DNA from: Polyangia bacterium
GTDB taxonomy: Bacteria; Myxococcota_A; Polyangia; JAAYKL01
Assembly (NCBI GenBank): GCA_050287845.1
Contig: JBNKCR010000007.1
Location: 30,930-94,929, forward strand
Length of the DNA stretch: 64,000 nt
Direction: 5' to 3'
The translations under genes and the position numbers were made by a program. Positions 1 to 64,000 of this stretch are shown here, piece by piece; position 1 is the stretch's first letter, and each line of letters opens with the position of its first letter. The notes under the pieces are model-generated. The model did not search any database. It saw only the letters and a list, made by a program, of their open reading frames with translations, and was not told the DNA's origin.

Positions 1-1
1 C

Positions 2-466
2 TTTGTTTATGGTGGCCCCTATGCCGATGCCGGGCTCACCGGCCGAAAAATTATCGTGGACACCTACGGGGGAATGGGGGCTCACGGTGGCGGCGCTTTT
101 TCGGGAAAAGACCCGTCGAAAGTGGATCGTTCCGCTGCATATTACGCCCGCTACCTTGCCAAAAACATCGTTGCAGCAAAACTGGCATCCAGATGTCAGG
201 TGCAGTTGGCATACGCCATCGGTGTTGCACAGCCGGTTTCCGTTCTCGTGCAGACGTTTGGCACTGGTAAAGTGGACGAGGCGGAACTGGCCGCGTATCT
301 CATGAAGAATTTTGACATGCGTCCCGCTGCAATTATCGAGCAACTTGATCTGCTCAAACCCGGATACATCGATACCGCCGCCTATGGCCATTTCGGCAGA
401 AAAGGCAAGCGCTTCACCTGGGAAAAAACCGATCGCGCCAACGAACTGAAAGCCGCACTGCTCTAG
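2..466 (+). CDS. metK: S-adenosylmethionine synthetase, 3' part (truncated by window edge)
   Basis: Frame from nt 2 reads [49 protein letters not shown], the MetK signatures. Confidence 0.98.
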
Positions 467-677
467 ACCGAATCAATATTCCGAAGCCCTTCATCCATTC
501 CCTTCTGCCCCCTTTTTTTCCCAGATGTCTGTTGCATTCCATTGAGCCCTCCAGTTTCCGGTAATGTTACGTGAAATCGTATGGTTCGATTCCATGAACA
601 TTTCTTTGCACATCTACGGTCGACGTCGTAAAATCCAAAAAAAGCGCTATATTTCGCGTACGCATAAGGGAGTCGAT

Positions 678-3600
678 ATGAACATTAATTGTCCAGGGTG
701 TAACTTCGAATACAAGCTTGATGAACGCAGAATTCCAGCCTCCGGGCAGAAAATGCGGTGCCCGAAATGCAGCGCGTCCTTTAAGGTGACCAAAGAAGGC
801 ATCATCGCTGATACTGCATCTGCCGAACCACTGAGGAAAGCCTCCACCGGTATGCCACCTGTACTCGGGAATTCGAAGTTCAACCCCGGCAAAAGCGGCG
901 ACATTGACGACCCATTTGGCGATACCAGTCCAACCTCTGGCTCGAACAGCGACAGCTGGGGAGATACATTCGACGAGCGCCCGGACATCGGCTCCCCGAC
1001 GGATCCGTTTGGCGACCCTTTTGCGTCGGCCCGAAAAGAAAAAGGCAACCGCCCCGGCAACCCAGCCGCTTCTGAACTGCCCAGACCGCTGTCCAGCACC
1101 GACCTGCCCCAAATCGCGATGCCATCTGAATTGCCCAGGCCCATATTCATTTCGAATTTGCCGTCACCTGCCGATCAGATTGACATTCCGGACCGCCCTG
1201 CTGCAGGGATTTCAGAACCCGGTGCCGCCGATCCCTTTGGCGACATCGGCATCCCCGACGGAAATGATCCATTCGGTGAACTGGACAATATTTCCATCGG
1301 CCCCGAGACAACTCATTCTTCGGAAAATGAACCGGTTCATGAGGATGCAGACATCCACATGGACGATCCATTCGGCGCCATGCCAATATCTCCGTCAGTC
1401 CCACCTTCCCGACCATCCGTCGGGGAACCGGCAGACGATGCCCCCTCGTTCGCCCCTTCAGCCATTCCATCCATTGAACCGGATGATTTTGATATTCCCT
1501 CGCCAGCGGACCTGACCAGTATTCCGCCGGAACCAATCGCCTCTGCCAGACATTCCGTCTCCGTGAGCACAGGAAGCAGTCTGGATGATTTTGGCAACAT
1601 CGATTTGCAGGGGGACATTACCGACAGTATTCCACCGGGAGCACGTCTGTCCGCTAATCCGACAGCTGGAACCACCGATTTTGGACAGTTGGATCCGGAA
1701 TTCGGACAGCAGGATGAGTCGGGGGAATTCGACGCGTTTCCGGTTCAGGAAGAAAATGACAATAGGCTGGCTGCTGCACCCGTGTCAGATGATTTGGATT
1801 TGGTGGACGCCCCGATTCGAAGTTCCCTCAATGAGGACGCATTTGGCGGCTTACCACAATCCACCGTCGCCGGTGACCGAACCAAAGAAAAAGCCGAACA
1901 GAAAGGAGCCGGCGCATTTGAGGGACGTCGCAGGTATGAGCGGCAGAGCCGAAAAACCAAAATTATCCTCATGCTTATATTACTGCTGATTGCCATTGTC
2001 GGGGGCTCACTGCATTTTACCCCCTACGGTGTGTTTGGCGTGAATGCGCTGGTCTCGCTGATGCCGGACGCCACTGCGGATGAGCGGGTGAAACGCATTT
2101 TCGCAAGTACTGTGAACGCCCTCGACAAAGATACCTTTTATGATGTCAACAGAAGCATCACGGAACTGACGCAAGCCAGAGCGGAACTGGACCAGAATGA
2201 GGACCTGCGGATTATCGGTGTATATGTTCACAGCTGGCATCAGCTTCGATTCGGCATTTCCGACGCACAGAACGCCCACGAAAAGGCAGCTGTATCCCTG
2301 CTTGGAAACATTAAACTGGCGGAGTCGCAGTCGCCGTACGCCGGCATTGCAACTTATACCAGGCAGATTCTCTCGGACAAAAATGATGTGGTCATCAAAG
2401 CGCTCTCCTCAAAACCCAACTTGTCCTCCAATGAAGCAGCGCTTCTCGTTATGGCCCATCTGAAACAGAACAATCCGCAGGGCGCACTGGACGCAGTCCG
2501 CAAAGGAATTCGCAAGCGGGTCACCCCGAGATTCGAGTATCTGAAATCTATGGCCCTGTGGCGATTGAAAAAAATGGCAGAGTGCACAAAGACACTCACG
2601 TCGCTCATAAATTCGGAGCCAAATCACTTTGATGCGCGACTCCTCCTGGCCGAACTGATGGTGCGGGAAAAAGAAAAGGATTCGCAGAAGGTGACGGAGT
2701 TGCTGACCCCCATCCATGAGTCCGACGAACACCACGCCAACAGCGCACAGAAAGCTTTCGTGCATGCCCTGATGGGAAAGATGCTGCTGCAGCGCCGAAA
2801 GCTTGACGAAGCTAAAAATGAATTCACCAAAGCCCGATCGCTGAATCCCAAAGATACCCTTATGCTGAACGGCATTGGAACACTGGCACTGATGAGCGGC
2901 GACTTACCCGGCGCGGCCACATCGTTCAGAGCAGCGATGCGGGAGGATCCGGACAATACGGAAGCCACGCTGGGGGCGGCAGCCACGTTGATTCAGCAGG
3001 GGAACGATGAGGAAGCCAAAGCGCTGGTTTCTCCCATCCTTCAGAACGATCCGGAGAACCCGGTCGCCCATTATCTGTCCGGTGTTCTGGCCCAGGGAAT
3101 TGAACAGTACGAACCGGCGCTGTCGGAGTACAAAAAAGCCATCGAGCTGGATAATGAGTACATCGAAGCCTACGTGGCCATGGCCACGGTATATATGGCT
3201 CTGAAGCAGAACAGGGAAGCCATGAAAACCCTGGACGACGCAGCGAAGGCAGTGCCTGGCTCCGCACTTATCAAACTGACCCTGGCCGATAGTCACGCGG
3301 AGAACCAGGATTACGCGTCCGCTGTTGTCAATTTGAACGAAGCGCTGGAAATAGAGCCGGACAACCCGATTATTCACTTCAAGATGGCACAGATGTACCG
3401 AAAAATGGAAGAACTTGAAGATGCGCAGAATGCCCTCGACGAGGTTGCCCGTATTGACCCGGCGTACCCGGGCCTGTCGGTGGAGCAGGGCTATCTGATG
3501 GAACTTTCAGGAAAAATTTCCGATGCGCTGCGGACTTATGAAGCCGCTCTCAAAAAGAACCCGGATGATCTGTCTGCCAAAACCCGCGTGGCAGCGGCAT

Positions 3601-4355
3601 CGATTTATCAGGGGAATCTCGATCGGGCCAAGGAACTGCTGGTGGATGTGCTGAATGAAAACGCAGATTCTCCGGATGGTAACTTCTATATGGGAGAAAT
3701 ATTCAGACTGGAGCGCAGCGGTCCGGATGCGGTCCCCTATCTGAAGCGGGCGACAGAGCTTGATCCGGCCAATCCACTGTATTTTGTGCGCTATGGTGCT
3801 GTGCTCTTCATGATTCACGATATGGGCAAAGCGGTGCAACAGTTCGAAAAAGCCATGGCGCTCGATCCGAATATGGCGGAAACCTATATTCGAATCGGCG
3901 AGCTGAAACTGCGTTCCGGCTCCATCAAGGCAGCCATAGAGCAATTCACCAGGGCACTGGAACTGAATCCGGAAATTGAAAACGCCAATATCTTTATCGG
4001 ACAGGCGTACGAAGAAATGGCGGATCTGAAATCCGCGTCCACGTATTACCAGAAGGAAACAAAGCAGTTTCCGAATAATCCGGAGGGATACTATCGCCTT
4101 GGCAAAGTATTTCTTCAGACCAAAGGAAATCAGAGCGGCATCGCACCGTTGAGGACGGCGATTCGATTGGCCGAAGCCCGGAATCCCGCCCCCTATTGGT
4201 TGCCGGATGCACTGTACTACCTTGGAATTTCTCAAAAATCCACCAACGACCGTTCCGGCGCCATCGCTTCGTTCAGGAAATATTTGGAAATTGCGCCGGA
4301 AGATGCTATCGACCGCGCAGAGGTTAAGGCGTCACTCGATAGCTTGCTGTACTGA
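678..4355 (+). CDS. Zinc-ribbon + low-complexity linker + single TM + multi-TPR protein
   Basis: N-terminal CPGC..CPKC finger (MJ0042-type), acidic/Pro-rich region, TM IILMLILLLIAIVGG, then many TPR repeats; ATG 678 follows AAGGGAG, preferred over 564. Confidence 0.85.
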   Translation: MNINCPGCNFEYKLDERRIPASGQKMRCPKCSASFKVTKEGIIADTASAEPLRKASTGMPPVLGNSKFNPGKSGDIDDPFGDTSPTSGSNSDSWGDTFDERPDIGSPTDPFGDPFASARKEKGNRPGNPAASELPRPLSSTDLPQIAMPSELPRPIFISNLPSPADQIDIPDRPAAGISEPGAADPFGDIGIPDGNDPFGELDNISIGPETTHSSENEPVHEDADIHMDDPFGAMPISPSVPPSRPSVGEPADDAPSFAPSAIPSIEPDDFDIPSPADLTSIPPEPIASARHSVSVSTGSSLDDFGNIDLQGDITDSIPPGARLSANPTAGTTDFGQLDPEFGQQDESGEFDAFPVQEENDNRLAAAPVSDDLDLVDAPIRSSLNEDAFGGLPQSTVAGDRTKEKAEQKGAGAFEGRRRYERQSRKTKIILMLILLLIAIVGGSLHFTPYGVFGVNALVSLMPDATADERVKRIFASTVNALDKDTFYDVNRSITELTQARAELDQNEDLRIIGVYVHSWHQLRFGISDAQNAHEKAAVSLLGNIKLAESQSPYAGIATYTRQILSDKNDVVIKALSSKPNLSSNEAALLVMAHLKQNNPQGALDAVRKGIRKRVTPRFEYLKSMALWRLKKMAECTKTLTSLINSEPNHFDARLLLAELMVREKEKDSQKVTELLTPIHESDEHHANSAQKAFVHALMGKMLLQRRKLDEAKNEFTKARSLNPKDTLMLNGIGTLALMSGDLPGAATSFRAAMREDPDNTEATLGAAATLIQQGNDEEAKALVSPILQNDPENPVAHYLSGVLAQGIEQYEPALSEYKKAIELDNEYIEAYVAMATVYMALKQNREAMKTLDDAAKAVPGSALIKLTLADSHAENQDYASAVVNLNEALEIEPDNPIIHFKMAQMYRKMEELEDAQNALDEVARIDPAYPGLSVEQGYLMELSGKISDALRTYEAALKKNPDDLSAKTRVAAASIYQGNLDRAKELLVDVLNENADSPDGNFYMGEIFRLERSGPDAVPYLKRATELDPANPLYFVRYGAVLFMIHDMGKAVQQFEKAMALDPNMAETYIRIGELKLRSGSIKAAIEQFTRALELNPEIENANIFIGQAYEEMADLKSASTYYQKETKQFPNNPEGYYRLGKVFLQTKGNQSGIAPLRTAIRLAEARNPAPYWLPDALYYLGISQKSTNDRSGAIASFRKYLEIAPEDAIDRAEVKASLDSLLY

Positions 4356-4401
4356 CGCATCGTATTTTTTTCGACAAATCGAAAATTATAAGGAAGCTGA
4401 C

Positions 4402-5166
4402 ATGAATACGGAAATGAAACTTCACCTTGCCCGATATATGAAGTATCTGGATGAAGAAAAAAATGTGCTGGTTGTCATCGGCAACCTGGAAGAAATCCTT
4501 ATCAGTCAGCATCTGTATGAACAGCATCATGGTATCTCATCGGACAATAGCGACACCCTGAACCGATTGCTCAATGCCTGCGCACTGGCTGCCGCCAGTC
4601 TCTCTGAAAAAGAATCATGGGGCTGGACACTGACCCTCCCCGGTTCCGCCAACGGCTATTTTGTAGGTGTCGAACCGGAAGGCATGATTTGCGCGCGGAC
4701 GAAATCCGCCGATTCGAGAATGGCCAAAGCGTACCTCCAGCGCCAGACCCGAAAGGGGCCACTGATGCAGAGTCATTTCGAACCGGCGACCGATTGTCCG
4801 GTAAAAACGATTACCCAGTACTTCAACGAAGTGGTTCAGACAGAAACCCGGATGGTTGTCAGCGACAGAACCGGCATCCTGGTGCAGGCATTGCCCGATT
4901 CCCGATTTTCATCGTTGAAGGCACTGACTGACGACCAGGTGCACGATATGTACGTGGAGATGCAGCAAAAAGAAGAACTGAAGACCATGGAAGAGTATCT
5001 GGTTTTTTATGAGTGCCGCTGTGATGAGGAGATGATCTACAAAATGGTGGAGAATCTGCCCGACCACCAGAAAGACACCCTTTTTGAGGATCATCTCGTG
5101 ATTGAGATTCAATGCCCCAGATGCGGCAGGCAATATACGGCGAGCAGGAACAATCGTCCCAACTGA
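4402..5166 (+). CDS. hslO: Hsp33-family redox-regulated chaperone (divergent)
   Basis: C-terminal ECRC...QCPRC zinc motif and GILVQALP segment; ATG 4402 after AAGGAAG. Confidence 0.72.
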   Translation: MNTEMKLHLARYMKYLDEEKNVLVVIGNLEEILISQHLYEQHHGISSDNSDTLNRLLNACALAAASLSEKESWGWTLTLPGSANGYFVGVEPEGMICARTKSADSRMAKAYLQRQTRKGPLMQSHFEPATDCPVKTITQYFNEVVQTETRMVVSDRTGILVQALPDSRFSSLKALTDDQVHDMYVEMQQKEELKTMEEYLVFYECRCDEEMIYKMVENLPDHQKDTLFEDHLVIEIQCPRCGRQYTASRNNRPN

Positions 5167-5189
5167 CCCAGCGGAACTGAAGGTGTCCA

Positions 5190-6035
5190 GTGCGAATCAT
5201 GGAACACAACATCATACTTCATCCGGATTCAGACCGAACCCGCCCGTCTTCCTGCCTCCAGCCCTCAGACGCTGTTTTCAGAATTGCCCTTGCTGGCATT
5301 GGCGTGTGCATCGCCCTGATGGCTTCCCGCGTGAATGGAGCCGATACGCCCTCACCCATGGCGCAGGCCTTCCGAAGCGGTACCGGAAACGCCATTGATG
5401 TGACGCTGGAAACCGAGGAGAAAAACGGTACAACCGTTATGCGGGCAGCCGGTCTGACTCGGGAATGCTATCTGTGTACCCATCAGATGCGACTGGCTTC
5501 GGCCCGGGATTTCGGTGTGACGGTGTTTGCGCATCTTCAGTCCACCGAAGCGGCAAAACTGCAGCTGAGCGGTTTTGCCGATACCCGCGTCACCTGGATA
5601 GATGGCATCGCTGTACCGGGCCATCTGTTGGAACTCCAGGTGATTCCCGGCCCCCACCTGGTGACGGTACACCAGAATGGTGAGACTGGTATACTGAAAC
5701 TGAACCTCGCAGCCGACGGCAGACAGACCCTGTCTCCAACGGATTTTCAATTCCCCCATTTCAGGTCCGGACTGCGGAATGCGGGAATTCTGCTGGCAAC
5801 CCTGGGCGTCATTGCCGCTGCATCGGGCGGCGTTTTATTATATTACGACGGTGGATGCGCAGCGAGCGTTTCGGCAGATGGGGAATGCAGTCCAACCCAT
5901 GAGACCCTTGCGCCGGGAATTGTATTTTCCTCACTGGGCGCCGCCATGGTTGGCGTGGGGATTACCATGCTGATAAAGCGAAGCCGGCTGAAAAAAGAGG
6001 CGAAAAGGCAATTCACGGGGGGGCTGGCGAAATGA
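5190..6035 (+). CDS. Hypothetical membrane protein with possible PEGA-like domain
   Basis: N-terminal hydrophobic segment, WIDG..PGPHLVTV beta motif, two C-terminal TM segments; start uncertain. Confidence 0.55.
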   Translation: MRIMEHNIILHPDSDRTRPSSCLQPSDAVFRIALAGIGVCIALMASRVNGADTPSPMAQAFRSGTGNAIDVTLETEEKNGTTVMRAAGLTRECYLCTHQMRLASARDFGVTVFAHLQSTEAAKLQLSGFADTRVTWIDGIAVPGHLLELQVIPGPHLVTVHQNGETGILKLNLAADGRQTLSPTDFQFPHFRSGLRNAGILLATLGVIAAASGGVLLYYDGGCAASVSADGECSPTHETLAPGIVFSSLGAAMVGVGITMLIKRSRLKKEAKRQFTGGLAK

Positions 6036-7366
6036 CCCCTCCACTTTCACGATTCCTCCTGCAAGTGACTCTGATTCTTTTACTGGTGGAGATGTCCGTC
6101 ACGGCCTTCGCCGGTCTACCCCCGCTGGTGATTGTAGCCCATGATCAACGGATTTCGAATGACACGCTCCGGACTGTTGAGAAGCGCATGTCTTCGATGT
6201 ATCCGGAGATACCGCTGTATAAATTTCCGAACAATATTGTTTTCAGGAACGTGTCCGAAGAAACCCTCACCCAGTTCCGTCATTCCCTCAAAGTCGCGAA
6301 AGATTTATTTTATGACGGCGAATTCGATGCTTCCCTGAAGGCGCTGACACTCCTGCATGATCAGCTTGGGGGACACATGCCATCGACCACGTTCTCGCAT
6401 ACGTTGAGAGAACTGGACCGGGATACACTGCTCTATGCCGCCATGGCCGAAAGGGAACTGAATACCGGAGGCATTTATACCGAACACCTGAATACCGCTG
6501 CGGCCCGCTATGGATCAATCACTTTCAACAGCGGCGAGTTTCCTCCGTGGCTTCGCGCCGAATACCAGTTTGCCATTGAAAAGCACGCACCGAGGGAATA
6601 TCGGGTTCAAGTGCCGACCGATAGTGGATGTCAGACCGAAATCGACGGTAAGGCAGCACCAGAGACAGACAACAATGGTCGCGTGCCGATTCCCGCCGGT
6701 ATGCACACCTTTCAGCTTCGCTGCCAATCCGGCCATCGAAGCTTCATGTCCTGGCTGGAAGTGGAGGCACAATTGACGGAGTGGCATCCTGTGGATGTGG
6801 AGGGATACCATATCCGTACGACAGACCATTCCATTGTGCTGACGCCGGAGACCACTTTTCAAACGGAACCGGGACAGCTGGAAACCACCCTGCGTGAGAT
6901 AATGCCGGTTCTGAACACAGATAAACTGCTGCTGCTGCAATTGGATACACCGGAAAACACCATCGGGCTGCTGGATGTGCACCGTGGCGTTCAATCCCGA
7001 ATTTCTGCCGGCAGTGGTGTGTTGAATGACCGGCAAATCGGTTTTATTCTGGACAAGCTGCTGAATCGCTCCGATTCCACTCAGCCATCCGACGCGACGG
7101 GGATCACATCTCCTGTACGGCGTCGTTCCTGGATAAAACGGCCGATTCCGTGGATTCTGATTTCCAGCGGAGTCGCCCTGTTGACCACAGGACTGATTCT
7201 CGGTCAGAAATACGGCCGTCCCTCCCCCCAGGTCCCATGGGTGACCGCCATGCAAATCTCCGGTGCTGCCCTCACCGGGCTGGGCATCGGATTTTTCTTT
7301 GTGCCGGACTGGGAGATATCGAGAAGCGGGCACGCCCTCGGAATTCATGGGGCAGTATCGTTTTAA
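6032..7366 (+). CDS. Hypothetical exported/membrane protein with possible PEGA-like domain
   Basis: Signal peptide, EIDG..PAGMHTFQL motif, C-terminal hydrophobic segments ending in Phe; ATGA overlap with upstream gene. Confidence 0.6.
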   Translation: MTPPLSRFLLQVTLILLLVEMSVTAFAGLPPLVIVAHDQRISNDTLRTVEKRMSSMYPEIPLYKFPNNIVFRNVSEETLTQFRHSLKVAKDLFYDGEFDASLKALTLLHDQLGGHMPSTTFSHTLRELDRDTLLYAAMAERELNTGGIYTEHLNTAAARYGSITFNSGEFPPWLRAEYQFAIEKHAPREYRVQVPTDSGCQTEIDGKAAPETDNNGRVPIPAGMHTFQLRCQSGHRSFMSWLEVEAQLTEWHPVDVEGYHIRTTDHSIVLTPETTFQTEPGQLETTLREIMPVLNTDKLLLLQLDTPENTIGLLDVHRGVQSRISAGSGVLNDRQIGFILDKLLNRSDSTQPSDATGITSPVRRRSWIKRPIPWILISSGVALLTTGLILGQKYGRPSPQVPWVTAMQISGAALTGLGIGFFFVPDWEISRSGHALGIHGAVSF

Positions 7367-7551
7367 CCCCACGCAATGATTCGGCCTTGCGGCATTCAGT
7401 TGGCCGTTGAATATTCATGGAATAATAATAGAATACATTGATTGTTCACCCGGGGATCAGTACGATGGCGTCGGCGCTGGTCACCAGTCCGGGGATATTG
7501 GGGGAAGAAAGTTGCCCGGTAAACAGGAATTAAAGGTTTTACAGGACCCGA

Positions 7552-8472
7552 ATGAAAAATATGACACAATACCTCACTGCGTGTCTGATGATCGCTTCAC
7601 TGGCAGCTGCCTGCGAAGTCACCAGAAGCGAAAATAACGCCGCGAAAGGTGGCGAAACAACCGATACCGGCGAAGTTGAACAGCTCGACGATTCGCTGGT
7701 AAATCTGTTTGGTTCATTGGAAAAGCAAGCCATCGAAGCGCTCGATGCGGAAGAGCTGGTGCGCGCCCGGCAACTGACGGAAAAGGGGCTGCACAGAACC
7801 CAGAAAGCGGGACGGAAGTACGAGTTATACGAAGCCCGGTTTTCTCTGCTCAAAGGTAAGTTGGAGCAAATCAAGGGAAGTACCGGTGAGGCCCGACGTT
7901 TCTTCGGTGATGCGATGGCGGTTTTTCGGATTCGAAAAAATATCCCGGGGACGTTCGAAGTGCGGTTGGCCCAGGCGACGCTCGAAGAAGCCGGTGGCGA
8001 TTTCGCCGCTGCCCAGCGGGAACTGGACGAAGCTGAAAAACTGCTTTCACAGATTGAATCCGCCAATCTGAAAGTGGAATTCACATTCAAGCAGGCCGAA
8101 CTGTTTGCCAGTCAGATGAAACAAAAGGAAGCGGCCCGTCTGTTTCTCGACGCCGCCGAACAGTTTCACGCCAACAAGAACGCGTCCAGGGAGGCCGATG
8201 CGTATGTGGCGCTGGCAACATGCGAAGAAGCCCTTGAAAAGCCACAGGAATCTAAAAAAAGTCTGAACAAGGCATACAAAATATACCTGGCGGCCAAAGA
8301 TAAGGAAGGCGCCGTGAAGGCATTGCACCGACTGGCGCAGTTTTCGGTGCGCGAAGAAAAATACAAAACCGCCAGAGAGCAATTCAAGCAGGTGGAAGCC
8401 CTCTATCTGCAACTGGGCAGGCAAAGCGACGCCACCAAGGTGAACCAACATATCGCTGCGTTACCGGAATAG
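7552..8472 (+). CDS. TPR-like helical-repeat lipoprotein
   Basis: Lipobox-like LAAAC, then Ala/Leu/Glu/Lys-rich helical repeats. Confidence 0.7.
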   Translation: MKNMTQYLTACLMIASLAAACEVTRSENNAAKGGETTDTGEVEQLDDSLVNLFGSLEKQAIEALDAEELVRARQLTEKGLHRTQKAGRKYELYEARFSLLKGKLEQIKGSTGEARRFFGDAMAVFRIRKNIPGTFEVRLAQATLEEAGGDFAAAQRELDEAEKLLSQIESANLKVEFTFKQAELFASQMKQKEAARLFLDAAEQFHANKNASREADAYVALATCEEALEKPQESKKSLNKAYKIYLAAKDKEGAVKALHRLAQFSVREEKYKTAREQFKQVEALYLQLGRQSDATKVNQHIAALPE

Positions 8473-8478
8473 ACCGTT

Positions 8479-10257
8479 TTGAAGCATTATTTTCTAACCC
8501 TGCTCTCAGCCATCGTTCTGTTTCTCGGAACCGTCGGCGCCACCATGGCCCGGACAGCCACCATCTCCACCTCTGAAATCAAACCCGGCATGAAAGGATA
8601 CGGTCTCACGGTATTCAAAGGCACTATGCCGGAACGCTTTGATGTTGAAGTGGTGGACGTGGTGCCCAATTTCATGTTGCGCCAGAACATCATTCTCATC
8701 CGATGCAGTCACCCGGTTACCGACCAGGCGGGCGTCATTGGCGGCATGAGTGGTTCCCCCATTTACATCAACGGAAAACTGGCCGGAGCGCTGGCGTATG
8801 GCTGGCGGTTCACCAAAGAAGCCCTGGCGGGTGTCACTCCCATTGAAAATATGTACGGCATTACCCGGCGTAAACAGCGGGGCGCCACCGTTCAGAATCC
8901 ATTCCGCAGACTGGCATTGTTCAAAAACACGATTGAATATGCGACAAAGCAGTTCGAAGACACTTTTTTCAATCGGCTGCAACACGACAATCGAAGCAAT
9001 TTTGTCCCGGCCCGTACGCCCCTGTCCCTTTCGGGGTTCAATGGGGAATCGTGGCGGATGATTGAAGACGCCCTGAGCGCATTCGGGATGGAACCCATGC
9101 AGGGAGGAGGCGCAGGCAGCGAGAACGACGGTCCCGAAACCTTTGTGGAAGGGGGAGCCATTGGCGTCCAGATGATTCGGGGAGATCTTTCGGCCACGGG
9201 CATCGGTACGGTCACCACCACATACAATGGTCAGGTGCTGGCGTTCGGCCACCCCATGTTCAACATGGGTGAAAGCTATCTGCCAGTAACGTCTGCCAGA
9301 ATTCATACGGTGATCCCGTCTCTGGCCCGCTCCAACAAATTGGGCTCTCCGCTTCGGGAACTGGGCACCCTGGTACAGGACCGCATTTCCGGCATTTCGG
9401 CCCGAACCGACCTGCGCGCGGACATGATTCCGGTGAAGTTTCGAATCTCCGATAAACGGAGCGGAGTGCAGGAAACCTACAATATCCGCGTGGCCCAACG
9501 GGAGTGGCTCACCGCCCGACTGCTGCACTCGGCCATGGTGCAGTTTGTACAAACCGCCTGCTCGGATGTCACGGATGTGTCCGCCGGCATTGATGCCAGA
9601 ATTAAAGTGGCCGGTCGCCCGGTGCTGCACATTACCGATTCCGGGGTCACCCGAAAAGGACTGCAGGCGCTCATCGGCCGGTTCAGACCGGCGCAGGTAA
9701 TCAACGCCATCCTGGGCAACGGGTTTGAAGATACCCGAATAGAATCGCTGGAGTTCGATGTAACCCTCGAATATGGGTTGTCCTTTTCATATGTGCAGGG
9801 GATGTATCTCACGGCAGAGAACCCGTTGCCCGGCGAAATCGTGAACCTGCACATTCGCCTGGTGGACTACGGTGGCGAAGAACGAATCGTGGCGGTGCCG
9901 GTGGAGATTCCGCCGGATGCCACAAATCAGAAAATCAAAATCACTGCGGGGGGCGGCAGCGATATAGAACCTCCCCAGACGGTGCCGGAGAGTCTAGACG
10001 ACCTGCTTGCCAATATTCAGCGTCTGTACCCGGTCAATGCGCTGATTGTGACTCTGGAGACCCCGGGCGAAAGCCTGAGCGTGCGGGGGCAGCTGCTCGA
10101 AGACTTACCGGCTTCCGCAGCGGCGGCACTTACCCCCCACTTGGGCGACGATACAACGCAGCACTATCGCACCCGTAAAACATATATTATTCCCCAGGAC
10201 ACCATGGCCTCCGGGAAACATTCGATTCAGATAGAAACAGGAAGGCGGACCCAATGA
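8479..10257 (+). CDS. SpoIVB-like peptidase S55 domain protein
   Basis: Signal peptide, IKPGMKGYGLTVFKG, GVIGGMSGSPIYINGKLAGA and VLAFGHP motifs; TTG start. Confidence 0.9.
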   Translation: MKHYFLTLLSAIVLFLGTVGATMARTATISTSEIKPGMKGYGLTVFKGTMPERFDVEVVDVVPNFMLRQNIILIRCSHPVTDQAGVIGGMSGSPIYINGKLAGALAYGWRFTKEALAGVTPIENMYGITRRKQRGATVQNPFRRLALFKNTIEYATKQFEDTFFNRLQHDNRSNFVPARTPLSLSGFNGESWRMIEDALSAFGMEPMQGGGAGSENDGPETFVEGGAIGVQMIRGDLSATGIGTVTTTYNGQVLAFGHPMFNMGESYLPVTSARIHTVIPSLARSNKLGSPLRELGTLVQDRISGISARTDLRADMIPVKFRISDKRSGVQETYNIRVAQREWLTARLLHSAMVQFVQTACSDVTDVSAGIDARIKVAGRPVLHITDSGVTRKGLQALIGRFRPAQVINAILGNGFEDTRIESLEFDVTLEYGLSFSYVQGMYLTAENPLPGEIVNLHIRLVDYGGEERIVAVPVEIPPDATNQKIKITAGGGSDIEPPQTVPESLDDLLANIQRLYPVNALIVTLETPGESLSVRGQLLEDLPASAAAALTPHLGDDTTQHYRTRKTYIIPQDTMASGKHSIQIETGRRTQ

Positions 10258-12380
10258 ACCTTTCCGTTCTCAAATACGCAATGGTATCTGCATTATTGCT
10301 CGCGCTCTCTGGGCCAACCATGGCCCGTGCGGGGGGAGAGCATATCTGGGAGTTGGCCGGACACGATGAATTCGCCCGGGGTGAGCTACTGCAGACTATG
10401 TTGTCCGATAAAGGCGAAATCCGGCCTGGACTGGCGAACGAGAAAATTGACATCGACGCTGTGGGGCTCATCTGGTCTGTGGTAAAAGCCGAGGACGGCA
10501 CGCTGTACCTGGGGACTGCCTACGACGGTAAGATATACCGTGTAGATGGCAATCGGGCGCACCTCATTGCCACCACTGACAGCCTTGTGGTCACCGACAT
10601 GCTCATCGATTCCAAAGGGACGCTGCTGGCATCCACCATTCCCGGATCAACCGTGTGGCGCATTTCCCATCCGGAAAAAATTGACGTGGAGGTTCCGGTG
10701 AAGGCGACGCCGCATGTGACCCTGGCTGCCGAAGAAATGATATGGACCATCGCCCTAGATGCGAAAACACAGACCCTATACATGGGTACCGGGCCAGAAG
10801 GAAAAATCTGGTCCGCCGGAAAAGACGGAAAGCCCCATCTGCTGCTCGACACCGAAGAAAAGCATATATTGGATATTCTCCCCACAGAAGACGGCATTCT
10901 GGCCGGAACCAGCCCCGGCGCGTTGCTACTGAAAGTGACTGCACCGGGGGTCAGTTTCGCGTTGGCGGATTTTGACGGCACAGAAGTGAAAAGCATCGCC
11001 GCGCTGTCCGCAAACCAATTGGCAGTGGCGGTGAATGAATTTGTTCATCCGAGAACCACACCCGGCTCTGCATCCAAAGCCCCCAAACAGCCGGCATCTG
11101 CAATGGATGCGAGCGCCAGAGCCAGCACCTCACCGAGCACTAAAACCAGTTCAAAAGATCACAGCTTTGTATATCTCGTGGATGCAACCGGAGCATTTGA
11201 GCAGGTGCTTGAGCAGAAGGGAACCCACATCACCGAAATCGCTGTTGCCGAGAACAACACCATTTTTGCCGCCCTGGGAAATGAAGGAAAAATCGTTTCA
11301 ATCGCCAGAGATCGTTCCGTTTCCGAAGTGGCCGATCTGGCGGAACGGGAAGTGATGTGCGTGCTCGCCGACAGCACCCTTTCGTTCGCCGCCACAGGTG
11401 ATGCCGGTGCGGCCTATCGTTTTTCGGATACCCACATCCAGCCGGTATATCTGACTCCCGTACTGGACTCAAAAGCCGTTTCTCACTTCGGAAAATTATC
11501 GTGGATGGCCAGCGGCCCACTTCGGGTCAAAGGTCGCAGTGGCAATACCATCACCCCCACCGACAACTGGACCGACTGGAGTGCGCCCATCAAACGCGGT
11601 ACTGCGCCGTCACTGGCGCCGGGCAGATATGTCCAATTCCGGATTGAATGGCTGGATGCCACCACCAGCCTGATGCAATTCGAACTGTTTTACACCCCCG
11701 GTAACCGTCGAGCCGTCATCACCCACTTTACACCGGATACGCCATTTGCCGACACCCGGGGCGCGTCCACCGGCGAAGCGGGAACCAGCGAACGCACGGT
11801 TCGTCTGCGCCCCAGTGGCACCAATTCAAAGGATTTGTCTCTCAACTGGTCGGTGGACAATCCCGATAAGGACAAGCTCCGATACCGCCTGTATTACAAA
11901 CCCGTTGGCGTCTCGCTCTGGCTTCCCATTTTTAAGGATGAGGAACCTTTCACCGGTACGTATTACAGCTTTAAAACCGATACGGTGCCGGAAGGGCTGT
12001 ATCACTTTAAACTGATTGCCGACGATTCCATCGAGAATCCGGCAGGCAGCGTGCTGACTGACGAAATGATTTCGGTGCCTGTTCCCATCGACAACCATCC
12101 GCCAACGATTTCCGAATTGAAAGTCGATACCGCAACGAATCGGGTTTCCGGGAAAGCCAGCGACTCCTGGTCCCCTATCGCCGCCCTGGATTACGCGGTG
12201 GACGGCGGCAACTGGATGCCGGTGGCCGCCTCAGACGGCATGCTGGATGCCCCCACCGAATCGTTTTCATTTGCCATTGTGCCCGCCCTTTCCAGGGGAG
12301 GCCATGTGGTGGCGGTACGGGCGATGGATCGCAATGGCAATTACACCGTCCGCGAACGTCATGTGGAGGTTTCCCAATAA
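10254..12380 (+). CDS. Secreted beta-propeller protein with C-terminal FN3/Ig-like domains
   Basis: Repeated LYLGT..GKIY blades, RSGNT..W.DWS motif, C-terminal beta sandwich; ATGA overlap with S55 gene. Confidence 0.75.
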   Translation: MNLSVLKYAMVSALLLALSGPTMARAGGEHIWELAGHDEFARGELLQTMLSDKGEIRPGLANEKIDIDAVGLIWSVVKAEDGTLYLGTAYDGKIYRVDGNRAHLIATTDSLVVTDMLIDSKGTLLASTIPGSTVWRISHPEKIDVEVPVKATPHVTLAAEEMIWTIALDAKTQTLYMGTGPEGKIWSAGKDGKPHLLLDTEEKHILDILPTEDGILAGTSPGALLLKVTAPGVSFALADFDGTEVKSIAALSANQLAVAVNEFVHPRTTPGSASKAPKQPASAMDASARASTSPSTKTSSKDHSFVYLVDATGAFEQVLEQKGTHITEIAVAENNTIFAALGNEGKIVSIARDRSVSEVADLAEREVMCVLADSTLSFAATGDAGAAYRFSDTHIQPVYLTPVLDSKAVSHFGKLSWMASGPLRVKGRSGNTITPTDNWTDWSAPIKRGTAPSLAPGRYVQFRIEWLDATTSLMQFELFYTPGNRRAVITHFTPDTPFADTRGASTGEAGTSERTVRLRPSGTNSKDLSLNWSVDNPDKDKLRYRLYYKPVGVSLWLPIFKDEEPFTGTYYSFKTDTVPEGLYHFKLIADDSIENPAGSVLTDEMISVPVPIDNHPPTISELKVDTATNRVSGKASDSWSPIAALDYAVDGGNWMPVAASDGMLDAPTESFSFAIVPALSRGGHVVAVRAMDRNGNYTVRERHVEVSQ

Positions 12381-13234
12381 TGACGCCACTATCTGACCGA
12401 TTAAAAAACAAAAAAGTGGCGGTGGCTTTTTCATCCGGATTTTTCGGATTCTATCACCACGCCGGCGTTCTGAAGGCGCTGCTTGAAGCAGGCGTTGTTC
12501 CCGTCCACGTTTGCGGTACCAGCGCCGGTGCCATCGTAGCAGCTCTGTATGGCGCAGGTCTGAACGGACCTGAAATCTGCGAAGCCCTGCTGAAGATTGA
12601 ACGCCGGGATTTCTTTGACCTTCAGTTTCCTTTTTCCAAAAAAGGTTTCGGGTTTCTGGCCGGTGAAAAGCTGGGGGCCGCATTGGCAAGGCTGCTTCCG
12701 GTGCACAGTTTCGAAGCATGCCGCGTTCCCGTATCTGTTGGCGTTTACCGGGTGAAGGACGGCCGTTCGGTTCAGATTCGAAGCGGTTCGCTGATTCTGG
12801 GGGTTCGCGCGTCGTGCGCCGTGCCATACATGTTTCAGCCGGTAGAAATTGACGGCAACATATACTGGGACGGCGGATTTCAGGAAAAAACCCCCCTTGG
12901 ACATCTGGTGCACGAAGACGTGGACACCGTTTTTGTTTCCCACATGCCGCCCCGGGAACACCGCAACGGCAAGGTGCCCAAAGAAGGGCTGTTCTCCAAT
13001 ATTTCGTTTTTCGCGGATACGCCGCCGGAGGAACGACGGGAACGGGATCGCGCCGCCGTACGCATATTGAGAGAGCACGGAAAAAACGTGCAGGTCTTTT
13101 CGCCGGATCGTATCTGGCTGGGGCCGTATTCTCTTGACAGAGCCGAAGAAGCCATGGCGTTTGCATACGAGCGTGCCAAAGAGGCATTGGCATCCACCCA
13201 CGAAATGCTTCCGGGCAGCGACGAGCTGAAATAA
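12380..13234 (+). CDS. Patatin-like phospholipase
   Basis: SSGFFG oxyanion loop, GTSAG nucleophile elbow, DGG motif. Confidence 0.92.
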   Translation: MTPLSDRLKNKKVAVAFSSGFFGFYHHAGVLKALLEAGVVPVHVCGTSAGAIVAALYGAGLNGPEICEALLKIERRDFFDLQFPFSKKGFGFLAGEKLGAALARLLPVHSFEACRVPVSVGVYRVKDGRSVQIRSGSLILGVRASCAVPYMFQPVEIDGNIYWDGGFQEKTPLGHLVHEDVDTVFVSHMPPREHRNGKVPKEGLFSNISFFADTPPEERRERDRAAVRILREHGKNVQVFSPDRIWLGPYSLDRAEEAMAFAYERAKEALASTHEMLPGSDELK

Positions 13235-13256
13235 CCCCTCACAAAGGAACTGCTTC

Positions 13257-13694
13257 ATGAGCAAATTCGTTCTCGACGAAAGACTGTGCGAAGATTGCAT
13301 CTGGTTGATGCAATCGGAGAATATCCACATCCTGCTGATGAACAACTCCCTTGTGCCCTGGTTCATCCTGGTGCCGCAAACCTCTTCAATTGAGCTGCAT
13401 CACCTGCCTGCTTCCCAGTTTGATAACCTGATGTCCACCCAACTGCTGCTCGCCAGATTCGTCGAATCCCATTTTACCATCGATAAAATCAACATCGGCG
13501 CCATTGGGAATGTGGTCTCCCAACTCCACGTGCATGTCATCGGCCGATGCAGAGACGACCATTGCTGGCCCAACGTCATCTGGGGCAATCCCAAAAAAAC
13601 GGCATATACTGAAGAACGCATCAGGGATATCCAGCAGATGCTGGTTGCCTTCTGCAAAGAGAACAATCAGGCGTCTGCGACAATCTCCCGGTAG
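13257..13694 (+). CDS. HIT-family hydrolase
   Basis: KINIGAIGNVVSQLHVHVIGR..D..WP motif. Confidence 0.9.
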   Translation: MSKFVLDERLCEDCIWLMQSENIHILLMNNSLVPWFILVPQTSSIELHHLPASQFDNLMSTQLLLARFVESHFTIDKINIGAIGNVVSQLHVHVIGRCRDDHCWPNVIWGNPKKTAYTEERIRDIQQMLVAFCKENNQASATISR

Positions 13695-15523
13695 GTTTCT
13701 GAAAATTCTTTTCGGGCGATACGGTAGATTTCCATTTTGTCAGGCAGAGGCAGCGTGGTGACCAGCATGTCGCCTTCGGCCACCACCTGGGCCTCTCCCC
13801 AGGGTGCCGAAATGTAGAACGCGTCTTCCTGCCCAAAGAGACTGAGCACACCACGGTCCACGGGGATGCCCCGCACTTTACCAACGGGTTTGTACATTCC
13901 CCAGCCTTCCTCCTGCGACGTCATCAATTCGTAGCGTTTGGCGAAGGTGGATTCGTTTACAATGTACAATTCCTTTGCTCCGGTCTGGTTCTGCACCACG
14001 TAATCGCCTGCCCTGGCGGTGTTCACCGTTTCTCTTCCAGATTCCACCACCGATGCCACCACTTCTTTCGGCATTGCCCGGCGCGCACGCACTTTAAGGA
14101 ACTTTTCGTAATTCTTGCCGGTGGATTTCATCAGTTCAGAGACACTGGACACCACCGCTTTCTGAGAGATGCTGCAGTACGCTTTGAAATCATCGATAAT
14201 CCGGATGAACGGCCCCCGTTTATCGGTCGGAACGGGTGAAACCAACATTTCGAACAGTTCAATGCACTGGGCATATTCCCAGTTGGCAAGGGTTTCCGGC
14301 GACGCTTTTTCCAGCAGCACACTGGCATCACGTTCGTTCTGTTGATGAAACGCCACCATCATTCGCGCGATGGTGGTCCATCTGTCCACCCTGTTCAGCA
14401 GGCGTTTGCGTTCGGTAATCCGCAGAATATGAGTGGCGATGTCGGCTGCTCGCCCGACATCGGTGGCATCGTTTCTCTCGGCGTACAGGGCCAGCAGGTG
14501 GAGCGCACAGCGATACTCATTCAAATCCAGCAACATGCCCTCCTCATAGTGGGCAATGGCGGTATTGAGGGCGCGTTTTCGTTTGGGAAGGTTTTCGAGT
14601 TGCTGATACTCCTGTTTATGAAACATCCCCAGAAGACGACATCGCTCGCTGGTGCGACCAAACTCCTGATTGAGCATTTCAATCTGTGCAATGGCCTTCG
14701 CGGTTTCGCCCAATTTGCTTCTGGCCCACGATGTCTGTTCGATGAACCAGGGGCGCCTGGGGATATCCCCCGTCAAGGTGCTATAGAAATCCACCACAGC
14801 CCGCCATCCCAGCACATCTCTGACCAGCTCAAACAGCTCCCGTACACAATAGGCCGGAAGACTGGATACATTGTGATTGGCCAGAATATCCCTGGCGGAC
14901 TTTCTGGCCGACTCAATGTTGATGCTGATTTGATGTTTGCACGCGGCAAGGTCTGTCTGAAAGCGACGAAGCGCATCCCGGGTTTCCCGCAAGTCACTGC
15001 TCTCCCCCCGTGCCAGCGTTTTCCCGTCCAGCAATTCCCGCACCGGATTCTGCGCTATATCAAGGTGTATCAGCGCCTCCCGGATTTGCGCTCTCACATC
15101 GCTGTAGTTATCATTACGAACCGCCTCCCGGCTGAGGGAATAAGTGACCCGGCGTATCTGTTCCAGATCAAACACGGGCCGCGCCCAGTCTGCAGCCAGC
15201 AGCAGACACCCTTTTCTGCTACCCCCATGCCGGAGTCCAATCTCGTAATACACATTGGCATTGGGAATTGAAATGTCGGAAAGCACAATGTCGGCAAGCA
15301 TCAACTGGGCAACCATGTCCCGCACGATCAGCGACCCCTCCTGCTCGTCTGCCCGAACCGGAAGATACCCCTCGGCTTCCAGCGCCGGGCGATATCCCTG
15401 TTGCCAGAGTTGGTCAAAATCTATCTCCGACGGCGCCAGGACGTCGCCAGCCCCTGTTTTCTTTTTACCAAACGGCATCACCACAAACGCGATTTTCAAC
15501 GGCTGACCGACCTCATTCATCAC
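13667..15523 (-). CDS. Deoxyribosyltransferase/deoxyribohydrolase-like domain + TPR-like (DUF4071/TRAF-binding-like) + tandem PGDYG-like domain protein
   Basis: AFVVMPFG..RAD..ADIVLSDIS..NANVYYEIGLRH; helical middle region; C-terminal ARAGDYVV..F..RY and AEGDMLV..F..TY duplication. Confidence 0.75.
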   Translation of the reverse strand: MMNEVGQPLKIAFVVMPFGKKKTGAGDVLAPSEIDFDQLWQQGYRPALEAEGYLPVRADEQEGSLIVRDMVAQLMLADIVLSDISIPNANVYYEIGLRHGGSRKGCLLLAADWARPVFDLEQIRRVTYSLSREAVRNDNYSDVRAQIREALIHLDIAQNPVRELLDGKTLARGESSDLRETRDALRRFQTDLAACKHQISINIESARKSARDILANHNVSSLPAYCVRELFELVRDVLGWRAVVDFYSTLTGDIPRRPWFIEQTSWARSKLGETAKAIAQIEMLNQEFGRTSERCRLLGMFHKQEYQQLENLPKRKRALNTAIAHYEEGMLLDLNEYRCALHLLALYAERNDATDVGRAADIATHILRITERKRLLNRVDRWTTIARMMVAFHQQNERDASVLLEKASPETLANWEYAQCIELFEMLVSPVPTDKRGPFIRIIDDFKAYCSISQKAVVSSVSELMKSTGKNYEKFLKVRARRAMPKEVVASVVESGRETVNTARAGDYVVQNQTGAKELYIVNESTFAKRYELMTSQEEGWGMYKPVGKVRGIPVDRGVLSLFGQEDAFYISAPWGEAQVVAEGDMLVTTLPLPDKMEIYRIARKEFSETYREIVADA

Positions 15524-15620
15524 AACTTCTCCCTCTGTTATGCGTCGAATATATCACTCCCCGGGGGACCTTCAACCGGTTTCTGAGAAGCAGCTGCCCA
15601 ATGTACCGTGATCCCACCTG

Positions 15621-15778
15621 GTACAGCGCCCCGTAGGTTGGGGACCAGATCACGCAGGGCCAACCGCTGAGGGCAAGACGCGCTGACGAAGGACTGGCAG
15701 CGCCAATTCAAGGAGGCGCAACGCAGCCATCGGTGATTGGAACAAGTGAGATGGTCCCCAACTTATGGGAAGCTGTAC
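15621..15778. mobile_element. 158-bp palindromic MITE/REP-like element
   Basis: 27-bp terminal inverted repeats (15621-15647 and 15752-15778; 23/27 match), nested internal stems, intergenic, no transposase. Confidence 0.6.
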
Positions 15779-15878
15779 TCGGCGATATGCCGGCGCATTG
15801 GCGAAAATCTGACCGAGAGCGGTGAGCACGGGTGGGGGTTCCCGAATGGATGATACGATTTGAAAGGAAAGAATTCCG

Positions 15879-17696
15879 TCAGATGGACAACGTGGCGCCG
15901 GCGGTGGCGGAAACAATCTGCTTCACACATTCGGCGTCGTCCGGCTGATAGGAATAGTTGGGGTGTCCTGCGGGCGCTGCTCCGGTGGATTCCCAGTCAT
16001 CGGCGTTGGCCAGTGTATCGTCTGAAACCGACCAGGTAATGCCCGCCCCCACATAATTGTCCCGCAGATCCCAGTATCCCGCGACATCGCTGTATCTGGA
16101 CGTAATGGGATTTTCGCAATATTCAAAATAGTTCGCTTCCACCAGTGCAATGCCCCCCATGCGCACGTTGATGCCGCTGCTCAGGATTTCATTGTAATAG
16201 TTGTTGAACAGATGCGTAAAACCGAACCGTTGCAGCGGCGTTCTGGAAACCACATTGCTGTACCAGTTGTGATGAAATGTTACATACCGCTCGGTGGGGG
16301 CACCACTGCTGTCAGTGGCATCGTCATCGGTGTGTCCAATCAATCCTGTCTTCTGGTGATCGTGCAGGTGATTCCACGAAATGGTAATATATCGCGCCCC
16401 TTTCTTTATATCGATGAGACCGTCAAACTCTGTATCCCCTGCACCGTCACAGTCGTCCCGGGTGGAACTGAACAACTCATTATGATGAATCCATACATTC
16501 TCCACATCACCGTTGGTGCCATTGCCTTCCAGGGTAATCGCATCGGAATCGCCGCCCCCGGGCAAAAGACCCATTGTCATGTTACGAATGATTACGTTTT
16601 TGGCCCGGTTGACCTTGATACCAAAATTGGCACTGGACCCGGCCGTTCCCTCAAAGGTTACATTTTCCATTTCCTTAATCTGAAGAATACGGGCATCTTT
16701 TGAATGTTGCGCACAGACATCTGTAATCGAGGAAAAATCGAATTTTCCGTTATACCGAATCACCAGAGCCTCCCGGGAACCATTCTTGAAGGCATCCCTG
16801 TAGGCGGCCAGTGCCGATTCCGCCTGCTCAAAGCTACTCACTACTACGGGACTGGCATTGCCGCCGCCTGTGGTATTTTTTCCGTAGCCAGTAGGCCCCG
16901 TGGGTTCCGCGGGAACCGTGCAATCCGCCAGGGGATTGGTGTCCTCTTCACCGGTATCCGGCCCGGACCCCGTGTCGGTATCCGTATCGGTATCTCCATC
17001 ATTGCCACAGGTGCCAGCGGCCACACCGGGGCCAGTCACACTCAGACTGTCTATATTGGCCAGACCAGCGTCCGCAGCAGCACTGAGTTCAATGAGATGT
17101 GTGCCTGCCTCCACGGTAAGCGTATGGGACATAATATCCCAGGTTGTCCATCCGCCGGTGGAACTGAAAGCAATGGTATTGGCAGGCGCCCCATCCAGCA
17201 TCAGTACCGCGACCCGATTGCCCTCTTCGAGAGAATAGCGAAATGTCAGTTCAAGGTCTCCAGCGGTGCCCACATCCACCGACCAGACGATCCCGGCCCC
17301 TGCCTCATTGTCTGCATTGATATATCCCGCCCCCTTATACCCGCTGTGTTCGGTCTCGATGTCACCTTTAAAATCGCACACATCCCCTTCTTCGAAAACC
17401 ACACTCGATGCATTCGCGTTGCTACCCGTATCTGAATCCCCAGCGCTATCCGAGTCGGTGTCATTGTCCGTATCCGTATCGGTATCGCTATCCGCGTCGC
17501 TATCCGTGTCCGTATCTGTATCCGTATCGATGTCCGTGTCCGTGTCCGTGTCCGTGTCCGTATCCGCATCCGTATCCGTATCCGTATCGGCGGTCCCGGT
17601 GCCCTCTGTATCGTCACCACCAGACGGCTCGTCGTCACAGGCGAAAAGAATCATTCCTGATATAAAAATCAGCAAAACAGAAATTCGGGGTCTCAT
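15879..17696 (-). CDS. Pectate lyase (PL1) lipoprotein with CBM35-like module and Asp/Thr linkers
   Basis: ILFAC lipobox; GYKGAGY..TGGWTTW..NIDSL module; VWIHH, DGLIDIK, RTPLQRFG, HLFNNY PL1 motifs. Confidence 0.92.
   Translation of the reverse strand: MRPRISVLLIFISGMILFACDDEPSGGDDTEGTGTADTDTDTDADTDTDTDTDTDIDTDTDTDTDSDADSDTDTDTDNDTDSDSAGDSDTGSNANASSVVFEEGDVCDFKGDIETEHSGYKGAGYINADNEAGAGIVWSVDVGTAGDLELTFRYSLEEGNRVAVLMLDGAPANTIAFSSTGGWTTWDIMSHTLTVEAGTHLIELSAAADAGLANIDSLSVTGPGVAAGTCGNDGDTDTDTDTGSGPDTGEEDTNPLADCTVPAEPTGPTGYGKNTTGGGNASPVVVSSFEQAESALAAYRDAFKNGSREALVIRYNGKFDFSSITDVCAQHSKDARILQIKEMENVTFEGTAGSSANFGIKVNRAKNVIIRNMTMGLLPGGGDSDAITLEGNGTNGDVENVWIHHNELFSSTRDDCDGAGDTEFDGLIDIKKGARYITISWNHLHDHQKTGLIGHTDDDATDSSGAPTERYVTFHHNWYSNVVSRTPLQRFGFTHLFNNYYNEILSSGINVRMGGIALVEANYFEYCENPITSRYSDVAGYWDLRDNYVGAGITWSVSDDTLANADDWESTGAAPAGHPNYSYQPDDAECVKQIVSATAGATLSI
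17428..17592 (-). repeat. Coding hexamer repeat encoding a (DT/DS)n linker
   Basis: Tandem GTCCGT/ATCCGT units on + strand, in frame with DTDTDT in the lyase. Confidence 0.85.
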
Positions 17697-18074
17697 GCAT
17701 ACACCTCTGGTTTAAAGTTTCCTATTTGAAGTCGTTCCCGCGTATTCCCAATCAGGGACAATTAAATGGCCCAATGGTCAGACCACTTTTGTTTGTATTT
17801 CCGCAGTAAATCATATTCTTCGGCTTTTCATCGAAGAATATGTTCATCAACCTATCTGTGTCTTTCAGAAACCCAAAACGGATGTAAACGCTAACGTTGC
17901 AAAAAATGATGAATTGAAACGGGAGGGGTGAAGCACTGGTTCTATACAATCATATGGCCAGGTTTCACACATGGACAATTGCGATTCAGGCGGGTTCTGT
18001 GGTACTGCCCCTCCAAACCGATAACCGCATTTCCGGCAACCTGCGGAATGCGCCCCGAGCGGAGCGGAAAACCT

Positions 18075-18584
18075 ATGGCGATGATAAAGGAAATCAACGG
18101 ATGGATTCCTCAGATAGACCCGACTGCATTTGTGGCTGACAACGCCGTGATCACCGGAGAAGTGAAGATTGCCGCCAATGCCGGCATCTGGTACGGCGTC
18201 ATTATACGCGGAGATATGGGACTCATTGACATCGGCGCGGGCAGCAATATCCAGGATGGCACCGTGATTCACTGCACCCGGGAACACTCTGTCACCCGGG
18301 TGGGCAAAGACGTCACCGTTGGCCATCGAGCCGTGCTCCACGGCTGTACACTCGAAGACTGTTGTCTCATCGGCATGGGCGCCATTGTCATGGATAACGC
18401 GGTGGTAAAGAAACACACCATCGTGGCTGCCGGCGCCGTAGTGCTCGAAAACCAAATCCTTGAAAGCGGCTACATCTACGCGGGCACACCAGCGAAGAAA
18501 ATCAAACCCCTCTCACATGAACAGGTTGACGGACTACAGGCCCACGCCCATCACTACGTGGAGCTGCTGGACTGGTACCGGTAG
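18075..18584 (+). CDS. Gamma carbonic anhydrase family (hexapeptide repeat) protein
   Basis: IRGD..IGAGSNIQDGTVIH..VTVGHRAVLHGC..IGMGA; start moved to ATG 18075. Confidence 0.93.
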   Translation: MAMIKEINGWIPQIDPTAFVADNAVITGEVKIAANAGIWYGVIIRGDMGLIDIGAGSNIQDGTVIHCTREHSVTRVGKDVTVGHRAVLHGCTLEDCCLIGMGAIVMDNAVVKKHTIVAAGAVVLENQILESGYIYAGTPAKKIKPLSHEQVDGLQAHAHHYVELLDWYR

Positions 18585-18594
18585 CCCCCGACCC

Positions 18595-19683
18595 CTATGC
18601 TCCGGCTGCCACTGGCGGATAATCCACGTATCCTTCGGGGCCCGGCGTGTAAAACAAATCAAAGTTCGGCTGATTGAGGCCGGCCTTTTCCCGAAACGCT
18701 GTGACCAGATTCGGATTGGCGATAAACGGACGGCCAAAGGCCACCAGGTCGCCGCGATGCCGCTGCAAATCCATTTCAGCCCGTTCCGCATCGTACCCCC
18801 CGGACAGAATGAAAGTGTTCGCGAACTTGTCGCGCATTGCCGCAACCAGCTCCCGATTGGGCGCCGGCGCGCCGAGACTGCTATGGTCCACCACATGGAT
18901 ATATGCAATCCCCGTCGCCGACAGTTTCTCCGTGAGATACAGATACAGCGCATCCATTTCACCATCCGGACGCATGTCATTGAACGCGCCATACGGAGAG
19001 AGTCGGATTCCGGTACGTTCCTTTCCAATCCGCGACACAACGGCGGACACTACGGCAAGGGCAAACCGCGCTCTGTTCTCCACACTACCACCCCATTTAT
19101 CTGTCCGCTGATTCGACGCCGTATTTAAAAATTGATCAATCAGATAGCCGTTGGCGCCGTGCAGCTCCACGCCATCCATGCCCGCATTTTCCACCGCATT
19201 GGCCGCGGCATCAGCGAACTCCGCAACCACTTTTTCAATATCCGCTTCGGTCATCTCCTCTGGAACCGGGTGGGATTTCGGCCCTTCCTTGTCCGTGTAC
19301 ATCTCGCCGGCAACTGCTACCGGCGATGGTGCCTTCACTGTGAGTCCCGCCGGCAGATTAAGCGGATGTGCAACGCGCCCCGTGTGCATGAGCTGCACAA
19401 AGATTTTCGAATCTGCGCCATGCACCACGTCTGTCACTTTTTTCCATCCGGCCACCTGTGCATCCGAAAATATACCGGGAATTCTGGGATATCCCAGCCC
19501 CCCCGGCGATGGCGATGTGCCTTCGGTAATGATCAACGCCGCTTCCGCTCGTTGTCTGTAGTATTCCGCAACCAGATCACCCGGCACATTATCAATACAC
19601 CGGCTCCGGGTCATGGGGGCCATAACAATTCGATTCTTTAACGATATTGGGCCCATACGATATGATGATAATAATTTATCCAT
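18595..19683 (-). CDS. Old yellow enzyme family alkene reductase (NemA-like)
   Basis: NRIVMAPMTRSR, QLMHTGR, GVELHGANGYLIDQF, DLVAFGRPFIANP, GYVDYP. Confidence 0.95.
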   Translation of the reverse strand: MDKLLSSYRMGPISLKNRIVMAPMTRSRCIDNVPGDLVAEYYRQRAEAALIITEGTSPSPGGLGYPRIPGIFSDAQVAGWKKVTDVVHGADSKIFVQLMHTGRVAHPLNLPAGLTVKAPSPVAVAGEMYTDKEGPKSHPVPEEMTEADIEKVVAEFADAAANAVENAGMDGVELHGANGYLIDQFLNTASNQRTDKWGGSVENRARFALAVVSAVVSRIGKERTGIRLSPYGAFNDMRPDGEMDALYLYLTEKLSATGIAYIHVVDHSSLGAPAPNRELVAAMRDKFANTFILSGGYDAERAEMDLQRHRGDLVAFGRPFIANPNLVTAFREKAGLNQPNFDLFYTPGPEGYVDYPPVAAGA

Positions 19684-19844
19684 TGAAATTCCCTCCTTGA
19701 CGCCATCCTTGCGACGCTGGTTTCAATCTAACAACTGGTATTCAGATGTCAAATTACCAGATTGCTACCATCCAGCGCCCCCCCCGGTCCCGCCCGAATT
19801 CACCTGATATGACGACATGACCCCCCAATGCGCGTCGTCCATCC

Positions 19845-21149
19845 TTGACATTCCAACGCTGCACCGGCAGTCTGTTTGGCCGGATGACCCATGGCACACC
19901 TGAGCATATTGCCCTGAAAAAACCGGAACTGCTTGCCCCGGCCGGTGAGTTCGCGGCGTTGCAGGCAGCGATTCAAAGCAGGTGTGACGCAGTGTATTTC
20001 GGCGTGGGCGAATTGAACATGCGCCAGGTCGCCAACAATTTTCATCTGACCGACATCACGGAAATTCATCGGCGCTGTGAGGACGCCGGTATCCGGGCCT
20101 ATCTCACACTGAATACCATTGTCTTTCCGGGGGAGCTGCACACGGTTCAACGAATTCTCGATGCGGCACACGGCAGGGTGGATGCGGTGATATGTCACGA
20201 TTGGTCTGTCATTGACGAATGCGGCCAACGTGGAATTCCCATTCACATTTCCACTCAGGCATCGGTTAGCAATCCGGCAGCGGCCAAACGATATGCCGGG
20301 TTCGGGGCGGCCCGGGTAGTACCCGCCCGGGAATGCACCCTTGAAGAATTGCGCCTTATCAGAGATGGTTCCGGCATTGAACTGGAAGTGTTTGTCCACG
20401 GGGCCATGTGCGTGAGCGTCTCGGGGCGCTGTTTCATCTCCGACCTGGTATGCGGGAAATCGGGAAACCGCGGCGAATGCACCCAGAACTGCCGAAGAGA
20501 ATATCAGATTCAGGATGTGGAAGACGGTCACGAATTCGTGCTCGGCAATCGCTATGTAATGTCTGCCAGAGACCTGTGCACGCTGCCGTTTATCGAACAA
20601 CTCTGTGATGCAGGTATCGATGCATTCAAAATAGAAGGTCGGGGCCGCAACCCGGAATACGTGCGGACCGTTGTGGCCGCTTATCGCAACGCCATTGATG
20701 CCTGGTCTGAAGGCAATCTTGATGATGCGCTGAAACAGAAGCTTGTCGAGGATGTGCGTAGAGTGTACAATCGCTCTTTTTCAGAGGGGTTTTATTTTGG
20801 CAGACCCGTTGGCGATTTCACTGATGCCAATGGCAGCCGTGCCACCCACAGAAAGGAATTCGTGGGGCGGGTTGTCAATTACTACCGACAGATTGAAGTG
20901 GTTGAAGTGGAAGTACTCGACCACCCATTCAGCACCGAAACGCCCCTGTTGATTATCGGTGAAACCACCGGAGTAGTGATGGTATTACCAACAGGCATCC
21001 GACAGGAGAACAACAATGTCAATACGGTTACCAGAGGCGTTGTCACTTTCCGGGTACCACAACGGGTGCGCATCGGAGACAAAGTGTATCGTCATTGTAA
21101 GGTTCGAACTCAATCCAATCTGACCCTGCCCAATCGGGTTCACCCTTGA
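19845..21149 (+). CDS. U32 family protein (Fe-S, probable RNA hydroxylation)
   Basis: PELLAPAG, EVFVHGAMC.SVSGRC, NRGECTQNCR, KIEGR; true start may be slightly downstream. Confidence 0.9.
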   Translation: MTFQRCTGSLFGRMTHGTPEHIALKKPELLAPAGEFAALQAAIQSRCDAVYFGVGELNMRQVANNFHLTDITEIHRRCEDAGIRAYLTLNTIVFPGELHTVQRILDAAHGRVDAVICHDWSVIDECGQRGIPIHISTQASVSNPAAAKRYAGFGAARVVPARECTLEELRLIRDGSGIELEVFVHGAMCVSVSGRCFISDLVCGKSGNRGECTQNCRREYQIQDVEDGHEFVLGNRYVMSARDLCTLPFIEQLCDAGIDAFKIEGRGRNPEYVRTVVAAYRNAIDAWSEGNLDDALKQKLVEDVRRVYNRSFSEGFYFGRPVGDFTDANGSRATHRKEFVGRVVNYYRQIEVVEVEVLDHPFSTETPLLIIGETTGVVMVLPTGIRQENNNVNTVTRGVVTFRVPQRVRIGDKVYRHCKVRTQSNLTLPNRVHP

Positions 21150-21740
21150 ACAATTCATCGTCGCCAGCCATTTTCGTCACAGATGTCACACTTTCCACAA
21201 AGTGACACTGTTATAACACTCCAATCGTACACAAAAAATTGGAGTCGGAGCTGACATATCATTCCTGGCGTCGGTGGTTCGCTTTTGTTTTCGTAATGTT
21301 CTTTTTTTTATTCGACGATGACTTTTTGATTGTATTTTGCCTTGCACAGTGACACGATACATCCATCGCATAATTTTTTGTTTTCCAATTCCTGATACAT
21401 CCGTCACTCGACCGGACCGTTCATTCTGGTTCAGTCCAACATGTATTCCGGCCGAGAACATTTGCAGCCAGGAATCAAAAAAAATAGACGGAACCGTTAT
21501 TTTTACAGGACAGAATTCCGGGAAAGGAGGTGCTATTCATACGAATTATTTATCCTGAAACCAGTTGTACGAATTAAATGAAAAGGGGGGATTTCACATG
21601 TTCTTTAAACCGACACATTTACAGCAATACAATATATTTCAGAATGCTATGCACACTGTTCCTCAATCATATATTTTCACCTTCGAGCGGCCCCCGAAAA
21701 AATTGCCCGGAAAGAATTAACCAATTACAGGAGCTTCAGA

Positions 21741-23717
21741 ATGAAATTTTTCAGATTGAAAAAATTGGGAATCACCATGGCATCATTGCTTGGTTTTTCC
21801 GCATTGTCCGGCAGCGTGCTTGCACAGGATATGGAATTTACGAAGTCACAGAGACTGAATGATAGATTCGCCATTGAACCCGTGAATGCCAACATCGAAT
21901 CAATTACCGGTCTCACGGAGTTGACCGACGCTGAATATGATCGAATCGACAGTCTTCCTGTCTGGGAAAAAAGTGCGGATGCGTACATCGGTCCTATGGA
22001 AACGCCGGAGCTTCCACCCCGTTCGGTGGACAATTCGACCCAACCCTATTTCCGCCCGATTTTCAATCAATCCGGCGGAAGCTGCGGCCAGGCGAGTGGA
22101 ATTGGCTATAACTTCACTTACGAAATGAACTACGTTCGAAATTCAGATGCCTCTATCACGGACAATCAGTATCCTTCTCATTACACATGGAACTTTCTGA
22201 ATGCCGGTTCCGGCGCAGGTTCCTGGTATTTTGATGGCTGGGACATTATCAAGGCCAATGGTTGCCCCAATGTGACGGAATGGGGTGGAATGGCCGTCAG
22301 CAGTACCAAATGGATGACCGGTTACGACGACTATTTTTCGGGCATGAATAACCGGGTAGTCGACTATCAGCGAATTAATTCGGTAAACACCACTGGTGGG
22401 CTGGATAATCTCAAGCAATGGATTTACGACCGGGGTGATGCCTCCGCTGTTGGCGGTCTCGCCAATTTTGCGGCGTATATCTCCAACAGTGACTATGTTA
22501 CTCTGGAAGCGGGAACCCCTGATGAAGGTAAAACCATGTTGGTGCAATGGGGAGACTCCGGGTATCACGCCATGACTATCGTGGGTTACAACGATGACGT
22601 TCGGTATGACTTCAATAATGACGGATACTATACCAATAATGTCGATATTAACGGCGACGGCGTGGTCAACATGTCCGACTGGGAAATCGGGGCGTTGATC
22701 TTTGCCAACAGTTGGGGAACATCATATGGTGACAATGGATTCGCGTACATGGCATACAAGGCCATTGCCGATCTCGACAAACGGGGGCAGCCTGCTCTCA
22801 CATGGAACGCCGTTCATATTTTGAACACCAAAGCGTCTCACGCGGTCACCGGTGCACTCAAGGTCAATATCACCCACCCCGATCGAAATGATTTGAATGT
22901 CATAGCAGTTGTGGAGCAAAATGGCAGCACCTATACCAAAGCCTATTACGGAGCCTTTGCCAACGCTGGCGGAGACTGGCCCATGCAAGGTTCCACTGGT
23001 CCGGACAATATCGAAGTTGGTCTGGACGTTTCTGATTTACTCGCTCAAATCGATTTGAACCAATGCGCACACATCAGTCTGAAAATCACCGAAACCGACA
23101 ACGATACAGCGTCAGACGGTATGGTCACTTCTCTTTCACTGATGGACTATACCAGCGGCGCGACTGAAATCGTTAGCCCCGACACCAACGTTTCCATCAC
23201 CGATAATGGCACCACCGTTGTCACCGTAGATCGCAATTGCGACGTTATTCCACCGACTGGAGACATTCGCATTGAATACATGACATACAAGCCAATGGTT
23301 CAGACCAATTCGCCATCTGTAAACATTCGAATCGAGAACGTCGGGGATACTACACTCAACCTCGCGGACATCGAAGCCGAATACCATTACACCACAGAAT
23401 CCACCGGTCAGGTTGAGGAAGGACAAATCTACTACGCCGCTCACATCCCCTCCTGGCAATACATCGGAAACTACGTGAATGCCGATGTTGAAATTGTCGG
23501 CGGCGAGGGTATCCTTGTCATCTCCTTCGATGCCGAAGCGGGAACTATCGCCCCCGGAGAAATTGTGGAAGTCAAGTCCGCCTTCCATATGATTGACTGG
23601 CAGAATTACAACCAGACCAACGACTATTCCTTTGGCATGGTTACATCTTACCAGGAATGGACCACCATTGGCGGATTCATCAATGGCGCTCTCGTCTGGG
23701 GAACGGTACCTTTCTAA
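21741..23717 (+). CDS. Secreted papain-like (C1) cysteine peptidase with C-terminal CBM3-like domain
   Basis: Signal peptide; NQSGGSCG, GYHAMTIVGY, ANSWG; C-terminal IENVG..LNLADI..YHYT..DWQNYNQTNDYSF..LVWGTVP. Confidence 0.85.
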   Translation: MKFFRLKKLGITMASLLGFSALSGSVLAQDMEFTKSQRLNDRFAIEPVNANIESITGLTELTDAEYDRIDSLPVWEKSADAYIGPMETPELPPRSVDNSTQPYFRPIFNQSGGSCGQASGIGYNFTYEMNYVRNSDASITDNQYPSHYTWNFLNAGSGAGSWYFDGWDIIKANGCPNVTEWGGMAVSSTKWMTGYDDYFSGMNNRVVDYQRINSVNTTGGLDNLKQWIYDRGDASAVGGLANFAAYISNSDYVTLEAGTPDEGKTMLVQWGDSGYHAMTIVGYNDDVRYDFNNDGYYTNNVDINGDGVVNMSDWEIGALIFANSWGTSYGDNGFAYMAYKAIADLDKRGQPALTWNAVHILNTKASHAVTGALKVNITHPDRNDLNVIAVVEQNGSTYTKAYYGAFANAGGDWPMQGSTGPDNIEVGLDVSDLLAQIDLNQCAHISLKITETDNDTASDGMVTSLSLMDYTSGATEIVSPDTNVSITDNGTTVVTVDRNCDVIPPTGDIRIEYMTYKPMVQTNSPSVNIRIENVGDTTLNLADIEAEYHYTTESTGQVEEGQIYYAAHIPSWQYIGNYVNADVEIVGGEGILVISFDAEAGTIAPGEIVEVKSAFHMIDWQNYNQTNDYSFGMVTSYQEWTTIGGFINGALVWGTVPF

Positions 23718-23966
23718 CCTATTGACCCGCACTCCAATCCCTTTTCTGAATTTTATCTCCTGCGCATTGCGTGATGATTTTCTGTAGTGGTCTCCACACA
23801 ACATTAAATGATGTTCTGCAAAAAAAACTTGGGAATATTCCTGACGTCGCATAAACTGAAGAAACAGGAAATCAATTCAGTTCAATATCAAATTTCAGAC
23901 TGCTTCCGGCAAATACGTCGGGCCTATGTTCGGATGCCTGTGACATTAATCAGACGGAGGTTATCC

Positions 23967-24989
23967 ATGAAAATCAAAGAGAATCAACTGTTTCCCTATG
24001 CCCTTCTGGGACTGGTCATGATGCTGACAGTGGGATGCACCGATTCCAACGACAACACTGCAAATAACGATTCCGAAAACAGCTCTTCTTCAGATACTGT
24101 CAACGACACGGAATCGACCAACACGGATGATACCGGGACGAACACGGAAAACGACACGGGCCCGGACTCGCAAACCGGCTCGGAAACATCGTCGGACACG
24201 GATTCTCCCACCGACAATGAATCGGAGTCGGACTCCCATTCGGAAACAGACACGGATACCGCCTCCGATTCAGCCACTGGTTCAGACTCTGATCCTTTCC
24301 CGGACACCGATACCATTACGGATTCAACGGAAGAAACAGACTCCGGTACCCACACCGATTCTGAAACCTCTTCAGACACAGCCGCTGACACAGGCACCGA
24401 TACTGGGTCGGATTCAGTGACCGATACAGAATCGGATACCGACAACCCGAATCCATGGGGATTCACTGTTTCAAACCCCAGCACCCATACTCTGCATTGT
24501 GACGATCCTGCAAATATATTCGATGGAGAAATTGAAGTATCCGATCGTCACTGGCTCTGTACTTTCAAAGAGGGAAGCACAGAGGGCGTCCTGTTTATTC
24601 AGGCCATTCCCGAAACCTGCGTTGTCATGATGAGCCCCCTGATAGAGTACAGCATCGGTGTGGCTGAAATTTCAATCGATGGCAACCTGTTTCAGCTCGA
24701 CGATGTGGCCTATGATTCCGGGGGAAACCATCTCAACGATTCTCTTGGATTTACCTACAGTAACCGCAAGTATCACTACGAGCATTCGTCCTATGGTGTG
24801 GGGTATCGCAGTTGCCAGAATATGGACTGCGCAAATGTCAGCAATCTGAACGACGATGTTGTGGAAAACGGTTGTACCTGCGATCGCACCCGTCCCATCG
24901 TGTGCGTAAAACAGGCAGCTGACGGCAGCTTCCCTCCCCTGGTCGACACCTTCAAAGTCTGCGAGACCGACCCGGATTGCGGCGATTGA
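23967..24989 (+). CDS. Hypothetical lipoprotein with long Asp/Thr/Ser linker and Cys-rich C-terminal domain
   Basis: GGAGG SD before ATG 23967; LTVGC lipobox; ~135-aa D/T/S tract; ten Cys in the C-terminal domain. Confidence 0.75.
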   Translation: MKIKENQLFPYALLGLVMMLTVGCTDSNDNTANNDSENSSSSDTVNDTESTNTDDTGTNTENDTGPDSQTGSETSSDTDSPTDNESESDSHSETDTDTASDSATGSDSDPFPDTDTITDSTEETDSGTHTDSETSSDTAADTGTDTGSDSVTDTESDTDNPNPWGFTVSNPSTHTLHCDDPANIFDGEIEVSDRHWLCTFKEGSTEGVLFIQAIPETCVVMMSPLIEYSIGVAEISIDGNLFQLDDVAYDSGGNHLNDSLGFTYSNRKYHYEHSSYGVGYRSCQNMDCANVSNLNDDVVENGCTCDRTRPIVCVKQAADGSFPPLVDTFKVCETDPDCGD

Positions 24990-24999
24990 CGACTCTCAT

Positions 25000-26226
25000 T
25001 CACTTCAATGCAACGCTTCGATAGGTTTCTCTGAATTCATCAAATGCTGCCCTCGTTCTGGGACGACCGCTTTGAACGGCATCCCCAACCACCGATGAGG
25101 TGCCAGCTATAAAATCATGCAGATTGTCGTTCAGGATATTTTTCAGACGTCGATTGTCCTCGCGGCCCGGCGTGAACACCAGCTCGTTCAGTTCAAGAAA
25201 AGACGCGAAGTCCATGCATTTTTCCTCATATGCAATGCAAATGGCGGCCACACCCGTCATCAGCGCAGCACCGAACGCGTGGAGGCGATAGGTGATACAC
25301 AGATCCGCGTCGCGCAAAGCATCTATCCTTCCGGCCGACAAATCCACTATGTCAATCGAACGATGAAAGTAGTTGGATAGCTGGGTTGAAACCCAGGGGG
25401 CGTAAACGTTCCACGTGGTGTAGAACCGAACATCAATGTGCCCCTTCTTTTCCAGCAAGGCCAGTTCTTGCAATACCATATGACGCAACCGCAGACTGTC
25501 TGCGTCTTCCAGCACACCGAAGGAAAGATCCAGCCAGATACTCAGTTTCTTCCGGGGGGACTTTTCCGATATGGGATTGTAATGGTCGAGCAGACACGGG
25601 TCTCCCACCATCCGCAGCTTCGGGAGGTCAAGGGCGTCAAGTTGTTTGAGGGACAACGGCCCACGAACCCCGAGAAACGCAAATTCCGCCAGCAGCTTCT
25701 GCCATTGTGCCAGATGGTCTCCCCAACGCGCCACATTGCCAACTCCGGTGCCAAAGCAGACGCATGGCAGTCCGGCACTCACCGCCGTTCGAACCTCTGA
25801 ATACAGCGCCGGCTTCTGATTGATAAGGGTCCCGCCCCCCAGCACGCATAAATCAAAATTGCCTTCCGGTGCGGCGCGGCACCACAGGCTTGCCATGTCC
25901 AACGAATCCACAAAATTCACATCCGGCATCTCTTTTCCGAGCACCTGAAACATCCATCGGTCACCAAAATTGGCATCCTTTCCGAACCCCACATACATGG
26001 CCCGGATGCATTCATCCGTTTTCTGCGATGGGTTCACGCCAATGCCGGGGCGCGTATCGAGCATGGGCATCGCCCCGAAACGGGTCAGCAGCTCCCGATA
26101 TCTGGTAAGGGCGGAATTCAGACGATGATCAAAAACGTAGAATCCCGGCGTGAATATCGATGACACCAAATGCCCCTGTTCAACATCCACTACGATTATT
26201 CTGTCATCCATTTTTACAGACTCCAT
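25000..26226 (-). CDS. Polysaccharide pyruvyl transferase family protein
   Basis: NFGD, GGGTLI, GTGVG, GVRGPLS, GDP, RLH..A, YEEK motifs. Confidence 0.85.
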   Translation of the reverse strand: MESVKMDDRIIVVDVEQGHLVSSIFTPGFYVFDHRLNSALTRYRELLTRFGAMPMLDTRPGIGVNPSQKTDECIRAMYVGFGKDANFGDRWMFQVLGKEMPDVNFVDSLDMASLWCRAAPEGNFDLCVLGGGTLINQKPALYSEVRTAVSAGLPCVCFGTGVGNVARWGDHLAQWQKLLAEFAFLGVRGPLSLKQLDALDLPKLRMVGDPCLLDHYNPISEKSPRKKLSIWLDLSFGVLEDADSLRLRHMVLQELALLEKKGHIDVRFYTTWNVYAPWVSTQLSNYFHRSIDIVDLSAGRIDALRDADLCITYRLHAFGAALMTGVAAICIAYEEKCMDFASFLELNELVFTPGREDNRRLKNILNDNLHDFIAGTSSVVGDAVQSGRPRTRAAFDEFRETYRSVALK

Positions 26227-26311
26227 ACGGTAGGTGTGAAATGATGTGTAGTATACCCCGGGAAAGTCCGGGAGCCCGCTCGCTTCGCCTTTTTTGCAGA
26301 TGCGCAGTTTT

Positions 26312-28246
26312 CTACCTGGGATTCCAGGTCACATGGAGCATCACATCGGGCGCATATCGGTTCGGGCGATGGGCAGCACGGAGCGACGCCACCAGACAAC
26401 GGCAGCTGGTGGCAAACTCCAATTCATATATCAATGCAGAAAGAGCGATCCCCGGATACAGGCTGAACTGCGCATCGACTCGCAGCTGAATGCGCTCTGA
26501 AAACGCGAAGTGCAGCTGCGGCATAAGAACGCTATACGCGCGTTCCACATAGTCACTTTTCAGAAGCCAAAGGTTGATGGGAGCCGCGCCAATAGCCACT
26601 TCGGGCCTGGCGCCCCGCGCACCGTAAAAGCACGCGGCGGCAAAGCCCAGCGCATCCTCCCGTCCCACATCCACTGTCAGTTTCGCGGTGTTCAGCTTTC
26701 TGGTCCGCACATTACTGGAAGCGCCCATTAAGACTGACACCCACTTTTTCTCCACAGCGCCGAAAAGAGAAATGTACCAGCTGCTTTCTTCATTCTCGCT
26801 GCCATCGTCAACCCGTCTCCATTGCAGCAATGGCAGCAGGGTAAAATCCGGACTTCCGAGATGCACGCCGAATCTGTTTTCGAGGGACAGGTCCATCTGA
26901 AATCCGGTGGTTCGGGCATCAACTGCGTCGAGAATCACCGATGGCCGCACTCCGTATTGAAACGGCGCCATTCGAAACGCAATCCCCGGTGTCATCACGT
27001 GCACTGTACGGCGCCCACTTTTCATCAGGGGCAAACTGGCTGTCACCAACATCGACGGCAACAGTCGGGAGCTTCCCCTTCCGGTTTCATCGACCTGACG
27101 ACGCTCCGCCAGTGCGCCCAGTTCAACAGTTACCAATGTGTACAGAATGGTCAGGGGAACTTTCAGTGCAGGGGCAAGCGACAGTCGCGTCTGGTCGGTG
27201 ATCGCATCCTCCCAATCAAACACAAATCTATCCAGCGTTGCGGAAAAAGATGGTTCCACATATACCCTGCTCAAATTTGTCGGATACAAATCAGCACCCA
27301 GATGCAGCTGACCCACATGCATCATCCGGCCATCGTCCACAAACGGCTGCGAATATCTCAGCTGATTCTCAAACGCCCCGATATCATTTGTCACGCCCAA
27401 CCGAAACCGGCTATTCGTTCCATTCACCGCCCGTTGGCGGGGGTCAAACAGCAACAGATCGATCATTTTTCTGTCCGACACCATGTGGCTATCCACTGCA
27501 ACTACCGCTCCGCCGGGATACGCGGTTCCTCTGGATTGAACCGCCACCATATTCCGGGAATGATATCGCAGCTGACTCAATTCTCCCCAGCCGCGACGTC
27601 CGGCCACTGTAAGCGAACTGTCCATCCCCGTGGGCAACCGCGCCGCAGCGCGGGCGGTCAGGCGGCGTTCCCCGGCAAGAGGCATATACACCCCGGATCC
27701 GACTCTCAGCCCGGATACGGTGGACCACCCCACATCGGGGGCCAACAACCCGGAACGACGATTGGAAACCAGTTTTAACCCCGGCAGGCCAAACACGTTT
27801 GTATCGCCGATCCGAATTCTGGGTGACGACAGCACCATTTCATCACTTTGCACCCGCATCGTTTCGGCCACCACCGAGATACCGGACAGGTCATGGGGAC
27901 ATGGAATGAGTGCGATCTGACGAAGGTGACAACGGACACCGTTGCAATTGGCGGCTTCACCTGACAGTCGAAGCATTCCATCCGGCCAGGTTACCGATAC
28001 TCTGAAATGGTTCAGAGTCAACCGGTATGGCGCCGCGTGAAATCTCGCATTCTGCGCTGTAAAATGAAGTTCCCCAGGGATATTTTTCCCCGCACCATCC
28101 ATGGGAACTGCGTAATCTGCAGGTAGAAATGAATATCCCGGATGGTCCGCTGCCAGAGCCCCTTTTGCAATCAGCATGCCTGTAAGACTCAGGACAATAA
28201 CCATTTTCTTGAAATGAATCCGTCGCACGCCGAGGTCATACCACAA
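26312..28246 (-). CDS. LptD-like outer-membrane protein (divergent)
   Basis: Signal peptide, PC motif then RRSGLLAPDVGWS..G (LptD-like), amphipathic beta strands, SCRC near C-terminus. Confidence 0.55.
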   Translation of the reverse strand: MWYDLGVRRIHFKKMVIVLSLTGMLIAKGALAADHPGYSFLPADYAVPMDGAGKNIPGELHFTAQNARFHAAPYRLTLNHFRVSVTWPDGMLRLSGEAANCNGVRCHLRQIALIPCPHDLSGISVVAETMRVQSDEMVLSSPRIRIGDTNVFGLPGLKLVSNRRSGLLAPDVGWSTVSGLRVGSGVYMPLAGERRLTARAAARLPTGMDSSLTVAGRRGWGELSQLRYHSRNMVAVQSRGTAYPGGAVVAVDSHMVSDRKMIDLLLFDPRQRAVNGTNSRFRLGVTNDIGAFENQLRYSQPFVDDGRMMHVGQLHLGADLYPTNLSRVYVEPSFSATLDRFVFDWEDAITDQTRLSLAPALKVPLTILYTLVTVELGALAERRQVDETGRGSSRLLPSMLVTASLPLMKSGRRTVHVMTPGIAFRMAPFQYGVRPSVILDAVDARTTGFQMDLSLENRFGVHLGSPDFTLLPLLQWRRVDDGSENEESSWYISLFGAVEKKWVSVLMGASSNVRTRKLNTAKLTVDVGREDALGFAAACFYGARGARPEVAIGAAPINLWLLKSDYVERAYSVLMPQLHFAFSERIQLRVDAQFSLYPGIALSALIYELEFATSCRCLVASLRAAHRPNRYAPDVMLHVTWNPR

Positions 28247-28450
28247 TGACCTTCAATGGGATACGCGGAATGTGACAGTCAAATGGCCGAATCGGTCCAG
28301 ATATAATGAAAAATTCGCAACAACAAATTCATCCCTGGCCCTCCGGAAATATGTTACATACACTGATGATTAAAGCTTACGGCATAGTCAACGAAGGACC
28401 GAAACGCCACACGAAGACGACCACGCTCAGGGAAACCGGAGAAAAGGCAA

Positions 28451-29851
28451 ATGATGCGACTACATGCAACAATAATTTCAATATTGATAGGAGGTCTGAT
28501 GATTTCTGTCAGCTCCTGTTCGACGAACGACAATTCAAGCACTTCGGCACCGGATTCTGATGTCGATTCCGATTCAGATTCCGATGCCGATTCAGACTCA
28601 GATACAGACAGTGACTCGGATACAGACAGTGACTCAGATACAGACAGTGACTCGGATACAGACAGCGACTCGGATACAGATGCCGATTCCGATTCAGACA
28701 CGGACACGGACTCAGATACAGACACGGACGGTGACACGGATACGGATACGGACAGCGACACGGACACCGAAGCGTTCAACTATCATCTGGATGCGCCGAA
28801 TCCCTGCTATAATACATTTTATGCGGAAGGATGCTCGTGGGATGACCCGAATTCCACCTGTGGGGGGCAATGTGCGGTGGCCAACTCCTGTTCTCCACCG
28901 GAGGATGCAAGCAAAGCTGATTTGCCTAAAACCTTCATCTGTCCGCGTTTCATGTTGTTCAGCGCTGAGATGATGCAAGCCGCCAAAGATGATGCAACCA
29001 CATACAACTGGAGCAGCGAACCGGAACCGCCATTTTACTACGGCATTGTTGGTCACGATGCGGACATCAATGGGCTGGATGAAAATACCAGCAGTTGTTG
29101 CCAGTGTTATCAACTGGTCTTCGAAACGCCGGAACCCAGCTCACCACAGCCGCCAGAACTTCCCTATCCAAAGCCACTGGTGGTCCAGAGTTTCAATACC
29201 GCCGCCGGCGGCGGACAAAAATTCGACCTGTTCATGGGGGCTGGGGGATACGGTGCATTCAACGCATGCTACAAAGACCCGGAGTTTGTCAACACCTCTA
29301 CTTTCGGCGAATTCATGTATGATGAATTTCCGTATCAGAACCCCGGCTCCGGCGGTATTTCATTCCTGCGATATCAGGATGAATGCCTTGGTTCTTCATG
29401 GCCGCCAACCGCCGATGCTTTAGCGTCTGATGCCTGCAGGGAACGGATTGAAGAATTGTGCAATCAGGCCTATTCAAGCGCTTCTGACGCCATGACAGAA
29501 ACAACCCGAAATTCGTGCATCAGAAGCAATAGGCTGGAATCCCTTTATCATCAGAACTGGAAAGTGCGGGCGAAACGGGTTCGATGTCCGGAGAATCTCA
29601 CCCGGGTAACTGGCTGCAGATTGATTGAAGACGATTTACCCTTACCGGATCCAACGATTCAAACGCCGGCCGACGCAGAAGCGGACGGTACATATACCGC
29701 CAAAGACCAGTATGGTACCACCACCATGCAGGATTGTTGCAAACCCACCTGTGCATGGATCGATTGGGTGGGCGGGTACGATCTGCCAGTGGACGGCGAA
29801 TGGAATTCCTTTTACTCCTGCGATAAAGACGGTGTGCCCATCACCCAGTAA
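28451..29851 (+). CDS. GH45-like endoglucanase lipoprotein, circularly permuted, with DS/DT linker
   Basis: VSSC lipobox; [33 protein letters not shown]...TGC, then [14 protein letters not shown] at the C-terminus. Confidence 0.82.
28552..28769 (+). repeat. Coding tandem repeat (18-bp unit GACTCRGATACAGACAGY) encoding DSDTDS
   Basis: Units start at 28595, 28613, 28631, 28649 with a partial unit at 28667, inside a wider D-x repeat. Confidence 0.88.
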
Positions 29852-29911
29852 CAGACCATCGCACATCCCTTCCCGTGCATGTAAACGCCACACACATATT
29901 CACCTGAAAAA

Positions 29912-31327
29912 TCAGAACTGAAAGTAAATAAACGGCGCGACATCTGTCTGGGCCAATTGTTCAGATGCGACAATCAGCAAAATCACAACCGATGCCTGAA
30001 TGTATGATGGCAACCTGTCAAACCCGTGTTTCGCCGTCTCCATCCAGTTTGCGGGCACCCAGTGAATCGCCAGCGCTCCTGCCAGAACCCCTACCGCCGG
30101 CAAGGCCAGGTTTGTGATACCTAAGCCTCCTGTTGCGATTCCCTCAAAAATTCCGATTGCGGTCGAAAAGTCAGCAGCGCGGAAAAATATCCACGCGGCA
30201 CACACCACATGAAAAGTAAGCACTGTCGATAATAATTTTGCCATAAAAGGCGACAGATGGGTCTTTATTCCCGAACGCTGCGCCACTCTTGTCAAAACCA
30301 ATGTCAGCCCATGAATCGCCCCCCAGAAAACAAAAGTCAACGCGGCACCATGCCACAGGCCACCAATCAGCATCGTCGCCATCAGGTTGAAGTACGTTCT
30401 GGCCGCACCACTCTTTGATCCCCCCATGGGAATGTACAGATAGTCACGAAGCCATGTGGAAAGTGAAATATGCCAGCGTTGCCAGAAATCCCTGAGATTC
30501 GTCGCGGTATACGGTGCATTGAAGTTAATGGGAATTTCAAATCCCAAAAGTGCTGCGGACCCGATGGCGATATCGGAGTATGCGGAAAAATCCGCATAGA
30601 TCTGAAATGCATATCCATATACGGCTGCCAGAATTTCCAGACTGCTGTACATCTGCGGATTGGAAAAAACCGGATCGACCAGATGCGCACCGATATAATC
30701 CGCAATGACCACTTTTTTCACCAGACCAAAACCAATGAGAAAAATGGCGCGACTTCCTTCTTCGGCGGATACACGCGGAACCATCCAGAACTGAGGCAGC
30801 AACTTTTTGGCCCTCACAATGGGACCTGCCACCAGTTGGGGAAAAAACGACACAAAAAGCAGATACTGAAAATACCATTTCGCCGGTGTAAGCTCTTTTT
30901 TGTAAATATCAATGGTGTAGCTCAGCGACTGAAATGTGTAGAAAGAAATTCCCACCGGCAACAGCACGTTCAGATGCCACGGCTCAAGGGATAGACCAAA
31001 CACCGCCGCCAGCGCTGCGAATTCACGCGAAAAAAAGTTGAAATATTTGAATACACACAGAATTCCCAGGTTCACAAAAATGCTCAGGGCAAGAAGCGTC
31101 CTGCGCCCATTCGCACTGTTACTTTTATGAATGGCACCGCCAACAAAATAGTCAAGAGAAGACGAGAACGCAATGAGACCCAGATAAACAGGATTCCAAC
31201 TGGCGTAGAAAACATAACTGACGACCAGTAAAAATAGGATTCTGACGCGCTGGTGATTGCCCAGAAGCCACGCACCACCGAATGCTATCAAAAACAGGAT
31301 GCCGTACTGGATTGAGTTAAACGCCAT
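29912..31327 (-). CDS. MBOAT family O-acyltransferase (AlgI/PatA-like)
   Basis: LPVGISFYTFQ, FFPQLVAGPI, QIYADFSAYSD, FWQRWHISLSTWLRDYLY, GLWHGA, FIYFQF; start MAFNS at 31327. Confidence 0.95.
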   Translation of the reverse strand: MAFNSIQYGILFLIAFGGAWLLGNHQRVRILFLLVVSYVFYASWNPVYLGLIAFSSSLDYFVGGAIHKSNSANGRRTLLALSIFVNLGILCVFKYFNFFSREFAALAAVFGLSLEPWHLNVLLPVGISFYTFQSLSYTIDIYKKELTPAKWYFQYLLFVSFFPQLVAGPIVRAKKLLPQFWMVPRVSAEEGSRAIFLIGFGLVKKVVIADYIGAHLVDPVFSNPQMYSSLEILAAVYGYAFQIYADFSAYSDIAIGSAALLGFEIPINFNAPYTATNLRDFWQRWHISLSTWLRDYLYIPMGGSKSGAARTYFNLMATMLIGGLWHGAALTFVFWGAIHGLTLVLTRVAQRSGIKTHLSPFMAKLLSTVLTFHVVCAAWIFFRAADFSTAIGIFEGIATGGLGITNLALPAVGVLAGALAIHWVPANWMETAKHGFDRLPSYIQASVVILLIVASEQLAQTDVAPFIYFQF

Positions 31328-31976
31328 TGCCCCTCTCCGGGTGAACAGAACGCCCATTGAGCCATTTCCAAATCTGCTTCGCCCAGATGGTGGATTGTCG
31401 CTTATCCAGATGAAATACCTTACTTTGTCGGATTTCAAATTCGATTTCTCTGGAGTCAAGGAAAACACAGGGTTTGGATGCAGCCTGAAGCATATCGTAG
31501 AAACCATTTTTGTCTTCAATCAATGGAGGCGGCGCCACCCAGTAACACTCACGTGGTGCAATTCTTTCAGCCACACGTCGGACGTATCCGGAATATTGCG
31601 ATGGATCATCTGCACGGCTGATATTGGTTCCAAGATTGACAATCACCACGTGGGGTGCTGTTTTCTGAAGCACACGTCGGAGCTTTCCCGAACGCAGCCA
31701 GGAGCGGCTACTCGATCCTTTCCACGCATAAACGCTGTAGGTGGCTCCGGCCTGCTTGAATTTTCTTTTCAGGGTTCCTTTAAGACCCCAGTTTTCAAGA
31801 TGGGAATCTCCGATATGAAGGACGCGAACATCATGCCAATCACGCGCCGACTTTGCCGAAGAAGCGACATCGTGGACAGATTTTGCGGGAAGGGCAACTG
31901 CGATGGCGCCGGCACATATCAACGTGGCGAGCAAGATAGTGTATCTCAAAATTTTCACACTCTCCATAAACATCAA
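31317..31976 (-). CDS. SGNH/GDSL hydrolase-like exported protein
   Basis: Signal peptide, IGDSH block I, NLGTN block III, terminal His (KVFHL). Confidence 0.75.
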   Translation of the reverse strand: MMFMESVKILRYTILLATLICAGAIAVALPAKSVHDVASSAKSARDWHDVRVLHIGDSHLENWGLKGTLKRKFKQAGATYSVYAWKGSSSRSWLRSGKLRRVLQKTAPHVVIVNLGTNISRADDPSQYSGYVRRVAERIAPRECYWVAPPPLIEDKNGFYDMLQAASKPCVFLDSREIEFEIRQSKVFHLDKRQSTIWAKQIWKWLNGRSVHPERGNGV

Positions 31977-32111
31977 AGCGGCCCATTTGCCAAGATCAGA
32001 AGTTCGGAAAATGGGCCCCTTTTTATATCAATATAACAAATAATAAAGACATTTTTTCCATATTTATATATAATTACAATTGGGGAGGCGGAAAGGTTTT
32101 GTTGAAAAATG

Positions 32112-32140
32112 TTGTCTCCTGTAAGCAAGAGTGGTATAAA
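32112..32140 (+). promoter_or_regulatory. Putative sigma70-type promoter
   Basis: TTGTCT-17 nt-TATAAA with upstream TG, preceded by an AT-rich tract. Confidence 0.45.
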
Positions 32141-32147
32141 TACTTAC

Positions 32148-33506
32148 ATGGAAGCACTTTATCACACTTTATTGCCGAGTTATATTGAGCGACGCCTGGA
32201 GATGGTGTTGTTGATGGGGTTAAGCGCTTTCATGCTGTCGTGTCCAAATGTGGAAAAGGTCCATCCCAAAGGCACAGACAGCGCAAACGATTTTCTTTCC
32301 ATCGCGGATTCTCCCGGCGATGACGACGATTCCGGTGCAGATGTGGGGCCCGCAGGACTGATGGATGATCCCCGAGTGGGTATCGAAGTACCTCTCACCG
32401 GAAACGATCCCATGATAGGGTTTTATGAATCGTTGAGTTCACTGGAATCCGGAGAGCGGAAAAAAGTCCATGTCCTCCACTATGGGGATTCTCATACTGC
32501 CGCGGATTTCCTGACGACCACTATTCGTAGAGCACTGCAGCACCGATTTGGTGACGGCGGGCGCGGATTTATTCTGCTAGGTAAACCCTGGCGTTCCTAT
32601 CGTCCCAAAGATATTGAAGTTTCCGCCACCGGTGATTGGCAGGCAGAGAGAATCCTGATTGCCGCCGATCCGGCCGAACTGGATGGATTTTATGGGCTTG
32701 CAGGGATTACCACCGCCACATCAACGCCGTTTGCCCGCTCATTTGTTCAGACCAACCGGGATAGCGGTTTTGGCAAAGAAGCGTCACTGTTTGAATTGTT
32801 CTATATGGTACAGCCCAAAGGGGGCAAGTTGAAAGTCTTCGTGGATGGCAAACAGAAAGGCACTGTATCCACTGATGGCGACAGAAAGCGAAGTGGCTTT
32901 TTTAAGGTGAAAGTCAATGAGGGTGCACATGAATTTGAAGTTCGCACTGTCGGTGACGGTGAAGTACGACTGTTCGGTGCCGCGGTGGAAGCGGAACGGG
33001 GACTGGTTTACGACGCCCTCGGTGTGAATGGCGGCTTCTTTTATACCCCCCATCGATGGAACGAAACAGCGCTGCAAAAACAAATTGCCGAGCGAAACCC
33101 CGACCTGATAGTCACCATGTATGGTACCAATGAATCGGGATCCAGGAGTATTACGCCCGAAAGCTATAAGGAAAAAGTCCGCACCACTATGAGCCGATTT
33201 TCCCATGGCGCTCCAAACGCGTCCTGCCTGATGATTGGTCCACCGGATCGTGTTTCGAATAATGGCGAAGGTGAGCGCCTTACCTGGATTATCCAGGTGC
33301 AACGGGAAGTCGCAGCCGAAATCGGATGTGGTTTCATGGACCTGCGCGAAATGATGGGGGGAGAAGGTGCCCATCAGATCTGGCAGGAAGTATCCCCAGC
33401 CATGGCGCAAACCGATGGCATCCATTTAACCGTTCGCGGTTACATGCTGCTCGGTGAACGCATCGCTAGAGAAATTATTACGGCGTACGACGACCACAGG
33501 AAGTAA
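32148..33506 (+). CDS. SGNH/GDSL esterase or acetyltransferase lipoprotein (PatB/Ape-like)
   Basis: MLSC lipobox-like, HYGDSH, FGDGGRG, LGVNG, YGTNE, DGIHL; start 32148 chosen from promoter position. Confidence 0.85.
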   Translation: MEALYHTLLPSYIERRLEMVLLMGLSAFMLSCPNVEKVHPKGTDSANDFLSIADSPGDDDDSGADVGPAGLMDDPRVGIEVPLTGNDPMIGFYESLSSLESGERKKVHVLHYGDSHTAADFLTTTIRRALQHRFGDGGRGFILLGKPWRSYRPKDIEVSATGDWQAERILIAADPAELDGFYGLAGITTATSTPFARSFVQTNRDSGFGKEASLFELFYMVQPKGGKLKVFVDGKQKGTVSTDGDRKRSGFFKVKVNEGAHEFEVRTVGDGEVRLFGAAVEAERGLVYDALGVNGGFFYTPHRWNETALQKQIAERNPDLIVTMYGTNESGSRSITPESYKEKVRTTMSRFSHGAPNASCLMIGPPDRVSNNGEGERLTWIIQVQREVAAEIGCGFMDLREMMGGEGAHQIWQEVSPAMAQTDGIHLTVRGYMLLGERIAREIITAYDDHRK

Positions 33507-33550
33507 TGTACTGAACGAATCGGCAACCCAGATAAATTCACAAAGGAAAT

Positions 33551-33892
33551 ATGGTTATGGAACTGGCATCATTGCTTACCCTCACTTACTGGAACAGATT
33601 AGCCCAGGCGCACTTACCCGAACTGGTGATAATACTCACCGCTGCGGTCGTGGTCGTGCTGGACAGATACATTCGCAGAATGGTATCGAAAGCAACCGCG
33701 TCATTCAATACAGTCAGCCGATTTCTGGTATTTCTGCTGGTCTGTTCGGTGGGATATGCAGCCATGGCACTGACAGTGGCGTGGGCGCTGAGAGCCGGCA
33801 TCACTATACACGGCGGACTGTATGCCGCTCCGGCTGTGGCAGTGGTACTGCTTGTTGTGGCCATCGAAGCCCAGCGACAGAAACAGAACTGA
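33551..33892 (+). CDS. Small membrane protein (DUF3392-like)
   Basis: Three hydrophobic helices, HLPEL and R.LVFLLVC..GY pattern; AAGGA SD. Confidence 0.6.
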   Translation: MVMELASLLTLTYWNRLAQAHLPELVIILTAAVVVVLDRYIRRMVSKATASFNTVSRFLVFLLVCSVGYAAMALTVAWALRAGITIHGGLYAAPAVAVVLLVVAIEAQRQKQN

Positions 33893-33943
33893 ACGCATCG
33901 TAGACCGGACGGATCCCATATGGGAACAAAAACACCATTATAA

Positions 33944-35140
33944 ATGACCACCACGTCACATCGGATTGAAAAGATCGCCATATTTCTGAACGAATACCGG
34001 ACTTTGTGGGAACAACGTCCATTTGTGGGCATTCCCGTCCCCTGGGAAAAAGAGTGGCCCGAATTGTCCACGCTGCTTCGTGCCCTATCTGCAGAGAACA
34101 TCGAAAAGGCCGAATCAGACCCCGTAGGGTTCCTTTGTGCGTCTGAAGTGAATTCGGCACTGAGTGAAAAACTGCAGGCGTATGCAGCGGTCCCCGCTCT
34201 GATTTCAACACCCATTTCTGTCCCGCCACGGCCCTGCCATGTGGACAATCTCAAATGGCAGCAGGTGGTGTACTTCATGGAAGCAATCCGCCCTCTTCGC
34301 CCTCCCGGTGTTTCCCGATGGATAGACTGGTGCGCCGGAAAGGGACATCTGGGTTCTCTGCTTGAAAAGCAATTTGGGCAGCCGGTTCAATGTCTGGAGC
34401 GCAATCAATCGCTGGTCACCATGGGAAATCGGCTGGCCGGAGAAAACAATATTACGTTTTATCAGCGGAATGTCCTCACCGATGACGTCTCTTCGTTCAT
34501 CGACCACCGGACGGCCATTGTGGCACTCCACGCATGTGGCCACCTGAACGCCAGGCTTTTTGCACTGGCAGCATCATCGAAGCCCGCATTTATGGCGGTA
34601 GTCCCCTGCTGCTACCAACGCATTGACGGCATGCACTTCACTGCACTTTCCAAAGCCGGCATCGCTACAGGACTCCACTTTTCAAGACATCAGCTTAGAT
34701 TACCCGCCCTTGATGAAGTAAAATCAACAGCAGCGAAACGGCGCTTTCGAAAGCGGGAAATGGCATTCCGCCTTGGCGCCGACCTCCTTCTTCGCCACGT
34801 ATCCGGCGGAACCGAATACACACCGCTCGGCCATATTCCCCGATACGTCATCAGGAGTGATTTCCGGGAATTTGCGCGGTTTGCGTTTGAAAAAAACGGT
34901 AGCAACCTGCCACGGGACGTGAACTGGAAACAGGCAGAAGAAAGGGGATGGGAGCGTCAACACCTGGTCAGCGCGCTGAGTATATCCCGACAGCTGTTTC
35001 GCCGGGTGATTGAGACATGGCTGTTGCTCGATCGGGTGGCCTACCTCGAAGAAAACGGATATGCCGTCACCTATGGGACATTCTGTCCAGGAGAAGCAAC
35101 CCCCAGAAATCTTATGCTCCTGGCAACCCCCGACAAATGA
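33944..35140 (+). CDS. SAM-dependent methyltransferase family protein
   Basis: IDWCAGKGHLG, VALHACG, VPCCY, TPRN motifs. Confidence 0.88.
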   Translation: MTTTSHRIEKIAIFLNEYRTLWEQRPFVGIPVPWEKEWPELSTLLRALSAENIEKAESDPVGFLCASEVNSALSEKLQAYAAVPALISTPISVPPRPCHVDNLKWQQVVYFMEAIRPLRPPGVSRWIDWCAGKGHLGSLLEKQFGQPVQCLERNQSLVTMGNRLAGENNITFYQRNVLTDDVSSFIDHRTAIVALHACGHLNARLFALAASSKPAFMAVVPCCYQRIDGMHFTALSKAGIATGLHFSRHQLRLPALDEVKSTAAKRRFRKREMAFRLGADLLLRHVSGGTEYTPLGHIPRYVIRSDFREFARFAFEKNGSNLPRDVNWKQAEERGWERQHLVSALSISRQLFRRVIETWLLLDRVAYLEENGYAVTYGTFCPGEATPRNLMLLATPDK

Positions 35141-35172
35141 AACCAGGACTGAATTCGTCGGACGACACCCGC

Positions 35173-37257
35173 TTAAAGCGCAAACGGATATTTGATGATA
35201 ATCTTTTCTTTTTTAAACGGCGGAAGTTTCACACGCTGAACGGCCCGCACAGCGCAGAGCCCTGTGGCAGTGCCTTTGAAAGTTGAATCTATGACCTCGG
35301 ACGACACCACTTTCCCAGACGCCCCGGAAACCACCATCTGAACGATCATCTTTCCCGAAACAACCCGCGGGCAGTTCTGCACCATCGGTGCCACCTTCGC
35401 CATGGCGGATCTCACTGCCCGTTCGGACGGTCTCACGGGCATTTCTCCGGACGCGTTGTTCTCGTCCGGCACTTGCACCTTTTCAACACTGCTTTTTACC
35501 GCATCGTTCGCAGGATTATTCGCCAGACTGCTCAACGCGTCATGGTCATGTGGCCGGTCTTTTCTAAATCCATCGTTCTGCGTTGATACCTTGCCACTGT
35601 CGGGCGTATCCGCTGATACCGCTGATTCGATGCGATGTTCCGGACGCCCTGACCGATGTTTTCGGGGTTCACCGGAGTCGTTGTCACCTGCCGTTCGGGC
35701 CACATCATCGCCCACCGGAGATGTACCCGACGACTGTCCAGACGATTCCCGGGTTGCAACACTGATATGCTCCTTCGCACGCATCGGGGCAACGCCCATC
35801 ATATCCCCGGAAACCTGCGGATGGTGGACCGCATCGCCGCCGGCAAAAAACATCTTCAGTATTCCTTCCCGCTGATCGGCATTCATCCCGGTTACCATCC
35901 ATCCCCCCATCGCCATCACCACAAAAATTGCTGCAATTGCCAGCGCACGCCACCGATTTCTGGCACGTACCACACTCTGCTTTTCAGGTGGCGGCGGCAA
36001 CGACGTTCGAATGGATTGCAGTAACTCTCCGGCATCGTGTTTTTCCCAGATGACACTTCGGTGTCCGGAAAATACCTGACCTTGCAGAGAGGGGGCGGTG
36101 ACGGAATCTACAGACAAGCTGAAATTCGTGGGCTGAGATTCGGCAGCTGCGATGTCTGTGTCATCAGAAAGACGTTCAATCGTCACATATCCGGACTCAA
36201 CCGGGTCAATCCCCTGAATGCCGCGTCCTTCGGAATCCATAGCCGGAGGAGTAACCAGTGCTTCCGGTGTGGGACGGCTATCGCCAGAGGAAGACCTGAA
36301 GGGCGAATCCTCCGCGGTCTCGATCGCCTGCAATACCGCAACACTCTCATCCGGCCCGATCCTGACATCGACAGAGTCATCACTGGCATCGACCGCATTA
36401 TTCGTGTTACAATCTATCCCGTCTGCAACCGCCAGCAACGCCTTCCCGGTTTCGACCAGTCCGACAAGCTCATTGTCGGACAACACAATTTCTTCGTCCT
36501 CCGGCTCCAACGTTTCAGACAAACCCAGCAGGGGTAAAATGTCCGAAGCCACTTCAGATTCCGAAAATCGAATTACACGCTCATCGCCGGGCCGCACCGG
36601 CTTCAGCGTATCCCGTTCCGCGGGGTCATTTCCGTCGTCATCATTAAACGTTTGTAACTCCGGCAGCTCAGCCGATTCTGGCCGTTCCCGCGACTCTGAC
36701 CGCTCGGGCGACTCTGGCAACTCTGGCGGCGTTGGCAATTCCAGGAGCTCCGATGCCACCAAATCTTCCGGAATCTCCACTGACTCCAACAGTTCCGGAT
36801 TCTCTAAACTATCCAGACCGACTGACAACTCCGGCAGCTCTGACAATTTCGATGATTTCGGGGTGTTCTCCGAACCTTCCACCACCGTTTCCCACTCCCA
36901 GACGGGAGTCCGTTCGATTTCGTCAAACGCGGCATCCACCTCGGCATTGGTTTCCTCCCGTTCCGCAGCAATCAGCAATTCCGCCACAACCGACGCACTA
37001 CCCGAAACCGAGTTCGCAGCCGACGCGGCATGGCTTTCGTGAATCTGAATCTGATCCCTGACGAGATTCTCAAAGGTTTTCCGATCGCACACCCGCATCT
37101 CCACCGCTGAGTCGCTGATTGTGGTGAGTACGGCGTGGATTCTCTTGTTCTGGCGAGTCCCGCTTCGGTTTCTTGCTGAGGCATCCGCGCGAAGCCCATT
37201 CTTGCTGGCGGCAGTCCCGATGACATCCATCGGGGTATCGGTTTCATTGGCGCTCAT
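35173..37257 (-). CDS. Single-pass membrane protein with acidic disordered N-region and AgmX/PglI (TonB-C-like) C-terminal domain
   Basis: TM ALAIAAIFVVMAMGGW; C-terminal domain with two Cys ending IKYPFAL. Confidence 0.7.
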   Translation of the reverse strand: MSANETDTPMDVIGTAASKNGLRADASARNRSGTRQNKRIHAVLTTISDSAVEMRVCDRKTFENLVRDQIQIHESHAASAANSVSGSASVVAELLIAAEREETNAEVDAAFDEIERTPVWEWETVVEGSENTPKSSKLSELPELSVGLDSLENPELLESVEIPEDLVASELLELPTPPELPESPERSESRERPESAELPELQTFNDDDGNDPAERDTLKPVRPGDERVIRFSESEVASDILPLLGLSETLEPEDEEIVLSDNELVGLVETGKALLAVADGIDCNTNNAVDASDDSVDVRIGPDESVAVLQAIETAEDSPFRSSSGDSRPTPEALVTPPAMDSEGRGIQGIDPVESGYVTIERLSDDTDIAAAESQPTNFSLSVDSVTAPSLQGQVFSGHRSVIWEKHDAGELLQSIRTSLPPPPEKQSVVRARNRWRALAIAAIFVVMAMGGWMVTGMNADQREGILKMFFAGGDAVHHPQVSGDMMGVAPMRAKEHISVATRESSGQSSGTSPVGDDVARTAGDNDSGEPRKHRSGRPEHRIESAVSADTPDSGKVSTQNDGFRKDRPHDHDALSSLANNPANDAVKSSVEKVQVPDENNASGEMPVRPSERAVRSAMAKVAPMVQNCPRVVSGKMIVQMVVSGASGKVVSSEVIDSTFKGTATGLCAVRAVQRVKLPPFKKEKIIIKYPFAL

Positions 37258-37310
37258 GGTTCATCACCATTCCAAGTCTGTCGTTCTTCACCGGTAGCCG
37301 TTGCGAAACC

Positions 37311-39041
37311 TTACAGTTCGAAAGGATACCGAATCACCAGACTTTCTTTCTGAAATCTCGGAAGCCGCACTCGACGAATCTCGCGAGCCGCACACATCCC
37401 TGCCTCTGTTCCCTGGTATACGTCATCCACAACCTGCGCAGATACCACCTGACCAGTAGCTCCCGAAATAGTTATCTTGGCAATCAATTTTCCTGACTGC
37501 CCGGTACCACAATTCGATACCCGAGCGGCCACGCTCTGCATTGCAGACTGCACTTCGTCTCTCCCCGGCATCTGTGGCAACTGCGGTGAAGCATCGGGCA
37601 GAGGAAGTGCTGATACTCCCCCCAGCGCACCCTGTCCAGATGCTTTCACCTCTGGAGCTGGCGATTCTCTTGAGGGCTTGATACCTAACAGTGCTTCGAT
37701 TTCGCTCTGTTCGGCGGTACTGCGACGAGAAGGTGAACCGTCAACCACATCGTCTTTCTCTGCCGTTTCCATTGACGCAACATCGTTCGAATGCGTCGCC
37801 CCAGTGCCCGCCATTTCCTCAGAATCATCCGATGCCCGGTCATCGCCGCCCCCAGCCTCTTTGGCATCCTCGTGTCGATGCGATGATGCTCTATCCCGTC
37901 TCCCTGAATGCTTTTCCGATGATGTACCGGCTGTCACGGAGGAACTTGCCGCCGCTTCTTTCACCGTGTTTTCCATGGTAGCAGCCAGCCCTTCCAGGGC
38001 CGCAGCTGGTACTGTCGCTACCTGTACAAAATTTTCAGAAGCTTTCGCCGGCAAATAGAGATCCTCGGGCTCCGATTCGCTGAAAATCATCGTAACCAAT
38101 ACAACAAAACCGGCAATGCCCACGGCCATTTTCCAGAAATTGGCGGAAAACGTGCGGCGCCGTTTCTCCGCCACCAAAGGTGGAAACGACGTTCGAGCCC
38201 CCTGAAGTCCGTCCATTGGCCGCAGGGACGGTCTCCCTGAATAACTCGCCTGCTGAACAGCCTGGGCCGAAAACGCCAGCTGCGGTATTGTCTTTTTCGT
38301 GGGCGGCGGTACCGATGGCGACGACGGCCTTGCCACCGGCGCTGTTGTCCCGGACGCCATGGCATAACTTCCTCCAACGTGACCATACCAGCCTGGCATC
38401 TGATTTATCGATGCACCAAGAGGTGGCAGGCTGGGCATCCGATTTCCCGGCAGTACACCAACAGATGGCACACTGGATATCCGATTTCCCGACTCCCCCG
38501 CCGACGGTACGCTGGACATCCGATTTGCTGGTACATTCGCTGGCGGCACACTGGACATCCGATTTACGGGCATTCTCGCCGGCGGTGCGCTGGGCATCCG
38601 ATTGACGGGCATACCCGCTGGCGGTGCGCTGGAACGCGCGGAAATACTGGACACCGTTTCTATTTTTCGGGTCGCATCCTGATCTGACCGGTCATCCATG
38701 GCAATATTCGAAGCGCTTTGCCGGCGATAAGGTGCAGCAGATCGCCTAATCCGCTTCTTACTCCCCCGATAGATTCGGGTGGGGGCGTCGTCCTCCGGCG
38801 ATGGTTCAACCGAAAATGTCTGTTCCAGCCTCTCCTCTTCTGTCCGGATATTCTCCCGCAGTAACCGTTCATACGACAACTGATCTGCCCGCCGAACCTC
38901 ATTGGGCATTTCGATTTCCGCTATATCCCGAAACCATTCGTGAGTACCTGTTTCCGATCTTCGGCGGTCCGGCCGACTTCCATCGCTTCCACTGTATGGT
39001 GAATTCATTCGCATACGACCGTATGTCTCACGAGGTTGCAT
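37311..39041 (-). CDS. Single-pass membrane protein with Pro/Ser repeats and AgmX/PglI (TonB-C-like) C-terminal domain
   Basis: TM AVGIAGFVVLVTMIF; C-terminal domain paralogous to neighbour, ending IRYPFEL; GGAG SD. Confidence 0.7.
   Translation of the reverse strand: MQPRETYGRMRMNSPYSGSDGSRPDRRRSETGTHEWFRDIAEIEMPNEVRRADQLSYERLLRENIRTEEERLEQTFSVEPSPEDDAPTRIYRGSKKRIRRSAAPYRRQSASNIAMDDRSDQDATRKIETVSSISARSSAPPAGMPVNRMPSAPPARMPVNRMSSVPPANVPANRMSSVPSAGESGNRISSVPSVGVLPGNRMPSLPPLGASINQMPGWYGHVGGSYAMASGTTAPVARPSSPSVPPPTKKTIPQLAFSAQAVQQASYSGRPSLRPMDGLQGARTSFPPLVAEKRRRTFSANFWKMAVGIAGFVVLVTMIFSESEPEDLYLPAKASENFVQVATVPAAALEGLAATMENTVKEAAASSSVTAGTSSEKHSGRRDRASSHRHEDAKEAGGGDDRASDDSEEMAGTGATHSNDVASMETAEKDDVVDGSPSRRSTAEQSEIEALLGIKPSRESPAPEVKASGQGALGGVSALPLPDASPQLPQMPGRDEVQSAMQSVAARVSNCGTGQSGKLIAKITISGATGQVVSAQVVDDVYQGTEAGMCAAREIRRVRLPRFQKESLVIRYPFEL
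38392..38632 (-). repeat. Coding ~39-bp tandem repeat (NRMxSxP 13-aa unit)
   Basis: Core CTGGRYATCCGATT at 38431, 38473, 38512, 38551, 38590 on + strand. Confidence 0.85.
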
Positions 39042-39695
39042 CGATTACTCCATATTTTATCCGTGACGCTTTTAATACAATTAAAACGCGTCAAGATATA
39101 ATTAAGCTTAATTGTCAATTGGCACTATCAACCACAAAGACAATTTTCTGTACCATTCTTTACGTTAAGAATATTTTCATCGGAAGTCAATCAGGAATAC
39201 AAGAATGAAATGGAGCAAAATTGTACAGGAAACTTTTTTTTTCATAAGGCTGTTTTTTTTAAATTACAATGAATTCGACCGATGCGCACTTCCGCATACG
39301 CGACCTGATTCAGTTCATACGGGAACATCTCAACCGCACTCGAGGAATGATTCCAGAGCCCCCCTTATTTCACCGCTGGAGAGAAGTCCTCTCCCATGGG
39401 GGCGGCCGTACACCATCGGATCAAGCGAAGATGCAGCAGACGGAGACCAGGACGACATTGTTCAAAGCGCTTTTCTTCCGTTTTTCACCTATACTCTGTG
39501 GGGTACCCGGCCAAAACAGATGATCCGCACCAATATCACAGGGGGACTGGCAAAATTTTCCAGATTTCTGCCATATTTCGGGATACCGAGACCGCCGACG
39601 GCTTTTCACCGCACCGATATTACCCGTTCAGTACTGCACCGGATTCCCTGGGTTTTCCTTGACAATTCACTATATATGGCCCTAGATGCTTGGCC

Positions 39696-40797
39696 ATGTA
39701 TGACGAAATATTAGAATCCGTTCACCCCATGCAGGCTAAACTTGAGAGCCTAAGGGGGTATCTTTGACCTCGCTAATAAGCAGGAACGTATTGAGGAACT
39801 GAATCATCTGGCGGGCCAGGAAGATTTTTGGAACGATAATGAGCGCGCACAGACTCTGTTAAAAGAGCGCAGTGAGCTTGAGAAGGTGGTCGGTGTGTTC
39901 CAGACCATTGAATCGGAAATCACCGATATAATCGAGCTGGTTGAACTCGCCAGAGAAGAGAACGAGCCGTCGGCTCTGGCTGAAGTACCTGCTCAACTGG
40001 CGTCGCTGGGCGCGAAGCTCGACCAGCTGGAACTGCGACGCATTCTCGATGATGAATTCGATGAATCCAATGCATATGTCTCCTTTTCTCCGGGCGCAGG
40101 TGGTGTGGATTCCGCCGACTGGGCAGAAATGCTCTTTCGGATGATCAGCCGATACGCTGAAAAAAAAGGATACAAAGTGGAACTGGTTCATCTGTCTCCC
40201 AACGAAGAGGCGGGCATCAAATCGGCAACCCTGCATATCAGCGGCGAATACGCGTACGGCTATCTGAAGAGTGAGCGGGGAATTCACAGACTCGTTCGCA
40301 TTTCGCCCTTCGATTCCAACGCCCGTCGACACACTTCGTTTGCCGCCATCGATGTCACGCCGGAGATTGATGATGACGTGGAAATCGAAATTAATGAAAA
40401 TGATCTTCGAATCGATACATATCGGGCCAGCGGCGCCGGCGGTCAGCACGTGAACACCACGGACTCCGCAGTTCGGATTACCCACATGCCCACCGGCATA
40501 GTCGTGCAGTGTCAGAACGAACGGTCTCAACATAAAAATAAGTCCCAGGCATTTAAGGTGTTGCGCTCCCGGCTCTATGAGCGTGAAATGCAGCTGCGAA
40601 GAGAGCAGAGTGAACAACGCAACGAAGACAAAAAGGAAATCGCCTGGGGGTCGCAGATTCGCTCTTATGTGCTTGCACCGTATCGACTGGTCAAAGACAC
40701 GCGAACCGGCATGGAAACCGGAAAAGTGGACGATGTCCTCGATGGTGACCTTCATCAGTTTGTAAAAGCCTACCTGCTGGCTACTGCCGAGGAGTAA
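39696..40797 (+). CDS. prfB: Peptide chain release factor 2, +1 programmed frameshift
   Basis: ATG 39696 reads ..LRGYL-TGA; +1 frame continues to SPF and GGQ motifs. Confidence 0.97.
39753..39768 (+). promoter_or_regulatory. prfB frameshift cassette
   Basis: AGGGGG-TAT-CTT-TGA-C: internal SD, slippery CTT and in-frame TGA. Confidence 0.96.
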
Positions 40798-40798
40798 C

Positions 40799-42307
40799 GT
40801 GGATTACTCGAGAATTGTTATTTACATCGTTTCCATGGTGGCATTGCTCATCTTCCTGAATATTGGGGGCTGGTTTTTTCTGGTGAAGCTCATCAATAAT
40901 CTTGGAAATCGTCTTAAATTTCATCAGTTTGTGGGCATCCGTCACCTGAAGGGTCGAAAAAGCGGTTCCCTGACCGCCATTGGTCTGCTCTCCATTGTAG
41001 GGGTGTCTTTTTCTTCCTGCACACTGACCACCGTACTCAGCGTGATGGGCGGATTTTCCAGTGACCTGAAGACCAAAATCATCAGCACCAACGCCCATAT
41101 CGTTGTGGATAATTTTGGAACGCCCATGGATGGCATTGCCAGAAATACGGATGCCGAAAACAGCCGGTTCGCCCATATCAGCAACTGGCGAAAGCTCCTT
41201 GCCGAAATTGAAACCCGTTCGGACATCCGGGCAGCGACCCCTGTGGTACAGGGAGAGGTGATGCTCAATGCCCGCACAAATAACAATGGCATGCTTCTTA
41301 AAGGGGTGGACACGCAGAGTCATCCGCGGGTCAGCAGTGTTCTGAAGCGACTCGACAAGGGAAAGCTCAGATATATCGATCACCCCAACGAACTGTTTCA
41401 GCTGAGCCGAGGTCAGGCAGCTTCGCCTTTTTCAAAATCCGGAAACAAGGTCGAAAAGAAACCGGAGCCCCACGAGCCGGATCCGTCTTTCATCCCTTCC
41501 CCGGTGCTTCCCGGACAACGGGTGCTGCCAGCGCTCATCGTGGGACGCGAAATGGCAAAGGCACTGCGTCTATACGTGGGCGAAGAGGTAAAAGTAGTCT
41601 CGCCCCTGGGAGACATCGGCCCTACCGGTCCCATCCCCAAAAGTCGCCCGTTCCGCATTGGCGGTACTTTTTTTTCGGGCATGTACGCGTTTGACGAGCA
41701 CTATGCCTACACCTCCATCAAAGCTGCACAGAAGTTCCTGAATACCGGAGACAAAATCAGCGAAATCCACATTTCCATTCCAAATCCGGACAACGCCGGT
41801 CAGGTCGCCGGCCAGATTGCAAAAGATCTTGGAAACCGGGTCCGGGTTCGCTCATGGCAGGAACTGAATTCTCAATTGTTCAGTGCACTGAAGCTTGAAA
41901 AAATCGTGATGTTCATCCTGATGTCCATTGCGATCCTGGTTGCTTCGTTCTCAATCATTGCCACACTGACCATGCTGGTGCTCGAAAAAGGACCGGAAAT
42001 TTCGGTGCTGATGACCATCGGCGCCTCCCGGGAAGACGTCCAGCGGATATTCAGATTTGAAGGAATGCTCATTGGCGCCATCGGTACGTTTTCAGGGCTG
42101 CTCGTTGGATTTCTTCTATGCATGACGCTCAAGCATGTGGGGCTCCCCATCCCTCCGGAAGTCTGGTACATTGACAAACTGCCGGTGGACATCTCTACTA
42201 CAGAATTTTTCTTTGTCGGGGTTACGTCGTTCATCATTACCACCATTGCAACCATTTATCCCACACGGGTTGCATCGGGTATTACGCCAGTGGAAGGGTT
42301 GAAATAA
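40799..42307 (+). CDS. Lipoprotein-releasing ABC transporter permease (LolC/E family)
   Basis: [39 protein letters not shown]. Confidence 0.9.
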
Positions 42308-42996
42308 TGTCGCAGGATTTACTGTTGGATATCACGAATCTGACCAAGGAATATGAACACCGTGGCAAAATCATTCATGTGCTCGACGAACTTGAACTTA
42401 AGGTGAAAAAAGGGGAGATGTGTGCCATCGTCGGAGCATCCGGGGTGGGTAAGTCCACGTTTCTCAATGTGGTGGGCACCCTGGATGCCCCCACCCGGGG
42501 ACAGATTCGCGTCGGTGGACAGGATATTACCCGCCTCTCGCCCCAGAAACTCTCCAATTTCCGCAACCGAACCATCGGATTTGTGTTTCAGTTTCATTAT
42601 CTGCTGCCGGAATTCACGGCCCTGGAGAACGTCATGATGCCCGGAATGATTCAGCGCGCCGATCGGGTAACGCTGAAAAAGGAAGCGGAGATGATGCTTG
42701 AAGAGGTGGGACTCTCCCATCGCCTGACCCACAAGCCGGGAGAACTGTCCGGTGGCGAACAGCAACGGGTCGCCCTGGCCAGAGCCCTGGTGCTGCGCCC
42801 ACCGCTTCTGCTAGCGGACGAACCCACCGGAAATCTGGACGGCCAGACGGCGGCCGGTATCCACCAGCTGTTTTTTGACATGAATCGCAAATACAACACA
42901 TCCATGCTCATGGTTACCCATAACCTGGACCTGGCCAGTCGAATGCCCCGTACTCTGGAATTGAGAGAAGGAAAGGTGTTCGACTACACCAAATAG
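42307..42996 (+). CDS. lolD: Lipoprotein-releasing ABC transporter ATPase
   Basis: [36 protein letters not shown]. Confidence 0.9.
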
Positions 42997-43013
42997 GAAC
43001 TTTACGCTGTCCC

Positions 43014-45416
43014 ATGACCGTTACCTCCAAAACCCTGTACGATCTGGAATGGTCCAAATTTCTGGACCGGGTTGCCGGCCGCGCGGCAAACGACCAATCC
43101 GCGGCCCTATGTAAAAAAATACCATTTTTAGGCGAATCGGAAGCCTGGCATCAGATGGCGCTGGTTCAGGAATTCATCCGCTGCATCGACGATGACGATC
43201 CCCCACCCCTGCTCCAGGCCGAAGAGGTAACTGAAGCCCTGCTCCACATGGCATCGGATGGTGAGGTGCCCCGCGATGTGCTGATAGCGGTGGCCACCAA
43301 CCTGAAATTATTCGTCTCGCTTCACCGATATCTGGACAACCGGAAAGACATCTGTCCCCTCAACGCCCATACAGTTCTACCTGCGGAAAGCCCAATTTCG
43401 CCCATTTCGCTGGCGAGACTCGCTGCAGAAATCGAATCCACTTTTGAGCCGGACGGCAGTATTTCAGACTCGGCGAGCCAGGAACTGTATCGCCTGCGCA
43501 AAAGAGCCACCTCCCTTCGCCAGACACTTCTTGTTCGCATGGAGCAGATTGCCGAAGTCCATACGGACGTCATTCGGGATAAAACCATTACCATGCGAAA
43601 TGAGCGTTACGTGATTCCGGTAAGGACCGATGCACATCATCCCATTCGGGGGATTGTGCATGGCAGTTCGAGTTCCGGCGCAACCATGTTCATCGAGCCA
43701 ACGGAACTGGTGGAACAGGGAAATGAACTTACACTTGCCCGGGAGGAGATCGTCCGGGAAGAAAACCGGATTCTGGAAGCGCTGCGTTCCATGGTCCGGC
43801 TTCAGCTCGATGAGGTGAGGTATGCCTGTCAATCCATCGTGCAGACGGAATGCGTTATCGCCAAGGCCCGGCTATGCTGGGATATCAATGCGGTGATTCC
43901 CATCCGGAAGTCTCCGGGAACCCTCAAGTTGTTTCATGCCCGGCATCCGCTTCTGTTGCTGGACAACATTCAGGTGGTCCCCAATGACATCACCGTTCAA
44001 CCGGGGACTACGCTGCTGATCTCCGGGCCCAACGCCGGGGGGAAAACGGTTGTTCTGAAAACCGCCGGCATTCTGGCACTGATGCTCAAGGCGGGATTTC
44101 CCATCTCGGTGTCACCGGATTCCGAAGTGGGTATCCCCGACGAAGTACTGTCAGATATTGGAGATGACCAGTCGTTGTCTGCCCATCTATCCACATTTTC
44201 TGCGCATATGAAAAACATCGCCGAAATACTTCAGTATGCGCAGCAGGGCAGCCTTGTTCTGCTCGATGAACTGTCCGCAGGAACAGATCCACTGGAAGGA
44301 ACATCACTGGCCCAGGCGCTACTCGATCGGTTCAATCAGATTCGATCGGCCACCCTGGCCACCACTCACTTCGATACCCTGAAAGAATACGCGCGAAGTA
44401 ACGACCACTTTATCAGTGCCGGCATGGGCTACAACGCGCTACAGAACATTCCAGACTACAAACTGACAGCTGGCACCACCGGTTACTCCAGTGCCCTCGC
44501 CACCGCCCGACAATACGGCATTCCCCAGTCGGTCATTGATACGGCCAGAAAGTTGCTGCCCAGGGAGGTGCAGAAACTGGGCGATGCCCGCCAGGCCCTG
44601 GAAGAGGAACGGTGCCATTGGGCCAGCGAGCGCGAGCAACTGGCCGCACAGCTCGCCGAAACGGCCAGGGCAAAAGAGAAATACGAGGAGAAACGGAGAG
44701 CCATCTCCAAACAGGAGCGGCAGTTCATCAACCGGGAACAGGAAGCGCTCTGGTCTTCCATTCGCAGCGCCAGGGATACTATCCGGGAAGCCGAAAAAAG
44801 TATTAAACGTCGCCGAAACGACGCCAATCTCGTCACTGCCAAACGTCGGGAGGTAAACGAAATCGCTGCCAGGCTTGCCCCCGGGGAATCGTTCAGCAAC
44901 GTCACACTGGACGACCTTCCCGGTCGCCCGGCTACAGCTGAAGACATTACGCCCGGCACAAAAATCCACGTTGTCTCCACCCGCAAAGATGGCCTGATTG
45001 ATTCCCACTTGAAGGGCAATACCACCTATATAAAAATTGGCGCTATTCGAATGCGGGCCGCCATTGCCGATTTGCGGGTGATATCCGATCGGAAATCTAC
45101 CTCCCGAAAGGATGCAGCCCCCAGAAGACCCATCAATGCGCCCCCTATTCTGACAAGCGACGCGGTACGCACCACAGATAATACCCTCGATTTACGCGGC
45201 GATCGGATGGATGAAGCCGTCAGAAAAACAGACCAGTTTCTGGACAATGCGCTGCTCACCCACACCGATGTGGTGTATATCCTTACCGGCCACGGCACCG
45301 GCGCATTGATGTCCGGCATCCGGAAATATCTTGAAAACTCTCCATATGTCGCATCATTCCGGTCGGGGACCAAAGAGGAAGGCGGAGATGCCGTCACAGC
45401 TGTGTGGATGAGATAG
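43014..45416 (+). CDS. mutS2: MutS2 family protein with Smr domain
   Basis: GIVHG.SSSGAT.FIEP, GPNAGGKT, DIGDDQS..LSTFS, LLDEL, C-terminal LDLRG..GHGTG. Confidence 0.95.
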   Translation: MTVTSKTLYDLEWSKFLDRVAGRAANDQSAALCKKIPFLGESEAWHQMALVQEFIRCIDDDDPPPLLQAEEVTEALLHMASDGEVPRDVLIAVATNLKLFVSLHRYLDNRKDICPLNAHTVLPAESPISPISLARLAAEIESTFEPDGSISDSASQELYRLRKRATSLRQTLLVRMEQIAEVHTDVIRDKTITMRNERYVIPVRTDAHHPIRGIVHGSSSSGATMFIEPTELVEQGNELTLAREEIVREENRILEALRSMVRLQLDEVRYACQSIVQTECVIAKARLCWDINAVIPIRKSPGTLKLFHARHPLLLLDNIQVVPNDITVQPGTTLLISGPNAGGKTVVLKTAGILALMLKAGFPISVSPDSEVGIPDEVLSDIGDDQSLSAHLSTFSAHMKNIAEILQYAQQGSLVLLDELSAGTDPLEGTSLAQALLDRFNQIRSATLATTHFDTLKEYARSNDHFISAGMGYNALQNIPDYKLTAGTTGYSSALATARQYGIPQSVIDTARKLLPREVQKLGDARQALEEERCHWASEREQLAAQLAETARAKEKYEEKRRAISKQERQFINREQEALWSSIRSARDTIREAEKSIKRRRNDANLVTAKRREVNEIAARLAPGESFSNVTLDDLPGRPATAEDITPGTKIHVVSTRKDGLIDSHLKGNTTYIKIGAIRMRAAIADLRVISDRKSTSRKDAAPRRPINAPPILTSDAVRTTDNTLDLRGDRMDEAVRKTDQFLDNALLTHTDVVYILTGHGTGALMSGIRKYLENSPYVASFRSGTKEEGGDAVTAVWMR

Positions 45417-45423
45417 ACCCGGT

Positions 45424-46086
45424 TCAGGAACCCATTTTGGGAATATCGCCACAGGGACTCCGCTCCTCATAGCATCCGTCCCCTTCTTCTTCGTCGAGCA
45501 AATCGAGTTCCGCCAGTTCCTCATCTTCAACGTCCCGGACGAATGCCGAAAGCATCTTTCGAATGGCGTCCGCCCGATCGGTGGTTGCGGGGCTGGCGGC
45601 GTAAACGGTTGCCAGACCGGACCAGCATTTCTTCCACATTGGTCTGCCCGTATCTTCATCATCCATTCTGGAAAGCAAAAACCAGCACGCCCGCTTGAAA
45701 CGGCGATACCGTTTCTGCGCCAGCAGAATCTCACTCAGTCTATCAAAAGCAGATTCACACCTGGGATTATTGCGCAACGCGCGAAGATAATATCGAATTG
45801 CAACATTGGGTCTTTTCAACTTGTGCAGTGAAATCTCACCGGCCACACTGTAATAGGACGCGCGGGCTCGGGCATCGTGCTGTACGGCTTTTCCATCAAT
45901 ATCTTTCAGAACGGTCCTGGCCGTGACCGGAGAATCCGCCTTGCGGAGCATTTCTTCCAGTTCAGGATTGGTTTTAGGTCGACGTTCTCTCCACGGCCTC
46001 CTTGCAAGGATATATCCTCTCACCAATTGAAACAGAAAAAAAAGCACGCTCAGTGCTGCAGCGATAACAAGTAGTTTTTCTTTCAT
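45424..46086 (-). CDS. Hypothetical membrane-anchored TPR-like protein
   Basis: N-terminal TM, AIRYYLRALRNNP TPR-like helix; start 46086 or 46107. Confidence 0.65.
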   Translation of the reverse strand: MKEKLLVIAAALSVLFFLFQLVRGYILARRPWRERRPKTNPELEEMLRKADSPVTARTVLKDIDGKAVQHDARARASYYSVAGEISLHKLKRPNVAIRYYLRALRNNPRCESAFDRLSEILLAQKRYRRFKRACWFLLSRMDDEDTGRPMWKKCWSGLATVYAASPATTDRADAIRKMLSAFVRDVEDEELAELDLLDEEEGDGCYEERSPCGDIPKMGS

Positions 46087-46305
46087 AGATTCATAATAGT
46101 GCCCCACCTGCTGCAGTCAATAACGATGTTCCTTTAAACCACTACCAAACCGCAATTCACCGGTCCCGGAGATGGAATCCCCACGAAACCGTGAATTTTT
46201 ATTATGGGGTGCCCGGGATCCCAACAATATCGAAAATATTCATCCGTCGTTCCGGAGTTGTGCGCAATGATTCACCGCGCGACACATTATCGGAGCAAAC
46301 GGTAT

Positions 46306-47241
46306 CTACTGAAAACGGGTTCCTTCTGAAAATCTCATCCCGGTAAAAAACTGCCGGGCGTTCAACTGCTTTTTACCGGGCATCTGCAGCGACGTCAATC
46401 GCAGCGTCCCCTCGCCACACACCACATCAATTCCGTCCGGTGTATGAGCGAGTACTGTACCGCATTCAACGCAAGCTGGAGAAGCGACATCCCTCCGATC
46501 CGCGCTGTGAACCTTCACCGATTTTCCTTCCCAGATAAAATAGGTGCCTGGCCAGGGATGCATCCCCCGAACCTGGCACTCCAATTCCCAGGCGGACTTC
46601 AACCAGTTCAGTTGGCCGTCGGCTTTCGTCATGATGGGTGCGAATGTCGCCTCCGCATCATTTTGCGGCGATGGCACAATACTATCAATCTGCTTCAGCA
46701 CTTCCAGCAACGTCTGGGCTCCAAGCTCAGAAAGAACTTGTGTCAGTTCGCCGGCAGTCTGCCGTCGAATGGCAACTTTACGCGCAGCATACACATCCCC
46801 CGCATCCAGCGCTTCAACGGTTTTCATGATGGAGACGCCTGTTTCCATTTCACCGTTAATAATCGCCCAGTTAACAGGGGCCGCCCCCCGATATCGTGGC
46901 AGCAGCGACGCATGCACATTCAAGCACCCATAGCGAGGTGTCTCAATCAGACTGCGTCCCAGCAGTCGTCCAAACGCCGCCGTTACCAGAACATCCGGGG
47001 TATACTCGGCGATGGTCGACGCAAAACGCTTTCCCTTCACCACCGACGGCCCGATAACCGTCAGTCCCAATTCCAGCGCCCGTGTTTTCACCGGGCTGAA
47101 CGCCAGCTTCTTCCCACGCCCCTGACGTTTGTCCGGTTGGGTAATCACAAGCCGCAAATCAGTCTCCCGAGCCAGCATTTCGAGGGTGGGAACGGCAAAA
47201 TCGGGAGTCCCCATGAAGATGGTTCGAAGCGCTCCTTTCAT
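46306..47241 (-). CDS. fmt: Methionyl-tRNA formyltransferase
   Basis: IFMGTPDFA, TQPDK, NVHASLLPRYRGAAP. Confidence 0.97.
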   Translation of the reverse strand: MKGALRTIFMGTPDFAVPTLEMLARETDLRLVITQPDKRQGRGKKLAFSPVKTRALELGLTVIGPSVVKGKRFASTIAEYTPDVLVTAAFGRLLGRSLIETPRYGCLNVHASLLPRYRGAAPVNWAIINGEMETGVSIMKTVEALDAGDVYAARKVAIRRQTAGELTQVLSELGAQTLLEVLKQIDSIVPSPQNDAEATFAPIMTKADGQLNWLKSAWELECQVRGMHPWPGTYFIWEGKSVKVHSADRRDVASPACVECGTVLAHTPDGIDVVCGEGTLRLTSLQMPGKKQLNARQFFTGMRFSEGTRFQ

Positions 47242-47759
47242 TGTGCACTTTGCCGGGCTTTTTTGATCTTCTGTAAATCCTTCAGCATCATTTTCTTGCG
47301 CAGGTAGCCCACCTTATCCGCCAACGAAACGCCATTCAAATGATCCAGCTCATGCTGAACGGCGACTGCGAAAAGACCTTCCGCCTCAATTTCAAAAAAA
47401 TTTCCTTCCACGTCCTGAGCACGAACGGTAACCTTTCGACTGCGGATTACATTCACGAGAATGTCGGGGAAGCTGAGACAGCCTTCTTCCCATTCGATCT
47501 CTCCGTCCCGGGCAATAATTTTTGGGTTCACAAATACATGTAAATCGCTCTCCTCGTCTTCTGCCACATCAATAACGCAGACCTGTGCATCGACGTTGAC
47601 CTGATTTGCAGCCAGCCCTACGCCCGGCGCAGCATACATCGTTTCTGCCATATCCTCAGCCAGGGTCTTCAACTCTTCATCAAATTTCTCCACCTGCTGA
47701 CATTTGCGCTTTAAAATATCTGCAGGATAAATAACAATTTCTCTAACCGCCATAGCCAT
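47238..47759 (-). CDS. def: Peptide deformylase
   Basis: GVGLAANQ, EGCLS, QHELDHL. Confidence 0.97.
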   Translation of the reverse strand: MAMAVREIVIYPADILKRKCQQVEKFDEELKTLAEDMAETMYAAPGVGLAANQVNVDAQVCVIDVAEDEESDLHVFVNPKIIARDGEIEWEEGCLSFPDILVNVIRSRKVTVRAQDVEGNFFEIEAEGLFAVAVQHELDHLNGVSLADKVGYLRKKMMLKDLQKIKKARQSAQ

Positions 47760-47764
47760 TCATC

Positions 47765-50041
47765 CTATTCTATCGAATGCATCTCCAAAAAAGCCTTCCG
47801 ATAATGCTCTCTAATTTCATCGTCCATCAACACTTCTTCTGTTTCCAACAGAATCTCTTCAATCATGTTGATTTTTACCATTAATTCGGACGCACCTTTG
47901 CTACGAAATTTTTCCGGAGAATAAATGTTTTTCAATCGCTGTAAAGACTGTTTTATTTCAAAAGGTGACGCCTCGGGGCTTACTTCGGCGATATCAAAAT
48001 AACTCCCGCCGTATACCTGTGCCAACTTATCTTCCAGAAAGGACGCGTCTGCAAAAATCACCTGTGGTGGAGGAGCATCTTGCGGAGGGGCGGCCATCAC
48101 CGAATCCGCTGGCATAGCCATCTCTGCTGCTTCCGATACGTCATGGCCCGATGACACAGATACGGAATCACCAATACCGGAAACAGACTGGATGACCTTC
48201 AGCACAACCAGACCTGCTGCCAGTGAACGTAAGTCTGCCGGGTCGATGTTCAAATGAGCGGCCAGCCACGATAAACTTTTCCGGCCATCGCACCACTCTA
48301 TAAATTCCCTCTCCAGAGGGGTCAATGGAAGACTGTCTAAAAAATCTTCAGATACAATTCCGCGACGGAGGACCATGGATGAATCCACTATCGACCCAAC
48401 ATATTCTGATGGTACAACCGAGCGAAATGCTTCCAGAATCAAGGAATGAACTGGCACGTCCAGAACGATACGCTCCTTCAGATCGTACGGTGAAAAAAGA
48501 GCTTTCCATTCGCCATCCATCCATTTCAGAGTATCGTAAAACATCGTCTCATAATGGTATCTGACCACAGGAAACAGTTCTCTTGAAGAGATGATCCCCT
48601 TTTCCACCATAATAACGCCAGCGCGTCTCCCACTGGCAGCAACAGTCGACGACGCACTCTGATATTGCGTTTCGGATATTCTTCCTTCGCGAAACAACAA
48701 CTCCACCAATCGGTCCTCCCTGGCGTTGGAGTTCACTACCATCAATTCTCCACGATCAAAATAGAATTGGCGCTCCACTCTATTGCGCAGAACCGAAATG
48801 ACTCCGGAAAACCTACTTTCCATTGCAACCGAGATGACCCACCAGAAAGGCTTGTCTTTCAGGATTCCAGCAATGGGTAACTCAATATTCTTCTCTATGA
48901 GTTCTTTTCTTGCACCATCTCCTTGCGGAAATAAAACGCTGCCGTGTTCCTCTGACGTCAAACTGGAAACGGACAACATTTCGTCTGTTTCCTGAGCGAA
49001 CGACCTATCAAATTGCGAAATTGTCTCCTGATTGGAAGTGTGTCGCTGTACATTTTTCTGAGTTTCACTGCTCCCACGTATCCTGTTGGCCGCCGGCAAA
49101 AATGTACGGCGACTACCGTGATTTGTGGTTGCGTTGAATTGTTCTACAGAGAATGGTTGTGAAAGTGTATCCCCATGTCGATTGGAAACACTGGATTGTA
49201 CCGCAGCGGATTTCAGTTCGCCCCTGGGCAATACATCCGTATCCGCCGTCTCCAAAAAACTTTCCTCTGTACTTCCCGACTTGCGCACCTCCGAGTGTAT
49301 CGAATAATGGAATGTAGAAGGTGCGGTGGGCTCCTTTTTCGACACTTTGACACCCCCTCGGGGTGTATCCGCAGTCAAATCTCTGCGGTGCATGTCTATT
49401 CTTTCACCCACCGACAGTTGCTGGTCGATATACCCCTGAGGATCCACCGATTCTAATCCTTCCGGAATTTCCAAGGCAGTTTGACCACTGGACTGACTCT
49501 GAATCACTTTTTCGATGTCCTGAATCAGCGATTGCAAAGACTGCGATTCGGAAAGTACCCGATCGTGATCAAGTGGTGTGATTTTTTCTTTCCCACTGAC
49601 CAATCCAGCAGCATACTGCATTGCGAAATAGAAGGGATTTTCATTTTCCGTCCGCTTATGAAACACGCCCGAATGACTTGAATCACTCAACCCCATCAAT
49701 AACTCGATCTTCTCCAGAAATTTTGCATCCGATTCTGATGTGCCGAAAAAAGCATCAGCACCAAGTTTAAATAGTTCTTCGTGTGTTCTTTTTGATGTAA
49801 TGACCAGTAAAGGTAGCTCAGATGCCAGAGGATTGCTTCTCACCTCGCCGATAAACCGTTCCATATCGGGAAGTGTATCGCTCAATACACAAAGCTTGAT
49901 ATTCTCATGCTCGACAAGCGCTGACGCAATCGCAACCGATTCCGCAATCTGAATAAAATAATTTGTTCTCTGCGATTCGAACAGTTCTCGGATTCGTTGC
50001 GGTACGCCGACAAGCAATATTTTTGAATGTTGTTCATTCAT
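47765..50041 (-). CDS. Receiver-like + DUF4388-like + degenerate J-domain protein
   Basis: LPLLVIT..LGADAF receiver-like N-terminus; FSGVI..FYFDRG..DRLVELL..G; YFDI..V...AS..EIK..YSPEKF..L.D...R..Y. Confidence 0.65.
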   Translation of the reverse strand: MNEQHSKILLVGVPQRIRELFESQRTNYFIQIAESVAIASALVEHENIKLCVLSDTLPDMERFIGEVRSNPLASELPLLVITSKRTHEELFKLGADAFFGTSESDAKFLEKIELLMGLSDSSHSGVFHKRTENENPFYFAMQYAAGLVSGKEKITPLDHDRVLSESQSLQSLIQDIEKVIQSQSSGQTALEIPEGLESVDPQGYIDQQLSVGERIDMHRRDLTADTPRGGVKVSKKEPTAPSTFHYSIHSEVRKSGSTEESFLETADTDVLPRGELKSAAVQSSVSNRHGDTLSQPFSVEQFNATTNHGSRRTFLPAANRIRGSSETQKNVQRHTSNQETISQFDRSFAQETDEMLSVSSLTSEEHGSVLFPQGDGARKELIEKNIELPIAGILKDKPFWWVISVAMESRFSGVISVLRNRVERQFYFDRGELMVVNSNAREDRLVELLFREGRISETQYQSASSTVAASGRRAGVIMVEKGIISSRELFPVVRYHYETMFYDTLKWMDGEWKALFSPYDLKERIVLDVPVHSLILEAFRSVVPSEYVGSIVDSSMVLRRGIVSEDFLDSLPLTPLEREFIEWCDGRKSLSWLAAHLNIDPADLRSLAAGLVVLKVIQSVSGIGDSVSVSSGHDVSEAAEMAMPADSVMAAPPQDAPPPQVIFADASFLEDKLAQVYGGSYFDIAEVSPEASPFEIKQSLQRLKNIYSPEKFRSKGASELMVKINMIEEILLETEEVLMDDEIREHYRKAFLEMHSIE

Positions 50042-50048
50042 CAACAGA

Positions 50049-50077
50049 AGAATACGGTTTCATCTGACAACCGTCAA
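50049..50077 (-). promoter_or_regulatory. Putative sigma70-type promoter
   Basis: Minus strand TTGACG-17 nt-TATTCT, 7 nt before ATG 50041. Confidence 0.55.
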
Positions 50078-50310
50078 ATAGAGAAAGAGATTCACTGGGC
50101 TGTTTTCGTCTCGTCCAGCATATCGAGCAAACAGTCTGTTTCGAATTCCATGGCGTGTACAGAATCAACGAAAAGGCGTTCGCACATAATGTCTATTCTC
50201 CAGAGCGACGCCAAGGAGACGCTGAGCGTCCTTTGCGGTTGAAAACACATCCATTCCTGAAGAATGAACAATCTGGTTGAGAAGCTTAACTGGTGAAGAT
50301 AGAGTTATTT

Positions 50311-50748
50311 TTATACGAGCTGGATTCGTGCAAGGGGTGCACAATCGCCCTTACGAGTACCAATGCGAGTGACTCTCGTGTACCCTCCAGGACGATCCTT
50401 GTAACGGGGGACAAGTTCATCGAAAAGCTTGGATACCAGATCCACTGGCGCATTCGATTCCAAGCCATCTTCGTATTTTTGCGGTAAAAATTTTGTTACC
50501 ATCTTTTTCAGATGAAATTGCTTCAGCTTTTCTTCCTGTGAAAGTTGTTCGCTGCTTTTACCTGCACTATCCTGCGCTTTAGAAGCCTGAGTGATGAGCT
50601 TCTCAACAATCCCTCGCAATTCCTTTGCTTTCGCCTGCGTCGTATCGATTTCCTCGTGCAGAATCAACGCAGCTGCCAAATTGCGGAACATGGCTCTACG
50701 ATGACTGGAATTACGACCTAATTTTCGTCCTGATTTACGATGTCTCAT
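50311..50748 (-). CDS. rplQ: 50S ribosomal protein L17
   Basis: [31 protein letters not shown]. Confidence 0.97.
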
Positions 50749-50758
50749 TTTATTTTCC

Positions 50759-51781
50759 TCATGAGCTCTGTTGCTTCTTCCAACGCTCCAGCAGCTGCTC
50801 CCAATTATCCAGTTTAATTCCGAGTTGCAAGTCCATTTCAGCGAGAATATCACGAATTTCTTTCAGTGATTTACGACCAAAATTTTTCGTTTTCAACATC
50901 TCAGCCTCAGTGCGCTGTACGAGTTCACCGATAAGCTTAATGCCAGCATTCTGTAGACAATTGGAAGAACGTACAGACAACTCCAATTCATCAACAGGCC
51001 TGAAGAGATTCTCATTAACCTGCTGTTCCGGTTCTTCTTCTTCGGGAAGTGGAAGCTCATCCTCTTCCTCGAAGTTGATGAAAATAATCAAATGCTCTTT
51101 GATAATCTTCGCGGCGTATGCAACGGCATCTTCCGGGCGAACGCTGCCATCCGTCCAAACTTCAAGCACCAATTTGTCATAATCCGTGATTTGTCCAACG
51201 CGAGCATTGGAAACGGAATAATTTACTTTACGAACAGGAGAGTAGAGAGCATCAAGCTGAATCCAACCAATGTCAGATACTTGATTCTCTTCCAATGCAA
51301 GGCGTCTCTCTGCCGGTAAATATCCGCGACCGGGACCAACCAGAATCTCGAATGCAAGACGACCACCTTCAGAAACCGTTGCGATATGCTTGTCGGGATT
51401 CAAGACATCCACCAAACTATTTGTCTGAATGTCCTTTGCAGTGACAGCACACGGTCCTTCTACATCTACTCTCAGCGCGATTTCCTTAGGCTCATGAATC
51501 TTCAGAATCACTTCCTTGAGGTTAAGAATGATATCAGTGACATCTTCCACCACGTCAGGAATAGATGTGAATTCATGAGAAGCGTCATCAAATTTCACAG
51601 AGATTATCGCAGTTCCCTGCAATGACGACAATAAAACCCGTCTCAAGGAATTGCCCAGCGTAATCCCGAAACCTCGTTCCAGGGGCTCACAACTGAAACG
51701 GCCATAAGTATCAGTAAGACTTTCCTGGTCTGCCACTAAATTTCTGGGTCGGATAAGTTCACGCCAATTGCGCTGATACAT
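50759..51781 (-). CDS. rpoA: RNA polymerase alpha subunit
   Basis: [39 protein letters not shown]. Confidence 0.99.
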
Positions 51782-51800
51782 ACCAATCTCCTCTTCCCTA

Positions 51801-52427
51801 CTATCTCGAGTAGAATTCGACGATTAATTGGGGTTCTACCGGTAACTGCAACTCCTCCATGCCTGGAACTTCCTTAAATACACCGGCTACTTTCTTGGTA
51901 TCAACTTCAATCCAGGAATCGACTCCCTGACGACCTCTTGCTTCCATCGCGGAAGCAATGGACTCAATTTTTTTCGATCGCTCCCGAATGGATACCTCAT
52001 CACCGGGTTTCACCAGATAGGATGGAATGTTGACTTTTTTTCCGTTCACCTGAATGTGACTATGGCTGACCAATTGTCGAGCAGCTTTCCGTGTGTTTGC
52101 AAATCCCATCCGGAAAGCAACATTGTCCAGCCTCCTTTCCAGCAACTGGAAAAGATTTTCACCCGTAACACCCTTGGTCGCATCAGCTTTATCGAAGTAC
52201 AATGCAAACTGCTTTTCAAGTACTCCATAAATACGTCGTGCTTTTTGCTTCTCTCTAAGATGACGCGAATATTCTGAAAATTTAGCGCGACGCTGACCGT
52301 GCTGTCCGGGGGCGTACGGACGTCTGTCGAACGCACACTTATCAGAAAAACACCTATCCCCTTTCAGGAATAACTTCAATCCCTCGCGCCTACACTGTTT
52401 ACATACTGGGCCTGTATCACGTGCCAC
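51801..52427 (-). CDS. rpsD: 30S ribosomal protein S4
   Basis: [30 protein letters not shown] start. Confidence 0.99.
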
Positions 52428-52448
52428 GATTGACTCCTCTTTACTTCA

Positions 52449-52835
52449 CTAAACTCTACGCCGTTTGGACGGTCTACAACCATTATGGGGGACCGGCGTA
52501 ACGTCTCTGATATATGTAATTTTTAAACCTGAAGCCTGGATGGCGCGTAACGCGGACTCGCGACCCGACCCCGGTCCTTTCACCATCACAGCAACCTGAC
52601 GCATACCATGATCCATCGCTTTTTTGGCTGCATCCTCTGCGGTAACCTGAGCGGCAAAGGGTGTCGCTTTGCGAGACCCTTTGAAACCCATTGTTCCGGC
52701 GGTGCACCAGGAAACTGTGTTTCCGGCGGTATCCGTAATTGTCACTGTTGTATTGTTGAACGTAGACTGAACGTGTGCCACGCCATTCGGTACGTTCTTC
52801 TTGTCTTTTCTTTTTCCGCCTTTACTAGTAGCCAT
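52449..52835 (-). CDS. rpsK: 30S ribosomal protein S11
   Basis: [29 protein letters not shown]. Confidence 0.99.
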
Positions 52836-52858
52836 TTTTTATCCTGCTATGTTACGGT

Positions 52859-53224
52859 TTATCGTTTCACAGACGATCCGCGTTTGGGACCTTTTCGTGT
52901 CCGTGCGTTAGTGTGAGTTCTTTGACCGCGACAAGGCAGCCCTCGCCGATGACGAAGACCTCTAAAACATCCAAGGTCCATCAGGCGTTTGATATTGGCA
53001 TTAATTTCCCGTCTCAAATCACCTTCCACCTTGTAGTCTTCGACCAGCAAGTCTCGAATTGCCTTGACTTCGCCTTCGGTTAATTCCTCAGTTTTGGTCT
53101 CAGGTACGATATTCGCTTTTTTACAAATATCCAGAGCAGTAGGTGTTCCTACGCCATAAATATAAGTTAAAGCGATTTTGATATGCTTTTTTCGTGGAAG
53201 GTCCACACCAGCAATACGTGCCAC
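52859..53224 (-). CDS. rpsM: 30S ribosomal protein S13
   Basis: GTG start [38 protein letters not shown]. Confidence 0.98.
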
Positions 53225-53234
53225 TTTTGTCCTC

Positions 53235-53348
53235 CTAACCCTGTCTTTGCTTATGACGTGGGTTTTCACAAATGATACGAACAACACCTTTTCTTCGCAC
53301 CACTTTGCATTTATCACAAACTTTCTTCACCGAAGGTCTAACTTTCAT
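53235..53348 (-). CDS. rpmJ: 50S ribosomal protein L36 (absent from ORF track)
   Basis: Manual translation [37 protein letters not shown]. Confidence 0.98.
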
Positions 53349-53371
53349 GACTTCCTCCAGTAACTTGAACC

Positions 53372-54019
53372 CTAAAGCCCAAGCGCCTTCTTTATCTGTT
53401 CAAAAACCTGTACAGGATTTTTTCCGTTTGCTTCAATTTCCTTGAGCACACCCTGCCGTTTATAATATCCAATCAGAGGCGCTGTTTGCTCGTGATACGC
53501 CAATAGCCGTTCTCTGACTGTTTTTTCATTATCGTCTTCGCGTTGAATCAATCCACTGGCTCCGCATGAACATTTATCTGCCTGAGGAGGTGGACTATAC
53601 AACAGATGATATATCGCGCCACAATCCGGACAGGATCTCCGCCCGGTAATTCGGCCAATCAATTCTTCGTCATCTACCATAATTGCAACAACGGAATCTA
53701 CGCTCATTTCCTGGGCAGTGAGCCCTTCCGCCAAAGACTCCGCCTGGGGGACCGTCCTTGGAAAACCGTCGAGCATGAAACCGTTTTTACAATCATCCTG
53801 GGTCAGTCTTTCTTTGACTAAACCAACAACAACTTCATCCGGGACAAGTTGCCCCGAATCCATATATCTTTTCGCTTCTTTGCCAAGCGATGTTCCCGCG
53901 GCCACAGCGCTTCTCAGCATATCTCCTGTAGATATCTGGGGAACGCGAAGCAACTCGACAAGTTGCTTTGCCTGTGTTCCTTTGCCAGCGCCGGGAGGTC
54001 CGAGAAGTATCAGTTTCAT
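53372..54019 (-). CDS. adk: Adenylate kinase
   Basis: [27 protein letters not shown], Cys-containing LID. Confidence 0.98.
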
Positions 54020-54026
54020 TTTATAG

Positions 54027-55340
54027 TTACCTTGATCTGCGCCCGCGGATTCTAGCCCCTTTGGGTCCGGTGAATCCATCATAGTGCCGTGTAATAAGAT
54101 GAGACTCAATCTGTTGCGCCGTATCCAGCGCCACGCCCACAACAATCATCAACCCGGTACCACCCAGATAAAAAGGAATATGAAATTCCGTAATCATAAA
54201 TGATGGCAAAACACAAACCGCTGCTACATACAGCGCACCACCAAATGTGATTCGATTCAAAACACGGTCGATGTATTGAGCAGTACGTTTACCAGGCCTT
54301 ATTCCTGGAATGAAAGCGCCCTGCTTCTTTAAATTGTCGGCGACATCCGTCGGTTGAAACGTAATCGCCGTATAAAAGTAACAGAAAAAAATGATAAGCA
54401 AAGAGTAGATGGTGTTGTACTGCCAGGTACCAAATGCCACAAGAGAATGCAACCAATCCTGAGAAGGGAAAAACCCAGCCAGGGTGTTGGGGAACATCAA
54501 CAGGGTTGAGGCGAAAATGGGTGGAATAACCCCAGCCTGATTGACACGCAAAGGCAAAAATGTTGAATGTCCGCCATATACCTTACGACCCACCATTCTT
54601 TTCGCATGTTGTATTTGAATACGTCTCTGACCGCGTTCAAAAAAGACGATGGTAGCAACCACACCCAGCAACACCGCAGCGACAAACATAAGCTGTATCG
54701 GCGTTAATTGTCCAACACTCGCAGATTTTAAAGTTTGCACAATCGCATCTGGTAAACTGGAAACAATTCCAGCAAAGATAATCAACGAAATACCGTTTCC
54801 AATTCCCCGCTCAGTAATCTGTTCGCCCAGCCACATGATGAACGCCGTCCCTGTTGTAAGCGTCAACATCGTCATGGCCTTAAACCCTAAACCGGTATTA
54901 ATAACCACCATCCCCATTCCCTGATTGTTTAAACTCTCAAGATATTGGGCCATGGCAAACGACTGAATAAACGCAATAATGACGGTGCCATATCGCGTGT
55001 ATTGATTAATTTTCTGGCTACCGGCTTCCCCTTCTTTGCGCAATTCCGCAAGACGCGGAACAACAGATGAAAGCAGCTGCAAAATAATGGACGAACTGAT
55101 ATAAGGCATGATCCCAAGAGCGATAATGGAAAGACGCTGCAGTGCGCCCCCTGAGAACATATTGAAAAGCCCCATAAAAGTGCCGGAACTCTGCCGCACG
55201 AGTTCGCCCATTACTTCCCTGTCTACCCCGGGTGTCGTCACAAATATACCGATACGATACACTGCCAACATCATCAGAGTAAAAAAGATTCTCTTTCTCA
55301 GTTCTGGTATTTTACCAATATTTGCTATTCCGCCAGCCAC
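54027..55340 (-). CDS. secY: Preprotein translocase SecY
   Basis: [37 protein letters not shown]. Confidence 0.99.
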
Positions 55341-55359
55341 GTAATTCCTCTACGATTCT

Positions 55360-55815
55360 TTAATTCGAACTAATTTGCTCGAAACTACCGCCTGCATCCG
55401 TAATTTTTTTCAATGCTCCGGCAGAAACACTGTGAAGACGGACCGTAAGCTTTTTTGTCAATTCCCCTTTTCCCAATACTTTCACACCGTCGGCAATTTT
55501 CGAAATCAAACCCTTCTTCCCCAACGCTTCGACATCAATGATGTCTCCGTCGCTAAATACCTCAAGTCGCTCCACATTAATTTCGATAATTTCTTTTTTG
55601 AAAATATTGGTGAAACCTCTTTTGGGCATTCGCCGCTGTAAAGGCATTTGTCCGCCTTCAAACCCGCGAGCAATGCCGCCACCAGATCGTGCTTTCTGTC
55701 CATTCATTCCTTTGCCAGCAGTCTTTCCCCACCCGGAACCTGGACCGCGACCTACCCTTTTTCTTTTTTTTCGTGCGCCTTCCGGTGGCGCTAATCTGCT
55801 CAGAATATCATTCAT
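55360..55815 (-). CDS. rplO: 50S ribosomal protein L15
   Basis: RVGRGPGSG.GKT, GFEGGQMPL.RR.PKRGF. Confidence 0.98.
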   Translation of the reverse strand: MNDILSRLAPPEGARKKRKRVGRGPGSGWGKTAGKGMNGQKARSGGGIARGFEGGQMPLQRRMPKRGFTNIFKKEIIEINVERLEVFSDGDIIDVEALGKKGLISKIADGVKVLGKGELTKKLTVRLHSVSAGALKKITDAGGSFEQISSN

Positions 55816-55999
55816 TGACTTCCTCAACTTTCACAAGGTGAATGACTTTTTTAATCATTCCACGAAAGGCGGGAGTGTTATCGACGACAACCGTTTTACC
55901 TATCTTCGTTAACCCAAGTCCTTTTGCCACGCGTCGATTTTTTTCGCATTGGCTGATAAGGCTCTTAACTTGTGTTACTCTTAATTTTACATTGGCCAT
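55808..55999 (-). CDS. rpmD: 50S ribosomal protein L30
   Basis: VTQVKS.I, LGL, TPAFRGMI..V.HLV; position between rpsE and rplO. Confidence 0.95.
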   Translation of the reverse strand: MANVKLRVTQVKSLISQCEKNRRVAKGLGLTKIGKTVVVDNTPAFRGMIKKVIHLVKVEEVNE

Positions 56000-56024
56000 A
56001 ATGTGTTCCCTTAACTATTGAAAC

Positions 56025-56543
56025 TTATACCAAATCTTCAACGCGTTTTCCGCGGCGCCGTGCGACCATCTGAGCGTCTTCAATATTTTTCAAACCATCG
56101 ACTGTTGCGCGTACCACATTAATAGTAGTATTAGATCCGAGACATTTTGTTAGTACGTCGTGAATGCCTGCAGCTTCAACAACAGCTCTCACAGGACCAC
56201 CGGCAATAACCCCGGTACCCGTACTGGCTGGTTTCAAAAGCACGGACCCGGCACCCGAACGCCCGATAATCTCATGAGGCAAAGTGCCATTCACAATTGG
56301 AACATCAAACATAGATGCTTTAGCTTTGGCTGTCCCTTTTCGAATCGCTTCTGGAACTTCGTTCGCTTTACCGTATCCGATACCGACTTTCCCAGCGCCA
56401 TCACCAACGACAACAAGTGCTGAGAAATTGAATCTTCGGCCGCCTTTGACAACCTTTGCGACTCGATTAATGTGAATCACTTTCTCAATCAGCTCATCGC
56501 CTTCTTCTTGAAGTTCTTGCTGTTTATCGTCCTGTTGTGACAT
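56025..56543 (-). CDS. rpsE: 30S ribosomal protein S5
   Basis: [31 protein letters not shown]. Confidence 0.99.
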
Positions 56544-56555
56544 GTTCCTATGCTC

Positions 56556-56909
56556 CTAGAACTCTAACCCGGCTTCCCGAGCTGCATCGGCAAGCGCTTT
56601 GACTCGCCCGTGATACACAAAGCCGTTTCGATCGAAAACAACCTGTTTGATATTTTTCTCAAGACACTTCTGGGCGACTAAATTTCCGACCTTTTTAGCA
56701 ATGTCAGTCTTGCTACCGGTTTCTCCCTTAAGTCCCGAGGACAACGAAGAAACCGCGAACAGCGTCTTGTGGTCATCATCATTTACAATTTGCGCGTAAA
56801 TATGAGAGGCACTTCGAAACACTGATAACCGAGGCCTTTCGCCAGTACCGGATACCTTTTTTCGAATCCTCTTTTTACGCCACTCTCTAATCTGTGCCTT
56901 TGTCTTCAT
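56556..56909 (-). CDS. rplR: 50S ribosomal protein L18
   Basis: [29 protein letters not shown]. Confidence 0.99.
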
Positions 56910-56920
56910 TTCAAGTACCT

Positions 56921-57463
56921 CTACTTGACTCCCGCTTTTCCTGCTTTGCGGCGGATTGTTTCGTCAGCATATCGAATACCCTTCCCTTTGTAGGGTTCGG
57001 GGGCCCGCAGACTGCGAATGGTTGCAGCAGTCTGGCCGACGAGTTCTTTATCAATACCTTTAATGGAAAATTGAATACCTCTGTCTCCAACTTCCGCATC
57101 AATACCTTTGGGTAAATCAAATTCAACCGGGCTTGAATACCCCAAATGAAACACAAGCTTGCTTCCCTGCAGCGCTACCCTGTAACCGACACCTTCAATT
57201 TGCATTTTTTTCTCAAACCCAACTGAAACGCCGTGAACCATATTTGCAATCAGGGACCTTGCCAAGCCGTGATAAGCTCCGAATCTTCGCTCTTTTGAAA
57301 CAGGCTGCACATTGAGCATTGATTCTGCGATCTCAACATTTACATAAGGGGGCATTGACCTGTCCAATGCGCCTTTAGGCCCTTTTACTGAAATGCTGTC
57401 TTTCCCCAGGTTAACAGTCACTCCATTGGGAATATTTATTGGCTGTTTGCCTATACGTGACAT
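56921..57463 (-). CDS. rplF: 50S ribosomal protein L6
   Basis: [25 protein letters not shown]. Confidence 0.99.
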
Positions 57464-57487
57464 CTATCCACCTCAGCTAACCGCTTA

Positions 57488-57880
57488 CTACCATATTTCG
57501 CAAAGGATTTCGCCGCCCACGTTCAGACGACGGGCTTCCTTATCAGTTATAATTCCTTTGGAAGTGGAAACAATCGCCACACCCAAACCTTGCTTAATCA
57601 TAGGTATTTCTTTTACACCGGCATATGACCGGCAACCTGACTTACTGACTTTACGCATGCTGTTGATCGCAAGTCTGTGCTTGTCGTTGTATTTAAGATG
57701 GACAACGATTTCTTTTTTAGGAACCTCGCCACTGACTTCGAAATCCTGCACATATCCCTCGTCCTTCAGAATCTGCGCGATCCGTTCCTTCATTTTAGAA
57801 TGAGGAACTCTCGTTGAACTGTGCCGCGCCAAACCGGCGTTTCTAATTCGGGTCATCATGTCTGATACTGGATCCAGCAT
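57488..57880 (-). CDS. rpsH: 30S ribosomal protein S8
   Basis: DPVSDMMTRIRNA, GLGVAIVSTSKG, VGGE. Confidence 0.98.
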   Translation of the reverse strand: MLDPVSDMMTRIRNAGLARHSSTRVPHSKMKERIAQILKDEGYVQDFEVSGEVPKKEIVVHLKYNDKHRLAINSMRKVSKSGCRSYAGVKEIPMIKQGLGVAIVSTSKGIITDKEARRLNVGGEILCEIW

Positions 57881-57891
57881 ATTATACCTCT

Positions 57892-58077
57892 TTACCAACT
57901 CGCCTTAATAACGCCTGGAAGTTCACCTTTGCTTGCTAAAGTGCGCAAGCAAATTCGACACATATTGAATTTCCGATAATAACCGCGTGGTCTACCGCAA
58001 ATGGGACAACGATTCCGAACTCTTACAGCAAACTTCGGAGTTTTATCCATCTTGGCCATCAAGCATTTTCTTGCCAT
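57892..58077 (-). CDS. rpsN: 30S ribosomal protein S14, zinc-binding type
   Basis: 61 aa, RCPICGR..CRIC.R..G.LPG..KASW. Confidence 0.98.
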
Positions 58078-58088
58078 GACAGTCTCCT

Positions 58089-58643
58089 CTACTTTGTAAA
58101 GGGCATACCCAGTTGCCGGAGCAACGCACGCCCTTCTTCGTCCGTCTTCGCAGACGTAACAAATGTAATATTGAGGCCTTTAATTTTATCGACCTTGTCA
58201 TAATTGACTTCAGGAAAAATAATCTGCTCTTTTATTCCGACAGAATAGTTTCCACGACCATCAAACCCTTTTTTAGACACGCCCTTGAAGTCACGAACAC
58301 GGGGAAGTGCATATGAAATAAATCTATCAATGAATTCCCACATTCGATCTTGCCTCAACGTGACAGAACAACCAATGGGCATACCGGCGCGAAGTTTAAA
58401 GTTGGCAATTGCTCTTCTCGCCTTCCTGATTACTGGCTTCTGACCACTGATTGCTTCCAGTTCTGCAGCCGCAGAATCCAGAATCTTTGAATTCTGAATG
58501 GCCTCGCCAAGCCCCATGTTCAGAACCACCTTTTTCAGTTTGGGAATTTCCATTCGATTCTTATACCCAAAATCTTTAAAAAGCTGTTCCTGAACAGCGT
58601 CTTCGTATTTCTTTCGCATACGCGGTAATACTTTTTCGCCCAT
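58089..58643 (-). CDS. rplE: 50S ribosomal protein L5
   Basis: [28 protein letters not shown]. Confidence 0.98.
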
Positions 58644-58653
58644 CTTTTTATTC

Positions 58654-58965
58654 CTAATCAAAAACGGTTTCTGATTTAACGCTAACACGTACTTTAGCGC
58701 CATCCTTACCGGTTGAAATCCTTACCCTGGTCGGTTTGTTGGTTTTACCATCCAACAGCATGACATTTGAGGCATCCAGAGGCATTTCCACATCATCTAT
58801 TCCCCCTGCAGGATTCGCCTGCGTGGGCTTACGGTGCTTTTTCACCATATTCACCCGTTCTACGATGACTTTATTGGAAGAAGCCAACACCTTTTTTACC
58901 TTGCCGGTTTTACCTTTGTCTTTTCCGGCAATCACTATTACTTCGTCGTTCCTCTTAATTCGCAT
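58654..58965 (-). CDS. rplX: 50S ribosomal protein L24
   Basis: [15 protein letters not shown]. Confidence 0.98.
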
Positions 58966-58985
58966 AACAAACTCCTCGACCGCCG

Positions 58986-59354
58986 TTACAGCACTTCTGG
59001 AGCCAGCGAAACAATTTTCATGAACTTTTTCGCTCGAAGCTCTCTGGCAACCGGACCAAAGATACGTGTACCAATCATCTCATTCTGAGCGTTGACCAGC
59101 ACCGCGGAATTTTCATCAAATCGAATGTATGACCCATCAGGCCGCTTCAATTCTTTTTTTGTTCGAACAATGACAGCTTGCGCCACATCGCCCTTTTTAA
59201 CTTTTGAATTCGGAATTGTCTCCCGAATCGAAACGGTGATGACATCACCAATAGTAGCGTACTTGCGTTTCGAACCACCTTTAACTTTAATGCAAAGGAG
59301 TTTCTTCGCACCGGAATTATCAGCCACATTCAATTGTGTTTCCATCTGAATCAT
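58986..59354 (-). CDS. rplN: 50S ribosomal protein L14
   Basis: [30 protein letters not shown]. Confidence 0.99.
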
Positions 59355-59356
59355 GA

Positions 59357-59617
59357 CTAAACCTCCACAGACTTTCGCACTATCTCAATCAACATCCAGC
59401 ATTTCTCTTTTGAGATCGGCCGATGTTCCCTGATCTTTACGATGTCCCCCGGTTTGCATTCATTATTTTCATCGTGCGCTTTAAATCGGCTTCGTCTGAC
59501 AATGACCTTCTTGTATTTGGGATCCTGAACCCGTCGGGAAACCTCAACCACAATAGTTTTGTCCATGCCGGACTTGTAGACCTGGCCAGTCATTATTCTT
59601 TTTCGAGCTTCGGCCAT
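59357..59617 (-). CDS. rpsQ: 30S ribosomal protein S17
   Basis: MDKTIVV, KAHDE.N, GD.V.I.E.RPISK. Confidence 0.98.
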
Positions 59618-59620
59618 GGC

Positions 59621-59827
59621 TTACTCCTGTTTTGCCGCAGAAATTTCGCGTTCTTTCAACAATGTCTGTATACGCGCAACTTCACGACGGTTTTTCTTCA
59701 GCAGACTACTGTTTGTCAGCTGATGAGTGGCATTCTTAATTCGATCTCTGAAAAGACTATTTTTTGATTCAACCAAAAGATTCTTCAATTCCTCATCATT
59801 ACGCTCGCGTAGTTCTTTTGCCCTCAT
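59621..59827 (-). CDS. rpmC: 50S ribosomal protein L29
   Basis: [17 protein letters not shown]; operon position. Confidence 0.95.
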
Positions 59828-60240
59828 AGCGCACCCCCTCTTTTCAAAAATCTCGTTGCAATTCCCAACTTGTGAGATGCTGTTCGAAAAGCCTTTTGTG
59901 CATCCGCTTCAGAAACGCCACTGATTTCATATAAAACTCGTCCTGGCCGTATTACTGCAACCCATTCTTCCGGACTGCCTTTACCTTTACCCATACGAGT
60001 TTCTGCGGCCGTTTTCGTAACAGGCTTGTGCGGAAAAAAGCGAATCCACATTTTACCTGTTTTTTTTACATGGCGACTGATAGCCATACGCGCTGCTTCG
60101 ATTTGCCTTGAAGTTATCCAACCACTCTCCAAGGCTTGCATACCATAGTCTCCGAAGGACACGTCCGATCCCCGGTATGATTTACCACGAATCTTCCCTT
60201 TTTGCTGTTTTCGATATTTAACTTTTGCTGGACTAAGCAT
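59824..60240 (-). CDS. rplP: 50S ribosomal protein L16
   Basis: KYRK.QKG, QIEAAR, RMGKGKG. Confidence 0.99.
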
Positions 60241-60251
60241 GGTCCCACCTC

Positions 60252-60905
60252 TTAGCTGGCCTGTTTAGGTGCGGGTGCCTTCTTAAGCACTTCACCCTTA
60301 AAGATCCAGGTTTTCACGCCAATAATCCCGTACGTTGTTTTGGCTTCTGCAAATCCGTAGTCGATATCCGCACGCAATGTATGCAATGGAACCCGGCCCG
60401 CCCGATATTTCTCTCTTCTGGACATTTCAGCGCCACCAAGTCGTCCCGAACATTCAATTCGAATCCCTTTGGCACCGAACTTCAAGGCAATAGAAAGCGA
60501 CTTCTTCATTGCACGTCTGAACGCAACCCGTCGTTCCAACTGTGTTGCAATATTTTCAGCCACCAGCTGAGCATTTGTTTCAGCTTTGCGAACTTCCTGT
60601 ATTTCAATAAACACTTCGTTGGAAGTATATTTCTGCACTTCCTTTTTCAGTGTCTCGACACCTGCGCCGCGTTTACCGATAATAATGCCGGGGCGTGATG
60701 ATTTGATGACTATCTTACACTTATTGGCTGCGCGCTCCAGCTCGATGTCAGCAATGCTGGCATGTCCAAGCGATTTCTTGATATACTTTCGTATTCTCAG
60801 ATCCTCATGAAGCCATTTGGCATAGGATTTATCCTGATACCAGGTAGATTTCCAAGGTCTAATTATACCCAGACGCAGTCCGTAGGGATGTACTTTCTGT
60901 CCCAC
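60252..60905 (-). CDS. rpsC: 30S ribosomal protein S3
   Basis: [34 protein letters not shown] start. Confidence 0.99.
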
Positions 60906-60915
60906 TTTCGTCCTC

Positions 60916-61257
60916 CTAGCGGATATCCAAAACCACTTTTATGTGGCTCACACCCTTATTGATTCTTGTTGCCCGACCTTGAGCACGGGGTCTCCAGCGT
61001 CTCATATGCTTTGACGGGCCCATGTCTACCATTAATTCCCTTATAAAGAGAGCATCAACATCAACTGCGGAGTTTGCCTGTCTGGCGTTGGCCACCGCTG
61101 ACTCTAAAACTTTCTTCAAAGGCTGTGCCGCCGCTCTATTAACGAAGGACAGGGTTCTGATAGCATCGCCAACATCCTTTCCTCTGACGAGGTTGGCAAC
61201 AACCCTTACCTTTCTCGGCGAAATCTTCAAATAACGCGCGCTTGCCTTGGCTTCCAT
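60916..61257 (-). CDS. rplV: 50S ribosomal protein L22
   Basis: SPRKVR.VA.LVRG, SAVANA, PRAQGRA..I.K..SHI. Confidence 0.99.
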
Positions 61258-61283
61258 GTCTTACCTCGGTCTTTACCCTTTTG

Positions 61284-61398
61284 AAATTATTGCGTTTTCT
61301 CCGCTCTAGCTCACTCTCCGTGCCGAAGAACGGGCCTTCTTAGCATGTCCATCTTAGAAGGTCAAGAAGAGAATATATAAATTACATTGCAATAATTT
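61284..61398 (-). other. Nested stem-loop structure in the rpsS-rplV spacer (candidate cis-regulatory RNA)
   Basis: 10-bp outer inverted repeat, inner CCTTCT/AGAAGG stem and a cUUCGg hairpin on the transcribed strand. Confidence 0.5.
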
Positions 61399-61410
61399 TC
61401 GTTAAATCTA

Positions 61411-61683
61411 TTATTTGCCTTTTCGGTCTCCGGCGTGTCCTCGAAACGTTCTGGTTGGTGCAAATTCTCCAAATTTATGACCGACCATATTTTCCGTCAC
61501 GAACACAGCGATAAATTTCTTGCCGTTATGGACTGCGAAAGTCAAACCAACGGCCTCTGGAATAATCGTCGAACGCCTGGACCATGTACGAATTACTTTT
61601 TTATCTCCCGTTTTAATCGCAATATCGATTTTCTTCAGGAGATGTCCGTCAATAAAAGGACCTTTTTTCAGCGATCTCGCCAT
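61411..61683 (-). CDS. rpsS: 30S ribosomal protein S19
   Basis: [26 protein letters not shown]. Confidence 0.99.
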
Positions 61684-61695
61684 TACTTGTGCCCC

Positions 61696-62526
61696 TTACT
61701 TCCTTTTCTTACGCCGTCTGACAATAAACTTATCAGTCTGACTGTTGTTACGAGTTTTATATCCCTTGGTCGGCTTACCCCATGGTGTACAAGGCTGACG
61801 ACCACCGGCAGAACGACCCTCACCACCCCCCATGGGATGATCAACCGGGTTCATGGCAACACCCCGAACGCTCGGACGACGACCGAGCCACCGCATTTTT
61901 CCGGCCTTACCAATTTCAATATTTGCATGTTCCCCATTTGAAACCTGACCAATTGTCGCGCGACAATCGACACCAACCAGTCGAACCTCACTTGAAGGCA
62001 TACGGATATGTGCATACTTATCGTCTTTTGCCATCAATTGGGCACTGGTTCCTGCACAGCGGACAAGCTGTCCTCCCTTACCACGCTTCAGTTCAACATT
62101 ATGGATTAAAGTGCCCAACGGAATAAATCGCAGCGGCAACGCATTGCCCGGCTTGATATCTGCATGTCTGCTGGAGACGACTTCGTCATTAACCTTCAAT
62201 TTGTCCGGTGCGAGTATGTACGCCTTTTCCCCATCCGCATAATGAAGCAGAGCAATTCTCGCGGACCGATTTGGATCATATTCCACTGCTGCCACACGGG
62301 CGGGCACACCGATTTTATTCCGTTTAAAATCGATTTGTCTATAACGACGTTTGTGTCCACCACCGCGATGTCTACACGTAATACGACCGTTGGAGTTCCG
62401 ACCGCCGCTTTTTTTCAACGGACTCAGTAAAGACGCCTCCGGAGAGGTTTTGGTAATCTCGGAAAAATCCGAACCACTCATTCCTCTGCGCCCGGCAGAT
62501 GTTGGTTTATATTCTTTAATACTCAT
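61696..62526 (-). CDS. rplB: 50S ribosomal protein L2
   Basis: [34 protein letters not shown]. Confidence 0.99.
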
Positions 62527-62530
62527 GGTG

Positions 62531-62824
62531 CTACACTCCCTCGAAGAATTCTATGGCGTCACCTTCTTTCAAAGTGACTACCGCTTTCTTCCAATTGGGG
62601 CGCTTGCCCATCCGACGTCCCAGTCGGCCGGGTTTTCCACGGACAATCATCGTGTTGACTTCCGATACGCCAACATTGAACAATGATTCCACAGCTGCCT
62701 TGATTTCGGGCTTTGTTGCCTTGTATGCCACCTTGAAAAGATACTGATTATTATCTTCTCTGATTAGCTCGCCTTTTTCGGTTAAAACGAGCGGCTTAAT
62801 GATTACATCGTGAGCTGTTTTCAT
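62531..62824 (-). CDS. rplW: 50S ribosomal protein L23
   Basis: [24 protein letters not shown]. Confidence 0.98.
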
Positions 62825-63471
62825 TTCATTGCCCCCTTTGTACGAACAGGTCGAAGCAACGCTTCCTGAACCGTCTCAACTGCTCGTTTTGAAATCACAA
62901 GCCTATCATGTTTCAAAAGATCGTAGACATTCAATCCCTCTGGTGGGAGAAACATGGATTCCTTCAAATTCCTTGCACTCAACGCCAAATTGCCATTATC
63001 TTTTGCATCGACAACCATTGACTTGCCGTCGCCAAAATTGCCAAGTATCTCAGAAAGTCTCTTTGTTTTGATTTCCTGCAATTCAAAATTTTCAACCACA
63101 ACCAGACGATCTTCTTTGCAGAAAAGCGATAACGCTGATTTCATTGCGCCACGTCGTACTTTCTTGGGGGGCGAAAAAGCATAGGATCTGGGTTTGGGTC
63201 CAAAAGTCGTACCGCCGCCACGATGATTCGGGGCTTTCAATGACCCTTGTCTTGCCCGGCCAGTTCCCTTCTGTCGAAATGGTTTTTTGCCTCCTCCGAC
63301 GACCTGATATCGTTCTTTGGTGCAGGCAGTTCCGGCTCGCTTCCTGTTGCGCTGCATCCGAACTACTTCATGAAGAAGAAATTCGTTGACTTCTGCAGCG
63401 AAAATTTCGTCGCTAAGACTGATCTCACCGACGTCCTTATTATCCAAATTTTTAACCTTTAAATTCGGCAT
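62821..63471 (-). CDS. rplD: 50S ribosomal protein L4
   Basis: GGGKKP.RQKGTGRARQGS, GG..FGPKPR. Confidence 0.99.
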   Translation of the reverse strand: MPNLKVKNLDNKDVGEISLSDEIFAAEVNEFLLHEVVRMQRNRKRAGTACTKERYQVVGGGKKPFRQKGTGRARQGSLKAPNHRGGGTTFGPKPRSYAFSPPKKVRRGAMKSALSLFCKEDRLVVVENFELQEIKTKRLSEILGNFGDGKSMVVDAKDNGNLALSARNLKESMFLPPEGLNVYDLLKHDRLVISKRAVETVQEALLRPVRTKGAMK

Positions 63472-63501
63472 ACTTCTACTCCGCCATCCAAGGCGCTTAT
63501 T

Positions 63502-63524
63502 GCAAATCCTTTTTCAGGATTTGC
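63502..63524 (-). other. Perfect 9-bp hairpin in the rpsJ-rplD spacer
   Basis: GCAAATCCT-TTTTC-AGGATTTGC on + strand; no U tract follows on the transcribed strand. Confidence 0.6.
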
Positions 63525-63541
63525 CGCACTTGATTTCAGGG

Positions 63542-63847
63542 TTAACTCCTGATCTCCACATCAACACCAGCGCTCAAATCCAGCTTCATCAACGCATCCA
63601 AAGTCTGCTGCGTCGGCTCCACAATGTCAATCAGACGCTTATGAGTGCGAATTTCAAATTGCTCGCGAGACTTTTTGTTCACATGTGGTCCCCTTAAAAC
63701 CGTGTATCTACTGATTCTTGTAGGTAACGGAATCGGGCCAGCCACCGATGCGCCAGTTCTTTTCGCTGTGTCGACGATCTCCGATGAAGATGCATCCAAC
63801 AATTTGTGATCATACGCTTTTAATCTAATTCTGATTTTGTTGGCCAT
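63542..63847 (-). CDS. rpsJ: 30S ribosomal protein S10
   Basis: [29 protein letters not shown]. Confidence 0.99.
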
Positions 63848-63861
63848 GTTTGGCTCTCCAA

Positions 63862-64000
63862 TTACTCAATGATTTTCGAGACAACACCAGCGCCAACGGT
63901 TCGGCCACCTTCGCGGATAGCGAAGCGCATTCCATCTTCCATGGCTACTGGGTCAATCAGTGTTACTTCCATCGATACTTTGTCACCGGGCATTACCATT
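63862..64000 (-). CDS. tuf: Elongation factor Tu, 3' end (truncated by window edge)
   Basis: Manual translation [45 protein letters not shown]. Confidence 0.97.

Follow-up and report, generated by a model that had tools for sequence, protein, structure and literature searches.

The window, the whole stretch of 64,000 nucleotides that was analysed, contains the open reading frame (ORF) P0001, whose parts are listed in Table 1. Its product is a predicted lipoprotein in which the signal peptide ends in VSS-C23, a sequence that resembles a lipobox. An Asp/Ser/Thr repeat linker separates this end from a cysteine-rich domain of 359 residues (residues 108-466); domain numbers, where they are used below, are ORF numbers minus 107. 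Linkers of the type (D[S/T/A])8+ occur in 251 ORFs of more than 200 residues in the window's genome, including its three canonical GH45 proteins (L005, L006 and L007), which have the same lipoprotein and linker architecture, and lipoproteins of this lineage apparently often use such a linker as a spacer. A further example lies at 23808-24989 of the window.

Table 1. Features of ORF P0001, in window coordinates.
Feature	Position	Strand	Remark
Whole ORF P0001	28451..29851	+	466 aa; predicted lipoprotein with permuted GH45 domain
Signal peptide with lipobox-like end VSS-C23	28451..28519	+	Lipidation predicted
Asp/Ser/Thr repeat linker, residues 24-107	28520..28771	+	From sequence
New N-terminal extension, domain residues 1-36, four Cys	28772..28879	+	Without confident canonical counterpart
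GH45 core, canonical columns ∼47-233; five of the six predicted long barrel strands, plus insertions	28880..29617	+	
D259, putative equivalent of the Humicola catalytic acid Asp121	29225..29227	+	From alignment
Linker after VTGC, between old C-terminus and old N-terminal strand	29618..29710	+	
Relocated old N-terminal segment, canonical columns ∼3-40; predicted sixth barrel strand	29711..29839	+	
D428, putative equivalent of the Humicola catalytic base Asp10	29732..29734	+	From alignment

Convergent with the GH45 gene, at 29912-33506, lie genes for an MBOAT protein and two SGNH/GDSL proteins, a cluster of the polysaccharide or peptidoglycan O-acetylation type. At 21741-23717 (+) a 658-residue secreted protein combines a weak Peptidase_C1 (papain-like) match and a QxxxSCG motif with a C-terminal CBM3-like module; it is possibly a cellulose-targeted cysteine protease. 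Nine neighbours from the window were sought beside homologues of P0001 (loci L010-L124), and none recurs there save for CBM-type matches and the window's own locus. A functional tie to the MBOAT/SGNH O-acetylation genes, or to other neighbours, was rejected because these neighbours are not conserved beside the homologues.

Chain order of the GH45 domain

The initial annotation, made from the sequence letters and their translation, proposed a circularly permuted GH45 endoglucanase in which some 35 residues had moved behind the old C-terminus. The motifs on which it drew were recovered in the claimed order, at the claimed codons and within one ORF: CCQCY at 29096 (C216), D259 at 29225, C379 at 29585 and D428 at 29732. 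The relocation stands, with its extent revised to about 40 canonical columns; the linker preceding the moved strand, given as ∼25 residues, proved to be 35 residues long from VTG to TTMQD (family median 33, range 20-59, in the 120 rows scored).

Both phmmer and a family profile, run against the PDB, found GH45 subfamily A (GH45-A) enzymes as the best matches, in pieces that are out of order: the core lies mid-protein, CPxxLxxxTGC follows, and the canonical N-terminal motif DCCKPxCxW comes last. Profile-profile comparison (hhalign) of the family with canonical GH45s aligned the core with P=99.5 and E 2e-22 and the moved segment with P=94.6 and E 7e-8, the two being non-collinear; the second match spans 38 columns and reaches a later S-C-x-x-x-G motif. 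The canonical profile used here was built from 127 mostly bacterial GH45 domains, seven from the genomes in this study and 120 from a search. Rotation of this profile was tried at 24 cuts; at the best of them, column 40, the separate scores of 156 and 60 gave way to a single match of 205.5 (E 7e-30) over 227 columns, so that two non-collinear profile matches merge into one upon rotation, as the permutation proposal had anticipated. With the single query sequence, a weak test, rotation raised the full score from 34.8 to about 46 and did not merge the matches into one domain.

The order recurs across the family. Homologues fall into 597 clusters at 90% identity, with 163 representatives, some of them fragments, at 50% identity and E≤1e-10. 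From 394 matches, 317 had a domain span of 240-480 residues and 138 remained at <75% identity; the moved segment follows the core in 122 of these 138 non-redundant rows, 15 are too weak to place, and one, L134, is a canonical GH45 brought in by the canonical viral scan. Canonical controls have the normal order in 120 of 120 cases. A motif search of the top proteins likewise found the permuted order in 97 of 121 and the canonical order in none, the other 24 being unscorable by regular expression. Removal of L134 and one frameshifted row gave the 136-row alignment used below, which still holds a few fragments and L135, a protein described later.

Could the order nevertheless be spurious, either an assembly artefact or the product of a C-terminal DCCKP-like motif that arose by chance or convergence? 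Taken as a single sequence, the moved segment matches weakly, with 8.5 bits against the PDB and 12.7 bits, at residues 428-442, against a profile of canonical columns 1-42, and a Pfam hmmscan of the full protein reports no PF02015 or other GH45 match. The best of 1000 shuffles of the domain scored 8.7 bits, however, so that the 12.7-bit match is more than chance. Misassembly is excluded: the junction is crossed by contigs of two other studies, one from an ∼86% identical relative (X4, spanning 29489-29894) and one of 265 nucleotides (X2, spanning 29534-29798), and an 84% identical orthologue is present in another metagenome-assembled genome (MAG). Together with the homologue clusters, the order test and the profile rotation, these contigs effectively refute the spurious readings, to which we attach a negligible probability; the extent of the moved-segment profile match, and the joint loss of cysteines across the break described below, also speak against them.

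Existing models capture the lineage in part. In the genome search PF02015 scored the query at 25.5 bits, or 27.7 with neighbouring pieces, for a gathering cut-off of 27; the canonical GH45s of the same genome, by comparison, score 117-147 bits, and some distant permuted members lie above the cut-off, at 39-46 bits. NCBIfam recognised the low-complexity linker only (MSCRAMM models, far under cut-off), and a PHROGs scan of the ORF gave no match. As to whether such proteins had already been annotated, 43 of the top 120 homologues carry an automatic GH45 label, derived from partial Pfam matches, and the permuted order was found in no record.

Predicted fold and disulfide framework

An AlphaFold2 model built on a 145-row alignment has a pLDDT of 96.9 and a pTM of 0.94, with the moved segment at pLDDT ∼98, and contains six long strands at domain residues 89-94, 112-120, 136-142, 150-154, 263-270 and 314-319. 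The double-psi barrel expected of a GH45 domain is predicted, and it matches GH45-A structures: the top ten Foldseek matches are all GH45-A (probability 0.99-1.00), and among 48,161 representative chains two only reach Z≥5, again both GH45-A (Z 12.3-12.4). Comparison of the model with GH45-A structures by VIA, in which the top matches are likewise all GH45-A, gave Z 11.6-12.5, with an rmsd of ∼3 Å over 169-177 residues and 24-28% structural identity. In the alignment with Humicola 3eng, residues 7-295 of the model pair with residues 25-213 (Z 12.4, rmsd 3.1 Å, 177 residues), leaving unaligned the first 24 residues of the canonical enzyme and the last 64 of the model, as a permutation predicts for an alignment that keeps chain order. 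A BFVD fold search gave no match at E≤0.001; the nearest ESM Atlas cluster by features is an automatically named GH45 cluster of 335 residues (0.95), which we regard as a lead only.

The nearest known counterparts are the GH45-A endoglucanases (PF02015) of Humicola insolens (EGV/Cel45A; 2ENG/3ENG/4ENG, 1HD5), Thielavia terrestris (5GLX/5GLY), Neurospora crassa (Cel45A; 6MVI/6MVJ), Melanocarpus albomyces (1L8F/1OA7) and Cryptopygus antarcticus (5H4U). The query shares with these the predicted barrel, the acid motif FDxxxxxGGxGxFxxC, the base motif DCCKPxCxW, the CC/GxCY and CPxxL motifs and the cysteine framework. In all solved GH45-A structures found here the base lies on the first strand, whereas in the query, permuted at about canonical column 40, the base strand is no longer at the N-terminus of the domain. 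The query domain is also much larger than the ∼210 residues of GH45-A because of its insertions and new N-terminal extension. GH45 subfamilies B and C (Mytilus 1WC2, Ampullaria 5XBU, Phanerochaete PcCel45A), expansins and loosenins have the double-psi barrel and the acid Asp in common with the query, but match it with Z scores of only 2.3-4.0.

In a few rows, cysteine pairs that span the break in the chain have disappeared together. In domain numbering, 166/322 is lost in two clean rows (P0159 and P0184; two further rows with neither residue are frameshifted fragments), 40/323 in two (P0131 and P0135), 109/327 in three (P0157, P0165 and P0191) and 57/350 in one (P0217), counts that are small, at one to three rows per pair, with some of the rows being kin. 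The canonical counterpart of 40/323, the pair 13/50, is also lost together once. We take these four pairs to be the Humicola disulfides, and their joint loss supports the view that the moved segment would be tied to the core by disulfides at the same places as in canonical enzymes. In the structure that we envisage, the moved strand, domain residues 314-319, would complete the barrel and would be held there by the disulfides C273-C429, C147-C430, C216-C434 and C164-C457 (ORF numbering). Held in this way, it is predicted to place D428, the putative general base, across the cleft from D259, the putative general acid, an arrangement to which the cysteine losses and the pLDDT of the moved segment lend indirect support.

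We conclude that the observation of GH45-A motifs in permuted order is confirmed. The interpretation offered in the initial annotation, a permuted domain with both catalytic Asp residues kept, is supported by the profile rotation, the fold, the co-loss of cysteines and hundreds of homologues. Natural permutations of this kind have parallels among carbohydrate-active proteins. Judging from the titles of cited references, permuted domain topology has reportedly been described for a GH3 subfamily, and a permutation for a pair of CBMs. The relation of GH70 to GH13 is a further natural example according to sections of a published account (PMC11046441). In all of these, as in the query, the catalytic motifs are kept and the point of entry into the chain has moved, although the folds differ.

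Active site and substrate

Both catalytic Asp residues are conserved throughout the 136-row alignment. D259 (domain D152) aligns to canonical column 130, the Asp of the (H/Q)FD motif, with a posterior of 1.0 and is Asp in 134 rows; D428 (domain D321) aligns to canonical column 11, the Asp of the DCCKP motif, with a posterior of 0.98 and is Asp in 129, with four gaps. In Humicola EGV (HiEGV), an inverting mechanism involving Asp10 and Asp121 is described in sections of two papers (PMC5829257, PMC10909974), the first of which gives an Asp-Asp distance of 11.3 Å. Sections of the same papers describe GH45 subfamily C as being without the base Asp; the query does not share this trait of subfamily C, expansins and loosenins, since its base Asp is present and conserved. 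The chemistry of the permuted family is probably GH45-like, to judge from these alignments.

The surroundings of the base are another matter. The change from RYWD to TMQD pointed out in the initial annotation extends to the family as a whole: among 127 canonical sequences the base is preceded by Arg (125), Tyr or Phe (105 and 22) and Trp (126), compared with Thr (119; T318), Met (124; M319) and Gln or Glu (84 and 34; Q/E320) in the 136 permuted rows, where domain T317 is also Thr in 126. The Tyr8 position, Tyr or Phe in all 127 canonical sequences, is thus Met in 124 of the 136. At canonical column 76, which is presumably Ala74 in the usual numbering, Ala is invariant (127/127) and aligns to Gly94, Gly in 119 of 136 rows, with a posterior of only 0.44, so that Ala74 has probably become Gly in the permuted family. 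Domain His260 is present in 128 of 136 rows beside a conserved Asn, at a position where canonical enzymes appear to have Ala (posterior 0.27). Finally, the Asp114-type loop Asp is absent from the query, as had been claimed, and from its whole clade, but such a loss is not peculiar to permuted proteins: the residue is kept in 31 of the 136 permuted rows, mostly on a giant-virus-rich branch with the sequence NSGxDV, and a third of canonical bacterial GH45s (41 of 127) lack it as the query does. At the three accessory positions that mark GH45-A, the query therefore offers Met, probably Gly, and no Asp. Sections of Busch et al. (PMC6509783) link Tyr8, Ala74 and Asp114 to activity in GH45 and report that, in beetles, Ala74→Gly and Asp114 changes accompany either lost activity or a turn towards xyloglucan.

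How, then, might the protein work? The explanation that we prefer, and hold to be fairly probable, is a GH45-A-type domain with its first ∼40 residues placed C-terminally, folded as a six-stranded double-psi barrel; anchored by a lipid, the protein would attack cellulose or some similar beta-glucan as an inverting endo-beta-1,4-glucanase. The starting points of this explanation are three results shown above, namely the order of the motifs, a rotation near canonical column 40 and the conservation of both Asp residues. Hydrolysis would proceed by single displacement with inversion, by analogy with Humicola Cel45A. The protein would be exported and anchored through a lipid on Cys23, the Asp/Ser/Thr linker would serve as its spacer, and the enzyme would be one of a large set that the cell directs at cellulose. 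In its favour, CBM2, CBM3 or CBM10 modules are present on nine of the top 120 homologues, and P0122 carries two CBM3. Against it, most close homologues have no CBM, their N-termini being of CarboxypepD_reg type or of low complexity; the changes at the Tyr8, Ala74 and Asp114 positions, the small number of cysteine co-losses and the absence of conserved neighbours that would point to a pathway also count against it. The window's genome (96% completeness) encodes 10 GH9 proteins over cut-off, 23 GH5 and three canonical GH45, and GH18 was not found in it.

The same fold and two-Asp chemistry might instead serve a remodelled -1 subsite that has moved the main substrate off plain cellulose, towards xyloglucan, glucomannan, mixed-linkage glucans, algal or dinoflagellate wall glucans, or some other beta-1,4 glycan such as chitosan. 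The family-wide replacements before the base, the probable Gly for an invariant Ala, the near-invariant His260 and the large insertions all lend weight to such a shift, and in sections of PMC6509783 small alterations of the active site are enough for beetle GH45s to take up xyloglucan or glucomannan as substrate. Full-length permuted copies occur in four of 301 genomes across the phylum, and three of these four, among which kin do not count as independent cases, also carry a canonical GH45, a co-occurrence that suggests non-redundancy. GH75 chitosanase has the same barrel, as stated in sections of PMC9485262; no GH75 structure appeared among the fold matches at Z≥2 in the 48,161 representative chains. 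Against this stand the CBM2/3/10 fusions and the GH5- and GH9-rich genome in which no GH18 was found, which point to a cellulose-type substrate, and the frequent absence of the loop Asp from canonical bacterial GH45s; taken together, we think a shifted substrate rather unlikely.

The alteration of three activity-linked residues also bears on a more radical reading, that of a non-hydrolytic or weakly active protein which, like a loosenin or expansin, binds and loosens cellulose; these proteins have the same barrel, according to sections of PMC10909974. Yet both Asp residues remain 95-99% conserved down to 25-30% identity, and the fold resembles GH45-A, with Z ∼12, far more than it does expansin or cerato-platanin, which reach Z 2.1-2.4; this reading is improbable.

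Distribution and history of the permuted lineage

Relatives of the query are encoded in 148 stretches of the genome collection. The 80 listed come from MAGs labelled Deltaproteobacteria, Myxococcales, Polyangia, Anaeromyxobacter, Fibrobacterota (Chitinispirillaceae) and Proteobacteria, and the permuted homologues include CBM-fused proteobacterial proteins. Among 41 related genomes, 10 carry full-length permuted copies. The window's genome has a second intact permuted paralogue with 47% identity (L002, G000:C126:79394-80470) and a decayed third copy (L003, G000:C64:∼1770-1975), in which the frame is open only over the C-terminal part. At another locus, L116 (G150:C59), two permuted GH45 genes are convergent, one of them fused behind a long Cys-rich repeat run in a 1064-residue open frame.

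Permuted proteins also occur outside bacteria. Amoebophrya, a parasite of dinoflagellates, has two distant members, P0244 (CAD7943338.1) and P0256, with DCS replacing DCC. Of 12 viral loci with distant permuted members, 11 carry the label GVMAG; the giant-virus MAG contigs L103-L114 encode secreted permuted GH45s of ∼320 residues that keep the Asp114-type loop residue, and at the three viral loci scanned the neighbours include genes for helicases, DNA ligase, ribonucleotide reductase, DnaJ and UFD1. Loci L132-L134 carry canonical-order GH45s.

The canonical scan of viral contigs brought up a second permuted GH45 on the viral contig L135 (IMGVR_UViG_3300017730_002202; 2788-3951 and 4025-5701), downstream of a ribonucleotide reductase gene; it keeps THYWDCC, carries a CBM1 and adjoins a GH5 protein with two CBM1. 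Its 24 relatives comprise seven permuted proteins (group II), 13 canonical and four that could not be scored. The L135 model is weak (pLDDT 61, with the C-terminal 42 residues below 50), and GH45-A was still matched. The cut of L135 follows the Cys that corresponds to canonical column 50, whereas the query's family (family I) carries that Cys at its front; the cut points of the two therefore differ.

In a tree of 71 rows over 100 shared core columns (34 family I, seven group II and 30 canonical, without fungal or animal rows), family I forms one clade with support of 100/99 and group II nests among canonical-order relatives with 98/84. A separate origin of group II is favoured by this placement, although a topology that unites the two permuted groups survives the AU test (p=0.175). 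No tandem-duplication intermediate was seen among 150 listed representatives. A FastTree analysis of 134 columns, omitting 12 fragmentary rows, set the Asp-retaining members apart on their own branch, with the bacterial clade of the query nested deeper in the tree; support near the base is modest. On our preferred explanation, a single ancient permutation would have given rise to family I, which would then have spread among bacteria, protists and giant viruses, and the query's clade would later have lost the Asp114-type loop residue.

A bolder history may be entertained, tentatively, as the less probable course: that circular permutation of GH45 took place two or more times, with different cuts, and that the larger lineage forms a subfamily not yet recognised, in which the active site has been rebuilt and which has a substrate or catalytic aid of its own; cellulolytic bacteria would display it on their surface, and Amoebophrya and giant viruses would use it to breach cellulosic host walls. 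The rebuilt site would comprise Met, Gly and the new His in place of Tyr8, Ala74 and Asp114.

What we describe is a real and conserved circularly permuted GH45 lineage. It is apparently undescribed: no permuted GH45, and no report of a GH45 in Amoebophrya, was found among the listed results of searches of the open PMC and bioRxiv literature. We infer that the lineage works like subfamily A, from which it departs in chain order and accessory residues. GH45 is a textbook and industrial cellulase family, and Pfam labels the permuted lineage only partly, reaching a minority of the top homologues and not, in hmmscan, the query itself. Because hundreds of clusters are captured in this partial way, inventories probably undercount the cellulolytic enzymes of Myxococcota/Deltaproteobacteria, Fibrobacterota, protists and giant viruses. 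The conserved changes at three activity-linked positions offer a direct test of what GH45 catalysis needs beyond its two Asp residues, the shifted termini change the possible fusion sites for binding modules, and the two natural cut points provide a ready case for how permutations arise.
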